From contig CP046106.1 in the NCBI GenBank assembly GCA_013343275.1, forward strand, positions 608,001 to 672,000: a stretch of 64,000 nucleotides of DNA. The letters run 5' to 3'. Both the position numbers and the translations under genes were made by a program. This document shows, in pieces, positions 1 through 64,000 of this stretch. Within the stretch, counting starts at the first letter, position 1; each line of letters starts with the position of its first letter. The notes beneath the pieces are model-generated. The model searched no databases, was not told the origin of the DNA, and saw only the letters and a list, made by a program, of their open reading frames with translations. The stretch comes from Candidatus Nanohaloarchaea archaeon. Lineage in GTDB: Archaea > Nanohalarchaeota > Nanosalinia > Nanosalinales > Nanosalinaceae.

Positions 1-127
1 CTGGTCTACTGAAAGATCTCCCATACGTTCCTCGTTCAGGTACAAAGTATTTTCTTCCACTTCTCAAACATGGTTCTCAAAATATAAAATAACTCAACTC
101 GAATCGAATCTTGGAGGGGTTGAATTC

Positions 128-1216
128 TTGGAACAGTACCACGAACTGGTAGAGAACATTCTCGAAAACGCAAACTACAGGCCTAACAGGACAGGAGTCG
201 ACACTTTAAGCACTTTCTCACAGCACTTCAAAGTCGACTTGCAGGAAGGATTTCCGCTGCTGACGACTAAAGACATGTCTGGCTACAGGTGGAACTCTTT
301 GATCCATGAACTACTTTGGTACTTCTCAGGAGAAGAACACATCAAGAACTTAAGAGAGCACACCAAGATCTGGGACGCATGGGCCGACGAACAAGGCCTT
401 CTACCGACAGCATACGGCCGTTTCTGGAGGAGATACCCGATCCCTGAAGACGAAGATTTGCTTGAGGGAGAGTGGTGGCCGACAAATACCGACGAATGGA
501 TCGAAAAAGCAGAAGACCAGTACGATCTCAGCGAGGATGAGATCAGAGAAGGAATCAGCCAGTGGATAAACGAAGAGGAAGATGGAAGAAAAACTTTCGA
601 CCAGATCCAGTACGTAATCGATACTTTGAATGGCGACCACCCATATAGATCCAAGAACTCGAGGAGACTGATTATCAACGCATGGCACCCGGCCAACGCA
701 GCAGTCTCAAAGCTTCCACCATGCCACTTCACCTGGGTTCTCAACGTACAGAACGGAAAACTGAACACACACCTCACACAGCGGTCAGGCGATACCGCGC
801 TCGGAATACCGTTCAATATAGCCGCATACGCACTGATAACCAAGATCATAGCGAAGCAGACTGATCTGGAGCCAGGAAAGTTCTCCCACACGATCGTAGA
901 CTCCCACATATACTGTGGAAAAGGAGAAAGAGGCCAGTGGTACGAGGAAAACCTCGAGAAACTCAAAGAGAAAGTTTCAGAGGCCTCTGAAAAAGAAGAT
1001 TTCCTCCAGATCAGAGAATGGATAATAGAAAACGCTCCGGAGCAGGAGAAAAACTATGACCATGTTCCAAACCTGTTGAAGCAACTCTCCCGAGAACCAA
1101 GGAAAAGGCCTTCGATCAATCTTCCTGGGAAAAGCATTGAAGAACTGGAGTACGAGGACTTTGAACTGGAAAGCTATGATCCTCATGAAGGCCTTGAGTT
1201 TTCGGTGGCGGAGTGA
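128..1216 (+). CDS. thyA: thymidylate synthase (ThyA), with insertions
   Basis: RTGVDT, LPPCH catalytic Cys, QRSGD..LGIPFNIA.Y and DSHIY motifs; TTG start after a GGAGG-like SD. Confidence 0.96.
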   Translation: MEQYHELVENILENANYRPNRTGVDTLSTFSQHFKVDLQEGFPLLTTKDMSGYRWNSLIHELLWYFSGEEHIKNLREHTKIWDAWADEQGLLPTAYGRFWRRYPIPEDEDLLEGEWWPTNTDEWIEKAEDQYDLSEDEIREGISQWINEEEDGRKTFDQIQYVIDTLNGDHPYRSKNSRRLIINAWHPANAAVSKLPPCHFTWVLNVQNGKLNTHLTQRSGDTALGIPFNIAAYALITKIIAKQTDLEPGKFSHTIVDSHIYCGKGERGQWYEENLEKLKEKVSEASEKEDFLQIREWIIENAPEQEKNYDHVPNLLKQLSREPRKRPSINLPGKSIEELEYEDFELESYDPHEGLEFSVAE

Positions 1217-1755
1217 TGTCGGACAGCAGGGATCCGGATTACGAGAACGAGATAAGGCCTTTGATAAGGAGTTTCGGTAGAAATGAGTTCCGTGCAAGAG
1301 ATCTAAGTTCTCTAAGTAGTTACTCTCCTCAGGGCCTCGGCCATAAACTGAAGTCAGCAGCGGATAAAGAGGCCTACAGCATAGAGGTTGTAGATCGCTT
1401 TCCTTACGTTTTCCAGGTTCCTGACGAAGAACTGGAAGATATCTCCCCGGAGAGGAATGAAAATGCAGAGTACCTTGAGATTTTCCATATAGGTGAGGCC
1501 TACAGACTGCTACTAGATGAGGGTCAAGAGGAGGATGAAGAATCAGAAAGAGATGGATTTGACGAAGTTTACAGCATGCTTGAGGAAGATGACGAGCTAT
1601 CTGAGAAAGAGGTTCGTAGAGAGTTAAACAATCATATAGATCTGGAGACGATGGGCGCCAGAATGCAGAGAAATGGAGAGCTATTCCAGAATTTCAAGGA
1701 ATACAGAGATGTCGAATACATTTCCGAACAGAAAAAATTCACATTAGAGGGTTAA
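1216..1755 (+). CDS. hypothetical acidic protein, possible winged-helix domains
   Basis: Open frame overlapping the thyA stop (GTGATG) and ending 2 nt before folA; acidic composition like the real genes. Confidence 0.75.
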   Translation: MSDSRDPDYENEIRPLIRSFGRNEFRARDLSSLSSYSPQGLGHKLKSAADKEAYSIEVVDRFPYVFQVPDEELEDISPERNENAEYLEIFHIGEAYRLLLDEGQEEDEESERDGFDEVYSMLEEDDELSEKEVRRELNNHIDLETMGARMQRNGELFQNFKEYRDVEYISEQKKFTLEG

Positions 1756-1757
1756 AA

Positions 1758-2228
1758 ATGGAGAGAATCATTATAGCAGCAGTAGCAGAGAACAATGTAA
1801 TCGGGAAGGATGGAGAGATACCCTGGCATATCCCAGAAGACCTGAAACATTTCAAGGAGAAAACTACAGGCCATCCGGTAATCATGGGCCGTAAAACATT
1901 CGAATCACTGCCAGAAGATTACAGGCCCCTACCTTCTCGTACCAACATAGTACTCACGAAATCAGGGATCGATAGAGAAGACATCAGAGTTGCTGAAAGC
2001 CTTGAAGAGGCCTACAGCATCGCAGAAGAGATCGACGACAAGGCCTTCATCATAGGCGGTGCTTCCGTCTACAAACAGGCCTTACCTGATGCCGACAGAA
2101 TGGTTCTGACAGAAGTGCATAGAGAAGTCGACGGAGATACATACTTCCCGGAGTTTGATGAAGAAAAGTGGAGAGAAATCGAAAGAGAGGAACACGAAGG
2201 ATTTGACTTCGTGACTTACTCGCGGTAG
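1758..2228 (+). CDS. folA: dihydrofolate reductase
   Basis: IGKDGEIPWHIPEDL, MGRKTFES, PLPSRTNIVL, IGGASVY and GDTYFP motifs. Confidence 0.97.
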   Translation: MERIIIAAVAENNVIGKDGEIPWHIPEDLKHFKEKTTGHPVIMGRKTFESLPEDYRPLPSRTNIVLTKSGIDREDIRVAESLEEAYSIAEEIDDKAFIIGGASVYKQALPDADRMVLTEVHREVDGDTYFPEFDEEKWREIEREEHEGFDFVTYSR

Positions 2229-2366
2229 TTACCAAGTTTCTCAGGAACTTTCCGGAAATCTACCCTGCCCGTGTACTGGAGCACGGCTACGACAACCAGT
2301 ATCTTCGGTGAGTCATAAGAGTTTTGCACACCTATCCTATGTGTGGGCAATTCAAAATCGGAGGAA

Positions 2367-4637
2367 GTGAAGGTTGAAGACCTTGATATTCCTGAGAGAA
2401 TCAAGCAGGACTACATCGAGGAGGGAATTACAGAGCTGAATCCTCCACAGAGACAAGCCATTAACTCAGGCCTTATGGCGGGTAGCGATATGATTGTCGC
2501 AGCGCCGACGGCCTCCGGGAAAACCTTTATCGCGGAATTAGCGATGGTTAACCAGGTTGTCAAGCAGGACAAAACCGCTGTATACATCGTGCCGTTGAAG
2601 GCTCTGGCCTCTGAGAAGTACCAGGATTTCAGCGAACGCTACGAGAATCTGAACGTCAGGATCTCTGTAGGCGACCTCGACGATGAAGGTAAAGGCCTTG
2701 ACAACGCAGATATAGTGGTAACTACCTCTGAGAAGCTGGATTCCATGCTGAGACATAACCCGAGCTGGATTCACAACATAGGCCTTGTAGTAACGGACGA
2801 AATCCATTTACTGACTTCTCCCGAGAGAGGGCCTACTCTAGAGGTTACATTGACGAGGCTGCGCGAACTCTTAGATTTCCAGATGCTGGGACTTTCCGCT
2901 ACGATCTCCAACTCCTCCGAGCTGGCCAAGTGGCTGGATGCAGAGCTTGTCGAATCAAGCTACAGGCCTGTAGATCTGGAGCATGGAGTCTACTGGCAGA
3001 ACGAGGTAGAGTTCTTCACCGGCGACGAGGACATAGATCAGGCTGAAGACAGTTCAGATGCTCCTGAAGGCTTCAAGACCGGGGCAGAGGTAAAGGAACA
3101 GGAAGATGTGAAAGAGGAAGGCCGTACCGAGTTTATCGATGATGTGCACGGCCGCGGCGTTACAAATATTATTGAAGATACTCTTGAGAAAGAAAAACAG
3201 GCCATTGTGTTCTGTAACTCACGGAAAGGTGCGGAAAAAAGCTCTGACCGGGCTGCAGAAGTTACAGACAACGATATCAGCTATCAGGAGCGTCAGGACC
3301 TGGAGGAGTATGCAGACAGGATTTTGAACGTTCTTGGTTCGCCCACCTCCCAGTGCAAGCGGCTGGCTGAGAATGTTCGGCAGGGCGCAGCCTTTCATCA
3401 TGCAGGATTGACTCAAAAGCAAAGATCTCTAGTTGAGGAAGCATTCAGAGAAGGATTGATCAGGACTGTTTCTGCTACTCCTACTCTGGCTGCTGGAGTT
3501 AATCTCCCGGCTTTCAGAGTTATCATCCGTGATCTAAAGCGTTATACAGGTAGCGGTATGGACTTTATCCCTGTTCTGGAGTATGAGCAGATGACAGGCC
3601 GTGCTGGGAGGCCGAAGTACGATGATCGTGGGGAGGCTATCAGTATTGCGAAGAATCCTGGTATGAAGGATGAGATTCTGGAGAGGTATATCCTGGGTGA
3701 GCCGGAGAGGATTCAGTCGAAGCTGGCTGTTGAACCGGTTCTCAGGATGCATACTCTTTCTCTCGTGGCCTCGAAGTTCTGTACTGATATGGATGAGCTG
3801 TTGAGCTTTTACAAGAAGACTTTCTACGCGCACCAGTTCGAGGAACTCTCAGAAGTTGAGGCCCAGATTCAGGATGTTGTCGACCAGCTGATAGATTACG
3901 GGTTCATGGAGGCCGAGGAAAGCGATCTGGAGGCTACAAAGGTTGGCAGGAGAGTTTCAGAGCTGTATATCGATCCGGATTCTGCGCATAGAATGCTGGA
4001 GTCTCTGGAGAAGGCCGAACAAATGGATGAGACGAGGCCTATCTCCTATCTTTTCATGTTGGCCCGTACTTCGGAGATGAATCCTCCTCTGCGGGTTAAG
4101 GATGATGAATGGAGCGATTACGAGCAGATGTTGATGGATGCTCAGGATTACCTGCTTGAGTCGGTGCCTAATGAGTGGGATGTCGAGTACGAGGCTTTCA
4201 TGAACTCTATGAAGACTGCGGCGATGATGCAGGCCTGGATTGGTGAGAACGATGAGGAGAAGTTGATGAACGAGTTCAATATTGCGCCTGGCGGTATCCG
4301 GGCGAAGATGCGTAACGCTGACTGGCTGGTGTACGCTGCGAAAGAGCTGGCCCGTACAGAGGATATAGATACCGGTAAAGACCTGGAAAAGCTCAGAATA
4401 CGTCTGAAGCATGGTATCAAGGAGGAGTTACTGGGCCTTGTGAAGTACGATCAGATTGGTAGGGTGCGGGCCCGGAAGCTGTACGATAACGGTGTCAGGG
4501 ATAAAGAGGATATCCGTGAAGTTGGTTTTGAGAAGTTGAAGAAGTTGATCGGTAAGCGGACTGCGAAGAAGCTGAAGAAACAGGTCGGCGAGGAGAATAT
4601 CTTTGATCGCGAGAACATTATGGATTATTTCGAGTAA
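2367..4637 (+). CDS. hel308: Ski2-like SF2 DNA helicase Hel308
   Basis: APTASGKT, DEIH, LSAT, FHHAGL, QMTGRAGRP and C-terminal HhH IGRVRARKLY; GTG at 2367 follows GGAGG (ORF track start 2343). Confidence 0.93.
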   Translation: MKVEDLDIPERIKQDYIEEGITELNPPQRQAINSGLMAGSDMIVAAPTASGKTFIAELAMVNQVVKQDKTAVYIVPLKALASEKYQDFSERYENLNVRISVGDLDDEGKGLDNADIVVTTSEKLDSMLRHNPSWIHNIGLVVTDEIHLLTSPERGPTLEVTLTRLRELLDFQMLGLSATISNSSELAKWLDAELVESSYRPVDLEHGVYWQNEVEFFTGDEDIDQAEDSSDAPEGFKTGAEVKEQEDVKEEGRTEFIDDVHGRGVTNIIEDTLEKEKQAIVFCNSRKGAEKSSDRAAEVTDNDISYQERQDLEEYADRILNVLGSPTSQCKRLAENVRQGAAFHHAGLTQKQRSLVEEAFREGLIRTVSATPTLAAGVNLPAFRVIIRDLKRYTGSGMDFIPVLEYEQMTGRAGRPKYDDRGEAISIAKNPGMKDEILERYILGEPERIQSKLAVEPVLRMHTLSLVASKFCTDMDELLSFYKKTFYAHQFEELSEVEAQIQDVVDQLIDYGFMEAEESDLEATKVGRRVSELYIDPDSAHRMLESLEKAEQMDETRPISYLFMLARTSEMNPPLRVKDDEWSDYEQMLMDAQDYLLESVPNEWDVEYEAFMNSMKTAAMMQAWIGENDEEKLMNEFNIAPGGIRAKMRNADWLVYAAKELARTEDIDTGKDLEKLRIRLKHGIKEELLGLVKYDQIGRVRARKLYDNGVRDKEDIREVGFEKLKKLIGKRTAKKLKKQVGEENIFDRENIMDYFE

Positions 4638-5019
4638 AACGTCTTCTGTCCTCCAGAGAGTTCTGCGCTTCATCAAATACCTCTTCAAGATAATCTGATT
4701 TCAGGAACTCCTGTGTATTTGACCATAGGCCTAGATGGTCGAAAGGCTCTGGGAAAATAGATTCTGTTTCCACTGCTTGCTCGCTCTCGAAGTAAAGATC
4801 AAGCTTGTCATCTACCTCATCCAGAGACTCCAGGAGCGATTCGTACACCTCTCTTTCCGTATCTCGGAACACTGCCGCCGTATCCGGATCATCCAGTTCC
4901 TCCAGCCTCTCATCGAGAATACCTTCCAGCACAGAGACATATTCACCTAACTGGTCCTCAGGTACAAGATTCAGAGGCTGCTGATAGCTTTTCAATGAGT
5001 ACTCGCTCCAGTTCGACAT
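4618..5019 (-). CDS. hypothetical acidic protein
   Basis: ATG start, acidic composition, convergent overlap with hel308. Confidence 0.65.
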   Translation of the reverse strand: MSNWSEYSLKSYQQPLNLVPEDQLGEYVSVLEGILDERLEELDDPDTAAVFRDTEREVYESLLESLDEVDDKLDLYFESEQAVETESIFPEPFDHLGLWSNTQEFLKSDYLEEVFDEAQNSLEDRRRFTRNNP

Positions 5020-5098
5020 ATTAAACCATGTAACAACAGAAATTTTTCTATCTTTCGCCCCAGAAAAAGAAGTAAAGAGTAAATAAGGAGGGCCTTTT

Positions 5099-5968
5099 CT
5101 AGAGTAGGCCCGTGAAGAAATCTACGATCGCTACGACAATTCCTGAGTCGGCGGATTGACTGTCTTTCTCAGTCTTGTTTCCTGTCGCGTTGCCTTTTTC
5201 AGGGGTGTAGGATTCATTTCCTGTGCTCTTTGTGTCTTCTGTTGCATTGGTTGAATCCTGTGTCTGTTCCTGTTCTGTCTGGTTGCCCTCTTCTGTTGAG
5301 TCAGCTGTCTCGTTGGTTGTCTGATCAGAAGTGGTGTCGTCGCTGGTTGTGTCGTCAGTGGACTGTTCTGACGTGTTTTGATCTGTAGAGTCCTGTGTCT
5401 GTGAGTCCCGGGTTGTGTCTATCTCGTTGTCTGTAGTTGTATCTTCTGAATCTGTGTCCTTCTGTCCAAGATATGTTGTCAGAAGTGTCGAGGTCGAGGT
5501 TCCTGTCCTGCTGTCCTCAACTGTACCTGTAAATGATAGCTCCATACTCTCGTTAGGATAAGTTACTGTAACATCTACAGAAGCTGTTGTATCGACGTTG
5601 TCTGCGTCGCTTGGACTTACGGAGAAAGTTACTGTCTCTGTAACTGTGTCGTTGTCGACTCCGTTAACCAGTTCCGCCGAGCTGCTGATCGAGACGTTCT
5701 TGATAGAGGCCTGGTTGACAGAGATATTGCCTTCAAGGACCTCCGGGAAATGGATGTAGAATGTATCTGTATCTCCATCAGCACTCAGATTGTTAACGTC
5801 GAAGACAACTTCCTGGTTGCTTACAGTCTCGCCAGGCACTGGATTCGCCGGTTCAAGGCTGGCATCGCCGAAAGTTGCTGAAGTTGCAAGGCCCGCAAGC
5901 AAAGCGAAAGAAAAGGCCATTGCGGAAAGTTTGAATACATTACCGAAAGTTCCTGTCGAATTTTCCAT
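5099..5968 (-). CDS. secreted/surface protein with Ig-like domain, S/T/D-rich linker and C-terminal hydrophobic tail
   Basis: Signal peptide (AFSFALLAGLATSA), beta-rich domain, DDTTS repeats, N-x-S/T sequons, C-terminal IVVAIVDFFTGLL. Confidence 0.8.
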   Translation of the reverse strand: MENSTGTFGNVFKLSAMAFSFALLAGLATSATFGDASLEPANPVPGETVSNQEVVFDVNNLSADGDTDTFYIHFPEVLEGNISVNQASIKNVSISSSAELVNGVDNDTVTETVTFSVSPSDADNVDTTASVDVTVTYPNESMELSFTGTVEDSRTGTSTSTLLTTYLGQKDTDSEDTTTDNEIDTTRDSQTQDSTDQNTSEQSTDDTTSDDTTSDQTTNETADSTEEGNQTEQEQTQDSTNATEDTKSTGNESYTPEKGNATGNKTEKDSQSADSGIVVAIVDFFTGLL

Positions 5969-6055
5969 AGGTTTGCACCAATATAGCAAGAAAAAGTATA
6001 GGCCGCCAACCTTAAGTTAGTTGGCAGATAGAGCAGAAAGAAGCTTGCTAGAGGC

Positions 6056-6913
6056 CTATAAAGCCCTCTCCTCTATCCTTTCAACCATGTCGGGGTGGCC
6101 GGCGAAGAAAGGGGTTCTCTGATGAATATCGTCAACCTGTACATCCAGCACCGATCTATCACCGTTACTTGAGGCGCTTCCTGCAGTCTCAGCAATGAAA
6201 GCCATCGGGTTGCCCTCGAAAAGTATCCGGTACTTGCCGTTATCGTAGCCTTCCTTCGCAGGATAGCCAAATACCCCGCCGTGGTGCAGCATCTGGTTGA
6301 AGTCGCCGACGAGCGAGCCACCGTAACGGAGCTTGAACTCATCCGAGAACTCTTCTTCTAACTCCTCGAAACTTTCAAACCAGGACTTGTTACCGCCGAA
6401 ACCGTACGTCTTCTTGCCTTCAATCTCTACATCCTCGCTCGCCAGATAGAGATTAACTTCATCACCAGAACTTTCCTCAACAACGTACTCATCTACCTGG
6501 CCGTTCCTTGCGACAGTAACAGTTGTCAGAGGTCCGTAGAGAATGTAAAATGCAGCTACAAGATCCTCACCGCTGCAGGGTAGCACTCCATCGTAGATAC
6601 CGACAATTGTTCCTACAAGATTATTTGTCGGAATGTTAGAAGAGCCATCCAGTGGATCGATGGCCACGGAAAGGCCTTCACCACAATCAGTTACTTCATG
6701 CTCTTCCTCCGATGCAAACTGGCCTACTCCTTCGATAGAGGTTATCTTCTCCTTGAAAAATTCGTTGGCCCATACATCGGCCTCCATCATTTTCTCATCC
6801 GAAGGATTTTCTTCCCCAACGTACTCTCTGCGGTGCATCAGGCCCGAGGAAATATGTGGTACGGCCTCGGCTACTTTCTGGATTAATTCGTCGACCACAT
6901 CTTCTTTTTCCAT
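6056..6913 (-). CDS. fbp: class 1 fructose-1,6-bisphosphatase
   Basis: SEE, DPLDGSSN, RYGGSLVGD and GKYRILFEGNPMAF motifs. Confidence 0.95.
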   Translation of the reverse strand: MEKEDVVDELIQKVAEAVPHISSGLMHRREYVGEENPSDEKMMEADVWANEFFKEKITSIEGVGQFASEEEHEVTDCGEGLSVAIDPLDGSSNIPTNNLVGTIVGIYDGVLPCSGEDLVAAFYILYGPLTTVTVARNGQVDEYVVEESSGDEVNLYLASEDVEIEGKKTYGFGGNKSWFESFEELEEEFSDEFKLRYGGSLVGDFNQMLHHGGVFGYPAKEGYDNGKYRILFEGNPMAFIAETAGSASSNGDRSVLDVQVDDIHQRTPFFAGHPDMVERIEERAL

Positions 6914-6914
6914 T

Positions 6915-7694
6915 TTAATCCTCGAAGATTACTTCCTCAAGCTGGTCAAGCAGTTCTTCCGGGTTCTCACGCTGGAAGATATTCCTTCCGACAGCAAGGC
7001 CGTTTCCGCCCGCGTCTATCACGCTCTGAACATCTTCAATGAAGGCCTCGTCGCTTCTCTTGGATCCTCCAGACATAACTGTTTTCATCTCACCGGTTAC
7101 ACGTTCAACTTCCTCCCAGTGCTCCTGTTTGCCCGGGTACTTGCATTTTACCATGTCTGCGCCAAGCTCAAGGCCGAGCCTTGCTGCGTACGCAATTAGA
7201 TCAGGGTCTTTCTGGCCGGAGTAGTCGGAGTTCTGAACTCCTTTTCCTCTTGGATAGGCCCACATTACTACCGGTACACCGTATTTCCGGGCCTCTTCCT
7301 GTACTTCTCGGAACTCCTTCCACATCTGGTCCTCGTGAATGCTTCCTGCGTACATCGTGTATCCCACTGCGTCAGCTCCCAGTTCTTCGACCGCATACTC
7401 CACGCTGCACTGTTTCGGACTGTAGTAGTCCTCTCTTTCTGGCAGGGCCGAGTTACCGTTTAACTTGAGAAGCAGATTTACTTCGTCGCGGTACTCCGGA
7501 TAGTATGTCTCCGCTACTCCCTTCTGAACCGCCACACATGTTACAGCATCGTGGCGGCCGACCTCGAAAACGTGTCTTGGATCAGCACTTTCAGGCTGCG
7601 GTTCGAAATCCGTAGGCCCATGCTCTGTTCCATGGTCATAAGCCAGGATTAGGGAGTTACCATTGCGGAAGATAGTATCGTTATCGAATTTCAT
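6915..7694 (-). CDS. fba: class I (DhnA-type) fructose-bisphosphate aldolase
   Basis: LAYDHGTEHGP, WAYPRG, ELGADMVKCKY (Schiff-base Lys) and GRNIFQ motifs. Confidence 0.93.
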   Translation of the reverse strand: MKFDNDTIFRNGNSLILAYDHGTEHGPTDFEPQPESADPRHVFEVGRHDAVTCVAVQKGVAETYYPEYRDEVNLLLKLNGNSALPEREDYYSPKQCSVEYAVEELGADAVGYTMYAGSIHEDQMWKEFREVQEEARKYGVPVVMWAYPRGKGVQNSDYSGQKDPDLIAYAARLGLELGADMVKCKYPGKQEHWEEVERVTGEMKTVMSGGSKRSDEAFIEDVQSVIDAGGNGLAVGRNIFQRENPEELLDQLEEVIFED

Positions 7695-7801
7695 AATACG
7701 AAGTATTACGTTTGGCTGAATTTTAATCTTGCGGAGGCCCGTGATATTCCTGCCTTTTTACCAATCTTTAAAATCTAGCTAGAGCCAAATTTATCTTAAC
7801 G

Positions 7802-9007
7802 ATGCCCGACTCCGATTACGAACCTGATATAGAGACAGGCGCAGACACATTACTGGATTTCCTGGAAGAGAAGTCAAAATACCCTGTCTCACAGATTTCT
7901 GAAGATCTCGGTATACCAGAGGATCAGGTGGAGAGATGGGCAAAAGCTCTCGAGAAAAGCGGCCTTGTAAGCATTGATTACTCCGCGATAAAGGGCATGG
8001 TTCTGGAATATGCCTCCGATAAGTCTGTAGAAGAACTTAACAGAGGTAGACACGAGCTTTCGCTGGAGACAGATAGCGTTGAAATCAATGTAGAGGAGAT
8101 TGAGGAAGAGGAGGGCGAAGTTGAGAGCAGCGGAAACAGCAGCGAGGCTGGCTTCGTAGAGAAAGATGAAGGAGAAGAGGAAGATACAGAAGGGAAAGAT
8201 ACTAGTGAAGATTCCTCTGAGAGCAGCAAACCTTCTGCAACAGATTCCGGAGATCAGGAGTCAGATGAACCTGGGTCAGATAGCAGCCAGGAAGATCAGA
8301 GTATAGAATTTGGCCCGGAAGGAGAGCACGAAGGAACCGAAAAAAGCAAAGATGATACTAATGGTTCTCCAGCAGGAGAAGGTCCTGATGTAGATATTTC
8401 AGCCGAAGAGAGCGATTCCGGGGAGTCCGACAGCCCCGGAGTTACTATGAAGGCCAAGAAGGCCATGCTGAACAAGCTTAAAGGAAAAAGCAAAGATAGT
8501 TCTAAGAGCAAGTCTTCCGAAAAATCCCGATCTGGCGAAGGAGAAAACACTGTCCAGAAGGATTCTGGAAGCCAGAGTTCCGGAGAGAGCGAGGTTTCTG
8601 ATAAGATAGATTCTGATCTATCTCATATCAAGAGTAAGAGTTCTGGAAAGTACAGTTCTGAGGAGGATATTGACTGGAATCCTGGCGAGAATATTCAGGA
8701 AGTGGATCAGAATATAAAGGAGCTATCGGATCTGCTTACAGACCCAGAGGTAGATGACGATGAGGTATATGATAGGATAGACTATCAGACAGAGGTGCTG
8801 AAGGACAAGTTGAAGGAGAAGCCTCTTTCAGAAAGGGATAACGAGGAGGAGCTCAGGGACGATATTACGGAAACGATCGAGACCTTAAACAAGAAGATTA
8901 GTGAGTCCGGAAGCCTCAGAAACCGTTTGAAGTCTTTAATACGTACTATCAAGGCTTATCTGGCTAAATTTGTTAATGCTATAGGGATACAGAAGGTGGA
9001 TGAATAA
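7802..9007 (+). CDS. hypothetical protein: N-terminal winged HTH, long acidic/Ser-rich disordered region, C-terminal helical domain
   Basis: IETGADTLL..VSQISEDLGIP..VERWAKALEKSGLV; its stop overlaps the ATPase start (TAATG). Confidence 0.8.
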   Translation: MPDSDYEPDIETGADTLLDFLEEKSKYPVSQISEDLGIPEDQVERWAKALEKSGLVSIDYSAIKGMVLEYASDKSVEELNRGRHELSLETDSVEINVEEIEEEEGEVESSGNSSEAGFVEKDEGEEEDTEGKDTSEDSSESSKPSATDSGDQESDEPGSDSSQEDQSIEFGPEGEHEGTEKSKDDTNGSPAGEGPDVDISAEESDSGESDSPGVTMKAKKAMLNKLKGKSKDSSKSKSSEKSRSGEGENTVQKDSGSQSSGESEVSDKIDSDLSHIKSKSSGKYSSEEDIDWNPGENIQEVDQNIKELSDLLTDPEVDDDEVYDRIDYQTEVLKDKLKEKPLSERDNEEELRDDITETIETLNKKISESGSLRNRLKSLIRTIKAYLAKFVNAIGIQKVDE

Positions 9008-10515
9008 TGGGAGAAGTAAAGCAACAGTATGAAGTAATAGCAGATCATGTACCTGCGGAAATTACTATAGAAGAGGAACCTGAGGAGTACGTCCTTAGGT
9101 ATAGGTTAAAGAGGCCGCAACCCAGCGTAGCTACAGAGGCACTACTTGACAGCGTTAGAGAAGAGGTAATTAACAAGGTTGATATTAATACCGATCAGCT
9201 GGATGACTCGGAGAACCTTAGCAAGACCAGAGAGATCTTCCGGGATAAAGCTGAAGAACTGCTCAAAGAGGAGCTCCCGGAGACAGATGACGAGAGAATT
9301 GAGGCTATGGTCGGCAATCTCATACATAGCATGCTCGGCCTTGGAGACGTGGAGATTCTCCTGAACGATAACCATCTCGAGGAAATCGTAATTAACAGCA
9401 GCGAGGAGCCAGCCTGGGTATATCACAAGGAGCTTGGATGGATGAAGACAGATATCACGTTCGAGAGCGAGGAGGAGATCTACAACTACGCCTCAGAGAT
9501 CGGAAGAGGAGTAGGTAAGAATATTTCCTCACTACATCCACTGTTAGACGCTCACCTGCCTTCTGGAGACAGAACAAATGCTACAATAAGTCCGATCTCC
9601 ACACAGGGGAACACAGTCACAATCAGAAAGTTTGCACGCGATCCATGGACAATCACCGACTTCATCGATATAGGGACCATCGATAAAGACGTAGCAGCAT
9701 TTCTCTGGCTATGCATACAGTACGAAATGAACATAATTGTATCAGGAGGTACAGGAGCCGGTAAGACATCACTGCTAAACGTTCTGACGCCTTTCATACC
9801 GCCAAACCAGAGAATTGTATCCATCGAGGACACAAGAGAGATCTCGCTACCAGAGTTCCTTCACTGGGTGCCTCTAACGACGAGAGAGGCAAATCCAGAG
9901 GGCCAGGGAGAGGTGTCAATGCAGGATCTGCTTGTAAACTCTCTGCGTATGCGTCCAGACCGCATACTGGTAGGAGAGATCCGACGTAAGAAACAGGCGG
10001 AAGTACTTTTCGAAGCAATGCAGACCGGCCACTCAGTATACTCAACGCTGCACGCAGACACTGCAGAGACCACAATCAAGAGAATGACCAACCCCCCAAT
10101 AGATGTACCTGAGACAGTTGTAGAGGCTGTCGACCTGAACGTAGTCATGTTCCGTGACCGTAGAAGAAACTTCCGACGTGTACTTGAAGTGGCGGAGATA
10201 CTTGAAGATGACGAAGAGGAAGGCCTAGACGCGAACAAACTCTACACCTGGGACTCAAAAGAGGATGAAATACATAGAGAGAACGACTCCAAGGAGATCA
10301 TGGATAAACTTGAGATGCTTACCGGCCTGGATCAGGACGAACTGATGGATAACCTGCGGGAGAAACGGCAGGTTCTCTCCTGGATGATAGAACACGAGGT
10401 AGACTCTGTGGAAGGAGTAGGCCGTGTAGTGGCAGAGTACTACTCCCACCAGGACAAAGTCGTTGAGGCAGCCGAGCAAAACAAAGATCCATCGGAGATT
10501 ACACGCGGGGGCTGA
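9007..10515 (+). CDS. type II/IV secretion (CpaF/PilB-like) pilus assembly ATPase
   Basis: Walker A GGTGAGKT, SIEDTRE, LRMRPDRILVGEIR, His box TGH..STLHA. Confidence 0.95.
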   Translation: MGEVKQQYEVIADHVPAEITIEEEPEEYVLRYRLKRPQPSVATEALLDSVREEVINKVDINTDQLDDSENLSKTREIFRDKAEELLKEELPETDDERIEAMVGNLIHSMLGLGDVEILLNDNHLEEIVINSSEEPAWVYHKELGWMKTDITFESEEEIYNYASEIGRGVGKNISSLHPLLDAHLPSGDRTNATISPISTQGNTVTIRKFARDPWTITDFIDIGTIDKDVAAFLWLCIQYEMNIIVSGGTGAGKTSLLNVLTPFIPPNQRIVSIEDTREISLPEFLHWVPLTTREANPEGQGEVSMQDLLVNSLRMRPDRILVGEIRRKKQAEVLFEAMQTGHSVYSTLHADTAETTIKRMTNPPIDVPETVVEAVDLNVVMFRDRRRNFRRVLEVAEILEDDEEEGLDANKLYTWDSKEDEIHRENDSKEIMDKLEMLTGLDQDELMDNLREKRQVLSWMIEHEVDSVEGVGRVVAEYYSHQDKVVEAAEQNKDPSEITRGG

Positions 10516-10518
10516 CGT

Positions 10519-11361
10519 ATGGAGCTTAACTCCGAAAAACTTCTTCTACCGCTGGCCCAGAAGTCACACAAAGCTGTTCCACAGCTTGAAAGAGATCTGA
10601 TGACGGCAAGGATTGATCAGGAGCCAGAAGAATACCTTTCAGATGCAATCTCCAAGTCATTCAAAGTCGGCATACCTTCAGGCCTCAGCCTGTTATTCGC
10701 TGGCTACAACATAAGCAACCAGACAATGATGCTGATGGGTGCAGCGGCACTACCTCTGCTGACGATAATGGCCTTCCTGACTTTTGCCAACTACCCGAAA
10801 ATCCAGACTAACAAGAGAACCCGTAAACTCGAAAAGGACCTTCCATACGCACTTAGAGACATGCTTATCGAAGTTAAATCAGGCATCCCATTATACGATG
10901 CAATGCAGACCGTTACAGAGGGATATGGGGAGGCCTCCGAAGAGTTCCAGAGGATTGTAAGAGATATTGACGGAGGTAAATCAATGGTAAAGGCCCTTGA
11001 AGAATCCATTGTTAGAAACCCTAGTGAGGAGTACCGCCGGGCCATGTGGCAGCTCAACAACTCTATAAAATCCGGGACAGATGTGGCCCTGGCGCTGGAT
11101 TCGATCGTAGATTCTATTATCAAGAAACAGAAGCTGCAGATCAAGAAATACGGTAAAGAACTTAATCCATATATCCTTATCTACCTGCTAATCGCTGTTA
11201 TTGGGCCTAGCCTAGGAATTACAGGCCTGATCGTAATCTCCAGCTTCACAGGCACCAAAGTAGGAACAACTACATACGCAGGAATACTTGGAGGAATGAT
11301 AGTCTTCCAGCTGTTCTTCCTCAACCTGATTAAATCCAAGAGACCGGAGGTAAAAGCATGA
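10519..11361 (+). CDS. type II secretion F-domain (TadB/PilC-like) platform protein
   Basis: LEKDLPYALR..KSGIPL F-domain, TM helices, operon context. Confidence 0.88.
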   Translation: MELNSEKLLLPLAQKSHKAVPQLERDLMTARIDQEPEEYLSDAISKSFKVGIPSGLSLLFAGYNISNQTMMLMGAAALPLLTIMAFLTFANYPKIQTNKRTRKLEKDLPYALRDMLIEVKSGIPLYDAMQTVTEGYGEASEEFQRIVRDIDGGKSMVKALEESIVRNPSEEYRRAMWQLNNSIKSGTDVALALDSIVDSIIKKQKLQIKKYGKELNPYILIYLLIAVIGPSLGITGLIVISSFTGTKVGTTTYAGILGGMIVFQLFFLNLIKSKRPEVKA

Positions 11362-12335
11362 GCAGATCACTTATCAAAGGCATATTTGAGCTAAATCCTC
11401 AGGCCTTCAAGGACACTGTTGAAGAAGAGGCAAAGTACGCAGACATAGAGGACTACGAGCACACAAGCCTGTACCTCAGCCTCCTAGGGATATTTATATC
11501 AGGAGTAATTGCTGCCCTGATACCTATGTCGCTCAAGGTCAAAGCAGGCATATTTATAGGCCTGGGAAGTATATCCTACTTCTTTACCCCTTATATTGTA
11601 ATATCTCTACTGGCTCAGAAGAGAAAGAACGAGATGGAGAGAGTCCTACCAGATGCACTGCTCCTCATAAGTACAAACCTGAAGTCAGGCTCCAGCATTA
11701 ACCGTGCATTCCTTATCAGCGCGAGAGACGAGTTTGGGCCTCTTGCAGATGAACTAAGGAAGACTGCAATAGAAATCTCCGGAGGTAAGTCAGTTACAGA
11801 AGCACTTGACTCCATGAGAGAAAGAGTTAAGTCAGAACTGTTCGCAGATACTCTGAAAGTACTTTCAGATGCTCTTGAGTCAGGAGGTAATACAGCAGAG
11901 CTGCTGGAGTCAAGTGCAGATGATATAAGGAGCTCTCTAGAGCTTAGAGAGGAAATACAGTCCAGTATCCGTATGTACGTCATGTTTATCCTTATGGCTG
12001 CAGTAGTTGGCGCACCAATCCTCTTCTCAATCACCGTATACATGTCCCAGACTACCAGTCAGATGTGGGAGCAGACCAATCTGCAGGATGCCAACCAGTT
12101 CGCATCAGGGGGAACCGGAGGTCTCTCCTTCTCACAGCCACAGGTAAACACAGAATTCCTGATCTTCTTCTCGATTGCTGCCCTCATAATATCCAACAGC
12201 TTTGCAGGAATGATAATTTCGCAGATCAAAAACGGAAACATACGTGAAGGTGCTAAATACATACCCTTCACAGTCACTATATCCGTAGCTATATTCCTGG
12301 GTGTTAAGACTGCTGTAACCACAGCTCTCGGATGA
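11358..12335 (+). CDS. type II secretion F-domain (TadC/PilC-like) platform protein
   Basis: MERVLPDALL..LKSG, FGPLADE and SGGN motifs; TM helices. Confidence 0.9.
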   Translation: MSRSLIKGIFELNPQAFKDTVEEEAKYADIEDYEHTSLYLSLLGIFISGVIAALIPMSLKVKAGIFIGLGSISYFFTPYIVISLLAQKRKNEMERVLPDALLLISTNLKSGSSINRAFLISARDEFGPLADELRKTAIEISGGKSVTEALDSMRERVKSELFADTLKVLSDALESGGNTAELLESSADDIRSSLELREEIQSSIRMYVMFILMAAVVGAPILFSITVYMSQTTSQMWEQTNLQDANQFASGGTGGLSFSQPQVNTEFLIFFSIAALIISNSFAGMIISQIKNGNIREGAKYIPFTVTISVAIFLGVKTAVTTALG

Positions 12336-12367
12336 ATAATATAAAGGAGCTAAACCTAGAATAAGAC

Positions 12368-12838
12368 ATGACCATGGACTATTTCAACCAGACCCGTAAA
12401 GGTCAGTCCGCAATTGAGTATCTGACCACTTACGGTTGGATGCTTTTGGTCGTCGCTATTGTAGGAGGAGCAATCTTCACAACAGTACAGGGACAGACAA
12501 ATATCTCAAACTCGTCTGGTTTCTCTAACGCAGACGTGAGAATCTCCCAATTTGGAATGACTTCTGACGGGCTATCAGTTGAATTTAGGGCTGCTGCATC
12601 ACAGGCAGTAACAATCAACCAAGTAAATATCACCGAAGAAGGTACTCCAACAAATGGGATGAACAGGACAGGGTTAAGCATAACCATTCCTGTCGGAGAA
12701 ACCAAGACTGTCCAGTTCGATAACTTCACAGAGGGCAACACCCAAAGAACCTACAATGTTGACGTAGTTTACGACAGCGGCGGTATACCAGACCTAATAG
12801 TATCGGGTACAATCACAGGTACTATGACAACCAACTAG
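12368..12838 (+). CDS. archaeal type IV pilin (class III signal peptide), likely major pilin
   Basis: RKG/QSAIEYLTTYGWMLLVVAIV; own TATA (ATATAAA at about 12339). Confidence 0.9.
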   Translation: MTMDYFNQTRKGQSAIEYLTTYGWMLLVVAIVGGAIFTTVQGQTNISNSSGFSNADVRISQFGMTSDGLSVEFRAAASQAVTINQVNITEEGTPTNGMNRTGLSITIPVGETKTVQFDNFTEGNTQRTYNVDVVYDSGGIPDLIVSGTITGTMTTN

Positions 12839-12863
12839 AATTAAATATCCTTTTTCTTTATTC

Positions 12864-14009
12864 TTATCTAGCTAATCCCGAAATCCCAAGTCTACTCGCG
12901 ATACTATCACTCAACCGGAACCAAGGAATCATATTGCCCCGACCGTAACTGACACCTGCTACTTCCACTAGAGTGCCCGCGCCGTTGAAGTATTCATAGC
13001 CGACTGAGGATGTGGAGTTACTAGCTGATATTTCTGTCTCGTTGATGAAAGTGGCGACCGAGCCATTGTAATTTACAGTATTGTTCGCGAAGCGTTCCTC
13101 AACGCCAGGATATCCTGAGACAGCTAGGTAGCAGCTTTCTGAAATAATCTCTCTAAAGTGAGATCTGTATACTTCACCTTCGTGCACAATAAGAGGTTCA
13201 GAATCATCGATAGTACTGATATTTACGTTGGATGCATATACAGAGTTGTAGGAACCTGAAATACTTGACTGGCTGGTAACTATAGCTGCAAACCCATCCG
13301 TTTCTGATGTAGTGTAGTTCGAAGGATTAGATGTCACAAGCACCCTCTCTATAGGATCAGATATAGAGGCCATAGAAGGCTCAACAGCTGCTCTACCGTA
13401 GCCTGTTCCATTATAGTCAGAGGCAGAAATAGTTAGGGATTCTGAGATAGGAGAACTGAAGCCACACTTGTTGAAGCTAGCTTCGTAACCCCTGGAAACA
13501 AGATAAGGATCTCTAACACTAGTAATAGGCCTGGAAGTGTCAAAAGTAGAGTTAACTATAGTTTGCCTTTCCCTCCCATTATAATTTATACTCAGAGCTG
13601 TTTCCACTCTCAGCGTGAGATTGGAGATTTCCACCGATACCTGAGATAGTTGAGAGGAAAGTCTGAATCCTGAGTTTTCAGCCAAGGCCTCTGATCGAGA
13701 CTCCCACTGATTAAAGGTATAATTAGATACTCTATCGCCATTGAAAGTACCGGATACAAACACATTCTCCGAGGCGTTCTCTACATTATCAACAACAATA
13801 CTATTGGAGATAGAGTAGTTGGCGAGGTTTCGAAGCGCAGTCTGAGCGAACAGACCTTGATTCTGGCGCCACGATACCCGGTAACTGTCCAGTACATTAC
13901 TCGATGCGTAGTCTGTATCCTGTTTCTCAAGGCCTCCAGGAACTGTTATCAGGCCGAGCATAACTACTGCTGCTACAAGAGCGAATGGAGTGTATGCGAG
14001 GCCTTTAAT
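12864..14009 (-). CDS. large pilin-associated/adhesin-like protein; probable ATT start (first ATG 13961)
   Basis: Extending the frame gives (I)KG/LAYTPFALVAAVVML, a prepilin-like N-terminus coupled to the upstream stop; S/N/T-rich. Confidence 0.75.
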   Translation of the reverse strand: MKGLAYTPFALVAAVVMLGLITVPGGLEKQDTDYASSNVLDSYRVSWRQNQGLFAQTALRNLANYSISNSIVVDNVENASENVFVSGTFNGDRVSNYTFNQWESRSEALAENSGFRLSSQLSQVSVEISNLTLRVETALSINYNGRERQTIVNSTFDTSRPITSVRDPYLVSRGYEASFNKCGFSSPISESLTISASDYNGTGYGRAAVEPSMASISDPIERVLVTSNPSNYTTSETDGFAAIVTSQSSISGSYNSVYASNVNISTIDDSEPLIVHEGEVYRSHFREIISESCYLAVSGYPGVEERFANNTVNYNGSVATFINETEISASNSTSSVGYEYFNGAGTLVEVAGVSYGRGNMIPWFRLSDSIASRLGISGLAR

Positions 14010-14469
14010 CCCAGACCACCACTTTAGCAGAGTTGTAAACAGTTTTAGAGGAGCTTCTGTAAGGGATAAATACTGTATGCGCTCTTATCTCCTCGGCGCC
14101 GGCCATAGTTGAAGTATTGTATACCAGCCTGTTGCCCGTACTGTTAGAGAGGTACAGCGAGGCCTCATAGCTGAACTGCTTTAAGTACTGTCTCGCAATA
14201 TCACGGGATAGAGAAGTATCGCCTCGAGCATAGGTATTTCTGATTGCTACAATCACAGAGTCATTTAGGTCTTTATAGATTATAGAGTCATTCAGTTCGC
14301 CTACAGGCTGTTTAAGAGCGTTGATAGCACTGTTCTCTCCTTCGTCAACTGTTGGCCCCATGTTTTCTATTGCATAGGTTCTGAAGACCAGCAGTATCAA
14401 TGCAGAGAGCACCATGAGTGCGAGCAGTGCGTCAAGGGAAAAGTAAAAGCCTTTAGATTTCAGCTCCAT
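14005..14469 (-). CDS. minor pilin-like protein
   Basis: KSKG/FYFSLDALLALMVL class III-like signal; C-terminal VVVWD. Confidence 0.8.
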   Translation of the reverse strand: MELKSKGFYFSLDALLALMVLSALILLVFRTYAIENMGPTVDEGENSAINALKQPVGELNDSIIYKDLNDSVIVAIRNTYARGDTSLSRDIARQYLKQFSYEASLYLSNSTGNRLVYNTSTMAGAEEIRAHTVFIPYRSSSKTVYNSAKVVVWD

Positions 14470-14969
14470 TCGGAATAAACCGCCTCCATTAATGCTATTT
14501 CCCCAGATTTATTTACAGCCACAGTTTCTCTCAAGGTAACTATATCACCGGACTGATTTATTTCCGAGCCTATAGTCATTTTCTGTCCCTTGAAACTTGC
14601 TACAGATCCATTATTCATGAATGTCAGGTTGTAGAAAGCGTTCTTGAACATTCTGTTCCTCCGGGTAGCACTTATATTCTTTAGATCCAGAAACTTGCCT
14701 GCATCGATATAACCAGACTCTTTCAGGCCAGGAACCATGACATTAGATTCATTCCAGTCACTTGGATAGCCCTGCGTTTCAAGTAATAGCGTCTTGGTTC
14801 TCTGAGCATTATTAACTAGGTCTTCTCTACCTTGGGAAAAATTGCTCTCCACCAGATTATTCCAGCTTATCATGAAGAAGAATAGTATAAATGAGAAGAT
14901 GACTACGCTAGAGATGAAGTCTGGCAGGAATACCTGTCCTTTATCTTTCCTGGAAATAGACACTTCCAT
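14460..14969 (-). CDS. minor pilin-like protein
   Basis: KG/QVFLPDFI plus hydrophobic helix; GYPSDWN motif. Confidence 0.8.
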   Translation of the reverse strand: MEVSISRKDKGQVFLPDFISSVVIFSFILFFFMISWNNLVESNFSQGREDLVNNAQRTKTLLLETQGYPSDWNESNVMVPGLKESGYIDAGKFLDLKNISATRRNRMFKNAFYNLTFMNNGSVASFKGQKMTIGSEINQSGDIVTLRETVAVNKSGEIALMEAVYSEWS

Positions 14970-15327
14970 TGTTAACCACCTCATATCTTCCTCCTGATTT
15001 TATCTGGATAACGCGGCCTTCGTAATTGTTGAGAGACCTGACTACCTCTCCTCCTATCAATATTCTTGTCGTACCAGATTCAACTGTTATACTGTAGTCC
15101 TCCGAAGAGATCTGTAGAGGAAGTCTGACGTTGAAAGAGGTATTTTTCTTCGTAAGGGCATATTCTGCAATATACGAAACCCTAGAGGCAAGTTCTTCGG
15201 CCTCTCTTTCCTCCTCGGTCTGAAGATAATTCGCCTGTTTATCCTGCAGAACACCCATCAGAACTGCGGATACGAAAAGCGTGAAGGAAAGATATGCGAT
15301 AAACTCTACGCTTACCTGGCCTTTCAT
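14941..15327 (-). CDS. minor pilin-like protein
   Basis: MKG/QVSVEF class III signal peptide. Confidence 0.85.
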   Translation of the reverse strand: MKGQVSVEFIAYLSFTLFVSAVLMGVLQDKQANYLQTEEEREAEELASRVSYIAEYALTKKNTSFNVRLPLQISSEDYSITVESGTTRILIGGEVVRSLNNYEGRVIQIKSGGRYEVVNNGSVYFQER

Positions 15328-15755
15328 CCAACCACCGACACATTAATCTGGTCTTTCCAGAGTTGGACTGCTACCTTCGGCTTGCCTTCTCCTTCCAGTT
15401 CGCTCGCGTTCTGCAGGACCACTCTCCTGTCAAAGATCCTGCTCCTGTTAGTCATTTCACCCCTCTGCTGTACATTAAATATTATAGCAGACCTGTCCGC
15501 AAACTGCTTTGACCGTACATCAACTACACTAGAAGGGATGTCAACCCGGAAAGTAGTTTTAGTGGGGGCAGAGTACTTTGAAACAAAATTAACGCCGCTC
15601 TCAATTTTATCAAGAGAACTTTCAACCCTTAGAAGCTTTGAACCAGTCTGGAGATCAAGTACAGCATCCTGGGAGGTCAATATAAACGGGGATGCAAGAA
15701 CCATGGCCATACCTATAACCATGATCAACTCGATAGAGGACTGGCCTTTCATCAT
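15324..15755 (-). CDS. minor pilin-like protein
   Basis: MKG/QSSIELI class III signal peptide. Confidence 0.85.
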   Translation of the reverse strand: MMKGQSSIELIMVIGMAMVLASPFILTSQDAVLDLQTGSKLLRVESSLDKIESGVNFVSKYSAPTKTTFRVDIPSSVVDVRSKQFADRSAIIFNVQQRGEMTNRSRIFDRRVVLQNASELEGEGKPKVAVQLWKDQINVSVVG

Positions 15756-15809
15756 TAAAGAAGTACTTTATTTCCAAGTTTAAAATCCTAAACCACCAAA
15801 TACCAATAC

Positions 15810-16346
15810 ATGACAACTCTTGAACAGGGCCAGAAAGCGCCAAGATTTGAACTTGAAGACTACCAGGGCCAGACAGTTGCTCTCTCCGACCTCGATAACT
15901 ACGATGGAGTGCTGGTAATATTCATGTGCAACCACTGTCCATATGTACAGGCCGAGGTACCGGAGATCAAGAAACTGAACGATGAGTTCTCTTCTATCGC
16001 AATCGTCGGTATCAACCCCAATGCAGAGACTCATCCAATGGACTCCGAGAAGAAAATGCCGGAGTTCGTCGAGGAGAAAGGCCTTGACTCTCCGCACTTC
16101 TACTACCTTTCAGACCCTGATCAGGAAGTTGCCAAAGAGTTCGGAGCCGAATGCACACCCGACCCATTCCTCTTAGACATGCGCCACCGGCTTTTCTACC
16201 ACAGCAAACTCAACGACAAGGCCGGCCCGGACGACGAAGTCGAAGACAGGTATATGAAAGAAGCAATACAGAAAATGCTGAAAAAACAGGATCCACCAGA
16301 GGCCCACGAAGAACCTGTAGGATGCTCAATCAAGTGGAAAGAATAA
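15810..16346 (+). CDS. thioredoxin-like AhpC/TSA family protein
   Basis: FMCNHCPYV, GAECTPDPF and GCSIKW motifs. Confidence 0.92.
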   Translation: MTTLEQGQKAPRFELEDYQGQTVALSDLDNYDGVLVIFMCNHCPYVQAEVPEIKKLNDEFSSIAIVGINPNAETHPMDSEKKMPEFVEEKGLDSPHFYYLSDPDQEVAKEFGAECTPDPFLLDMRHRLFYHSKLNDKAGPDDEVEDRYMKEAIQKMLKKQDPPEAHEEPVGCSIKWKE

Positions 16347-16427
16347 AGAAAAAGTGTTCTCAGCCAAGGAAGTTGAGGCAGGGAATAAAATATTCGGGCA
16401 TTAATAGAGGTACTAGGCGATTGAAAA

Positions 16428-16988
16428 ATGGATTATACTATTGAGCCGTCGGCGGAGAATTTTCGTGAGGTCCGTGATACTGTAGAAGGTATTTTGCAGA
16501 CCTGTAGCGCGGTTCTCTCCAAGGATTCTGATTTGAAGGTAAACCTGAGCTGGGGCGACAGCAACAGCCCCAATGTTTTCTCTGAGGACGAGGCCCGGAT
16601 TAATGTCTCTGTTGGAGAGGGCTGGAAGGAAGAACTTAAGCAGACGGTTGCTCAGGCATATGCCCAGTCCTGGTTCCTGGAGTACAAGTCTAACTCCTAT
16701 CACTGGGAGGAGCTGTTGATGCTGGGTCATTCTCTGCGTTTCGCGGAGAACATCACTGAGAAGCAGCCGGAACTTGATCCAAAAGATGAAGTTGCCGAGA
16801 ACTGGCCTGTTCTGCGCGAAGAAGTTCAGCTATCTCTTGTAGAGGAAACTGAGGAGATGAGTTACTACGGCTTCAGTCTGGCCTATTACCTGGCTGAGGA
16901 GCTGGAAGAGGTTCACGGCCTGAAAAACTTCCCTGAGCTGACTATGTCAGATCTGCTGGATGCTGGAGACCGTATTTTCAGAGATTAG
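16428..16988 (+). CDS. hypothetical protein (possibly a degenerate DUF2268-like metallopeptidase fold)
   Basis: Acidic ORF with SD; helix pattern resembles the family but HExxH is absent. Confidence 0.7.
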   Translation: MDYTIEPSAENFREVRDTVEGILQTCSAVLSKDSDLKVNLSWGDSNSPNVFSEDEARINVSVGEGWKEELKQTVAQAYAQSWFLEYKSNSYHWEELLMLGHSLRFAENITEKQPELDPKDEVAENWPVLREEVQLSLVEETEEMSYYGFSLAYYLAEELEEVHGLKNFPELTMSDLLDAGDRIFRD

Positions 16989-17098
16989 AGGCATAGCTGG
17001 TTTTTCAGCGGATCGCAAGCTCTACCGAAGATTAGAAAAGGTTAAGCATCTATAATAGGAATGCTTCGAGCAGTTTGAGAACGAGGTGTTTTAACAAA

Positions 17099-17494
17099 AT
17101 GCAGTTTGATGACTTCGTGGGCGAGGTTCAGAATCGTTTGGAACAGGGTTCAAAAGCAGAAGCAGTTCGGTCAAGCCGTGCAGTGCTGACAACTATAGGA
17201 GAGTACCTGCAGGAAGGAGAAGACGAGGATCTGGCTGGAAGCCTTCCAATGGAGATAGATTTCTATGTTTTGAACGCGGAAAGCGGCCAGCGCATGGACT
17301 GGTCGGAGTTTGTTGAAAGAGTCAGCGCCAGAGAAGATGGACTGGATGAGGCCGATGCAGCATACCATGCCAGAGAGATAGTGGACTTCCTTCAGGAGAT
17401 AGTTCCTGGCGGTGAGTTCCAGGATCTGAGAGATAACTTCGAGCCAGAGGTAGAGCAGGAGTTGTTCGAACTGGTAGATCAGAGAGGTCGGTGA
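17099..17494 (+). CDS. DUF2267 family protein
   Basis: FVGEVQNRL..RAVLTT..LAGSLP..EFVERVSARE pattern. Confidence 0.85.
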   Translation: MQFDDFVGEVQNRLEQGSKAEAVRSSRAVLTTIGEYLQEGEDEDLAGSLPMEIDFYVLNAESGQRMDWSEFVERVSAREDGLDEADAAYHAREIVDFLQEIVPGGEFQDLRDNFEPEVEQELFELVDQRGR

Positions 17495-17501
17495 GTAACT
17501 G

Positions 17502-18236
17502 ATGACCCGAATTAAAGAAGTGGACGACAGCATCGATCCTGAAGGGTTCACTCTTGTAGAGGGTTTTCCTGGTACAGGCCTTGTAGCCAAGATCTCCGCT
17601 GACTACATCAAGGATCATCTGGATATGGATCTTTACGCAGAGGTTTACAGCGAGGAAATACCGAGTATCTCTGTCTTTGAGCAGGGAAGCAGAAATCTGA
17701 AGCCTGCTGTCTGTATATACGCTGATCCAGAGAATGAGTTACTGGTTCTCAAGTGTGATGCCCCTGTCTCTGCGAAGGCAGATGGTTTTATCTCCGGACT
17801 GACAGACTGGATTGATGGAAACAACATCACCCCTATCTACCAGCTCGGAATCCCTTCCAGAAGCGACGAGAAAAAAGTTTTCGGAGTTTCCATCGGCGAT
17901 GCTGAGAAAGAATTGGATGCAGCAGAAGTACCTAAGCCTGAGACTGTAGGAGGTATTTCAGGGCCAACGGGAGCAGTACTTGAGCGTTCTCAGGAAGAAG
18001 AGATTTCGAGTATAGGATTGACTGTTAGCTGTGCTGAACAGCTTCCGGATCCTGAAGCCGCCCGGACTCTTATTGAAGAAGCTATTGAACCGATAACAGG
18101 TATAGATCTTGATACCCAGCAGTTAGCTGAAACCGCCGAGCAGATAAAGGAGCAGAAGAAGAAGCTGGCGGAGAAAATGCAGCAGGCCCAGCGAGATGAA
18201 ACCAGTCAGGCCTACCCAGAAGAGCTATACAAGTAA
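17502..18236 (+). CDS. PAC2-family proteasome assembly chaperone
   Basis: LVEGFPGTGLVAKI, ISGPTG and PDPEAA motifs. Confidence 0.9.
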   Translation: MTRIKEVDDSIDPEGFTLVEGFPGTGLVAKISADYIKDHLDMDLYAEVYSEEIPSISVFEQGSRNLKPAVCIYADPENELLVLKCDAPVSAKADGFISGLTDWIDGNNITPIYQLGIPSRSDEKKVFGVSIGDAEKELDAAEVPKPETVGGISGPTGAVLERSQEEEISSIGLTVSCAEQLPDPEAARTLIEEAIEPITGIDLDTQQLAETAEQIKEQKKKLAEKMQQAQRDETSQAYPEELYK

Positions 18237-18261
18237 CAAACCTTTCCTGCTCTCTTCTTTT

Positions 18262-18675
18262 TTATACAACTGTCACTGGCACGTCAGTCGTTCTCAGGAC
18301 TTTGTCAGCAGTACTTCCAAGCAGAAGATTATCAATGCCAGTATTTCCTGTAGAACCTATAATTATGCCGTCAATATCATGCTCTTCGACGTAATCAGCT
18401 ATCTCCTCATGCGGCACGCCATGTACTACATCAGCTTTCACATCAAGGCCTTCCTCTTCGGCCTCTTCCTGCTGATCCTCCACCATTTCAATCCTGGCCT
18501 TCTCCAGCTGGTTAACTGCTGAAGGAGCCATTCCATTGAGGTTGTCGTTTCTCTGATCTATGACGTTCACTATATGTAGTTCGGCGCTGTGGGTTTCGGC
18601 GACAGTCTCAGCCATCTCAAGCGCTTTCTCAGAACGGTCGCTGCCATCCGTAGGCACCAGAATTTTATCGTACAT
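18262..18675 (-). CDS. universal stress protein
   Basis: ILVPTDGS and LLGSTADKVLR..VPVTVV motifs. Confidence 0.95.
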   Translation of the reverse strand: MYDKILVPTDGSDRSEKALEMAETVAETHSAELHIVNVIDQRNDNLNGMAPSAVNQLEKARIEMVEDQQEEAEEEGLDVKADVVHGVPHEEIADYVEEHDIDGIIIGSTGNTGIDNLLLGSTADKVLRTTDVPVTVV

Positions 18676-18713
18676 AGACCCTATTTACCGCAGGAATCTT
18701 TTAGGCCTTTTTA

Positions 18714-20744
<2,031 letters not shown>

Positions 20745-22433
20745 CTAACCACGGAAGTAGTCCAGGAGGTCTTCCAGGTTTTCTGTATTGATTATGTTTT
20801 CTTTCTCGCACCAGCCGCGGCGGGCCTGTGATACTCCCAGGTGCAGTAGTTCCATCTCTGAGGTGGAGTGTGCGTCTGTTGAGATAACGTACTTTACTTT
20901 ATCGCGGTATTCCTTTACATTGGCCCAGTCCAGGTCAAGTCTTGCCGGCTGCGAATTGATTTCCAACGCCACATCTTCCTCCGAGGCCTTCTCTACAACT
21001 CTGTCGAGATCCAGATCAAGTGGCTCTCTCTCATTGATCTTCCTGTTCTGTGGATGTGCAATGATATCAACAGGGTAATCCTCCATAACCCAGATGAGAT
21101 CTTCCGTAGGATTTTCTGTAGGGTTATGCATCGCTACAACAACAAGATCGAACTCTCCGCAGGCCTCTTTCGAGACATCAAGGCCTTCATCTGTTATATT
21201 TGCTTCAATCCCGTGGAGAACTTCTACATCGTACTTTTCGTTTATTTCTTTGATTTCTTCTCTCTGTTCATCTATTTCGTCTTCTTCCAGGCCGTTTGCG
21301 ATCTGCAGGGAAGGCCCATGATCTGTAATCAGTATGTATTCGTGGCCTAGTTCTTCCGCTTTCTCCGCCAGTTCCTCTATACTGTCTCTGCCGTCGCTGT
21401 ACTTTGAGTGCATCTGAAGATCTCCTTTAACCTCTTCTCGCTCCACAAGATCCGGTAAGTTTTCTTTCTGGGCGGCTTCTACTTCTCCAGTATCTTCCCT
21501 CAGTTCTGGTTCTATGTAGTTCATCTGCAGCTTGTTGTAGATTCCTTCCTCAGTTTCTCCAGCGAGCTTGTTTTCATCGGAGTCGAAGAGGCCGTATTCA
21601 TTCAGTTTCCAGTCTTTCCTGGTTGCGATTGTTCTTACCGTTACGTTGTGGTCTTTGGATCCGGTGAAGTACTGTAGAGCTGCGCCGTAGCTTTCATCAT
21701 CAACTATTCTTAGATCTACCTGTAGGCCTCCGGAAACCTTTATTGAGGACTTGGTCTCTCCTTCTACCATTACTTCTTTTACATCACTTCCAGAGGTGAA
21801 ATCCTCCATTGCCTCCATTGCGTCATCTGCTGTCGCAAGGATATCAATATCTCCTACTGTAGGCCTTCTCCTGCGGAATGATCCAACTATGGTCACTCTA
21901 TTGTATTTTTCAGACTCTTCCATTTCTTCCCTGAGGTTCTGGGCGATCGGGAAGGCCTTTCCTATAAGCATCCTTTCCTGACCTTCTTTTGCCTGTTCTA
22001 TGTGCCCCAGGATCTTCCCCTGTGATTTTTTCCCGAAATCCTCTACCTCTTCTATCTTTCCTTCTTCCGCCGCTTGCTCAAGTTCATCGAGATCAGTAAC
22101 TTCGAGAGCTTTGTACAGTTTCTTCACTCTTTTCGGTCCCAGGCTTTCGACAGAGGTTAAGGCCTCTATATCTACAGGCAGTTCCTCTCTCAGCTGCTGA
22201 TAGTACTCCATTTCCCCGGTATCCAGGTATTCTGCGATCTTCTTGGCTATATTTTCTCCTACGCCATCAATTTCCTCGAGCTCTCCCCTCTCATGGATGT
22301 CTTCTATACTTTCTGATAGGGCCTCGATGTTCCTGGCTGCTCTCCTGTATGCCCGCGGCTTCCATTCAACTTCCTGCATCTCGAGGTAGTCAGCTATTTC
22401 GTACAGTTTGTCAGCTACTTCTTTGTTTTTCAT
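20745..22433 (-). CDS. polX: DNA polymerase X with PHP domain
   Basis: GSFRR, GDIDIL, YFTGSKDHN; PHP motifs HSKYSDG, TDH and TDAH. Confidence 0.96.
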   Translation of the reverse strand: MKNKEVADKLYEIADYLEMQEVEWKPRAYRRAARNIEALSESIEDIHERGELEEIDGVGENIAKKIAEYLDTGEMEYYQQLREELPVDIEALTSVESLGPKRVKKLYKALEVTDLDELEQAAEEGKIEEVEDFGKKSQGKILGHIEQAKEGQERMLIGKAFPIAQNLREEMEESEKYNRVTIVGSFRRRRPTVGDIDILATADDAMEAMEDFTSGSDVKEVMVEGETKSSIKVSGGLQVDLRIVDDESYGAALQYFTGSKDHNVTVRTIATRKDWKLNEYGLFDSDENKLAGETEEGIYNKLQMNYIEPELREDTGEVEAAQKENLPDLVEREEVKGDLQMHSKYSDGRDSIEELAEKAEELGHEYILITDHGPSLQIANGLEEDEIDEQREEIKEINEKYDVEVLHGIEANITDEGLDVSKEACGEFDLVVVAMHNPTENPTEDLIWVMEDYPVDIIAHPQNRKINEREPLDLDLDRVVEKASEEDVALEINSQPARLDLDWANVKEYRDKVKYVISTDAHSTSEMELLHLGVSQARRGWCEKENIINTENLEDLLDYFRG

Positions 22434-22539
22434 TCCTGGAAGCACCTCTCAGTTTAAGGGTTAAACATCTTGCCCTCCAGTTCTTACTTACAACTCCAGT
22501 CTTTTCAAAAAACCTCAGAAAACGCGAAAAGGTAGAAAT

Positions 22540-23094
22540 ATGAGCGATAAAGCAGTTCTAGTCGGCAGATTCCAGCCCTTTCACCAGGGCCACAGAGAAG
22601 TAGTTGAGGAATACATAGATGAGCACGAACTAGCTATCGCTATCGGCAGTGCCAACGAGGAAGGCTCCGAGGAAAACCCTCTTAGCTTCGAGGAGAGAAA
22701 AGAAATCATCAGAGCCTGCTACCCTGAAATAGAGGTGGTTGGCCTGGAAGACTTTGATGAGGACGAGGAAGGCAACTTCAGATGGCTGAAGGAATTGAAG
22801 GAAAATACTTCTGCTGAGAAAGTTATTTCCCAGAATAACCTTGTCAAGAGACTGGTTCGAGAAGACGGCGAGCTGGAGCTTGTAGAACAGGATATGCATG
22901 AGCCCAGCATCTACTCAGGGACCGAGGTACGGAGGAGGATAAAGTCCGGCGAGGAATGGAGATATCTTGTACCTGGATGTGCAGAGGACAGAATCGCCGA
23001 AAAGATCGAGAAGATAAAGGAGTCCGGAATACAGTACGAGTTCGAGCCAGGATGGGAGCCTAAGAACTCCTACCACGACACATACGAAAAATAG
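22540..23094 (+). CDS. nadM: nicotinamide-nucleotide adenylyltransferase
   Basis: GRFQPFHQGH, NPLSFEER and SGTEVR motifs. Confidence 0.9.
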   Translation: MSDKAVLVGRFQPFHQGHREVVEEYIDEHELAIAIGSANEEGSEENPLSFEERKEIIRACYPEIEVVGLEDFDEDEEGNFRWLKELKENTSAEKVISQNNLVKRLVREDGELELVEQDMHEPSIYSGTEVRRRIKSGEEWRYLVPGCAEDRIAEKIEKIKESGIQYEFEPGWEPKNSYHDTYEK

Positions 23095-23862
23095 TCACTC
23101 TTTAAGAACTGCAGGGATAAAATCCAGCAGATCAGTAGCTACAAGGCCATTACCGTGCTCTTCAAAGACTTTTTCTCCAGCACGGCCATTTACATAGGCA
23201 GCCAATCTTGAGGCCTCTACATCAGCAAGGTCTTGAGACCTGAAACCAGCAACTAGCCCCGCCAGTACATCACCTGTTCCTCCAACAGTCATTCCTGCGC
23301 AGCCAGTGTCGTTCTCGAAAACAGTTTCCTCGGAGAAAACTTTATCGACCTCTCCTTTCAGAAGCACGGTACTACCTGTTTCAGCTGCAAAGTCTTTCTC
23401 TGAACCGTACTCCTGTCTTATTGCCTCTGCTTCTCCAGAATGAGGAGTAAAAATATTATCCGTGAACTCGAGCAACGGCTCTATAGCTGCTGCATCCACA
23501 ACAAGTCTTCCTGCCTCCTCGGCGAACTCCTTGAGAGTTACAGGATCGAAATCTACCAGTCCAGCCCCTACAACAGTTGTATCGGCCCATTCTTCAAGCT
23601 CCCAGGCCTTCCTAAGAGATCCTTCATCGAAAGTTTCTCCATAGCTCTCCACAATCAGGTTTTCAGAGAAACCCTGTACTACAGGTTTTGCATCTTCCGA
23701 GGTCAGAACCTTCACGAGGTCGGCTCCTGATCTGAGAGCGGCCTGAGCTGCAAGAGCTGGTGCACCAGTGTACTTCTCACTGCCTCCTATCACGAGTACC
23801 TTGCCGTTCTGACCCTTATGAGATCCTGAATCTCTATGAATTTTCTGCAGAAGCTGTTCCAT
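23095..23862 (-). CDS. nnrD: ADP-dependent NAD(P)H-hydrate dehydratase (standalone)
   Basis: SHKGQNG, YTGAP, TPHSGE and GGTGDVLAG motifs. Confidence 0.93.
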   Translation of the reverse strand: MEQLLQKIHRDSGSHKGQNGKVLVIGGSEKYTGAPALAAQAALRSGADLVKVLTSEDAKPVVQGFSENLIVESYGETFDEGSLRKAWELEEWADTTVVGAGLVDFDPVTLKEFAEEAGRLVVDAAAIEPLLEFTDNIFTPHSGEAEAIRQEYGSEKDFAAETGSTVLLKGEVDKVFSEETVFENDTGCAGMTVGGTGDVLAGLVAGFRSQDLADVEASRLAAYVNGRAGEKVFEEHGNGLVATDLLDFIPAVLKE

Positions 23863-23958
23863 AAACACGTATTATTTACAGTTCTCTGCTGAAAAAGCTG
23901 TACCAGTCTTCAAGTAATTCTTTTTATTCAGGCTGGAGAAATTGTGTTACGTGATATT

Positions 23959-24984
23959 ATGGTAAAAGTCGTTGTAAACGGAATAGGTACTATCGGCAAG
24001 AGAGTTGCCGAGGCCGTCAGAAAACAGGAAGACATGCAGCTTTACGGTATTGCAGATGTCTCTCCATCAGGACAGTTAAAAGATGAATTAAGCGAGGAAG
24101 GAGGCCTTCATGGAACCCCGCTCTATGCATCCAATCAGGACGGGCTTGAAAACCTGTCAGATGCTGGAATGCATGTAGAAGGCCTGTTGGAGGAGGAAGT
24201 CGATGAAATAGATGTAGTAGTTGACTGCACCCCTTCAGGAGTCGACCAGATGAACAAGGAAAACCTGTACGAGCCGAACAATATCAAGGCGATCTTCGAG
24301 GGCGGAGCCGACTCTGAAATAGCACCAGTATCCTTTAACGCAGATGCCAACTACGACGAGGCCCGCGGAGAGGACTTTGTAAGAGTTGTATCCTGCAACA
24401 CCACTTCACTCTCCAGGACCATGGATGCAGTTGAATCAAGCTTTGAGATAGAGAAAGCAACTGCGAATCTGGTCAGAAGAGGGGGCGACATCCCTCAGGA
24501 CTCCAGAGGCCCTATCAACTCCACAATCCCAGTTACAGAGGTTCCTTCACACCACGGGCCTGATGTACAGGAAGTGATGCCGGATTTAGATATCAAGACG
24601 CTGGCTGTGAAAGTTCCTACGACGTACGGCCACGTGCATATGGTGACAGCGGAGCTGGAGAGCAATCCTTCAGAAGAAGATGTGAAAGCTGCATTCAGAG
24701 AGCAGCCTCGTGTCGAAGTTCTCAGCGCGGGCGAAGGATATGACTCTACCGCGAAGATCCACGAGAAGATGAGGGATCTGGGCCGGAAGAGAAGCGATAT
24801 GCAGGAGGCCGCTGTCTGGGAGGAAACCATTACTGTAGAGGACGGCACCCTGTACTGGATCCACATGGTGCATCAGGAGGCAATTGTGGTACCCGAGAAC
24901 ATCGATGCTATCCGGGCCATGTTCGAGACGGAGGACCAGGAGACTAGTATCGAGATGACCAACGACTCGATGGGTATCGAGTAG
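23959..24984 (+). CDS. gap: archaeal type II glyceraldehyde-3-phosphate dehydrogenase
   Basis: NGIGTIGKRVA, VVSCNTT, SHHGPDV and HQEAIVVPENIDAIRA motifs. Confidence 0.96.
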   Translation: MVKVVVNGIGTIGKRVAEAVRKQEDMQLYGIADVSPSGQLKDELSEEGGLHGTPLYASNQDGLENLSDAGMHVEGLLEEEVDEIDVVVDCTPSGVDQMNKENLYEPNNIKAIFEGGADSEIAPVSFNADANYDEARGEDFVRVVSCNTTSLSRTMDAVESSFEIEKATANLVRRGGDIPQDSRGPINSTIPVTEVPSHHGPDVQEVMPDLDIKTLAVKVPTTYGHVHMVTAELESNPSEEDVKAAFREQPRVEVLSAGEGYDSTAKIHEKMRDLGRKRSDMQEAAVWEETITVEDGTLYWIHMVHQEAIVVPENIDAIRAMFETEDQETSIEMTNDSMGIE

Positions 24985-25031
24985 TCCTATTCACCTTTCC
25001 TATTTTATTTCTCATCTATCTATTCTGAACT

Positions 25032-26069
25032 GTGGACAGGAAAATCTTGATGCTTGGCTGGGGATTCCCTCCGAAGATAGAGGGCGGTCTTGACATACAT
25101 GTAGCACATCTATTCGAGGAGCTGCGGAAGAAGGATATCGATGTAGATCTGGCGCTGCCAGAGGAGTACGCACCAGCCATGAATGATGTTACCGCGCTGG
25201 AGACAGAGTCAGAGCATATTCTGCCGCAGTCACGGGAGATCTCCTCAAAGGTTGCAGAACTGGCCAAGGACTACGATATAGTTCATACCCACGACTGGTT
25301 TGGAAGCGAGGCCGGTCTCAAGTCAAAGAAGTACTCGGGCGTGAAATGGGTTTCGACCCTGCACTCACTAAGCAGCCAGAGATCAAGGAGCACAAATGAG
25401 GAAGGCCTGAAGCTGGAGAGAGCGGCAGCAGAGAAATCTGACACCCTGATAACTGTGAGCAACAAGCTAGCTGAAGAGGTTAAATCAGAGTTCAACACTT
25501 CGGCCCAGGTAATCCACAACGGATTCTCAAGCAAGAAGAAAAAAGGTAGAGACATGAAAGAAGAACTAGGAATAGAAAACAACATGATTTTCTTTGTAGG
25601 CCGGCATGCAGAGCAAAAAGGTCTCGAACACCTGCTATATGGATTTAAGAAGTTCTTGGAGGAGGAAGACGGAGTGCTTGTGCTTGGAGGCGAAGGCCAC
25701 ATGAGTGAAGCGCTACAGGACTTCGCAGAGATACTTGGTATAGATGAAAAAGTACTGTTCCCTGGCTTTATCCCTGAAGGAGATCTAGGAGACTACTACA
25801 GTTCTGCAGATGTATTTGTCTCCCCTTCGCTGAACGAACCTTTCGGACTTACTCTTACCGAGGCCCTAGAGCACCAGACTCCTGTAGTTGCTGCTGAAAG
25901 CGGGGCTGAAGAGATACTGCCCGACAATACTATCATCAAAGTCGAGCCTGACTCCAGCGAGATAAGTGCGGGTATTTCAGAGGCCTTAGATAAAGAGATC
26001 AGCAGTATAGAGGGCCGGAGCTGGGAAGAAGTTGCAGAGGAAACACTCGAAGTTTACAGGGATCTGTAG
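25032..26069 (+). CDS. GT4 glycosyltransferase (glycogen locus)
   Basis: GWGFPP..GGL, HTHDW and EPFGLTLTEA motifs. Confidence 0.92.
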   Translation: MDRKILMLGWGFPPKIEGGLDIHVAHLFEELRKKDIDVDLALPEEYAPAMNDVTALETESEHILPQSREISSKVAELAKDYDIVHTHDWFGSEAGLKSKKYSGVKWVSTLHSLSSQRSRSTNEEGLKLERAAAEKSDTLITVSNKLAEEVKSEFNTSAQVIHNGFSSKKKKGRDMKEELGIENNMIFFVGRHAEQKGLEHLLYGFKKFLEEEDGVLVLGGEGHMSEALQDFAEILGIDEKVLFPGFIPEGDLGDYYSSADVFVSPSLNEPFGLTLTEALEHQTPVVAAESGAEEILPDNTIIKVEPDSSEISAGISEALDKEISSIEGRSWEEVAEETLEVYRDL

Positions 26070-26074
26070 CAAAT

Positions 26075-26302
26075 CTATCCCAGTATTTCGAAATCCGATA
26101 TTTCGCCTTCATGCACCAACTGATAGCCGAAATCAGTGCTTCTGAGGCCTTCATAGCTTTCAGCATAGTAACTTGTATTGTTATCTGATTCTTCAGGCAG
26201 GTAGATCCTCTCTTCTTCGCCTTCTACCGCTACCGCTATCTTCCTGTCGGTGTGAATGTCGATCTGGCTTCCTTTCTCTGTTTCCTGTATCCGGACATCC
26301 AT
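26075..26302 (-). CDS. small hypothetical protein
   Basis: ATG start, acidic, fills the gap between genes; ERIYLP motif. Confidence 0.7.
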   Translation of the reverse strand: MDVRIQETEKGSQIDIHTDRKIAVAVEGEEERIYLPEESDNNTSYYAESYEGLRSTDFGYQLVHEGEISDFEILG

Positions 26303-26372
26303 AAGAAGTTATACTTCACGGCAGTTTTTAACGACCGTGGCCGATTTAAACGAGGTTAAAGAAAACCTTTCT

Positions 26373-27587
26373 ATGACAGATCTAACCCTTTCATTCGAAG
26401 TGCATCAGCCTCACAGATTGAGGATCGACGGAGTAAAAGAGGATGCAGAAGACCTCTACGACAGGTATTTCGATGACGAAATGAATGAGCACTTCTTCAA
26501 GGATGTGGCCGAGAACTGCTACTTTCCTGCAACCGAGAGGCTTTTGAGGGCGGCCAGAGAGCTGGAAGGTACAGAAAACGAGCTGGTTGTGAACTTCTCG
26601 ATCTCCAGCTCCTGGATCGAACAGGCAGAGAAATATCACCCGGAACTGATCGACATGCTGAACAAGTTCCCTGAGGACAGCATAGATTTCATCGGGCAGG
26701 CCCACTACCACAGCCTTGCAGGCCTTTTCTTCGACAAAGAGGAGTTCAGGTGGCAGATCAACAGGCACCGCGACATCATTGAGGAGAAGTTCGGCGTAAG
26801 GCCTCAGGTCATGACCAACACCGAGCTAATCTACCACAACGAGATAGGTAAAGTTGCCGCAGAGGAAGGCTACGAAGGCATTTTTACGGAGGGCGCTGAA
26901 AGAATACTGGGCTGGAGATCTCCTAACCACGCGTACACTCAGCCAGATTTCATGGATGGAGAGAAAACCAGCATCTTGCTGAGAAACCGTGAGCTTACAG
27001 ACGATGTTGGCTACCGTTTCTCTGCGGAGTGGTGGAGCGAATACCCGCTGACCGCTGACAAATACGCAGCCTGGCTTGACGAAGAGGAAGGCGACATGAT
27101 CAACCTGTTCATGGACTACGAAACATTTGGAGAGCATCACTGGGAGGGAACCGGAATACTGTGGTTCCTGGAAGATCTGCCGCATGAGGTAGCAGATAGG
27201 GAGGACCTTCAGTTCAGGAAAGTGCGCGAAGTAGCTGAGAAAGAACCTGTCGGCGAGTTCGATGCCTTCGAATACAACACCGTTTCCTGGGCCGACCAGG
27301 AGATGGACGCCTCCGCCTGGCTTGGAAACCCTATGCAGAAGATGCTCTTCGAAAAACTTCAGGAACTTGAGGACAAAGTAAAAGATCTTGACGATCCCGA
27401 AGTCAAGGATGTCTGGAGAAAATTCCTCACCTCCGATCATCTGCACCATATCGCGACAAAAACCATGGACGACGGTTCAGTGCATAACTACTTCTCATAC
27501 TTCGATCACCCACACCAAGGTTTCGCAGTTATCACAGAACACATAATGGATTTCCAGCAGCAGGTCGAGAAAAAGTTAAGAGAGTAG
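26373..27587 (+). CDS. GH57 alpha-amylase family protein
   Basis: FEVHQP, NTELIY, DYETFGEHH and LTSDHL motifs. Confidence 0.95.
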   Translation: MTDLTLSFEVHQPHRLRIDGVKEDAEDLYDRYFDDEMNEHFFKDVAENCYFPATERLLRAARELEGTENELVVNFSISSSWIEQAEKYHPELIDMLNKFPEDSIDFIGQAHYHSLAGLFFDKEEFRWQINRHRDIIEEKFGVRPQVMTNTELIYHNEIGKVAAEEGYEGIFTEGAERILGWRSPNHAYTQPDFMDGEKTSILLRNRELTDDVGYRFSAEWWSEYPLTADKYAAWLDEEEGDMINLFMDYETFGEHHWEGTGILWFLEDLPHEVADREDLQFRKVREVAEKEPVGEFDAFEYNTVSWADQEMDASAWLGNPMQKMLFEKLQELEDKVKDLDDPEVKDVWRKFLTSDHLHHIATKTMDDGSVHNYFSYFDHPHQGFAVITEHIMDFQQQVEKKLRE

Positions 27588-27600
27588 CTTATTATCCTAG

Positions 27601-28563
27601 TTAGTCTCTAGAATCATTCAAAAATATTTGATTATTATCGAAACCTTCCTCTGGAAACAAATCTCCATATAACTCCACATAACTATCCACTTTCTCCTTA
27701 AATTCTTCGTTGTTACCTGATTCAGCGCTTACTTCCCAGTTCTTCGCCCAGTTTATGATATCATTCAGCAATATTGCTCGCTCTTTGAATTCAGCTACAG
27801 AAAATATCTCTTCTTTTCTCACTTCCATCTTGTCAGCGTAATCCCGAAGAGTCTCTTTATAGAAGTCTCTATCTAGACCTTCGTGTATATACATGAATAC
27901 TATTTCTCCCTCAGGATTATTGTTTAGACCAGCTCTCTCCCAGTCAATTAACCGGGGATCTTGAGGCGAACCGATAAGAGAGCTCGAGATATCTCCATGA
28001 ACGAACCCAGTTCTTCCCGACGGAATTTTCCCAGCCTCCTTCTTCACTGCTTCAAGCTGTTCGGAGATCCAGTCCATGAAGTCAGAAGAGAATTTATTTC
28101 CCTCAATATCTTCGTACCGCTGTACCCCAAACTGCTCAACATCTTCTTCCGGAGTATTAGTGTTTCTCAGTATATCTTCAGGAATCTTTCTCTGCAGTGC
28201 TTCAGTGTCTAAAGAGTGAATATCAGCAAAGATCTGTGCCAGTCTTTCCGGAGGCAGTTCTTGAGGATCAATAACATCTCCCTCTATATACTCTATGAGT
28301 TCAGTTTCTTTTTCCGAGAAGTATCTTACAGGTTCAGGAGAATAACCAAAGTTCAAGCATTCAAGAGCCTCTAGTACCCTGTACTCTATTTCTAGTCTAT
28401 TCTCCTCTTCAATATCAGGCCGGTTACAGCGGTAGACAAAATAGTCCCCATCTATTTCGACAGTGAAGTTCCAGTTGCTGTAGCCTGTCTTCCTATCGAG
28501 AACCGAAATATTTCCATCAAACTGTTCTTCGAGATAAAACTTAACCTCTTCTTGCTTAACCAT
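27601..28563 (-). CDS. aminoglycoside phosphotransferase/choline kinase family protein
   Basis: GYSN, VHGDI and LIDWE motifs. Confidence 0.85.
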   Translation of the reverse strand: MVKQEEVKFYLEEQFDGNISVLDRKTGYSNWNFTVEIDGDYFVYRCNRPDIEEENRLEIEYRVLEALECLNFGYSPEPVRYFSEKETELIEYIEGDVIDPQELPPERLAQIFADIHSLDTEALQRKIPEDILRNTNTPEEDVEQFGVQRYEDIEGNKFSSDFMDWISEQLEAVKKEAGKIPSGRTGFVHGDISSSLIGSPQDPRLIDWERAGLNNNPEGEIVFMYIHEGLDRDFYKETLRDYADKMEVRKEEIFSVAEFKERAILLNDIINWAKNWEVSAESGNNEEFKEKVDSYVELYGDLFPEEGFDNNQIFLNDSRD

Positions 28564-28773
28564 GAAAAATTCGCCTTCTCGAAAAAGAAATTTAGTTGGG
28601 AAACTTATTAACTTGCCGAGAGCAGTTGTAGTTGATATCCAGCAAGTTAAGCTCTATTAAGGAGATTGAATAGGTAAGATGAATTTAGAGATGGCAAAAT
28701 TCTATTAAGCGCTATTTACTAGCATAGTATTGAAAAATCTAGAAATAAAAAATCTGGCTTAGACAAATTAGAC

Positions 28774-29481
28774 GTGACAACAGAGAAACATCAGATAGAG
28801 GTTGAAAACGGAGAAGAAATCTCCGCAGTACACCACAAATCAGATTCTGACAAATGGATTTTCTTCTGCCATGGATTCGGAAGCAACAAGGAAGGTAGCT
28901 ATGAGGCCCGTGCTGAGAGAGCTGTTGAAGAAGGATTTAACGCGGCAAGATTTGATTTCAGAGGTAACGGTGAGAGCGATGGCTGTTTCAAGGAACAGTT
29001 CCTTAGCGACAAAATAGATGATCTCAAGGCCTGTGTTGAGTATTTTGATCCGGACAGAGTTCTTCTCTTCGGTATGAGCTTCGGTGGGAAAGTGGTATTC
29101 CACGCGGCCAGAGATGTGGATGCTGAGGTCGTTGTCGGCAAGTCTCCGGTAACCTACAACTCTGTGATGGATAAGTTCCGGGAGGCCGTTGAGGAGAATG
29201 GAGAGTTCACGTTGTTCGAAGATAAAACAATTACAGCAGATTTCTACACAGATCTAGATACTTACGACTTCCGTGAAGCAGTTGAAGGCCTCGACGTTCC
29301 AGTAGCTATTTTCCATGGCGGTGCCGATACCACAGTTCACTTCGAGAACTCTGCCAAGGCTGTTAAAGAGTTAGATGGCGAAGCCCTGCTTTACAAGCTG
29401 AAAGGTGAGAAGCACTCTCTAAGCGATGATGGAGAAGCAAAGATGCAGGACATGATGTTCTCCTGGCTAGAGAACCTTTAA
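28774..29481 (+). CDS. alpha/beta hydrolase
   Basis: CHGFGS, DFRGNGES, GMSFGG nucleophile, HGGADTTV, EKH. Confidence 0.92.
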   Translation: MTTEKHQIEVENGEEISAVHHKSDSDKWIFFCHGFGSNKEGSYEARAERAVEEGFNAARFDFRGNGESDGCFKEQFLSDKIDDLKACVEYFDPDRVLLFGMSFGGKVVFHAARDVDAEVVVGKSPVTYNSVMDKFREAVEENGEFTLFEDKTITADFYTDLDTYDFREAVEGLDVPVAIFHGGADTTVHFENSAKAVKELDGEALLYKLKGEKHSLSDDGEAKMQDMMFSWLENL

Positions 29482-29482
29482 T

Positions 29483-30625
29483 TTATCTAAGCGCATCCTG
29501 GTAGATGCCAGTTGTCCAGGCAGAGATCTGCTCCCACTGGAAGTTCTCTTCGACTCTTTCACGGGCGTTGTCGCCCATCCAGTTGTTCCATCCAGGATCT
29601 TCCAGCGCGCGGTTGACCTGGTGAGCAATCGAGTTAGGGTCAGCAGGATAGGAGTGAAGGCCCGTGTATTCATGAACGATTGTATCTTTCATTCCGCCTA
29701 CGTAGCTGCCGACAGTCATTGTTTCAGATGCCGCAGCTTCCAGAGGCACGATACCGAACGGTTCGTAGACGCTCGGCGTCACCATCATTTCAGCATGCTT
29801 CATAAGGCCTAGAAGCTCTCTATCAGATACGTAGCCTGGGAAATGTACTTTGTCGCCCATCTTTGACTTGGCCATATCCCTGTAGTACTCTGTTGCACCG
29901 CTGCCACACATGACAAACTTGGCCTCCTCGTACTGATCCGTTATCTGCGGCATGGCCTCTATAAGATGGCCTGGGCCTTTCTGAGGATACATGCGGCCTA
30001 CGAAAAGAACTATTTTCTCCCAGTCCAGCGCGTAATCATTGTGATTTATACTGTGAGAATGGTTGTCAAACTTCTCAAGATCGACGCCATTCGGAATATA
30101 GTTTATCTTGTTCTCCGGAACATCGTAAAGATGTTTAACCTCTTCAGAGAACTCTCTTCCAACAGTTATCACCTGAGAGGCCTCATAGGTACCGTACCAC
30201 TCCAGATTGTGAATAGTCTCCTGATACTCCGAGTCCCTGCCGTCACGGCCTTCCTGTGTGGAGTGAACTGTGAAAACCATCGGAAGATTCAGAGTCTTCT
30301 TGATACCTGTAGCGCCAGGAACCGCCATCCAGTCATGCGCATGCACCAAGTCGAAATCCTTCTTCTTGCTCAGCTCGATGGCTTTTTTCTCCATCTGGTG
30401 GCCTAGATGCATCGCCCAGGAGATTGTATCGCTGGCAGAGTCCGTCGCCGGAACCCTGTGAATCTCGACGCCATCACGGTACTCAGATTCCTCTGTGTCT
30501 CCATACGAAATAACTACGGGATCGTGTCCTTGCGAGGCCATGGTAGTGGCTAGGTCTTCGCAGTGAGCTGCTATACCTCCTGCCTTATACGGCGGGTACT
30601 CCCATGTGATAAATAAAGGCCTCAT
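29483..30625 (-). CDS. GT4 glycosyltransferase
   Basis: WEYPP..GGI, HAHDW and PSVYEPFGIVPLEA motifs. Confidence 0.95.
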   Translation of the reverse strand: MRPLFITWEYPPYKAGGIAAHCEDLATTMASQGHDPVVISYGDTEESEYRDGVEIHRVPATDSASDTISWAMHLGHQMEKKAIELSKKKDFDLVHAHDWMAVPGATGIKKTLNLPMVFTVHSTQEGRDGRDSEYQETIHNLEWYGTYEASQVITVGREFSEEVKHLYDVPENKINYIPNGVDLEKFDNHSHSINHNDYALDWEKIVLFVGRMYPQKGPGHLIEAMPQITDQYEEAKFVMCGSGATEYYRDMAKSKMGDKVHFPGYVSDRELLGLMKHAEMMVTPSVYEPFGIVPLEAAASETMTVGSYVGGMKDTIVHEYTGLHSYPADPNSIAHQVNRALEDPGWNNWMGDNARERVEENFQWEQISAWTTGIYQDALR

Positions 30626-30631
30626 ATGTAT

Positions 30632-31243
30632 CTAGTTCTCCTGAACCGCTTTTTCCTCTTGTTTAACTATTTGCTTGTATTCGTTTAAAATTCTTGACTG
30701 CCAGTCATGGCTGTAAGGGTCTACAGCCTTCAGCTTTTCCTCTGGGACATCTAAGTCGAATAAAACCGAGTTCTTGGTATCTTCTTTTGTTACAAACACC
30801 TTGTCGGCCTCGAAGGTTCCCTGCCACTCCAGCTCAGAGATAAGCTCTGCATGATCTCCTTCAAAACCTCTCTCATTTTCAGTCGAGTGAATGGTAACTG
30901 CCAGGGGAAGCTCAAGATGTTTCTGCAGAGATACCCCTCCAGGAACTGTAATCCAGTCGTTGCAGTGTATAATATCATAATTCTCTGCCTCTATAATCTC
31001 TCTGGCCCTGTTCTTCAACTCGTTGTTCATCATCATAGCCCAGTTGTAAATATTGTCACCTTCAAAAGGCAGAGGCACTTTCTGAACATCCACTCTATCA
31101 TCGACGTGATACTCGGCCATATCATCGAAGGAAACTATAGTTGCTTGATGGCCCTGATCAACAAGATATTCTGCCAGGTTCTTACAGTACTCTGACACAC
31201 CTTCTCCATCTCTAAACTCTTTGGCAAGCAGAAGTACTTTCAT
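30632..31243 (-). CDS. GT4 N-terminal domain-only protein
   Basis: HCNDW, TIHSTE and ELEW motifs; no C-terminal EPFG nucleotide-sugar domain. Confidence 0.85.
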   Translation of the reverse strand: MKVLLLAKEFRDGEGVSEYCKNLAEYLVDQGHQATIVSFDDMAEYHVDDRVDVQKVPLPFEGDNIYNWAMMMNNELKNRAREIIEAENYDIIHCNDWITVPGGVSLQKHLELPLAVTIHSTENERGFEGDHAELISELEWQGTFEADKVFVTKEDTKNSVLFDLDVPEEKLKAVDPYSHDWQSRILNEYKQIVKQEEKAVQEN

Positions 31244-32403
31244 TACTTGAACCTCATCTGGAAACCTTTTTCCTTGCTTTTCTCCACGTCTGGCTGACTG
31301 TAAGGATCAACGCCGCGCAGCTCTGCCGAGTAGACAGCAAGATACTGCAGGAACGCCATTAACCTGCCGACATTCCTGTAATCTACACTTTCAGCTGAAA
31401 GAACAGTGAAAGGCCTTTCTTCATCCTGGAGAGCATGCTTCACTCCGGTGTACTCGGATTCAAGTGCTGACCCGAACGTCTCTCCATCCAGCTCTCCAAG
31501 ATCGCGGCCTCTGAGATCTATATCCTGTAAATTCTCAGGTACTTCGAGTTTGCTGTGCCTGTGCGCGTTGCTCTTGACGAAAAGAGGCACAATATCTCTT
31601 TCCCCGCCGAAAAGCCTCTGATTGGTGTGATGCTGGTACTCCGGGCCTAGATCTCCAAATACGGACTGTCCCTCTCCCTCTTTGCACACTGTCTCGTGCA
31701 TTAGCTGTACAGTCAAGGGGTAGAACCCGAAGAGTCTTGTGGTATAGAAAGGTGTAAGTATCTGGTCGTATCCTTCTTTTTCTGCGCTGTAAAGCGATTG
31801 TGCCAGTTTCCATGCAGGGTTAGGTCCCTGGTTGAACTTATCGTATATTTCTTCCCCTCCTGCTCTTACTTCATCTACATCTATGCCGCATACTGCTGCA
31901 GGCATCAGGGCGGTTTCTGTAAGGCCCGAAAACCGTCCTCCTACATCCTTGTGCTCTATCCATTCATAGTCGTTTCTATCAACTACTTCTCGGAGAGTTC
32001 CATCGTTATCGGATGTTACTGCGAACACAGGATAGTCTCTTTCTATGAAATACAGCAGCGATTCAAGCACACTTGTTGTTCTGCCGGATTTGCTTATCGG
32101 CATGACCAGTGTGTTTTCGCTGTCAGTACTGGAGGCCACACGATGCAGGTAGTCTGGCTCCTGAGTTGTCACCATATGGACATCGATCTCAACCTCATCG
32201 ATGAAAGCATAGTATAGAGCTCGGAAAGAGGTTATTGAGCCACCGTTACCTATTACAACCAGGCTTTCGCAGTCCTGTCTTTCGGCCTTCTCAAGAATCT
32301 CATCTATATCAGGCTCTACCTCAGAGAACCCAGGTTTATCTACGTCGGAAAATTCTGTATCTACCTCTCTGTCTATATTCTGTATCTCAAGTCCCAGGCT
32401 CAT
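31243..32403 (-). CDS. pgi: glucose-6-phosphate isomerase (SIS fold)
   Basis: IGNGGS, ISKSGRT, VGGRFS, QLMHE and QPDVEKSK motifs. Confidence 0.88.
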   Translation of the reverse strand: MSLGLEIQNIDREVDTEFSDVDKPGFSEVEPDIDEILEKAERQDCESLVVIGNGGSITSFRALYYAFIDEVEIDVHMVTTQEPDYLHRVASSTDSENTLVMPISKSGRTTSVLESLLYFIERDYPVFAVTSDNDGTLREVVDRNDYEWIEHKDVGGRFSGLTETALMPAAVCGIDVDEVRAGGEEIYDKFNQGPNPAWKLAQSLYSAEKEGYDQILTPFYTTRLFGFYPLTVQLMHETVCKEGEGQSVFGDLGPEYQHHTNQRLFGGERDIVPLFVKSNAHRHSKLEVPENLQDIDLRGRDLGELDGETFGSALESEYTGVKHALQDEERPFTVLSAESVDYRNVGRLMAFLQYLAVYSAELRGVDPYSQPDVEKSKEKGFQMRFK

Positions 32404-34142
32404 TGATGGTTTCTCACCGCTTCTTTATGGGCCTCTAGATAGTTCTCTCCGAGTTTCTCCCAAGAAGTCATCTGCGCAAGCTTCCTGGCATTATGCTTCC
32501 TCTCCGTTATCTCTGTCTTCGAGTACTCGGTTAGTTCCTGTATCATATCTGCAAGGTTCTGTGCGGCCTCTTCGTCAGAGAAGTTCTGCCTTCTGAGAAC
32601 CTTTATTCCTTTGCGCTCCCCTTCTTCAGTATTATCCATCAGGAAGTGGCCGAAACCAGCCATATCAGTTGTTATAGACATTGCACCGTTGGCCGCTGTT
32701 TCCACAGGCGTGTAACCCCATGGCTCGTAGTAACTTGGGAATATACCTGCTGATGATGCCACCATGGCATCCTTGTAGCTCATTGATAGCAGGCGGTCTC
32801 CCACAGAGAGATAGGTCGGATAGAAGACCACCTTGACTCTGTCGTCTTCACTATTCGTTATTCCTCTCTCCCTCAGTCTTTCAAGTATGTTGTCGTTATC
32901 ATAGTTTAGATCAAACGCGCAGAGCGGCGCTTCCTCCGATTTCTTGGCGTGGAAGTTTCTCTGCAGCGATTCAAGTGTCGAGCTCTCGACTATATCCTCC
33001 AGACCATCAGGATTTTCTCCTGCAGTTACTGAATCAAGTACACGGTTCCTGACCTGTGGAATAATTGAGTCAATGTAGTCCTCAAGTTCCTCATACAAAG
33101 CCATATTGTCGAGGACCTCTCTTTTCGGTCCTGAAGTGTCGCTCGGTACAAAGAAGAACACGAAGAAGTCATCCCCCTCCTGCTCGTTCACCTCTGCCAG
33201 AGCATCTATGAACAGATCCAGGCCTTTGTTGTGGAACTCGTACCTGCCCGATACAAACATTATCCTTGGATCATCCTCCAGCTCAACACCGTAGTAAGGT
33301 TCGAAATAAGCCCTCAGGAACTGTTTCATTTCCTTTTTCTTCTCCTTATGCTGGTAAGACAGCTCTTCAAGGCTAGGAAAGTCTTCAACGTTGAAACCAT
33401 TCGGCAGAATCCTATCAGGTTCTGTGTCAAGCACTGCTGCGGCCTCTTCTCCAGTATTTTTACTTACAGTTGTGAATACATCTGCCTCAGTTGCTGCAGC
33501 CTTCTCAACCTGATGCTTTGGTTTAACACCGTACTCTTCGGCCTTTGAATCATCTACATGACCGCTATCTACCGCCGCCTCCAGATCGTAGTCCGAATCA
33601 GAGAGTGCTCTCCCCAGAACAGTCGCGTGAGTTGTGAAAACAGTTGGGCTGTCCAGCCCAAACATCGCAGGACCGGAAAGCCATTCATGGCAGTGGAAAA
33701 CAGTTTCACCCTGCCACATTTCCTCTATCTTCTCTAGAACACGGCCGACTGCGTAGCTCCATTTCACCGGTTCATCAAAGTCGTCTCCCGCATTCATTGA
33801 GTCGATTCCGTGCTCTTCCCAGAGATACTCTTTGATCTCGTCTACAGATTTCTCCAGGCCTGAAGGATCTACAAGTATTGTGCGTGGAGAGCTTGAGATA
33901 TTCCATACTCCTAGATGGCATTCTATCCCTTCATCTTCAAGCTCCTCCAGGAATCCGAAGTCGGAGAACTCTCTTGATATGAAGTCGTCACGTGCCTTTT
34001 CTTCGTCGTAATATCCTATTGTGAGGTAGCTGTCGCCGTAGAAGTCCTGCATTTTTCCGGCCTTTGAACTCAGGACCTGGTATATTCCTCCGACTTTGTT
34101 TGCTACTTCAAAAGATACCTCAACTACATTTTCCGGCCGCAT
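32400..34142 (-). CDS. glycogen synthase, GT3 family
   Basis: EVANKVGGIY, FTTHATVLGR, GRYEFHNKG and FPSYYEPWGYTP motifs. Confidence 0.95.
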   Translation of the reverse strand: MRPENVVEVSFEVANKVGGIYQVLSSKAGKMQDFYGDSYLTIGYYDEEKARDDFISREFSDFGFLEELEDEGIECHLGVWNISSSPRTILVDPSGLEKSVDEIKEYLWEEHGIDSMNAGDDFDEPVKWSYAVGRVLEKIEEMWQGETVFHCHEWLSGPAMFGLDSPTVFTTHATVLGRALSDSDYDLEAAVDSGHVDDSKAEEYGVKPKHQVEKAAATEADVFTTVSKNTGEEAAAVLDTEPDRILPNGFNVEDFPSLEELSYQHKEKKKEMKQFLRAYFEPYYGVELEDDPRIMFVSGRYEFHNKGLDLFIDALAEVNEQEGDDFFVFFFVPSDTSGPKREVLDNMALYEELEDYIDSIIPQVRNRVLDSVTAGENPDGLEDIVESSTLESLQRNFHAKKSEEAPLCAFDLNYDNDNILERLRERGITNSEDDRVKVVFYPTYLSVGDRLLSMSYKDAMVASSAGIFPSYYEPWGYTPVETAANGAMSITTDMAGFGHFLMDNTEEGERKGIKVLRRQNFSDEEAAQNLADMIQELTEYSKTEITERKHNARKLAQMTSWEKLGENYLEAHKEAVRNHQ

Positions 34143-34248
34143 AATGAGTTAGTTCTCCTCGCTCAGTATAAAAACCAATGGCCGGATAGATTACTACCTA
34201 CCGGTTAAAATAAAGGTTTTATACCTGAGCGCAGGCCGTTTATTTTCT

Positions 34249-36030
34249 ATGTACAGTTTAAACCAGGATCTCTCGGAGAAGTACGGAGTAATTTCCAACC
34301 TCCACGGTTTTCTCAACAGACATTTCGACACCGGTTTCAAGACGAAATGGAGCGGTTACTGGGCGCCGCCCTACAAGTTCCTCGACTACTACGCGATAAA
34401 GGTTAACGGTATCTGGCTGGACGATTCAACAGTCAGGAACGTGGAGTACGGCGACAAGATGGTTTTCTACCACAAGGCCGGAGGCCTGGAGATAAAGGAG
34501 GAGGTAAGAACCCCCGACTCTGTTCCTGGTTTCGAGATCGAACTTGAGATAACAAACAGCGAGGAAAGCAAAAAAGCTGCTCATATAGTTATAGAACCAG
34601 CTGTAGATATCCGATCCAAGTCAGAAGACGTAGTTGCCGGAGAGTACGATGTCGAAAAAGGACAGGACAAGATAGCAGTTTCGAGAAATGGCAGAAAGAT
34701 AATGATGTGTGGAGAAGGCATGGAGATAGAGGAGAGAGATGACTATAAGACACATCACCCGGGAGGAGAGAAACAGGAGTGCTTCATACCGGCAAACCTA
34801 ATATACCGCAAGGAGATAGAGGCCAATTCCTCTGAAAGCGTAAAGATGGAGGCCTCAACAACCTCAGGTAGCTTTGACAGTCTTGAATCCCAGAAAACAC
34901 ATTTCGAAAACATCCAGCTGGGCCAGGGTTTCTCTGCAGCCGTCAAGAGTATGGAGAACATGGTTTACGACAGGGATGGAAAAGGAGTGATCGCAGGCCA
35001 CCCCTGGTTCCAGAATTACTGGGCCCGAGACACATACTGGACGCTTCTCGGCCTTATCGATGCCGGATACTTCGAGCTGAGTCACGACATACTTGAGAAC
35101 TTTGCAGAAGAGGACGGCTTCCCGGATCAGATACTTCTCGAGGACGAAGAAGTAGATACTCCAACCTCCGATGCCGCCCCTCTCTTCGTTATAGCCGCTG
35201 ACAAGCTGAGAAGACACTGGAAGGTCAGCGATGAAATAGAGGACAAGATAGAGGAGGCCTTCGAAGAACTCGAGACTGAGGACGGAGTAGTACAGCATAA
35301 ACCATGCGGAACATGGATGGATACCATAAGAAGGCCTTCGGCAGTAGATATCCAGGCCCTGTGGCTGAAAGCCGCTGATGCAGAGGATAGAACAGAGTTA
35401 AAGAATAGTCTTGAAACAGGTATGAAAAAATTCCTTGAGGGAGATCGCATCCTGGATCACATGGGCGACAATCCAGGCCTGACAATCAATCCTGCTGTGG
35501 CGCTGATGTTCGGACAGGTTCCGGAAAGCTACATCGAGGATATAAACGCAGAGTTCTCCTCACGTCACGGGGCCAGAACACTGTCCGTAGTTGATCCTGG
35601 TTACGATGCAGAAGGATATCATACAGGCAGCGTCTGGGGTTTAACAACAGGATGGGCTGCAGCAGCAAACTTCAGACAGGACAGAGATGTTCAGGGCATG
35701 AACTTTCTGGAGAAGCTGAACAAGTTTACGATGAGAAACCAGGTAGGAGGCTTCCCAGAAGTAGTAGATGCCGAGAACGGTCACCTGCTCGGATGCGGCG
35801 AACAGGCCTGGAGCGCTGGAATTTACGTGCACACTGTAGACCGATACCTGCTAGGCATAGAGGTAGTCGACCCAGAGACTGTAAGAATTAATCCATCGGA
35901 AAAAGCTGAGGGCCGCAGAACCAGGAAGAGGATCGGCGACGAGTACCTAGATATAGAGTTCAGAGAAGACAGCTTCGAAGTACTGAACTCACCGGATATA
36001 GAGATACTTGAAGGAGGAGAGCAGAAATGA
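34249..36030 (+). CDS. amylo-alpha-1,6-glucosidase (glycogen debranching enzyme)
   Basis: AGHPWF..WARD, TWMD, YHTGSVW and QAWS motifs. Confidence 0.93.
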   Translation: MYSLNQDLSEKYGVISNLHGFLNRHFDTGFKTKWSGYWAPPYKFLDYYAIKVNGIWLDDSTVRNVEYGDKMVFYHKAGGLEIKEEVRTPDSVPGFEIELEITNSEESKKAAHIVIEPAVDIRSKSEDVVAGEYDVEKGQDKIAVSRNGRKIMMCGEGMEIEERDDYKTHHPGGEKQECFIPANLIYRKEIEANSSESVKMEASTTSGSFDSLESQKTHFENIQLGQGFSAAVKSMENMVYDRDGKGVIAGHPWFQNYWARDTYWTLLGLIDAGYFELSHDILENFAEEDGFPDQILLEDEEVDTPTSDAAPLFVIAADKLRRHWKVSDEIEDKIEEAFEELETEDGVVQHKPCGTWMDTIRRPSAVDIQALWLKAADAEDRTELKNSLETGMKKFLEGDRILDHMGDNPGLTINPAVALMFGQVPESYIEDINAEFSSRHGARTLSVVDPGYDAEGYHTGSVWGLTTGWAAAANFRQDRDVQGMNFLEKLNKFTMRNQVGGFPEVVDAENGHLLGCGEQAWSAGIYVHTVDRYLLGIEVVDPETVRINPSEKAEGRRTRKRIGDEYLDIEFREDSFEVLNSPDIEILEGGEQK

Positions 36031-36662
36031 TAATCATCAACACAAAGGCCTACAGAAAAGGCGTTGGAAAGGACTTAGAGCAACTGGTCAAAACCTGTAC
36101 AGAAATGGTCGATCCAGAGAACCTGATATTTTCAGTTCAGCCGGAGGACCTCCTGAGACTGGAGGAAACAGATGTAGAGGTATTTGCCCAGCACCTGGAT
36201 CCAGTAGAGCCCGGAAGCCATACAGGTAGTATCCTTGGAGAAGGCATAGTAGAGGCAGGTGCATCAGGAACTCTTCTCAACCACTCAGAGAACAGACTGG
36301 AAAGTGAACAGATCAAGGCCTCCGTAGAGAAAGCGAAAGAACTAGGCCTGAACACGGTAGTATGCGCTCAGAGCCCTGAGGAATGCAGAGAGTTCAAGGA
36401 GTTCGAGCCAGATTATATCGCGTTTGAACCGCCGGAGCTGATCGGCGGAGATACTTCTGTTGCAGAGGCGGAACCTGAGATCATAGAAGAGGCTGTCGAG
36501 GCCTCCGCTCCCGTACCTGCTTTAACCGGTGCCGGGATTAAAACAGCGGAAGACGTAAGCAAAAGTCTAGAGCATGGATGTGAAGGCGTGCTTGTAGCTT
36601 CAGGAGTTGTAAAAGCTGAAAAACCTGGTGAGGCAGTTGAGGAACTGGTGAAAGGTCTTTGA
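36027..36662 (+). CDS. tpiA: triosephosphate isomerase (archaeal type)
   Basis: NTKAY, AQH, LNHSE, EPPELIG and LVASGVVKA motifs. Confidence 0.96.
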   Translation: MIIINTKAYRKGVGKDLEQLVKTCTEMVDPENLIFSVQPEDLLRLEETDVEVFAQHLDPVEPGSHTGSILGEGIVEAGASGTLLNHSENRLESEQIKASVEKAKELGLNTVVCAQSPEECREFKEFEPDYIAFEPPELIGGDTSVAEAEPEIIEEAVEASAPVPALTGAGIKTAEDVSKSLEHGCEGVLVASGVVKAEKPGEAVEELVKGL

Positions 36663-37912
36663 AAAATGTATGGCGTGAGAGGTACCAGGATATAGATACA
36701 GGTTCTCCTGAAGCAGATGTTCTAACTGGTTTTAACGCTAATATAGATGCAAAATACGATGTCAGCCAGTTATCAGGAGAACTGGAGAGAGTTGATCCTG
36801 AAGAGGTTGAAGAGGCCGATAGCAGGGAGGAGTTTCTCTCACTGTTAAAGTACTGTATAGAGAACGGAGAGAACAAGGAGGTGAACTACCAGAACTTCGA
36901 ACCAGGTATCGAAGCCGATAAAGAGGAAATAGGCGGCCAGGCAGGTATTATGGCGAACTTTCTATGCGGAACCGGCAACAGCACGGTCTTCTACACACCT
37001 TTCCTCTCCGACAGGCTTGCGGAGAACCTGGAGCCTGAACTGAAATACCCTGTTAACTCGGGCGAAGGCCTCGAGTTAGAGAAGATAGAGCAGGCAGCGA
37101 ACACCGACAGGACAAAAGTCAACCATATATTCGAGTTCGACGGCGAGAAAACCGGCAGACTGATTCTATCGGACAAGCTGCGGGGTTTCGGCCCTTACTT
37201 CCGCAAAGGAGTCGAGGACCATATCCAGCAGCTAGACGAAGACCTTGACAGAGTTCTTCTCTCCGGATTCCACAACGCAGATGGCAACATAGAGGCAAAG
37301 TTGAAGAAGGCCTCTCAGCAGCTCGAGAAGTTCAGTACACCAGTCCACATGGAGTACGTGGATCTAAGCAGCAAGCTGAATCTGCTGGAGAAGTATATCT
37401 TCCCTCATGTGCAGAGTATAGGCCTGGATGAGTACGAGATGAAGGCTCTTGAGGAAGCTCTGGATGTACAGCTAGATGGTGAAGAGCCTTCACTTGGCGA
37501 GGCCTTCCAGTTTGCGAAGTTCTTTATAGAGGAGTTCGGGCTTGATCGAGTTCATATCCATACCTATGGATACCATGTAAACGTGACGACAGAGAACTAT
37601 GGAGTTTCACCTGAGAAGATCAGGGAAAGCATGCTCTACGGTGAGACCTGTGCAGTACAGATGGCGGATGAAGGAGAAATACCTGAAGATGTCGATACAC
37701 TGGACTTCGATAACAAGCACGTGAAGAAACTGGATGATCTCGAGAACTTCGAGGAATTTCTGGGCCTCGAGGAGTTCACCAGAGAGGGAATAGGAAAAGT
37801 AGAAGGATACAACGTTGTGGCTATTCCTCCGGTTATCCACGAGGATCCAGAGAGACTGGTCGGAATGGGCGACGTAATATCGGCAGGAAGCTTTGTGAAA
37901 GAGGTTAACTAG
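36659..37912 (+). CDS. ADP-dependent glucokinase/phosphofructokinase
   Basis: GFNANID, GGQAGIMAN, HMEY and VGMGDVIS motifs; TTG start overlapping the tpiA stop. Confidence 0.92.
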   Translation: MKNVWRERYQDIDTGSPEADVLTGFNANIDAKYDVSQLSGELERVDPEEVEEADSREEFLSLLKYCIENGENKEVNYQNFEPGIEADKEEIGGQAGIMANFLCGTGNSTVFYTPFLSDRLAENLEPELKYPVNSGEGLELEKIEQAANTDRTKVNHIFEFDGEKTGRLILSDKLRGFGPYFRKGVEDHIQQLDEDLDRVLLSGFHNADGNIEAKLKKASQQLEKFSTPVHMEYVDLSSKLNLLEKYIFPHVQSIGLDEYEMKALEEALDVQLDGEEPSLGEAFQFAKFFIEEFGLDRVHIHTYGYHVNVTTENYGVSPEKIRESMLYGETCAVQMADEGEIPEDVDTLDFDNKHVKKLDDLENFEEFLGLEEFTREGIGKVEGYNVVAIPPVIHEDPERLVGMGDVISAGSFVKEVN

Positions 37913-39236
37913 CCTCCTCTATAAACTCCCTGACATCGCCTTCAACCCTTTCAAGAATCTCATCCAGATCCTCTTCAGTATCAGCCTCACACCTTACACT
38001 CATCTTCTCCTCAGTGTTGGAAGGCCTGACTAGCGCCCATCCATTCTCGAAGTATACCTTGACCCCATCAACTGTTGCAAGTTCATGGTCAGAGTACTTC
38101 TGCTTGACAGATTCAATTACGGGCTGCTTGGCCTCTTCAGGGCAGTCAATTCTTAACTCTGGAGAGACTGGGTATTCAGGCCAGGAGTAAAGCTCCTCCA
38201 CGACATCGGTCTCAGATACAATCTTCGACATAAGCGCTGCAGTGAACAGGCCGTCGTCCCACGGAAAGTCGAAGGCCGGGAAGTAGTAGTGGCCTGAAAG
38301 CTCTCCAGCAAACACTACTTCAGAGTCCTCGTGTATTTTCTCCGAGATAAATGTATGGCCTACACGGGTCTCCACTGCTTCTCCACCGTGCTCCTGGATT
38401 TTCTCAGGTACAAGTTTGGAGGCTCTGAGATCGTGAACTACAGAACCTTTCTCCTCATTCAAACTCTCCTCTGCAAGAAGCGCAATCACTTTATCCTCCT
38501 CTACATAGCCGTATCCAGGAAGAATAAATCCTGCGCGATCGCCATCGCCATCAAATATTATACCTAGATGTTCATCGCTCATAGCTTCCTCAAGCTGTTC
38601 CTGAGCCTCTTCCTCTCCTGGGGCTGGCAGATGGTTCGGGAAGCTGCCGTCGATTTCTTCATTAACCATTTTGACCTCTGCGCCGAGCTCTTCAAACAGT
38701 GCACGGGCCATGGATCCTGTTACTCCGTTTCCACAGTTGATGGCTAGCTTCAGGTCCAGTTCACCTATCTCGTCCCTGACAGCTTCAGTATATTCTGATA
38801 GTATTTCGACTTCTTCCTCCTCTCCTTCACCTGTCTCAAACTCTCCGGACTCGTAGATGCTCTCTATCTCCTCCATGCCTCCGTCACGGGACATTGCGAG
38901 AGCGTTCTCCAGGCAGAACTTGAAACCGGTGTACTCAGGAGGATTATGCGAGGCCGTTACAACAGCAGATGAGCCATAATCTCCCTCTACCTGGCCATAG
39001 TATACCACAGGCGTTGGAACCATGCCAGCATGGGCCACATCAGTACCTGTGGACTTGACTCCTTCGATAAAGGCCTCGGCTACTTCTTCTCCATGCTCTC
39101 TGCCGTCCCTGCCGACTAGAACTTTTTCCGAATCGATGAATGTTCCGTAGGCCTTGCCTACTTTTTCTGCCTCTTCTTCAGAGATTTCATCAGGATAGGT
39201 TCCTCTGAGATCGTAAGAGTGGAAGAAAGAGGTCAT
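37905..39236 (-). CDS. phosphoglucomutase/phosphomannomutase
   Basis: YDLRG, TASHNP, DGDGDR, GELSGH and RPSNTE motifs. Confidence 0.96.
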   Translation of the reverse strand: MTSFFHSYDLRGTYPDEISEEEAEKVGKAYGTFIDSEKVLVGRDGREHGEEVAEAFIEGVKSTGTDVAHAGMVPTPVVYYGQVEGDYGSSAVVTASHNPPEYTGFKFCLENALAMSRDGGMEEIESIYESGEFETGEGEEEEVEILSEYTEAVRDEIGELDLKLAINCGNGVTGSMARALFEELGAEVKMVNEEIDGSFPNHLPAPGEEEAQEQLEEAMSDEHLGIIFDGDGDRAGFILPGYGYVEEDKVIALLAEESLNEEKGSVVHDLRASKLVPEKIQEHGGEAVETRVGHTFISEKIHEDSEVVFAGELSGHYYFPAFDFPWDDGLFTAALMSKIVSETDVVEELYSWPEYPVSPELRIDCPEEAKQPVIESVKQKYSDHELATVDGVKVYFENGWALVRPSNTEEKMSVRCEADTEEDLDEILERVEGDVREFIEEAS

Positions 39237-39242
39237 CACCGA

Positions 39243-39764
39243 TCACCCCCAGTAGTCTTCAAGTATGTCTGTTCTCTCTTTGTATTCGTCCTGTACGTCA
39301 GGCAGCGATTTCTTCATGACCTTGGTGTCGAGCGAGGTCTCCATAAATCCTCTGTCCTTCTCGAAGATCGGAACCAGTTGAACGTGGAGGTGTGGAATTG
39401 ACTCTCCTGCGGCCTTACCAATATTCATACCGATGTCGATCCCTGCAGGCTCCATAACTTCCTCCTGCAGCTCCTCAACTTTCTGCACCATTGCGAAAAG
39501 TCGGTCGCGTTCCTCATCCTCCAGATCAGCTAGATCATTGACATGACGCTTCGGAACAACCATCAAATGGCCTGTATTGTACGGAAATATATTCAGCTCC
39601 ACCATGAGGAAGTCATCCTCATACACGGCTAGCTTGGAGACTCGGTCATCGCCTTCGACCTGCGCGCAGAAGATACAGTCTATATCCTCTGGCACCTCCT
39701 TGGCCTCGTATTCCGATCTTTTTGGACTCCAGAGATACTGCTCGTACGGCTTCAAATCAGTCAT
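39243..39764 (-). CDS. HIT family protein with HxHxQ motif
   Basis: CIFC, NIFPYNTGHLMVVPKRH and PHLHVQ motifs. Confidence 0.92.
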   Translation of the reverse strand: MTDLKPYEQYLWSPKRSEYEAKEVPEDIDCIFCAQVEGDDRVSKLAVYEDDFLMVELNIFPYNTGHLMVVPKRHVNDLADLEDEERDRLFAMVQKVEELQEEVMEPAGIDIGMNIGKAAGESIPHLHVQLVPIFEKDRGFMETSLDTKVMKKSLPDVQDEYKERTDILEDYWG

Positions 39765-39815
39765 AACGTAGAATTAGTAAGAATGGAATTTAAGATTAGC
39801 GAGTAGCAAGGAAAA

Positions 39816-40577
39816 TCAGAAAGGATTCAGGTCGTGAAGATTCGATTTCAGCCTGACCGTCAGGCCTCTCTCAGGAGGTTCATTCCCTTTCATACGGTGA
39901 GCTACATCTTTTATCGCAAGCGAGGCCTTTGATTGTGGTTTGTGCGCTACCACAGGCTTTCTGAGTGCGATGGATTCTCTGACATGTTTGTGGTCAGGTA
40001 CTTTTCCTATAATATCTGTCTCCATCAGATCCTCTGCGTCCTCAAGACTTACCTCGGATTTCTCGTCTTTAACGCCGTTAACCACAAGACCTAGTACTTC
40101 TCTATCCAGTTCTTCTGCCAGCTTCTTCGCGCCCAGACAGTTAGTTAGTGCCGGAAGTTCGGGTTCAGATACCAGGAGAACTTCATCAGAGGCCTCTATT
40201 GCTGCCTCAACTTCCTCTCCAATACCTGCTGCCGCATCTATGAATACAAAATCTTTATCTCCCAGAAATTCAACCAGAGAGTGCTTAAGCTGCTCTGCGT
40301 TGGAGCTGAACTCCAGAACAGAGGCCGGTATAATAGATACTCCTTCAGGATGTTTGGAAACAGCCTGTGTAATATACGCATCGCCGTTGAGTACATCGTT
40401 AAATGTTACTTCTGAAAACCCGAGTCCGAAATGCTGGGCCAGGTTCGCACCAGAGAAGTTACCGTCAATAATCAGTACGTCCTCTCCCTGCCGGGAAAGC
40501 GCTGTTCCCAGATTAGATGTTACAGTGGTTTTTCCGACACCACCTTTGCCAGATACGACAGAGATAACCCTGGTCAT
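39816..40577 (-). CDS. minD: MinD family ATPase
   Basis: SGKGGVGKTT and DAAAGIG motifs. Confidence 0.9.
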   Translation of the reverse strand: MTRVISVVSGKGGVGKTTVTSNLGTALSRQGEDVLIIDGNFSGANLAQHFGLGFSEVTFNDVLNGDAYITQAVSKHPEGVSIIPASVLEFSSNAEQLKHSLVEFLGDKDFVFIDAAAGIGEEVEAAIEASDEVLLVSEPELPALTNCLGAKKLAEELDREVLGLVVNGVKDEKSEVSLEDAEDLMETDIIGKVPDHKHVRESIALRKPVVAHKPQSKASLAIKDVAHRMKGNEPPERGLTVRLKSNLHDLNPF

Positions 40578-40615
40578 TGAAGAAAAATTGGTTTTATCGA
40601 GTTAAAAAGGTGGGC

Positions 40616-41383
40616 TTACTTGAACCGGTCCATAATCTTCGAGAAAAGACCTGGCTCCGAGAGATCTGCCTCATACTCTACACCTGCAAGATCACCTGCA
40701 ACAGCCTTGAACCGCTCCGATACATGGTGATCCGGCTCATGATGGACCACCGGTTTCTTCATTGAGAGAGCTTCCTCAACCTTCTCGTGATGCGGAATCT
40801 CCATCATCACAGGATGGCCTATCATCGACTCAACCTCTTCAGTATCGAGCTCCGAGTCATGACCTTTCACCATGTTCAAAATAACTCCTCTGACATCAGT
40901 TCCAGCTTCCTCAGCAATATTAACAGTCTTCAAGGCATCTGTAACTGCTGGAAGATTTGGATTTGTTACAACAAGAACTTCATCAGATGCCTCGATAGCA
41001 TTAATCGATTCATTGCCAAGGCCTGCTGCGGAATCAACCAGTACAAAGTCCGGTTCTCCGACAGCATCAAGAAGCACATCCGAAAGATTTGCTGGATCAG
41101 TATCTTCCAGATCCTCTACCGATAGACCTGCTGGAACGACACGGAGGCCGGAATCATGGATATACATGGCCTCTGTGATGTGGGCATCTCCCTTGAGAAC
41201 GTCGTGAAGCGTCTTAGGGTATAGCGGGATGCCTATGTGGAATCCGAGGTTTGGGTTAGTAAGATTTGCATCGAGCACCACTGTATCCGCGCCGAAATTC
41301 GTCAGCGCTGCTCCAAGATTTGAAGTTACTGTGGTCTTTCCGACCCCTCCCTTTCCACTAGTCACACAGATCAATCGGGTCAT
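40616..41383 (-). CDS. minD: MinD family ATPase
   Basis: SGKGGVGKTT, DANLTNPNL, DSAAGLG and AVTDALK motifs. Confidence 0.92.
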   Translation of the reverse strand: MTRLICVTSGKGGVGKTTVTSNLGAALTNFGADTVVLDANLTNPNLGFHIGIPLYPKTLHDVLKGDAHITEAMYIHDSGLRVVPAGLSVEDLEDTDPANLSDVLLDAVGEPDFVLVDSAAGLGNESINAIEASDEVLVVTNPNLPAVTDALKTVNIAEEAGTDVRGVILNMVKGHDSELDTEEVESMIGHPVMMEIPHHEKVEEALSMKKPVVHHEPDHHVSERFKAVAGDLAGVEYEADLSEPGLFSKIMDRFK

Positions 41384-41514
41384 CGTATCAAACTGTTTAC
41401 TCCACGCATTTAAATTATCTATGAGGCCTCCCATTCCCTCACTTTCCTGCAACAGAAACAAACCGCTCAGAGATTTTCTTCAGATTAAAATAACTTGGAT
41501 CCCAAAAACCCGAC

Positions 41515-44289
41515 ATGGCCCAAGAATTCGCGGAAGAGCTCAAACAGATCGAAGAAAAATGGCAGAAAAAATGGGAAAAGGAAGGCCTTTACGAGGCCGA
41601 GAAAGACGAAGACCAGGAAAAATGCTACGTACTGGATATGTTTCCATACCCTTCCGGAAAAATGCACATGGGCCACGGTCGCGCATTCTCTCTAGCTGAC
41701 GCATACGCTCGTTACAAGTCAATGCAGGGCTTCAATGTCATGCATCCGATGGGCTGGGACGCATTCGGCATGCCAGCGGAGAACGCAGCAATTGACAGAA
41801 ACGTTGATCCAGGAGAGTGGACTTTCGACTGTATCAGCGACATGAAAGAAGAGTTCAAACGACTAGGTTTCTCACTTGACTGGAGCCGTGAAGTAACAAC
41901 CTGTAAACCAGAATACTACAAATGGGACCAGTGGATCTTCCAGAAAATGCTGGAAGAAGGCCTAGCATACAGAGACGAGGCAGAAGTCAACTGGTGCCCA
42001 AGCTGCGAGACTGTTCTCGCCGACGAGCAGGTTGAGGACGGCCTGTGCTGGAGATGTGACACCGTAGTCGAGAACAAAGACATGAAGCAGTGGAAGCTCG
42101 GAATCACAGAGTATGCTGACGAACTTCTTGAAGATCTTGAACAGCTTGATGGATGGCCTGACAAAGTCAGAAAGATGCAGCACGACTGGATCGGAAAAAG
42201 CACAGGCGCAGAAATCAACTTCCCGGTCAAAGATGGCGGAGAACTCGAAGTATTCACCACAAGGCCTGATACTATCTTCGGAGCAACATTCATGGCTCTG
42301 GCGCCGGAACACAAGCTGGCTGAAGAAGTAGCGGAAGAAAATAATGATGTAGCAGATTATATCGAAGAGGCCAAGAAGAAAGACGATGAAGAACGCGAGG
42401 AGAAATCCAAGGCAGGAGTATTTACAGGAAGATATGCAGAAAATCCTGTAACAGGCGAAGAAATCCCTATTTACGTAGCAGAGTTCGTTCTTCCAGACTA
42501 CGGTACTGGAGCAATCATGGCCGTTCCTGCACACGACCAGAGAGACTTTGAATTTGCACAGGAGCACGGAATAGAAATACAGAAAGTTGTAGAACCAGAA
42601 GGAGACCACAGTTTCCAGGAAGAGGCCTACGAAGGAGACGGCGACCACGTAAACTCGGAGTTCCTTAACGGCCTCGATAAGGACGAGGGAATAGAAAAGA
42701 TAATTGAATACCTCGAAGATGAAGGACTCGGAGAGGAAGACGTTAACTACAAGCTACGTGACTGGCTGATCTCACGACAGCGCTACTGGGGAACACCGAT
42801 CCCTGTTATCTACTGTGATGAATGCGGCACAGTACCGGTTCCTGAAGAAGATCTTCCTGTCGAGCTACCGGAAGACGTGGAGTTCACAGGCCAAGGTAAC
42901 CCTATGAAGACTTCAGATCATTTCGAGCATACAGAATGTCCTGAATGTGGAGAAGAGGCCCGAAGAGAGACCGACACGATGGATACATTCATCAACTCTT
43001 CTTGGTACTTCCTCAGATACTGTTCACCAGATTTTGAGGAAGCTCCTTTCGATGAAGAGAAGGCCAACTACTGGATGAACGTAGATCAGTACGTCGGTGG
43101 TGTAGAGCACGCAGTAATGCACCTTCTCTATGCAAGATTCTTCCAGAAATTCCTCAGAGACGAAGGTCTTGTTGAAGAAGATGAGCCTTTCGAAAAACTC
43201 TTGACACAAGGGATGGTCAACCATCCAGCCTACAAATGCCCTGAACACGGCTGGCTTTATCCTGAAGAAGTAGAAAATCAGGAAACCTGCAGTAAATGCG
43301 GGAAAGAGGTCGAGACAGAGATGATGAAGATGAGCAAGTCGAAGAACAACGTCGTCAGGCCTTCAGAACTTGTTGAACGTCACGGGGCAGACACAGCCAG
43401 GCTTTTCATCCTCAGGGCCTCACACCCTACTAAAGAACTCGACTGGTCAAAGGACGGAGTAAAGGCCTCAGAAGAAATGCTTGAAAGGATCAACCGGCTT
43501 ATAACAGAAAATGAAGAACTGATCGCAGAAGAAGATGCAAGTCTCGAGGATTCAGACCTTCAGGATAGGATTGTCTCGAGCAGAATTCAGAGAGCAAAGG
43601 AGAAAGCCACAGAGTATATAGAAAATTACGAGTTCAATCTTGCCGCTGGAGAAGCTGACAAACTGTTGACAAAGCTTTACTGGTACAAACAGAGAAATCC
43701 AGACCCTGCAATCTTCACGCACGGAGTAGAAACACTTGTCAAGCTCATCGCGCCTTTCTCCCCTCACCTTGCGGACGAATTATGGAGAGATCTAGGAAAC
43801 GATGAATACCTATGGAACGGAGAATGGCCTGAAGTAGATGAACAGCTGCTTGATGAACAGGCCGAGAGAATCGACGAGTACTTTGACAGAGTATCCAGCG
43901 ATATAAGAGATATTGAGGAAATGATCGACGGCGAACCTGAAAAGGTCAAGATTATACAGGCTGCTGACTGGAAGTACGAGGCCTTCTCCAGTATTATCGA
44001 TAACCTGGAGCTTAGAGATGTCGGAGATATCATGGATGAAGTTCTCAACGGCGAACTGAAGCAGCACGCACAGGACATCAACCAGATGGTTGTGGAGGCC
44101 GTTGAAAATCCTGGCAAGTTCCAGGAACAGTTCATGAAGAAGGCTGCTGAGACTGATGCTCTTGGAGAAAACGTTGGGCGATGGGCCGAGGAGTTCGACG
44201 CCGAGATCGAGGTTGAGACAGAAGACGAGTCCTCAGAAGAAAAAGCCTCCAGAGCTGAGCCAGGAAGGCCTGCAATAGTGATAGAATGA
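41515..44289 (+). CDS. leuS: leucyl-tRNA synthetase (bacterial-type core)
   Basis: MFPYPSG..HMGH, FTTRPDT, AVPAHDQRD and KMSKS motifs. Confidence 0.98.
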   Translation: MAQEFAEELKQIEEKWQKKWEKEGLYEAEKDEDQEKCYVLDMFPYPSGKMHMGHGRAFSLADAYARYKSMQGFNVMHPMGWDAFGMPAENAAIDRNVDPGEWTFDCISDMKEEFKRLGFSLDWSREVTTCKPEYYKWDQWIFQKMLEEGLAYRDEAEVNWCPSCETVLADEQVEDGLCWRCDTVVENKDMKQWKLGITEYADELLEDLEQLDGWPDKVRKMQHDWIGKSTGAEINFPVKDGGELEVFTTRPDTIFGATFMALAPEHKLAEEVAEENNDVADYIEEAKKKDDEEREEKSKAGVFTGRYAENPVTGEEIPIYVAEFVLPDYGTGAIMAVPAHDQRDFEFAQEHGIEIQKVVEPEGDHSFQEEAYEGDGDHVNSEFLNGLDKDEGIEKIIEYLEDEGLGEEDVNYKLRDWLISRQRYWGTPIPVIYCDECGTVPVPEEDLPVELPEDVEFTGQGNPMKTSDHFEHTECPECGEEARRETDTMDTFINSSWYFLRYCSPDFEEAPFDEEKANYWMNVDQYVGGVEHAVMHLLYARFFQKFLRDEGLVEEDEPFEKLLTQGMVNHPAYKCPEHGWLYPEEVENQETCSKCGKEVETEMMKMSKSKNNVVRPSELVERHGADTARLFILRASHPTKELDWSKDGVKASEEMLERINRLITENEELIAEEDASLEDSDLQDRIVSSRIQRAKEKATEYIENYEFNLAAGEADKLLTKLYWYKQRNPDPAIFTHGVETLVKLIAPFSPHLADELWRDLGNDEYLWNGEWPEVDEQLLDEQAERIDEYFDRVSSDIRDIEEMIDGEPEKVKIIQAADWKYEAFSSIIDNLELRDVGDIMDEVLNGELKQHAQDINQMVVEAVENPGKFQEQFMKKAAETDALGENVGRWAEEFDAEIEVETEDESSEEKASRAEPGRPAIVIE

Positions 44290-44921
44290 GCGTAGCAATA
44301 TTCTTCGACCTAGATGGAACCTTGATAACCTATCCCGAGGATTTCCGGACGCTTTTTGAAGAATCTATCGGATCCACAGTGTCCGACGAAGTTTTCGATC
44401 TATATGTAGACAAACTCTTCCAGAGTATAGAGAATCTTGAAGACTCACCATACCAGAAAGCGTTTAGGGAGGCAGAAAAGGTCTCCGACATAAGCTTTGA
44501 CGCAGATAAGGCAGCAGAAAAATATATTGAGATAGAACTTAATGCTACAGAACTAAATCAAAACCTGTACAACCTCATGAAGAAGCTTTCCGAAGAACAT
44601 AGTGTAGGAATTCTCACCAACGGAGAAGGCAGGGTACAGAAAAAGAAAGTGAAAAAACACGAGATATCAGACGTAGCCGACGACATAATAATTTCTAATG
44701 AAGTAGGTAGCAGAAAGCCAGACCAGGAGATTTTCCAGATAGCAAAAGACAGGTTACAGGCCGATAATTACATTTACATTGGAGATACCTATGAAGAAGA
44801 CATAGAACCAGCAAAAGAAGCAGGGTTCAAAACTATATACATCTCAGGAGAAAACGAGGCAGATTTACAGGCTCGAAATCCGAACTCTCTAGCCAATTTA
44901 CTGAATCTTCTCCTGGACTAA
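44286..44921 (+). CDS. HAD-superfamily hydrolase
   Basis: FDLDGTL, LTNG, KP and IGDTYEED motifs. Confidence 0.93.
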   Translation: MSVAIFFDLDGTLITYPEDFRTLFEESIGSTVSDEVFDLYVDKLFQSIENLEDSPYQKAFREAEKVSDISFDADKAAEKYIEIELNATELNQNLYNLMKKLSEEHSVGILTNGEGRVQKKKVKKHEISDVADDIIISNEVGSRKPDQEIFQIAKDRLQADNYIYIGDTYEEDIEPAKEAGFKTIYISGENEADLQARNPNSLANLLNLLLD

Positions 44922-44924
44922 CTT

Positions 44925-45194
44925 CTAGTATTTCTTCAGGCTTTCTTCCAGGTTCTCGCTGAGGTGTTTGTCTACGTCGACGTCGGCCTCTATTTCCTGC
45001 AGGGCCTTCCTCTGTGCGCGAGCCATCTTCTCTATTTTTTCAAGTCTGCGGTTCATGACTGCCATTGCGACCCATATCTGGCCTATGGATACATTTTCTG
45101 CCTGTGTGTATACGTCTTCGTGCCGGTCTACTGATCTGAGAAGTGACTGCAGAGAGTTCTTTAACTTGGAGGGAAGTTCTTTTCTCCAGCTCAT
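44925..45194 (-). CDS. small hypothetical coiled-coil protein
   Basis: ATG start with upstream TATA-like site; QIWVAMA helix and C-terminal LEESLKKY. Confidence 0.75.
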   Translation of the reverse strand: MSWRKELPSKLKNSLQSLLRSVDRHEDVYTQAENVSIGQIWVAMAVMNRRLEKIEKMARAQRKALQEIEADVDVDKHLSENLEESLKKY

Positions 45195-45285
45195 GGAACG
45201 ATTTTTCGTATAGAAATCTTTTAACGATGTCTGGAGCGGTGGAAGTTTTAATGGTTTACAAGCAGTTACTTTCTGTGAATTAACA

Positions 45286-45933
45286 ATGGAAAAAGGAGAT
45301 CTAGTTCTAGTTGACTATGTAGGCCGTGCGAACGGAGAAATATTCGACCTTTCAAACAAGGAAAAAGCAGAGGAAGAAGGCCTTGACACCAGCCAGATGG
45401 AGTTCGAACCAGTACCTGTACTGGTTGGAGAGGAGTACGTTATCCCTGGATTCGAGGAAGCAGTAAAGGATATGGAAGTAGGAGAGGAGAAAGAGTTCGA
45501 AGTCTCTCCTGAGAAAGGTTACGGCGAGAGAAAGTCTGAAGATATCGAAACCTACCCTGAGAAAGAGTTCAACAAGCAGGACGTAAATGTCAGTGTCGGC
45601 GACACACTGATGGTAGGACGCAGACAGGGCCGCGTAATTTCCAAAGGATCAGGTCGCGTAAGAATCGATTTCAACCACCCTCTTGCAGGCAAAGAACTTG
45701 ACTACTGGGTAAAAGTAGTTGAGAAAGTCGAGGACGACGAGGAGAAGGCCCGTACAATCTTCGACTACAGACTGGGCCACGGAGAAATCGAGTTCGACGG
45801 AGAAAAAGTAACTATTGTCCACGAGCACGACGAAGAAGGCCATCAGCACGAACTACCTGAGCAGCTGAAGGACGCGATCAGCAGAGAGATCACGGAATAC
45901 ACGAAGTACGAGAACGTCGAGTTCGACGAGTAG
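45286..45933 (+). CDS. slyD: FKBP-type peptidyl-prolyl isomerase (SlyD-like)
   Basis: IPGFEEA, PEKGYG and DFNHPLAGKEL motifs. Confidence 0.93.
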   Translation: MEKGDLVLVDYVGRANGEIFDLSNKEKAEEEGLDTSQMEFEPVPVLVGEEYVIPGFEEAVKDMEVGEEKEFEVSPEKGYGERKSEDIETYPEKEFNKQDVNVSVGDTLMVGRRQGRVISKGSGRVRIDFNHPLAGKELDYWVKVVEKVEDDEEKARTIFDYRLGHGEIEFDGEKVTIVHEHDEEGHQHELPEQLKDAISREITEYTKYENVEFDE

Positions 45934-45956
45934 AATTTTCCAGTAGTTAAACTTCT

Positions 45957-45975
45957 GGCCGGGTTTTCTCCGGCC
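45957..45975 (+). terminator. GC hairpin after slyD
   Basis: GGCCGG-GTTTTCT-CCGGCC inverted repeat followed by a T-rich tract. Confidence 0.35.
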
Positions 45976-46035
45976 TTCAGCCATTTTTATATACGTTGGT
46001 GATTACTTCTTATACATAACAAGAGTGGTCGCAAG

Positions 46036-47148
46036 ATGGAAGATCAGATCGAACAGGCAAAGAGAAACGACGAAGGCGGAGTACCTCAATCAAGTCAGAA
46101 AAGCCACGACATCGACGAAGAACTCGAAAACTTGATAGAGCAGAGAAAAGCTGACATCAAGGTTATCGGAACAGGAGGAGCAGGAAACAATACTATTTCC
46201 CGCCTCGTAGACGTTGGAATCGAAGGATGCGACACAGTCGCAATGAACACCGACGCACAGGATCTTCTATACGCAAACGCTGACCAGAAAGTACTGATCG
46301 GAAAAGAACTTACACAGGGCCTCGGAGCAGGAGCCGATCCAAAAGTAGGAGAGGAATCCGCAAAAGAGTCCCAACAAAAGATCAAGGAACAGGTCAAAGG
46401 AAGCGACATGGTATTCATCACCTGCGGCCTCGGAGGAGGAACAGGAACCGGATCAGCACACGTAATCGCAGAACAGGCCAAAAAAGAAGGCGCACTAACA
46501 GTCGGAATCGTAACACTGCCATTCGAAATGGAAGGAACTTCTCGTCAGGAAAACGCAGAATACGGCCTAGAACGGTTGGAAGAAGTAGTCGACACACTAA
46601 TCGTAATTCCAAACGACAAGCTCCTCGAAATCGTTCCAGACGTATCGCTTAACACAGCATTCAAGATTGCAGATGAAATACTTGTAAACGCAGTCAAAGG
46701 CGTAACAGAACTTGTCACCAAACCAGGCCTAGTCAACCTCGACTTCGCAGACATCCGCGCAGTCATGGGAGAAGGAGGGATCGCAATGATCGGAATGGGC
46801 CAATCCGATACAGACTCCAGAGCAAACGAAGCAGTGCAGAAAGCACTATCCAACCCTCTACTCGACGTAGACATCGCAGGTGGAGAAGGAGCACTCGTAA
46901 ACGTAACAGGAGGATCATCACTATCCCTCAACGAAGCCCAGGAAGTTGTCAACACAGTTTCAGGAAAGCTTGATGACTCTGCAAAGATCATCTGGGGAGC
47001 ACAGGTCAGAGAAGACATGAGCGACGCACTCCAGGCTATGATCATAGTCACAGGAGTCGACAGTCCTCAGATCTACGGGCCCGACAACACGCATCAGGAC
47101 GAGTACGAGGAAGAGATCGAGCAGGAGCTTGGCGTAGAGTTTATCTAG
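46036..47148 (+). CDS. ftsZ: cell division protein FtsZ
   Basis: GGAGNN, NTDAQ, GGGTGTG and NLDFAD motifs. Confidence 0.98.
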   Translation: MEDQIEQAKRNDEGGVPQSSQKSHDIDEELENLIEQRKADIKVIGTGGAGNNTISRLVDVGIEGCDTVAMNTDAQDLLYANADQKVLIGKELTQGLGAGADPKVGEESAKESQQKIKEQVKGSDMVFITCGLGGGTGTGSAHVIAEQAKKEGALTVGIVTLPFEMEGTSRQENAEYGLERLEEVVDTLIVIPNDKLLEIVPDVSLNTAFKIADEILVNAVKGVTELVTKPGLVNLDFADIRAVMGEGGIAMIGMGQSDTDSRANEAVQKALSNPLLDVDIAGGEGALVNVTGGSSLSLNEAQEVVNTVSGKLDDSAKIIWGAQVREDMSDALQAMIIVTGVDSPQIYGPDNTHQDEYEEEIEQELGVEFI

Positions 47149-47245
47149 AAGCCAAGGCCTTCTCACAGAATTCTTTTTCTTTTCTCCTTTAATTTCAGCC
47201 AGCAAAGACAGTATAATTTTAAACAGCAATCCGAAATAGCTACCT

Positions 47246-47740
47246 ATGAAGCCTGATGCCTTGAGAGGTACCTTCGCTCGGCTCTGGGAAGGCCTGTTTC
47301 TATCGGTTGCCGACAATATCTCGGTTTTCTCAATCAGCGATGCAAGATTTCCGCCGTACTTCTTCCGGTTGATGTTGGTCGCGGCCGTACCAATATTTTT
47401 CCTGGCAGGTTACCGTCCTACAAACCCTATTCTACAGCTGCTGGCACTGGTTTCAATACTAGGCGTTGTCATTTCTATTCCTATAGCAACCTATCTCAGC
47501 CTGAAGAAAAAGGAATACACGCTTCAAGGATCGGAGGTAAGAGAGGTAGAGACATTTCTTGGTAGAAATGAGTCATCAGTAAACCTAAGCGAGGTAGGAG
47601 ACGCCTATATAAGCGAAGGAGTTATAGGCCGCATTTTAGGTGTCGGAAAGGTTTGTCTGACTACTGATGAAGGCATTTTCCAGATAGATTACGTTAAAGA
47701 TCCTGAGCAGGTAAAGGCTGATATCAAAAGAGCGCTATAG
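47246..47740 (+). CDS. membrane protein with bPH_2-like domain
   Basis: Two TM helices followed by GRILGVGKV pattern. Confidence 0.7.
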   Translation: MKPDALRGTFARLWEGLFLSVADNISVFSISDARFPPYFFRLMLVAAVPIFFLAGYRPTNPILQLLALVSILGVVISIPIATYLSLKKKEYTLQGSEVREVETFLGRNESSVNLSEVGDAYISEGVIGRILGVGKVCLTTDEGIFQIDYVKDPEQVKADIKRAL

Positions 47741-47792
47741 ATCACGCTACATTTGTCTTTTAAATCTTGTCTTCTATCTCTGTTTTAGTATC

Positions 47793-47861
47793 GCCCGTAT
47801 GGACCAGCTTTGCTGGGAGGGAGGCCAAGTCTTTTTGGACTAGTTCTCTCTAAATACGGGT
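47793..47861 (+). promoter_or_regulatory. structured three-way-junction leader upstream of secE and the r-protein genes
   Basis: GCCCGTAT/ATACGGGT, CCAGC/GCTGG and GAGGGAG/TTCTCTC stems; TATA at about 47758. Confidence 0.55.
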
Positions 47862-47878
47862 ATAGGTGTAATTTAGCC

Positions 47879-48079
47879 ATGGAACTAAACCCCGGAGAAT
47901 GGAAGCAGCATGCAGTAGATAAGCTTAGAGAGTACCGTAGAGTGCTCAAGATATCTGAGAAACCTGATAGAGAAGAGTTCGAGATGAGCGCCAAGGTTAC
48001 CGGCGCCGGAATGATCATCATCGGGCTGATAGGTTTCGTGTTCTACCTGCTTTCAAACCTGATTCCGAACTACCTGTGA
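47879..48079 (+). CDS. secE: protein translocase SecE/Sec61 gamma
   Basis: EYRRVLKISEKPDREEF plus TM helix; conserved synteny. Confidence 0.95.
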   Translation: MELNPGEWKQHAVDKLREYRRVLKISEKPDREEFEMSAKVTGAGMIIIGLIGFVFYLLSNLIPNYL

Positions 48080-48085
48080 TCTACA

Positions 48086-48523
48086 ATGATACTTACCGCA
48101 AGAACGACAAGAGGCCGTGAGAAGACCGCAATAAACTCTCTGGAAAGCAAAGTTAAAGGCAAAGATATAGATGTAAGAGCGGTTTTCCATCCAGAAGACC
48201 TCCAGGGATATATCTTCATCGAAGGAAACGAGGCCGATATCAGGACACTCGCGAACGATACCCGAAATATCAACGGGATCATCGATGAAGAAGTAGAGGT
48301 TGACGAGATCGAGAAATACCTGAGCGAAGAACAGGAAGAGATCAAGATCGAGGAAGGAGACGTCGTAGAAGTAATCGGCGGGCCTTTCAAAGGCGAAGAA
48401 GCTAAAATCAACAGGGTTGACGAAACCAACAGAGAAGTCACCATCGAACTTATCGACGCAGCAGTACCGATCCCTACAACAGTCGACGCAGACATGGTGC
48501 GGAAGAAAGCTCAGCAAGACTAA
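48086..48523 (+). CDS. spt5: transcription elongation factor Spt5/NusG
   Basis: GYIFIE and KOW GDVVEVIGGPFKGE motifs. Confidence 0.96.
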   Translation: MILTARTTRGREKTAINSLESKVKGKDIDVRAVFHPEDLQGYIFIEGNEADIRTLANDTRNINGIIDEEVEVDEIEKYLSEEQEEIKIEEGDVVEVIGGPFKGEEAKINRVDETNREVTIELIDAAVPIPTTVDADMVRKKAQQD

Positions 48524-48562
48524 AACAATACTATCTAGCTAAAAATCTAGAGTGATCAATTT

Positions 48563-49060
48563 ATGGGAGACAAAAAAACGATTTCGACACTAGTCGAGGG
48601 TGGATCTGCATCAGCAGGCCCTCCGCTAGGACCAGAACTTGGGCCTCTACCAACTGACGTTGGAGAGGTTGTAAAATCAATTAACGAAGAAACAGCAGAC
48701 TTCCAGGGAATGGAGGTTCCTGTTGACGTCATCATCGACGAAGAAACAGGCGACTTCGAGATAGAAGTCGGAAAGCCACCAGCAGCAGTCCTGATCAAGG
48801 ATGAACTGGGTATCGAGTCCGGGTCCGGTGAGCCTAACAAGAACAAGGTTGCCGACATGGACTTCGAGACAGCTTGCAAAGTTGCAAGAATGAAGGCCTC
48901 CGACCTGCTTGCAATGGATCTACGCGGAGCTGTAAAGGAGATTATCGGAACAGCTCACTCAATGGGAGTTACCATTGACGGTAAAGACGCGTACGACGTT
49001 GCACAGGAAATCGACGAAGGAAAATACGACGACAAACTGGAAGCAGAGGAAGGAATTTAG
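48563..49060 (+). CDS. rpl11: 50S ribosomal protein uL11
   Basis: GPPLGPELGP and GTAHSMGV motifs. Confidence 0.97.
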   Translation: MGDKKTISTLVEGGSASAGPPLGPELGPLPTDVGEVVKSINEETADFQGMEVPVDVIIDEETGDFEIEVGKPPAAVLIKDELGIESGSGEPNKNKVADMDFETACKVARMKASDLLAMDLRGAVKEIIGTAHSMGVTIDGKDAYDVAQEIDEGKYDDKLEAEEGI

Positions 49061-49072
49061 AGGTGAACAAGA

Positions 49073-49699
49073 ATGAACTTTGAAGACGCAGTTAACGAAG
49101 CCGTTGAACAGGCAGAGGAAAGAGGCTTTACAGAAAGTATCGATCTAATAATTAACTTTACAGGCCTTGATCTTTCAGATCCTGACAACAGATTCAACGA
49201 GGACTTCAAGCTTCCTTTCCAGGCTGACGAAGATGTAAAAGTTGCAGTCATCGGAGATACTCTTGCGAAGAATGCAGAAAATGCCGATCTGGAGATTACA
49301 GAGGACGAGCTTGAGGAAGAATACTTTGACAACCCTAAGAACGCAAAAGATCTTGCAGACGAGTACTCGTTCCTGATTGCTGAGGCGCCACTGATGCCTA
49401 AGATTGGTTCTCAGCTGGGACAGGTGTTCGGACCGCGCAATATGATGCCGGATCCAATGCCTCCAGGAAGCGATCCTACAGACGAGATCGAGGACTTGAG
49501 GAACACAGTTACTCTCAGACTTCGTGAAGATCCTTTGATGCAGATCAAGATTGGTAACGAGGACAGAGATCTGGAAGAGGCCGCAAGGAACGCATCCGCA
49601 GTCTACGATTTCGTGGAGAGCCAGCTTCCTCAGGGCCAGAACAACATCAAATCCGTACTGATAAAGACCACTATGGGTCCTACAGTGGAGGTGAATTAA
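49073..49699 (+). CDS. rpl1: 50S ribosomal protein uL1
   Basis: FTESIDL, LGQVFGPR and KTTMGP motifs. Confidence 0.97.
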   Translation: MNFEDAVNEAVEQAEERGFTESIDLIINFTGLDLSDPDNRFNEDFKLPFQADEDVKVAVIGDTLAKNAENADLEITEDELEEEYFDNPKNAKDLADEYSFLIAEAPLMPKIGSQLGQVFGPRNMMPDPMPPGSDPTDEIEDLRNTVTLRLREDPLMQIKIGNEDRDLEEAARNASAVYDFVESQLPQGQNNIKSVLIKTTMGPTVEVN

Positions 49700-49700
49700 G

Positions 49701-50726
49701 ATGGTGCAGCCAAAGCCGAAGAAACTCTCACGAGAAGAGAAAGAACAGAAGGTTGAGTACTTCAAGGAAGAGATCGAATCGAATCCAGTAATCGGGATCC
49801 TGGACATGCACAACCTTCCGGCGAAGCAGCTCCAGCAGATCAAGAAAGAGATGAAGGAGTTCGCGAAGGTTCGAATGTCTCGAAAGACCTTGATGGAGAT
49901 CGCCATCGAGAAAGCAGATAAAGAGGATATCGAACAGCTGGAAGACAACGATGCAATCCAGCCAGCATTCATCTTCTCAGAGAAAGATCCTTTCCAGCTC
50001 TACTCACTGATCAAACAGAACAAGACCAGTGCAGCAGCTCAGGGAGGAGAAACCGCACCGAACGATATCGAAGTCCCTGACGGAGACACAGGAATCGGGC
50101 CAGGACCAATGCTTGGAAAACTCCAGCAGAGAGGCCTACAGGTGCAGGTCCAGGAAGGTTCCATCCACGTACAGGAACCAGGCGTCATCATCGAGAAAGG
50201 AGAGGAAATCACTGCAGACGATGCAGAAATCCTCAACCAGCTCGGAATCGAACCACTGGAAATCGGACTCGACCTGGACGTAGCATACAGCGAAGGAGAA
50301 CTGTTCACAGCTGACGAACTAGACATCGACACAGAACAGTACAGAACAGATGTCAAATCCGCAGCAAGCGGAGCATTCAACCTCGCAGTCAACGCAGGAA
50401 TCGTCAACGAGACAACCTCAGAGACACTCGTCCAGCAGGCAGTCCGCAAAGCCAAGAACCTGGCAACAAGCGAAGGCCTACCAGTCGAAGAAACAATCGA
50501 AGAAGCACTGGCCTACGCCAAATCCAACGCAGACGGCCTCGACTCCCAGGTAGACCTCGAATCAGTCGACCTAGAAGAAGGAGATGAAGAATCTTCCGAG
50601 GAGCAATCTTCCGAAGAGGAGGACACAGAAGAAGAGACAGAGACTGAAGAGGAAGACACCGAATCCGAAGAGGGATCGGAAGAGTCAGAAGAATCTGAAG
50701 AAGATTCGGACAAGGAAGAGGAATAA
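49701..50726 (+). CDS. rpl10: 50S ribosomal protein uL10 (P0)
   Basis: LPAKQLQQIK, GDTGIGPG and LGIEPLEIGL motifs; acidic tail. Confidence 0.96.
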   Translation: MVQPKPKKLSREEKEQKVEYFKEEIESNPVIGILDMHNLPAKQLQQIKKEMKEFAKVRMSRKTLMEIAIEKADKEDIEQLEDNDAIQPAFIFSEKDPFQLYSLIKQNKTSAAAQGGETAPNDIEVPDGDTGIGPGPMLGKLQQRGLQVQVQEGSIHVQEPGVIIEKGEEITADDAEILNQLGIEPLEIGLDLDVAYSEGELFTADELDIDTEQYRTDVKSAASGAFNLAVNAGIVNETTSETLVQQAVRKAKNLATSEGLPVEETIEEALAYAKSNADGLDSQVDLESVDLEEGDEESSEEQSSEEEDTEEETETEEEDTESEEGSEESEESEEDSDKEEE

Positions 50727-50761
50727 ATTCCTCTTACCCTACTTTTTCCTTCTAAATTTTC

Positions 50762-51466
50762 TTAACCTACTAAATTTCTGACTTTACTTGATTCTTCAGC
50801 AATCAATTCCTGAATTTTTTCCTTATCTCCACGGGCCAGCGCCAGATCAAAGGTCTTGCTGCGTGAGTAAAGTTCTGCATCGAACTCTTCAGCAGGAATT
50901 TCTCTATCGGAGGCCTTTACTTTTTCATCGGAAATCTCCCCTTCTTCATCTACAAGAGCAGAAAATTCTCTATCGAACTCAAGGCTTGAGAGTACTCTAT
51001 GCGAGTACTTCGAGTATCGGACTTCGTAGCGGCCTTCACGGTTGTAGAAGCTCTGTTCTACACCTATTTTTTCCAGCAGATCGATGAATCTCGAGGCCAG
51101 AGATTTCTCATCTGTAATATAGACCGGTGTGCCTTTTCGATTAACTGTTACCGAGGCCTCTACCCGAGTCAGAAGCTCTTCATCTATTTCGACCGGCAGA
51201 TCTATTTCCCAGACCTTTCCCCGGCCTTTACCTTTCACAGCGGAAATTTCCGGAGGGTTCTGTCCCATCAACCTTCGAATGAAGCTTATCGGCATGAATG
51301 AGTTTTTGGATCGCCAGTTGTACATTTTCGAGCTGGAGAAGTCGAATGCCTCCGAAAGCTGTTTGACTCCACCGAATTCGTCTACCCTGTGCCAGAGATC
51401 TTCGCGGCCTTTCTCCGTCAGCTTCACTCGGGTCTGATCTGGCAGATCCTCGAACTTCAATCTCAT
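50762..51466 (-). CDS. hypothetical HTH plus degenerate LAGLIDADG-like protein
   Basis: GGVKQLSEAF..SKMYNWR HTH; LPVEIDEELL..; FSALVDEEGEI resembles a LAGLIDADG helix. Confidence 0.65.
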   Translation of the reverse strand: MRLKFEDLPDQTRVKLTEKGREDLWHRVDEFGGVKQLSEAFDFSSSKMYNWRSKNSFMPISFIRRLMGQNPPEISAVKGKGRGKVWEIDLPVEIDEELLTRVEASVTVNRKGTPVYITDEKSLASRFIDLLEKIGVEQSFYNREGRYEVRYSKYSHRVLSSLEFDREFSALVDEEGEISDEKVKASDREIPAEEFDAELYSRSKTFDLALARGDKEKIQELIAEESSKVRNLVG

Positions 51467-51536
51467 TTGTATTCAATTATGCAGGAGAGGTTTTTAAGGG
51501 TTGGTCTCCGATACTGAGGTATTGGTGAATTAATTA

Positions 51537-51851
51537 ATGGAACTAGTTTACGCAGCACTGGCACTACACGAAGCTGGAAAAGAAGTTAACGAAGACAATC
51601 TACAGGACATTGTAGATGCAGCAGGTCTTGACATCGAAGATACTGAGATCAAGGCTCTAGTTGCAGCACTGGAAGACGTCGACATTGAAGAGGCAATGGA
51701 GACAGCTGTCGCTACAGGCGCAGCACCAGCAGCATCAGAATCCGCAGAAGAAGGCGGAGAAGAAGCAGCTGAAGAAGAGGAAGAGGAAGCCGAAGAAGAG
51801 GACGAATCTTCCGAAGAGGAAGCTGCTGAAGGCCTAGGATCAATGTTCTAA
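51537..51851 (+). CDS. rpl12: 50S ribosomal stalk protein P1 (L12)
   Basis: [11 protein letters not shown] start and [10 protein letters not shown]-terminus. Confidence 0.97.
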
Positions 51852-51908
51852 AGGCCTTTCAGGCCTACCATTTCTTTTTTATTAATTTAACGCATATCTC
51901 TTTCTACA

Positions 51909-52679
51909 ATGAAGCTAGATATTACAGACACAGTTCTGTCCAGCTTCGAACGAATTTACTCCAAAGCCACGCTAGGCGTTATAGGTGCAGGCCTCGCACT
52001 GCTCGTATTTCTTGCAGCAGGATTTATGCTAGGCGGTGCACTATCGACTGTCAGCGGAGTTCTTGGAGGACTTGTAATGCTATTAACATTTGTCGCATAC
52101 ATTGCAGGAGCAGGAATGCTCACCGTAGGCGCGTTAAGGGCCTTCGATGAAGAAACAATCCGCAAGGAAATGTTCACAGAAAACATTCTGTGGCCTTTCC
52201 TCAGAATTCTAGGAGCGAACATCACGACGCAGGCATTCATCATTGCAATCCTGTACGTCGTCCTTTACCCACTACTGCTTGTAGGCATGATGGGATCAGT
52301 GGCGTCTATGAGTACCGCAATGACCGGAGCCGCAGCAACATCCATGATGGCAGGCCTTGCGCCTCTGATGGGTGTCGGAGCACTAATCGCTCTACTGCTT
52401 TCGCTCTACGTATTCGCAAGTCTGGTGCTTGCACTGCCAAGAATCGCAGTTAACGACAGCAGGCTTTTCCAGGGACTGGACGAAAGCGTGCAGTTCACCA
52501 GCGGAAACAGACTCAGAGTAATGGTCTCATTCATCCCATTTGTCCTGCTCATGGCTGTAGCATTCGGAGGCATGTTCCAGGAAGGAGTGATCGGAATGAT
52601 CATCTACCTCCTGGGAGCCCTTATCGGAGCCTTCTACAACCTGGCACTGATGACAGAACTGAACGAAAGACTTGAGTAA
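51909..52679 (+). CDS. multi-pass membrane protein
   Basis: About six hydrophobic helices. Confidence 0.85.
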   Translation: MKLDITDTVLSSFERIYSKATLGVIGAGLALLVFLAAGFMLGGALSTVSGVLGGLVMLLTFVAYIAGAGMLTVGALRAFDEETIRKEMFTENILWPFLRILGANITTQAFIIAILYVVLYPLLLVGMMGSVASMSTAMTGAAATSMMAGLAPLMGVGALIALLLSLYVFASLVLALPRIAVNDSRLFQGLDESVQFTSGNRLRVMVSFIPFVLLMAVAFGGMFQEGVIGMIIYLLGALIGAFYNLALMTELNERLE

Positions 52680-52753
52680 AGACCTTTCTTCCTTTCTTCT
52701 TTCTTTTTTTCTTCTCACAGCAGATAAAAAAATTCTCGAACAAACCCTGCTGT

Positions 52754-55546
52754 ATGAAAGGCCTCGACGAACTCAAAGAAGAAATCAAACAGGAAGCATC
52801 CGACAATCCCGAGAAATTCTTCGCAACAGACGTACTGAGAGAAAAAGGATTCACTCGAGGCCAATGCTCTAACTGTGGAATGTATTTCTGGGCCAAAGAT
52901 GAAGATAGAGAGATCTGCGGCGAACCGGAATGTGGCGACGGATACACATTCATCAACGACTCCCCAACATCAGAGACGCTGACACATACCGAATCCTGGG
53001 AGCTATTCGAGGAGTTCATGGTCGATCGCGGATACAGGTCAATCGACAGATACCCGGTAGTGGCCCGCTGGAGAGACGACGTAGAATTCACAGGCGCGAG
53101 CATTTACTGCTTCCAGCCCTACGTCGTAAGCGGAGAAGCAGAACCACCAGCAGATGAATTAATCATACCTCAGCCAAGTCTGAGATTCAACGACGTCGAC
53201 AACGTCGGAATAACCGGAAGACACTACACCAACTTCACGATGATCGGTCAGACGTGCTTCAAGGAAGGCGACGAATACGATCAGGACCGTTACTTCCGTG
53301 ACATGTTCGAATTTACGGTAGAAGGCCTTGGAATACCTGAAGAAAAACTTATACTGCACGAAGACAGCTGGGGCGGAGGAGGAAACCTGGGAGCATGCAT
53401 GGAGTTCTTCGTCGACGGCCTCGAGCTGTTTAACCAGGTCTACATGTTCTACGAGCAAACTCCAGACGGCTACGAAGAGCTAGACCTCAAAGTACTGGAC
53501 ATGGGAATGGGCCACGAAAGAATCACCTGGATCAGCAACGGCACAGAAACAAGCTACGAATCAGTCATGCCGGAAACACTGAAGAAGATGAAAGAGAAAA
53601 CAGGCCTGAAAATAGATCAGGAAGTATGGGGGAAATTCCTGCCGCACAGCTCCGAACTCAACATCGATGAGGTAGAGGATATCGACGAAAAATGGAGTGA
53701 GATAGCAGATAAAATAGATGAAGACGTTGACGAACTTAAGGCCGAGATTAAGCCAGCAGCAGGCCTCTACTCGGTAGCAGAACACACCAGAGCACTTATT
53801 TTCGCGCTGGCTGATGGAAAGATTCCTTCAAACACTGGAGGAGGCTACAACCTGAGAATGATCTACAGAAGGGCTCAGGACTTCATCGAGAAGTACGACT
53901 GGGATCTCGACATGGTTGAAGTCGCCAGATGGAACGCAGAAGAACTTGAGGATATGTTCCCAGAGCTCCTGGCCTCAATGAACGAGATAGAGGAAATTCT
54001 CAGAGTGGAGAAAGAAAAATACGAGAAGGCACGGGAAAAAGCCCGCGAACAGCTGGAAAAAGTCGAAGGTCAGCCATCTCTAGACGAAATGATCGAACTT
54101 TACGAAAGCCACGGAGTCTCTCCAGAGATGATGGAGGAGTACGGCCTCGACGTGCCGGAAGACTTCTACACACTGGTAAGCGAGGAAGATGAGACAGTGA
54201 CGGCTGTTGAAGAAAAATTCGATGTTGAAGGCCTTCCAGATACAGAGAAACTTTACTACGAACGACGTGAACCTTATCGGCAGAACGGAGAAACCCGGCA
54301 TTTCAATTTCAAGGCCGAAGTTGTCGATATAGTTGACGAGGAATGGGTTGTCCTTGACAGAACCATGTTCTATCCTCAGGGCGGAGGCCAGCGGTACGAT
54401 GTCGGAAAGATTAACGGCCATCAGGTAGAGGAAGTTCAGAAACAGGGCAACGTGGTACTCCATCGAACGCCAGAGCACGAACTTGAAGAAGGGAAGCGTG
54501 TGAAAGGTGTCGTCAATGGTGAGAAAAGGAAACAGTTGACCCAGCACCACTCCACAACCCACATGGTTAACGCTGCAGCACGTGAAGAGCTCGGCGAACA
54601 TATCTACCAGGCCGGCGCCAACAAGACACTGGAAAAAGCCAGGCTTGATATCACACATTACGAGAAACTTTCACGAGAAGACCTGGACGAAATCGAGGCC
54701 CGCGTCAGAAAGATAATCAACGAAGACCACGATATCAACGTAATTGAGATGCCGAAAAGCGAGGCCGAACAGCAGTACGGCTTCAGAATCTACCAGGGAG
54801 GCGCACCACCAGGCAACACGATCAGGCTCATAGAAATCGAGGACGTCGATATCGAGGCCTGTGGGGGAACACACCTGACAGCGACTTCTCATGCTGAAAA
54901 GTTCTTCATCAAGGGCTCGAAGAGGATTCAGGACGGCGTCATCCGACTGGAATATGTGGCTGGAGAGGCCGCAGAAGAATACATCAACGCGATTGAGGAG
55001 AGAGTAGAGAAAGTAGAGGAACTTCTCGATACGGAGTCGAAGTCGAGGCCTAGAACAGTACAGAGAGAACTCTGTAACATCCTTTCAGTTCAGCCAGAAC
55101 ATCTTGAAGACACTGTACAGAGATTTATTGATGAGATAGAAGATTACAGGCAGAAAATTGAGAAGCTATCCAAATTCCTCGACACTGAGGCAGAGAAAGC
55201 AGAGATAGAGGAGAAAAATACTGTTGAGAAGGCCCGAAAACTCTACGAACTGAGGAAAGACTTGGAGAAGAAAGTTGAGAACCTTGAAGACCAGATAGAG
55301 AACGTTATAGAGGAAGAACTTGAAGATCAACAGGAAATAGAGCTCGAGGTACCAACTGAGAATGTAGGCCTTCTTATTCAGGTTGCTCAGAAACTCTCGC
55401 GGAAGCATCAGGCCTGCGTCACTTTGATCGGTGAGAAAGGTGCTGTTTCTGCGTCTCAGACAGATGAAAGTGCGGAAGAAAAATTAGAGAAGTACTCGGA
55501 GAACGTGCAGGGGGACTCCGAGTTTGCGAAGGCCTTCGATCTCTAG
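52754..55546 (+). CDS. alaS: alanyl-tRNA synthetase (archaeal type)
   Basis: ARWRDD..ASIYCFQP, DNVGITGRH; editing motifs HSTTH and ACGGTH. Confidence 0.97.
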   Translation: MKGLDELKEEIKQEASDNPEKFFATDVLREKGFTRGQCSNCGMYFWAKDEDREICGEPECGDGYTFINDSPTSETLTHTESWELFEEFMVDRGYRSIDRYPVVARWRDDVEFTGASIYCFQPYVVSGEAEPPADELIIPQPSLRFNDVDNVGITGRHYTNFTMIGQTCFKEGDEYDQDRYFRDMFEFTVEGLGIPEEKLILHEDSWGGGGNLGACMEFFVDGLELFNQVYMFYEQTPDGYEELDLKVLDMGMGHERITWISNGTETSYESVMPETLKKMKEKTGLKIDQEVWGKFLPHSSELNIDEVEDIDEKWSEIADKIDEDVDELKAEIKPAAGLYSVAEHTRALIFALADGKIPSNTGGGYNLRMIYRRAQDFIEKYDWDLDMVEVARWNAEELEDMFPELLASMNEIEEILRVEKEKYEKAREKAREQLEKVEGQPSLDEMIELYESHGVSPEMMEEYGLDVPEDFYTLVSEEDETVTAVEEKFDVEGLPDTEKLYYERREPYRQNGETRHFNFKAEVVDIVDEEWVVLDRTMFYPQGGGQRYDVGKINGHQVEEVQKQGNVVLHRTPEHELEEGKRVKGVVNGEKRKQLTQHHSTTHMVNAAAREELGEHIYQAGANKTLEKARLDITHYEKLSREDLDEIEARVRKIINEDHDINVIEMPKSEAEQQYGFRIYQGGAPPGNTIRLIEIEDVDIEACGGTHLTATSHAEKFFIKGSKRIQDGVIRLEYVAGEAAEEYINAIEERVEKVEELLDTESKSRPRTVQRELCNILSVQPEHLEDTVQRFIDEIEDYRQKIEKLSKFLDTEAEKAEIEEKNTVEKARKLYELRKDLEKKVENLEDQIENVIEEELEDQQEIELEVPTENVGLLIQVAQKLSRKHQACVTLIGEKGAVSASQTDESAEEKLEKYSENVQGDSEFAKAFDL

Positions 55547-56070
55547 CCGAAGCAGTAGACGACTGCTGAATCCGGTAGCTGTCTGATGTAGCTGCAGGTG
55601 GAGGATGCAACGTTCTGTTCGGTTATGTTGTAGATTACGCTCTGCTGAGGTACAGCTCTCCTGTTCCGGACTACTGCCCCTACTACATGTACGGCCGGGG
55701 TTTTCTCAAGCTGTGTCTGGGCAGGTATATTACTTGTGTTGACGTAGTTCAGGTACATCTTGTCTCCAAAGTTGTTCTGAACTGTTTTTACTGCTTCAAG
55801 CTGCTGGCGGCCTTCCGAAGTGTTGTAGTATCCTGTAACAAAGACCACGTCGTTCACCGCAGCAAGATAGCTTTTCTCACGCGTAGTGAGACCTAAAGAT
55901 CCCCGGGAGAAGGTCTGGTTAGGTAGTTCAGGTGCCTGCTGCTGTTGATTATTGTTTGTTCCTCCGCCTCCACCGGTAAGGCCGGAGTATGATGCGATTC
56001 CTCCGAAAGCGAATCCGCCGCCGATAAGTATTGCTATAATTGCTGTACCGTATTTCTCTACGAATCCCAT
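55543..56070 (-). CDS. membrane-anchored hypothetical protein
   Basis: N-terminal TM helix, G/N/Q linker, non-acidic extracellular domain with two Cys. Confidence 0.75.
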   Translation of the reverse strand: MGFVEKYGTAIIAILIGGGFAFGGIASYSGLTGGGGGTNNNQQQQAPELPNQTFSRGSLGLTTREKSYLAAVNDVVFVTGYYNTSEGRQQLEAVKTVQNNFGDKMYLNYVNTSNIPAQTQLEKTPAVHVVGAVVRNRRAVPQQSVIYNITEQNVASSTCSYIRQLPDSAVVYCFG

Positions 56071-56123
56071 GTCTAGGTATTGTTCGGAAACAAATAAAGG
56101 ACTTGCCGGTCCACAATCCATAC

Positions 56124-56519
56124 ATGATAGTAGGATTCAACGTCACGGAGCTCGAAGCTTCACAGGAGGAAAACGTACAGGGAGATCTTCAGATCAATTA
56201 CACCCCGGAAATAGAAGATGTGGAGACGGCAGATGTCAACGCATTCGAAGAACCGGTAGCTAAAATCTACTACAGCTTCACAGTAGACTACGATGCAAAC
56301 GGCCAGACAGGCGCACAGATCAAGCTCTCAGGAAACGTACTCTGGAAAGGAAACACAGAAGAAATAGTAAAGGCCTGGGAAGACGACAACAGGCTGCCGG
56401 AAAGCATCAACGCACCTCTGATGAACGACATGTACAGAAAACTGATCTCAGAGGCCGTAGGAGTAGCAGACACGCTGAACCTTCTGCCACCGGTACCTAC
56501 ACCACAGGTAGAACAGTAA
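56124..56519 (+). CDS. conserved archaeal protein, possibly SecB-like fold
   Basis: MIVGFN start, four beta strands then a helix, C-terminal LLPPVPTP. Confidence 0.7.
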   Translation: MIVGFNVTELEASQEENVQGDLQINYTPEIEDVETADVNAFEEPVAKIYYSFTVDYDANGQTGAQIKLSGNVLWKGNTEEIVKAWEDDNRLPESINAPLMNDMYRKLISEAVGVADTLNLLPPVPTPQVEQ

Positions 56520-56520
56520 A

Positions 56521-56730
56521 CTATCTCTTCACACCAATTAAACGGTGCTTGCGCCCCATAAAGGCCTTTGTATACGTCTCGATCTTTCCTTTTTTCTCCA
56601 GCGAGTTCAGACACCGATGTACATCATTTTCAGGCCATCCCAGTTCCTGCGAGAGAACCGTGGCCGAAGGTTTACGGCCGTTGTCGATCATACTCTGGGC
56701 CTGTTCAAGTACTTTTTCTCCACGCCTCAT
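56521..56730 (-). CDS. small winged-HTH protein
   Basis: SATVLSQELGWPENDVHRCLNSLEKKGKI. Confidence 0.75.
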   Translation of the reverse strand: MRRGEKVLEQAQSMIDNGRKPSATVLSQELGWPENDVHRCLNSLEKKGKIETYTKAFMGRKHRLIGVKR

Positions 56731-56767
56731 ACACAGCTTTAAACTCTGGAGGCGTTAAAATGTTACT

Positions 56768-56962
56768 ATGACGGATTACGAGGACGCCTTGAATGAACTG
56801 GAGACTGAGGTCGAGCAGGTCGAGGACGAGTTCTCCGAGATAGAGAGCAATAGCGATGAGAAAAGCGACAAGGAAGTTCAGGCCGAAAACCTGCTGAACG
56901 AGATACACGAACAGATAGAGTTCCTTGAAGAACAGATGGAGAGAATTGAGGAAAAAGATTAA
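56768..56962 (+). CDS. small acidic coiled-coil protein
   Basis: TTTAAA about 28 nt upstream of the ATG; heptad pattern. Confidence 0.7.
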   Translation: MTDYEDALNELETEVEQVEDEFSEIESNSDEKSDKEVQAENLLNEIHEQIEFLEEQMERIEEKD

Positions 56963-57004
56963 ATATTTTTATCGACATCAACAAAAATGAGGTGCTTGAA
57001 ACAA

Positions 57005-57433
57005 ATGAGAAGACTTGACCGTGAGGACGATATCGACGATGTATTCAGCCAGATGCAAAAATTCGTAGAACAGTTCCAGGACTTCGGAAAGGACATGACC
57101 TCTAGCTTCACAGGCGCAGTACCTGTAGACGTGACAGAGGAAGACGGACACATCACAGTGAAAGCTGATCTACCAGGAGTAGAAAAAGAAGAGATCAATG
57201 TAAAGGCCGACGAGGAAAAGATCGAGATCATGGCCGAAAGCTCACAGGAAGTAAAAGAGGAGAACGAGAAATACTACCGAAAAGAGAGATCCTCCAGAAC
57301 ATTCCAGAGAACCGTCGCCTGGCCTAAACCTGTCGACCCGGAAACAGTCGGGGCAGAGTACGAGGACGGAGTCCTCAAAGTCACTGCAGAAGTCAGCGAA
57401 GAGGAATCAGGCCGCGATATCGAGGTAGAGTAA
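57005..57433 (+). CDS. hsp20: small heat shock protein Hsp20
   Basis: ADLPGVEKEEI and AEYEDGVLKV motifs. Confidence 0.94.
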   Translation: MRRLDREDDIDDVFSQMQKFVEQFQDFGKDMTSSFTGAVPVDVTEEDGHITVKADLPGVEKEEINVKADEEKIEIMAESSQEVKEENEKYYRKERSSRTFQRTVAWPKPVDPETVGAEYEDGVLKVTAEVSEEESGRDIEVE

Positions 57434-57539
57434 ACTTTTTCCTCTACCGACAACTTTTTCAATTTCTCCTCCCTGTTTTTCATTAGATGGTAGGGCCGGA
57501 CAGTGTAAGGACGCCAGAAAACCAGTTTACTGAAACAGG

Positions 57540-58622
57540 GTGTTCTATCTGAGCGCCAGTTCAGGCCCCGAATACCTCCCTGACGACTTCGATATCCCCG
57601 ATAACTACAACATTCTGCAGATTTCTGAAATACACGCATTCGAGGAGTTCAACGAGGCGGAAAGCGAGAACTACAGCCAGGAAGTAGCCCGCCAGGTCAA
57701 CAGCTACACCGAAAAATATGACGTCGACGAAATCCATGTAATGGGCGACACAGGAACCTTCGACGACGTATACAACTTCCTGGATACCCTGAACCCGGGG
57801 CCCGAAGTTGTAATCGTGGCTGGAGATGAAGACAAGAAAGACGCAAATCCAGGCCCAGGAGAAAAGTCAGACGAATTCACAGGATTCTACACCCAGATCA
57901 ACAGCCTACAGCCCTTCGATGTCGATGTAGACTACCAGATATTCGACGAAGGATTCGAAAAAGAAGTAGCGGGCAACAAAGTGCAGGCAGCACACCATCC
58001 GAGAAAATCCAAGAGAGAAAACTCTCTCAACCGGCCCGACCCAAGGCCTGACAGCTTCCTGGATGATCTTTTCTCCGTTGAGAAACACACAAACGAGAAA
58101 ACAGCAGAATGCATGATATACGAAGCTGAAAACAACAAAAAACATTTCCCGAAAAGCGGGCCTGATGAAGGAAACCCAGAATTGCGGGAAAACGACATGG
58201 TTAAAAGCCCTCCAAGCCTCAAAGGCCTTGACGTAGTTGTATACGACCACCTGCACATGCCATACGCAAGAACCGCTGGCAACACAGTTGTCATGGGTCT
58301 AGGCGGTCGTAAAAACAACCACGATCCTGGAACAGAGGCCTTACCTAGTGAAAGCATGCATCTTGCAAGCTTCGGGGATGAAAGAATTCATTCAATGCAT
58401 TTCGACGCAGGAAAGGACCGCATATTCGAGCACCAGGTTTTCGAGCAGTCAGAGACTGATGTCCAGATGTACGACGTGGAGATCCCTGAAGAGTTAAACT
58501 CTGAAGGCGGTTACAGGCCTGTACAGAAAAGATTTCGACGGGAAAAGATTCCTGAAGAGGCCTGGGAGTTTGAGGAAGACCTACCAGAGAAATGGACTGA
58601 AGAAGTCAGGCCTGCTGCCTGA
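57540..58622 (+). CDS. divergent metallophosphoesterase-like protein
   Basis: ISEIH, MGD, AGDED, AHH and DHLH in calcineurin-like motif order; start uncertain. Confidence 0.65.
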   Translation: MFYLSASSGPEYLPDDFDIPDNYNILQISEIHAFEEFNEAESENYSQEVARQVNSYTEKYDVDEIHVMGDTGTFDDVYNFLDTLNPGPEVVIVAGDEDKKDANPGPGEKSDEFTGFYTQINSLQPFDVDVDYQIFDEGFEKEVAGNKVQAAHHPRKSKRENSLNRPDPRPDSFLDDLFSVEKHTNEKTAECMIYEAENNKKHFPKSGPDEGNPELRENDMVKSPPSLKGLDVVVYDHLHMPYARTAGNTVVMGLGGRKNNHDPGTEALPSESMHLASFGDERIHSMHFDAGKDRIFEHQVFEQSETDVQMYDVEIPEELNSEGGYRPVQKRFRREKIPEEAWEFEEDLPEKWTEEVRPAA

Positions 58623-58662
58623 AAAAGTACAAAAATAGCGGCCTAACAGTTTTTTACATAGA

Positions 58663-59178
58663 ATGAGCAACTACTTCACCCAGTCTCCAGAACAACTGAA
58701 AGAATTTCTTGAATTTATAGAAGACGACATCGACAACGTGAGAAGGGTAATAGATACAGTTGAAGAAAAAGGCCTTGACGCAGATTTCATGGTTCATGCC
58801 AAGAGCGAGACTGTAGAGGAGTCAGCAGAAAACACAGATATTGACGAGAAAGAGATTGTCAAGACCCTGGTATTCATGGCCGATGAACCTGTGGCTGTGC
58901 TCTGCCCGGGCCATACATCAGTATCTGAAACAAAATTAGAGAGTATTCTAGAAGCAGAGATCAGGATGGCTTCGCCGGAAGAAGTTACAGAGGCCACAGG
59001 ATACTATGTCGGCGGAGTATCTCCTTTCGATCTTGATATACCTGTTTTGATGGAGGAATCGATTCTTGAACAGGAGAAAGTTAAGCCAGCGGCAGGATCG
59101 CGTGTAGTAGGAGTAACAATCAATACCGAAGATCTGAAAGAAGTTACCGGTGCAGAAGTAGTTGATGTATCGCGGTAA
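58663..59178 (+). CDS. YbaK/ProX family aminoacyl-tRNA deacylase
   Basis: IVKTLVF, TGYYVGGVSPF and AAG motifs. Confidence 0.92.
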   Translation: MSNYFTQSPEQLKEFLEFIEDDIDNVRRVIDTVEEKGLDADFMVHAKSETVEESAENTDIDEKEIVKTLVFMADEPVAVLCPGHTSVSETKLESILEAEIRMASPEEVTEATGYYVGGVSPFDLDIPVLMEESILEQEKVKPAAGSRVVGVTINTEDLKEVTGAEVVDVSR

Positions 59179-60120
59179 TCAGAAAACCTTCTCTCCTTCC
59201 ATTTCAGGCCTTTCGCCTTCAATCAGCTCCGATATATCATCACGGAAGAAAAACTCGTTGAGAACTTCCAGATCATCTGAATTCTCGGCCTTCCTGATCC
59301 CTTCATCTGATCCAAGAATATATCCCGGATCCTGGCTGTACTGAGGTGGTAGCGCGTACTCAGGATTTGACGAAAGCCGTTCTACATCAAGAACTTCGGA
59401 ACCGAAAACAAACTCCGGTTCATATACACTCCAGTCATTTCCAAGCTCATCTACAACGCTCTGCCAGGCCTTTCTCCAGCTAGATGTCTTCTTAACGAGC
59501 GAGCCTCCGCCACGATTATCAGCAGTATCCTGGGCATTAGACTGATCGAAACCTCTTCTTTCAGGCTCAGCGTCCAGAAGCTGGTGTTCTTCCATCTCTT
59601 CCTCTTCAATGAAGAAACGGGCTTCGGCCGGATACTCCTCCTCTATTTCGCTCCATTCTGCAGGATCAGGATCCGAGAACTCTCCACGGTTTTTTACATC
59701 TGTATAGCCTTCATGAGGTTTAACCTCTACCATGTGGGCCTCGTAACGATCCAGATCCAGGAAAAGAAGGTCGGCATCTCCCATCAAAGTTTCATGCTCG
59801 GAAGCTGACATATCTCCCGGGTTCTCATGGAAATCTCTCTCGGTAAGCACCAGATCCCATTTATTGCTGCCGCGATCGATATTTTCAGCGTAACGATCTA
59901 ATCGGCCGTCAACCAGCAGGTCGTGGCGATCCTGAGATTCCCGTGGATCAGAACGCAAAATACCTTCGACATAGGTACCTTCCTCTATCCTGACACCAGG
60001 CTGAGAAACTACTTCCGGAGTCCATGGACGGCCCTGACTAGCATTTTCAAGAACAACGGCGTGCGCATCCTCTGTAATATCATATCTATCTAATGCCTGC
60101 GCCGCATCAAGATCTCCCAT
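59179..60120 (-). CDS. hypothetical protein with PD-(D/E)xK nuclease-like motif
   Basis: GDADLLF...HMVEVK. Confidence 0.65.
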   Translation of the reverse strand: MGDLDAAQALDRYDITEDAHAVVLENASQGRPWTPEVVSQPGVRIEEGTYVEGILRSDPRESQDRHDLLVDGRLDRYAENIDRGSNKWDLVLTERDFHENPGDMSASEHETLMGDADLLFLDLDRYEAHMVEVKPHEGYTDVKNRGEFSDPDPAEWSEIEEEYPAEARFFIEEEEMEEHQLLDAEPERRGFDQSNAQDTADNRGGGSLVKKTSSWRKAWQSVVDELGNDWSVYEPEFVFGSEVLDVERLSSNPEYALPPQYSQDPGYILGSDEGIRKAENSDDLEVLNEFFFRDDISELIEGERPEMEGEKVF

Positions 60121-60158
60121 CTAAAGAAAAATCACACAGTACAAGATTAAAAATATTT

Positions 60159-60647
60159 CTACAGCTCCGACAGCACATCAGAACCTACCATATCTACAAA
60201 GTCCTCATAGGCCTCATCTCGGGCAAAATCCTGATGCTCAGGCCAGTAAACCGTGCCTGCAAGAAGAGAGTTTTCAGGCCTCTCCAACTCCCTGGTATTA
60301 TCGTAGGGAATCGTGGCCAACTCATAACCCCAGTCATTATCCAGTTCCTGAATTATACCGGAAACTTTACGGCCTTCAGAGAACTCTGCACCCGGATCAA
60401 AATCCGTGGAGGCCGGCGAAAAATCAACGTCGTAAATGCGGAGGTAACAGTTCTCCAGGTCAAAATTAGCCATATCTACCTTAACTCCGGGCCTCTTCCC
60501 GAGATCGAAACCCTCTACATCTTCGGTTTCAGCGTTATACTCTCCTCTAACCAGAATATCGAAAGGCCTGTCGCTACCAACTTCGCTCATCCTTTCACGG
60601 GTAATTCTATCCCAGAACAGCTCTTTATGAGAGATATCGTTCGACAC
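60159..60647 (-). CDS. hypothetical acidic protein
   Basis: Open acidic frame; GTG start. Confidence 0.65.
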   Translation of the reverse strand: MSNDISHKELFWDRITRERMSEVGSDRPFDILVRGEYNAETEDVEGFDLGKRPGVKVDMANFDLENCYLRIYDVDFSPASTDFDPGAEFSEGRKVSGIIQELDNDWGYELATIPYDNTRELERPENSLLAGTVYWPEHQDFARDEAYEDFVDMVGSDVLSEL

Positions 60648-60752
60648 AGAAAGTTAAATGACTGGCAAAATATTTACAGTAACGCCCTACTGTTGAGATT
60701 GACTGCAGCATTCAAAACCTCCGACAGTAAGAATTTAACAGTTAAGCACGAA

Positions 60753-60819
60753 GACTTCTCTGTTCCAATGAAAGGTGGACGCTTTTATCCACGAGAAGTT
60801 TGAAAACGCCGTAAAACCT
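60753..60819 (+). promoter_or_regulatory. tyrS leader element with uORF MKGGRFYPREV (60768-60803)
   Basis: Shares a 16-nt core and a downstream TAAAACCT with the serS leader; enclosed by an inverted repeat. Confidence 0.6.
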
Positions 60820-60874
60820 TCCAGCCACAGCTCTTTAAGCGTTCTCTCACAAATTCTTCGTAGGTAGATACTAA

Positions 60875-61900
60875 ATGGACAACGAGAAACGTAAAGAACT
60901 AGTTCTCCGTAACTCGGAGGAGATAATCCAGGAAGAAGAACTGGAACAGATACTTGAAGAAAAAGACGAGCCACGGGCCTACGTAGGATACGAGACCTCA
61001 GGGCCTGTACACCTCGGCCACTGGATCTCAGTCCGTAAAATGCTGGACATCCAGAAAGCAGGATTCGATCCCGTAATTCTGTGGGCAGATCTGCATACCT
61101 TCCTCAACAAGAAAGGAGAGGAGGACTGGATCGAGGACATGATCGAGTACTGGCAGGCCACATTCGAAGCTCTAGGCCTTGACGCAGAGTACGTCCACGG
61201 CCGGGACTTCCAGGAAGACGACGAGTACTTCCACGATTTATTGACCATGATGCAAAAAACCACGATCAACCGTGGAGAACGCTCAATGCAACACGATTTG
61301 AGGGACAAGGACGAAGTCTACATCTCCCAGATCACATACCCACTGATGCAGGCACTTGACATCGTCCACCTAGACCTTGATCTGGCAGTCGCTGGAATCG
61401 AGCAGAGAAAAATCCACATGCTCGCAAGAGAACAGCTGCCAAAACTCGGATACGAGAAACCAACCTGCCTGCACTGGCCTCTACTCACATCACTGGCCGG
61501 AAGCGGGGACAAAATGTCTTCATCCAAGAAAAACACGATGTTCCCACTGCACGCAGACCCAGAAGACATCAGGGACGTACTTGAAGACGCTTACTGCCCA
61601 CAGGGCGAAGTAGAAGACAACCCGATTATCCAGATCTGCCAGTTCTTCATCTTCGGAGCAGACCGCGAACTAACAGTCGAGAGAAAAGAAGAATACGGCG
61701 GAGACCTCCACTACGAAACATTTGAGGAGATGACAGAAGATTTCGAAAGCGGCGAACTCCACCCGCTGGACCTAAAAGAAGCAGTAGCAGACGAAGTAAT
61801 CGACAGATTCGAACCAGTAAGAGAAAGGTTCAAAGAAGAACCAGAACTACTGGAACCGCTCGAAGAGATAGGCCACGAAAAACCAGATTATCTGAAGTAA
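60875..61900 (+). CDS. tyrS: tyrosyl-tRNA synthetase (archaeal type)
   Basis: YVGYETSGPVHLGH, YPLMQALD, EQRKIHMLARE and KMSSS motifs. Confidence 0.97.
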   Translation: MDNEKRKELVLRNSEEIIQEEELEQILEEKDEPRAYVGYETSGPVHLGHWISVRKMLDIQKAGFDPVILWADLHTFLNKKGEEDWIEDMIEYWQATFEALGLDAEYVHGRDFQEDDEYFHDLLTMMQKTTINRGERSMQHDLRDKDEVYISQITYPLMQALDIVHLDLDLAVAGIEQRKIHMLAREQLPKLGYEKPTCLHWPLLTSLAGSGDKMSSSKKNTMFPLHADPEDIRDVLEDAYCPQGEVEDNPIIQICQFFIFGADRELTVERKEEYGGDLHYETFEEMTEDFESGELHPLDLKEAVADEVIDRFEPVRERFKEEPELLEPLEEIGHEKPDYLK

Positions 61901-61997
61901 AGGCCTTCTCTTCTTCTAACTTTTTCTTTTCTAGCTAGTTCCCCTTTGGCAGATAGAGTTACTGTATGTTGAAATGTAGAGAAGTAAAGTTGAGAGT

Positions 61998-62198
61998 TTA
62001 CTCCTCTTCTGGATCGTCTTCTTCTACCCAGACACGTACTTTTCCGGGCGGTGCGTCGAAAGGCCTTTTGCCAAACCTGATGTTCTCCGCGAGATCCATT
62101 GCTTCCTTTATCTTGTCGAATTCTTTTTCTGTTACTACTTTTTCCTTGAGTTCGGTGGGATGTGTTTCATCGAACTCGTATCCAGCTACTTCTTTCAT
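61998..62198 (-). CDS. small hypothetical protein
   Basis: ATG start, acidic, AT-rich box about 25 nt upstream. Confidence 0.6.
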   Translation of the reverse strand: MKEVAGYEFDETHPTELKEKVVTEKEFDKIKEAMDLAENIRFGKRPFDAPPGKVRVWVEEDDPEEE

Positions 62199-62280
62199 GT
62201 ATACCTATGGGACAGGCATCTTTATGATATCTCGACATCAACAGGATTGAACTAAAAAGAAACAAGTTACAATTTAAGGT

Positions 62281-62661
62281 GTGAAGATCACTATCTACGG
62301 CCGCACGCTCAACGTCTACGAGCAGTTGATCGATGAACCGCAGAAAGAAGTTAACGACCAGCTTAACGAATACTTCAACGGAGACCGGGAAATCTTTGAC
62401 CTTGAGTACGATATTCCTGAAGGATTTGTCGGCAGTGTTCTCCGCGAGATCCAGAAAATAGACTACGGGGAGACCAAGACCTATGGAGAAATTGCTGATA
62501 AAGTAGACAGCATTCCTATAGCTGTAGGTCAGGCCTGCAGCAAGAACCCTCTCCCTCTAATCGTTCCCTGCCACAGAGTAGTAGGTAAAAACTCTGTAGG
62601 AGGGTATCTTGGAGAAAGCGATAGTGAAGTGAAACGGAAACTGCTACAGCTAGAGAAATAA
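62281..62661 (+). CDS. ogt: methylated-DNA--protein-cysteine methyltransferase
   Basis: YGETKTYGEIA, AVGQAC and PCHRVV motifs. Confidence 0.94.
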   Translation: MKITIYGRTLNVYEQLIDEPQKEVNDQLNEYFNGDREIFDLEYDIPEGFVGSVLREIQKIDYGETKTYGEIADKVDSIPIAVGQACSKNPLPLIVPCHRVVGKNSVGGYLGESDSEVKRKLLQLEK

Positions 62662-62675
62662 GTTTTTAACTCTGC

Positions 62676-62828
62676 TTGCAGAATTTCTGGTTACAATGAA
62701 AGGTGGACGTCCCTCTGAAAATCGGAGATTTTCTGGAGTCAAAGGAAATCTGCGATTTCCAGACTTTTCTCACCGGACACATTTTGCAACCAACCAGGCT
62801 CGATGAGAGCCAGTTAGATCTAAAACCT
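62676..62828 (+). promoter_or_regulatory. serS leader element with 36-aa uORF MKGGRPSENRRFS... (62696-62806)
   Basis: Same core as the tyrS leader, a 54-nt in-frame insert, outer stems that differ from tyrS but still pair. Confidence 0.6.
62710..62763. repeat. double-hairpin palindromic element
   Basis: GAAAATC-GGA-GATTTTC and GGAAATC-TGC-GATTTCC. Confidence 0.65.
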
Positions 62829-62863
62829 ATTCTAGATAAAAATTTCTACGTAAGTGGTTACGT

Positions 62864-64000
62864 ATGATTGCTATAGAAGTCTTCCGCGATAATCCTGAGG
62901 AGATTAAAGACGCACAGAGACGTAGAGGAAAAGACCCTGAGAAAGTAGATAAAGTAGTTGAACTCGACAGAGAATGGAGAGAGAAACTGCAGGAGCTTGA
63001 ATCTCTTCAGCAGGAGAGAAACGAAGTAGGGGATAAGATCGCGGAGCTTAAACAGGAAGGAGAAGATGCCTCCGATAAAATTGAACGCATGCAGGAAGTA
63101 AAACAGAGAATCAGCGAGCTGGAGGACGAAGTCGACGATCTGAAAGAGGAACGTGACGAAGTCCGCTACCAGGTAGGCAACCTGCTAGCCGACGATGTTC
63201 CTGAAGGAGAGGGAGAGGAAGACAACCCAGAACTCCGGACATGGGAGCCGGAGGAAGGGATGAAAGAGGACTCAAAACTTGCTGCAGACTTCCTTGAAGA
63301 AAACGATCTTCTGTCAGCGGAGAAGGCCACAGAGGTAGGAGGAGAACGCGCATACTACCTATCACCGGAATTGCTACAGCTGAGCCAGGCCCTGATCAAC
63401 TTCTCGATCGACTTCCTGAAAGAGAAAGACTTTGGAGTCTATCAGGTGCCGTACATGCTGGAGGAGAAGTCGATCTCTGCAGCTGTAGATCTGGAAACAT
63501 TCGAAGACCAGCTCTACCAGGTAAACGAAAACGACAGATACCTGATAGGTACCGCAGAACATGCACTGGCCGCGAAATATCAGGGGGAAGTAATAGAACA
63601 AGACCTACCACTCAAACTTGGAGGATACTCCACAAACTTCCGGAGAGAGGCCGGTAAACACGGTAAACAGACCAGAGGTCTCTGGAGAGTCCACCAGTTC
63701 GAGAAAGTAGAGCAGTTCGCATTCTGCAAACCAGAAAACCACCTGGATATACTCCAGGAGACTCTTGGCAATGCAGAGGAGATCATGCAGGAGCTAGGTC
63801 TTCCATACCGAGTAGTCGATATCTGCGACGGCGACATCTCGAACAAGACCTTCAAGCAGTACGATATCGAGGTATGGAGGCCTCCTCTCGGAGAGTACGG
63901 AGAAGTTGGTAGCTACGGGTCATGTACCGATTACCAGGCCCGCGAGTTCGATACCAGATACCGTGAGCAAGGCGACAGAAAAGTTCCTTACACAGTCTAT
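62864..64000 (+). CDS. serS: seryl-tRNA synthetase (3' truncated by window end; absent from ORF track)
   Basis: Manual translation: MIAIEVFRDNPEEIK, coiled-coil arm, LIGTAEH, FRREAG..TRGLWRVHQFEKVEQF, YDIEVW, CTDYQAR. Confidence 0.96.
   Translation, partial: MIAIEVFRDNPEEIKDAQRRRGKDPEKVDKVVELDREWREKLQELESLQQERNEVGDKIAELKQEGEDASDKIERMQEVKQRISELEDEVDDLKEERDEVRYQVGNLLADDVPEGEGEEDNPELRTWEPEEGMKEDSKLAADFLEENDLLSAEKATEVGGERAYYLSPELLQLSQALINFSIDFLKEKDFGVYQVPYMLEEKSISAAVDLETFEDQLYQVNENDRYLIGTAEHALAAKYQGEVIEQDLPLKLGGYSTNFRREAGKHGKQTRGLWRVHQFEKVEQFAFCKPENHLDILQETLGNAEEIMQELGLPYRVVDICDGDISNKTFKQYDIEVWRPPLGEYGEVGSYGSCTDYQAREFDTRYREQGDRKVPYTVY

Follow-up and report, generated by a model that had tools for sequence, protein, structure and literature searches.

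Leader reading frames with an exchangeable cognate codon in Nanohaloarchaeota: candidate amino-acid sensors based on +1 frameshifting

How archaea match the supply of aminoacyl-tRNA synthetases (aaRSs) and amino acids to demand is largely unknown. Nanohaloarchaea depend on hosts for amino acids, and very small genomes such as the 916-kb genome studied here (G000) would need to gauge the supply of each of them. For archaeal aaRS genes we know of neither a T-box nor a leader-peptide attenuator. In a 64,000-nt stretch of this genome (the window), tyrS and serS are preceded by short upstream ORFs (uORFs) that share a 16-mer, and codon 7 of the uORF is Tyr in front of tyrS and Ser in front of serS. 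This raises the question of whether the codon senses the amino acid of the downstream synthetase and, if so, how. The first-pass annotation had proposed an attenuator based on ribosome stalling or tRNA sensing at this codon, with the caveat that it rested on two copies and a single diagnostic base.

The two exact + strand copies of the 16-mer lie where they had been placed, and none of 100 dinucleotide shuffles of the window contained two or more matches to CAATGAAAGGTGGACG. Pfam searches confirmed the identities given to the two downstream genes. The TTAA-type boxes seen upstream of both ATGs were recovered as TATA-like boxes, AATTTAAC and TTTTTAAC, which end 26-29 nt 5' of the tyrS and serS uORF ATGs. 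The tyrS-leader box would place the transcript start at or beside the uORF ATG, that is, the uORF would be leaderless; promoter function is itself inferred. The features of the tyrS leader are as follows.

60766-60781 and 62694-62709, + strand: 16-mer CAATGAAAGGTGGACG, two exact matches in the whole window
60732-60739, + strand: TATA-like box AATTTAAC of the tyrS leader, by direct sequence reading; promoter function inferred
60768-60803, + strand: tyrS leader uORF in frame 0, MKGGRFYPREV and stop, by sequence reading; codon 7 is TAT (60786-60788)
60773-60778, + strand: Shine-Dalgarno (SD)-like AGGTGG within the tyrS uORF, 4 nt (ACGC) 5' of the slippery codon
60783-60788, + strand: proposed shift site TTT_TAT, with the slippery Phe codon in the P site and the cognate Tyr sensor codon in the A site
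60787-60867, + strand: +1-frame ORF of 26 codons, IHEKFENAVKPSSHSSLSVLSQILRR and stop; the stop is 7 nt 5' of the tyrS ATG
60812-60819, + strand: 3' box TAAAACCT of the tyrS leader, conserved; Lys-Pro in the +1 frame; role unknown
60875-61900, + strand: tyrS, tyrosyl-tRNA synthetase, 341 aa (Pfam PF00579, tRNA-synt_1b, 136 bits)

The serS leader carries a palindromic insert, which had been described as 54 nt long and in frame. Both points held, and the insert folds into a hairpin at -22.4 kcal/mol. Pieces of 18-22 nt of it are also present elsewhere in the genome. Despite the insert, the sensor codon at position 7 still specifies Ser, and its spacing from AGGTGG is unchanged. The leader of a relative of the same genus (L040) reads GGACGCTTT-TCT and lacks the insert.

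62663-62670, + strand: TATA-like box TTTTTAAC of the serS leader, by direct sequence reading; a positional peak is seen in relatives
62696-62806, + strand: serS leader uORF in frame 0, 36 codons, MKGGRPSENRRFSGVKGNLRFPDFSHRTHFATNQAR and stop; codon 7 is TCT (62714-62716)
62701-62706, + strand: SD-like AGGTGG of the serS leader, identical to the motif of the tyrS leader
62711-62716, + strand: proposed shift site CCC_TCT; the P-site TTT is swapped for CCC by the hairpin insert
62710-62763, + strand: palindromic in-frame insert of 54 nt, REP/MITE-like; the +1 frame stays open
62765-62770, + strand: frame-0 TTT_TCT site of ancestral type, 3' of the insert; reading on in +1 from this site likewise meets no stop before serS
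62715-62867, + strand: 50-codon ORF in the +1 frame; the serS ATG (62864-62866) and the terminal TGA of the ORF (62865-62867) overlap as ATGA
62821-62828, + strand: 3' box TAAAACCT of the serS leader, the second copy of the tyrS-leader box
62864-64000, + strand: serS, seryl-tRNA synthetase (PF02403, Seryl_tRNA_N, and PF00587, tRNA-synt_2b); it runs past the window end, and the full ORF has 420 aa

The core of the leader element, to which the 16-mer corresponds, reads AAR-GGU-GGA-YGY-UUU-NNN. The element precedes nine of the 19 aaRS genes found in this genome; as had been noted, leuS and alaS lack it, with no motif within 400 nt upstream of either. Its exact form is present in 51 of the 70 genomes of the phylum. 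A survey of relatives yielded 109 motif copies in 40 of them, which cover at least 24 genera and at least 13 amino-acid types. Because most copies are orthologues across related genomes, these counts exceed the truly independent support. The motif was located before aaRS or amino-acid genes; scatter in front of unrelated genes would have spoken against the original proposal.

The triplet NNN, which was left out of the motif search pattern, encoded the cognate amino acid in all 60 relatives' copies that precede an ORF with an aaRS best match. The BLAST label gave 59 of these, and the remaining copy (AAG) lies upstream of a class II LysRS. With permuted labels, matches averaged 10.4 and never exceeded 21. 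The triplets of G000 all fit as well: Tyr TAT, Ser TCT, Thr ACC, Gly GGA, Cys TGT, Val GTA, Pro CCA, His CAT, and Trp TGG. The relation extends to biosynthesis genes, with TGG upstream of trpB in L033 and L085 (TIGR00263, 573 and 570 bits) and of a trpD-like ORF scoring under that family's cut-off, and ATC and ATT upstream of ilvA; TTC was found upstream of pheS. The covariation of codon 7 that the first-pass annotation had called for was thus borne out in the genome and its relatives, and its caveat of two copies and one base no longer applies. The comparative data strongly support the inference that a uORF codon at a fixed position tracks the downstream synthetase and senses its amino acid.

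An ATG was in frame with the motif, without an intervening stop, in 103 of the 109 copies, compared with 5/109 for each of the other frames. In 76 of these 103 copies a TATA-like pentamer starts 38-26 nt upstream of the uORF ATG, with a peak at -32 to -27. The sensor codon of the relatives' copies is usually just 7-9 codons from the 5' end; in some copies the uORF ATG lies 5-17 codons upstream. Frame-0 stops occur 3-26 codons past NNN. Judged by sequence comparison, frame 0 of the uORF is translated.

Both leaders had been read as starting with MKGGRF, but it is the nucleotides that are conserved and not this peptide. The pattern ATGAARGGNGGNYGNTTY gave 47 matches in 41 genomes, and the synonymous sites in these matches were frozen: GGT in 47/47, GGA in 46/47 (the search pattern admitted all Gly codons) and TTT in 47/47. 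The third cassette codon was always YGY, with Arg and Cys alternating. TTT is the minor Phe codon of this genome (25%), which has a single tRNA-Phe(GAA). The frozen synonymous sites suggest that the conserved signal acts at the RNA level and not as a peptide. AGGUGG is invariably 4 nt upstream of UUU and is complementary to the 3' end of 16S rRNA, ...GGAUCACCUCC(A); AGGTG and GGTGA were enriched upstream of ORF starts (49 and 45 of 596, about 7 expected). The slippery P-site codon was UUU_N in all 47 pattern matches and CCC_U in serS of G000. CCC_U-type sites are documented +1 shift sites in the accessible part of PMC5009743. Some variants lack a good slippery codon: GAU_CAU in hisS of G000 does not qualify, and GUU_CCA in proS and GUU_CUG in Leu units are weak.

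In 61 of 64 leaders the +1 frame, counted from NNN, ran to a stop located between -12 and +25 nt relative to the aaRS start. Stops fell in the same interval in 0/64 leaders for frame 0, in 6/64 for frame +2, and in 24% of shuffled leaders. Stop and start overlap as ATGA in 21 of the 64 leaders, and serS, hisS, and proS of G000 provide three more such overlaps, preceded by open stretches of 50, 47, and 35 codons. In the three exceptions the +1 stop lies 34-166 nt beyond the assigned start. The +1 frame is still open in leaders with inserts of ~50 nt, and it shows coding-type conservation. The first elements of Trp units end in ..ISS(I/V)KNFSW.., which holds a second Trp codon, and the +1 peptides of Ile, Leu, and Val units close with stretches like IILLIILIL, VALLLLVLLL, and IISIIAIIG, each followed by the stop. 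The second Trp unit of G000 is fused in the +1 frame to a 242-aa GNAT ORF, and direct +1 fusions to GNAT, trpD-like, aminotransferase, and other ORFs were found. In first Trp elements and in Ile units the +1 ORF stops ~60-150 nt before any recognised start, which remains unexplained. Sequence comparison thus shows the cassette, the cognate rule, the ATG in frame 0, the freezing of synonymous sites, and a +1 frame that stays open. The earlier proposal of a translated leader uORF with a cognate sensor codon is thereby strongly supported, whereas, in view of the +1 frame that is open to the aaRS start, stalling or tRNA sensing is probably not its mechanism.

We consider it likely, though far from settled, that the leaders are amino-acid-specific translational sensors in which a "hungry" codon triggers a programmed +1 frameshift. 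This reading is favoured because the +1 frame leads to the aaRS start in nearly all leaders. Frameshifting, its rise on starvation, and the resulting higher downstream expression are inferences without experimental evidence. The transcript would begin at or beside the uORF ATG and be translated in frame 0, and the ribosome would meet AGGUGG, the 4-nt spacer, UUU (CCC in G000 serS) in the P site, and the cognate codon in the A site. When the cognate aminoacyl-tRNA is plentiful, the codon would be read and translation would end at a stop a few codons on, far from the gene. When it is scarce, the A site would be empty and the peptidyl-tRNA-Phe may slip by +1 with assistance, as in bacterial prfB, from the SD/anti-SD helix. 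Aminoacyl-tRNA limitation and a vacant A site promote P-site slippage, according to the part of PMC8211752 that was accessible. After the slip the ribosome would read the +1 frame, which is open over the entire leader. In aaRS units this frame would end at or over the aaRS start codon, often as ATGA, and termination-reinitiation or translational coupling would yield more synthetase. The aaRS starts themselves carry an SD-like 4-mer in 30 of 59 cases and a TATA-like box at -30 in 24 of 59, so that coupling may not be obligatory. In some Trp units the +1 frame would itself encode the downstream protein, giving a fusion of the prfB kind; a ribosome that shifts in the other Trp units, or in those for Ile, Leu, and Val, would meet further cognate codons.

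The leaders combine the features of a prfB-type shift: a short frame-0 ORF, a slippery codon, an SD-like stimulator a few nt 5' of that codon in the P site, a reporting A-site codon, and a linked open +1 frame. As in prfB, slow A-site decoding would report the level of the reading factor, the +1 frame would be the useful outcome, and some Trp units are fused directly to a downstream protein. The prfB spacer is 3 nt, whereas that of the nanohaloarchaeal leaders is 4 nt. The leaders also differ in that they sense a sense codon instead of UGA, swapped per target for at least 13 amino acids, and in that they belong to an archaeon in which the frameshift is not demonstrated. Furthermore, the +1 ORF of aaRS units is not the product; that it stops at the regulated gene's start codon points to coupling. 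The RF2 shift site is CUU_U, or UUU_U in a minority of species, with a 5' SD stimulator (PMC5009743, accessible part). The same part of that source describes the ketolide-induced ermC leader ORF, in which frameshifting carries ribosomes into the spacer, opens the downstream start, and activates initiation there. The ermC trigger is an antibiotic acting on the ribosome, with RNA unfolding as the mechanism, whereas here the hungry codon would be the trigger, folding revealed no structure that sequesters the start, and the new frame runs exactly up to the start codon. The eukaryotic antizyme +1 frameshift resembles the proposed loop in that frameshift efficiency is both sensor and effector of homeostasis (PMC5009743, as far as accessible), but antizyme senses polyamines and shifts at a stop codon.

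A leader peptide that acts by stalling only, with a frame-0 pause at the single cognate codon that alters mRNA fate through anti-termination (for example a block of a termination factor), 5'-end protection from decay, or RNA remodelling, is unlikely in our judgement but cannot be set aside. It predicts the cognate codon and the in-frame ATG equally well, a ribosome stalled 7-9 codons from the 5' end would cover that end, and Ile, Leu, and Val units carry classical cognate-codon runs. As in trp, his, ilv, and pheST attenuation, cognate codons of a translated short leader would report aminoacyl-tRNA supply. However, the aaRS units have a single sensor codon at a slippery site, and the codon runs and the second Trp codon are in the +1 frame and not in frame 0, reachable only after a shift. 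Stalling alone also leaves unexplained the open +1 frame (61/64 leaders versus 24% of shuffles), the use of TTT in 47/47 against the genome's preference for TTC, and the fixed AGGTGG spacing. Folding of the leaders showed no excess over shuffles (z = +0.46, -0.16, +0.58), with no excess folding energy of terminator/antiterminator type; the 3' segments were weakly and inconsistently structured, and archaeal termination signals were not modelled. A conserved structure masking the aaRS start was looked for by folding the leaders and not found. A classical transcription attenuator is disfavoured on this ground: the translated leader with cognate codons is present, but no mutually exclusive terminator/antiterminator hairpins were found. 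Initiation without slippage is another way into the +1 frame, because every copy of the motif holds GUG in that frame (A-AAG-GUG-GAC), and ORF finders start the fused proteins at this GTG (VDVFG...). The ATG would then open the short frame 0 and the GUG in GGUGGA the long +1 ORF, and the two would compete for or occlude initiation. We regard this as improbable, although the +1 frame could be entered in this way. Stalling at the sensor codon would leave the GUG buried under the ribosome, so that starvation would reduce +1 translation, the opposite of what synthetase and biosynthesis genes need. The fixed UUU and the exact position of the cognate codon at the junction are left without a role, the GUG is internal where the ATG is 5-17 codons upstream, and no SD-like sequence precedes it (judged by eye, not systematically).

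Direct binding of uncharged tRNA by a displayed leader codon, independent of translation, has in its favour a codon-target match like that of a T-box specifier, the same regulon make-up (aaRS genes, trpB, and ilvA), and a covarying hairpin 3' of the codon in Gly leaders. The leaders recall the T-box regulon of Gram-positive bacteria also in being modular, with a single exchangeable codon. T-boxes, however, bind tRNA through a large structured RNA in which the specifier is untranslated, whereas here the ribosome would read the codon in frame. Rfam cmscan of 58000-64000 at E <=10 gave no T-box (RF00230) and only three weak unrelated matches; the leaders are no more structured than shuffles, the 3' hairpin is limited to Gly leaders, and no covarying UGGN/NCCA-type element was seen, GGUGGA being invariant. 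Nor does a translation-independent RNA need an in-frame ATG (103/109) or a conserved open +1 frame. The T-box riboswitch was rejected for want of both a covariance-model match in 58000-64000 and a stable translation-independent architecture, and we give very little credence to a T-box-like device. It is very unlikely, to the point of being barely tenable, that the motif is a DNA-level site, that is, a transcription-factor or promoter element common to translation-related genes with an incidental codon match. Conservation of nucleotides instead of peptide and the TATA-like boxes flanking the leaders would suit such a site, but it cannot account for the cognate triplet in 60/60 copies, the frame-specific ATG, or the frame-specific absence of stops. 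Taken together, the leaders are probably neither a classical stalling/terminator attenuator nor a device for tRNA-RNA sensing.

Programmed +1 frameshifting thus remains the preferred reading, and the balance tips modestly towards a phylum-wide, codon-programmable +1 frameshift regulon in Nanohaloarchaeota, in which one cassette with an exchangeable hungry codon would gauge the charging of each tRNA species and switch on the matching synthetase, biosynthesis, or salvage genes. Hungry-codon shifting has, to our knowledge, been described mainly as an error or experimental phenomenon and not as a conserved regulon, and our literature searches found no description of such a leader system. If confirmed, these leaders would provide the first example of programmed +1 frameshifting from an archaeal cell and the first aminoacyl-tRNA sensor built on a frameshift, and functionally they would play the part in Archaea that the T-box regulon plays in bacteria. 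A 2021 review, in its accessible part, lists only one case of programmed -1 frameshifting for Archaea, and +1 shifting is merely suggested, in a virus (PMC8211752). The second-stage cognate codons in the +1 frame of branched-chain and Trp units would serve as an AND-gate or amplifier. The prfB principle would here serve as a sensor that is general and modular, a property of interest to synthetic biology. The mechanism is sequence-defined and testable across at least 13 amino acids and most genomes of the phylum, and its predictions for Ribo-seq, proteomics, and reporter assays are sharp. It also bears on annotation, since leaders and +1-fused genes are probably called from the internal GTG or missed entirely.

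The box TAAAACCT had been reported after both uORF stops, with its ACCT able to pair with the AGGT at the uORF start. Its positions (60812 and 62821) were confirmed, whereas the pairing was not consistently recovered by folding. As an 8-mer, TAAAACCT showed no excess in the window (3 matches, with three or more in 23 of 100 shuffles). The box was found again in many relatives' leaders, where the +1 peptides read ..KPS.. or ..KPV...

The 16-mer CAATGAAAGGTGGACG occurred exactly twice in the window, on the + strand at 60766 and 62694, and two matches were found in none of 100 shuffles. The genes 3' of the two copies were assigned by Pfam as TyrRS (60875-61900) and SerRS (62864 onward). The first-pass annotation had proposed that tyrS and serS share a leader uORF acting as an attenuator, with codon 7 cognate to the downstream synthetase, and all of its statements about the sequence proved correct. 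The uORF peptides read MKGGRF-Y-PREV* in the tyrS leader and MKGGRP-S-...* in the serS leader, TAAAACCT is present at 60812 and 62821, and the serS leader carries a 54-nt in-frame insert (62710-62763) with a hairpin of -22.4 kcal/mol. We refer to the SD-like AGGUGG, the 4-nt spacer, the slippery UUU and the sensor triplet NNN as the cassette. The uORF frame from ATG through NNN is frame 0, and the +1 frame starts one base into NNN and runs toward the downstream gene. In serS the hairpin insert substitutes CCC for UUU with the spacing unchanged; CCC_U is a documented +1 shift site according to the part of PMC5009743 that was available. The +1 ORFs of the two leaders are as follows.

60787-60867, + strand, tyrS +1 ORF, stop 7 nt 5' of the tyrS ATG
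62715-62867, + strand, serS +1 ORF, overlapping the serS ATG

Palindromic small inserts were found within leaders both in the window (62710-62763) and at four other loci (L036, L040, L044, and L082), and they leave the +1 frame open. Pieces of the serS insert of 18-22 nt recur at roughly ten other sites of G000, the genome holding the window, and a separate insert of about 50 nt (CCCGAAACTTCTG...) is repeated in the Gly and Ser leaders of relatives. Two ORFs separate tyrS from the serS leader. The one at 62281-62661 (+ strand) encodes 126 aa and contains a 6-O-methylguanine DNA methyltransferase DNA-binding domain; the other, at 61998-62198 (- strand), encodes 66 aa and gave no Pfam match.

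G000 is a single contig of 915,886 bp. The core AAAGGTGGAYGYTTT followed by NNN was found about 100-200 nt 5' of thrS, glyS, cysS, and valS, and variant cores precede two further genes, all identified by NCBIfam and Pfam.

thrS, NNN = ACC
glyS, NNN = GGA
cysS, NNN = TGT
valS, NNN = GTA
bacterial-type proS, variant core GGATATGTT-CCA
hisS, variant core AGGTGACTATGAT-CAT

When trpS, the third gene behind its element, is counted, the element is present at 9 of the 19 aaRS genes located in G000; pheT was not located. The motif was absent from the 400 nt preceding metS, gluS, argS, alaS, leuS, ileS, aspS, lysS, pheS, and the archaeal-type proS, as had already been stated for leuS and alaS. A frame-based search of these ten genes for degenerate units found none for met, glu, arg, ala, ile, leu, asp, pheS, or the archaeal-type proS. 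The two ProRS genes lie at 240087-241313 and 242170-243648; the short bacterial-type enzyme (family II-like, 408 aa) has a leader with a CCA sensor, and the archaeal-type enzyme (family I, 492 aa) has none. A weak, possible Lys candidate, GGATGCTT-AAA, was seen 5' of class I lysS (about 369199-369259). It reads ATG-CTT-AAA (CUU_A), and 24 open codons in the +1 frame lead up to an overlap with lysS as ATGA; neither a clear SD-like element nor a clear TATA box is present.

When two mismatches were allowed in a 14-mer, G000 gave 7 matches versus 10 for the reversed control, which is not above it; the signal of the motif is the placement of its copies and the triplet after them. With at most one mismatch allowed, the 15-mer was present in 30 of the 41 genomes of the order, with about 116 occurrences among the matches listed versus 20 for the reversed control (hand count). 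Fetching all 15-mer matches yielded 109 non-redundant copies from 40 relatives. Since NNN was excluded from the search pattern, the test of the cognate rule is unbiased. A copy was regarded as aaRS-linked when the best BLAST match of its downstream ORF among all long ORFs of G000 was an aaRS (n = 60). As the first-pass annotation had anticipated, copies in G000 and the relatives lay before aaRS or amino-acid genes and carried the cognate triplet: NNN was cognate to the BLAST-labelled aaRS in 59/60 copies, and the remaining one is AAG before an "AspRS-like" ORF that NCBIfam calls class II LysRS. With the labels of these 60 copies permuted, 10.4 matches were obtained on average and never more than 21. 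TGG precedes trpB (two genomes, above the cut-off) and one trpD-like ORF, and in relatives ATC or ATT stands before ilvA and TTC before pheS. The sensors are not simply rare codons, which was ruled out by GGA and GTA being the commonest Gly and Val codons.

The exact motif AARGGTGGAYGYTTT was present in 51/70 genomes of the phylum (159 matches versus 3 for the control, summed by hand); the class and phylum searches cover the identical 70 genomes. A scan of one genome per species (185,579 species) returned 54 stretches, against about 9 that we estimate for the whole scan by chance; four of the 54 are in bacteria. Sorted by record title only, nearly all of the stretches are from entries under the name Nanohaloarchaea or a related one. 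The nanohaloarchaeal motif is also borne by three contigs (L141, L156, and L162) of a MAG with the title Colwellia polaris. Two of the three (28,698 and 10,630 bp) are equal in size to contigs of the relative G020, and the title appears to be incorrect for these contigs. Two copies lie outside the cognate rule: AAAGGTGGACGGTTT-AAA at G000 550427 (- strand), 44 nt 5' of an ORF resembling a glycosyltransferase by eye (no family search), which has no in-frame ATG and a +1 ORF of only 2 codons, and CAAGGTGGATGTTTT-AAA 5' of an endonuclease V gene in a relative (L113). The copy at 550427 and those at L018 (with TGA), L021, L073, and L087, which lack an in-frame ATG, are probably chance or remnant copies.

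A stop-free in-frame ATG was found 5' of the motif in 103/109 copies, versus 5/109 for each other frame. In 46 copies it adjoins the motif directly, and in 20 it is placed three codons 5' of the motif. In 76 of the 103 copies a TATA-like pentamer begins 38-26 nt 5' of the uORF ATG, a position that would fit a leaderless uORF. When the pattern was opened to all synonymous Gly, Arg/Cys, and Phe codons, the 47 matches had GGT in 47, GGA in 46, and TTT in 47, although TTT is the minor Phe codon in G000 (25%); the third codon was only YGY, so that Arg and Cys alternate. MKGGRF as an arrest peptide was ruled out by these frozen synonymous positions and the alternation of Arg and Cys. As far as can be judged from sequence, the uORF is translated, but selection is not on the peptide and the conserved entity is the RNA.

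The +1 frame was examined in 64 leaders, 59 of relatives and 5 of G000; L084 was excluded from the frame statistics for a run of N. The +1 frame runs open across the entire leader, and its stop fell between -12 and +25 nt relative to the aaRS start in 61/64 leaders, as compared with 0/64 for frame 0, 6/64 for frame +2, and 24% for shuffled leaders. The commonest outcome (21/64) is a TGA overlapping the aaRS start as ATGA, and the variant hisS and proS units of G000 reach such an overlap with 47 and 35 open codons before it, respectively. The frame also stays open in leaders with inserts of roughly 50 nt. Its conservation is of the coding type: in first Trp elements the +1 ORF finishes ..ISS(I/V)KNFSW.., which contains a second Trp codon, and in Ile, Leu, and Val units it finishes in runs of those same codons. 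In several Trp units the +1 frame is fused to the downstream protein. For first Trp elements, and likewise for Ile units, the +1 ORF terminates well 5' of any recognised start.

The 16S rRNA ends in ...GGAUCACCUCC(A), and AGGTG and GGTGA are enriched 5' of ORF starts; AGGUGG may therefore plausibly act as an internal Shine-Dalgarno element. The cassette has the same layout as the bacterial RF2 (prfB) site. In the accessible portion of PMC5009743, that shift site is given as CUU_U, or UUU_U in a minority of species, with a 5' SD stimulator; slowness of decoding at the A site serves as the sensor, and ermC is described as being activated by a frameshift in a leader ORF. Since the layouts match, we propose hungry-codon +1 frameshifting. 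From the observed anatomy we infer a frameshift, a response to starvation, and a coupling to the downstream gene: scarcity of the cognate aminoacyl-tRNA would leave the A site empty, peptidyl-tRNA-Phe would slip onto UUN, and the ribosome would continue in +1 to the aaRS start, or into a fused protein, and raise its translation. The slippage does not fit hisS of G000, in which the codon before the sensor is GAU and non-slippery. An SD-like sequence of their own (30/59) and a TATA-like box at -30 (24/59) are present at many aaRS starts, and thus basal expression by an independent route is likely.

Other explanations were weighed. Stalling at the sensor codon might control expression without any frameshift. 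Separate initiation at the ATG and at a GUG would also dispense with slippage, and the GUG inside the motif, which sits in the +1 frame, could be such a start. T-boxes have a regulon logic in common with the nanohaloarchaeal elements, but no Rfam family, T-box included, matched the part of the window that holds the two leaders (58000-64000), and a T-box or another known RNA family was rejected on this ground. The element could instead be a site at the DNA level. Among the explanations weighed, only +1 frameshifting uses all conserved features, and we propose that the element is a form of regulatory +1 frameshifting with T-box regulon logic. For Archaea, the available part of PMC8211752 reports only one case of -1 frameshifting; the sole +1 event that it names is in a haloarchaeal virus, and it also refers to a frameshift presumed for the magnesium chelatase gene of a methanogen. 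Such leaders were not found described in a full-text literature search, as far as the texts were accessible.

Folding of the leaders was not above shuffles, and no consistent RBS-masking hairpin was found by it. The AAAACCU box is conserved and reads Lys-Pro in the +1 frame. The pairing suggested earlier between AGGU at the uORF start and ACCU in this 3' box was given by RNAfold only in single leaders and inconsistently, so that it remains unsupported, though not excluded; the same applies to masking of the aaRS SD by AAACCU, with pairing in single leaders only. Gly leaders have a hairpin that begins either at the GGA sensor codon or within it (583463-583490 in G000), with compensatory changes between genera and z below -1 in 12/13. 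A 3' stimulatory hairpin is real and covarying in these leaders but absent in other classes, and was rejected as a general feature.

At 581377-578135 (- strand) of G000, two tandem Trp (TGG) units head a GNAT / M20 peptidase / trpS string. The first has a 25-codon +1 ORF ending about 146 nt 5' of the next uORF, and the second is fused in +1 to a 242-aa GNAT-like ORF, which shares 4 nt with the M20 peptidase gene; the latter is separated from trpS by 16 nt that include GGAGG. Outside the window, at 250709-250401 (- strand), the uORF MSKAITGGRF-I-EGQLEKGGRV-L-QTK* contains two cassettes, Ile ATT and Leu CTA, and its +1 frame finishes ISIILLIILIL*. It is followed by an SD and a small ORF, MTLQHIITT..., overlapping the start of a 393-aa ORF without a Pfam match; in relatives, homologues of the latter lie behind Ile sensors and a paralogue behind a Phe sensor. 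Just past the window end and convergent with serS (672934-672190, - strand), the uORF MNADTTSGGCF-V-PKGGCV-L-LR* has Val and Leu cassettes and a +1 frame finishing VALLLLVLLL*. Next comes the small ORF MKQLQHNSMVFNHLKSVEKTGGRY*, whose TGA overlaps the ATG at which a 172-aa ORF begins.
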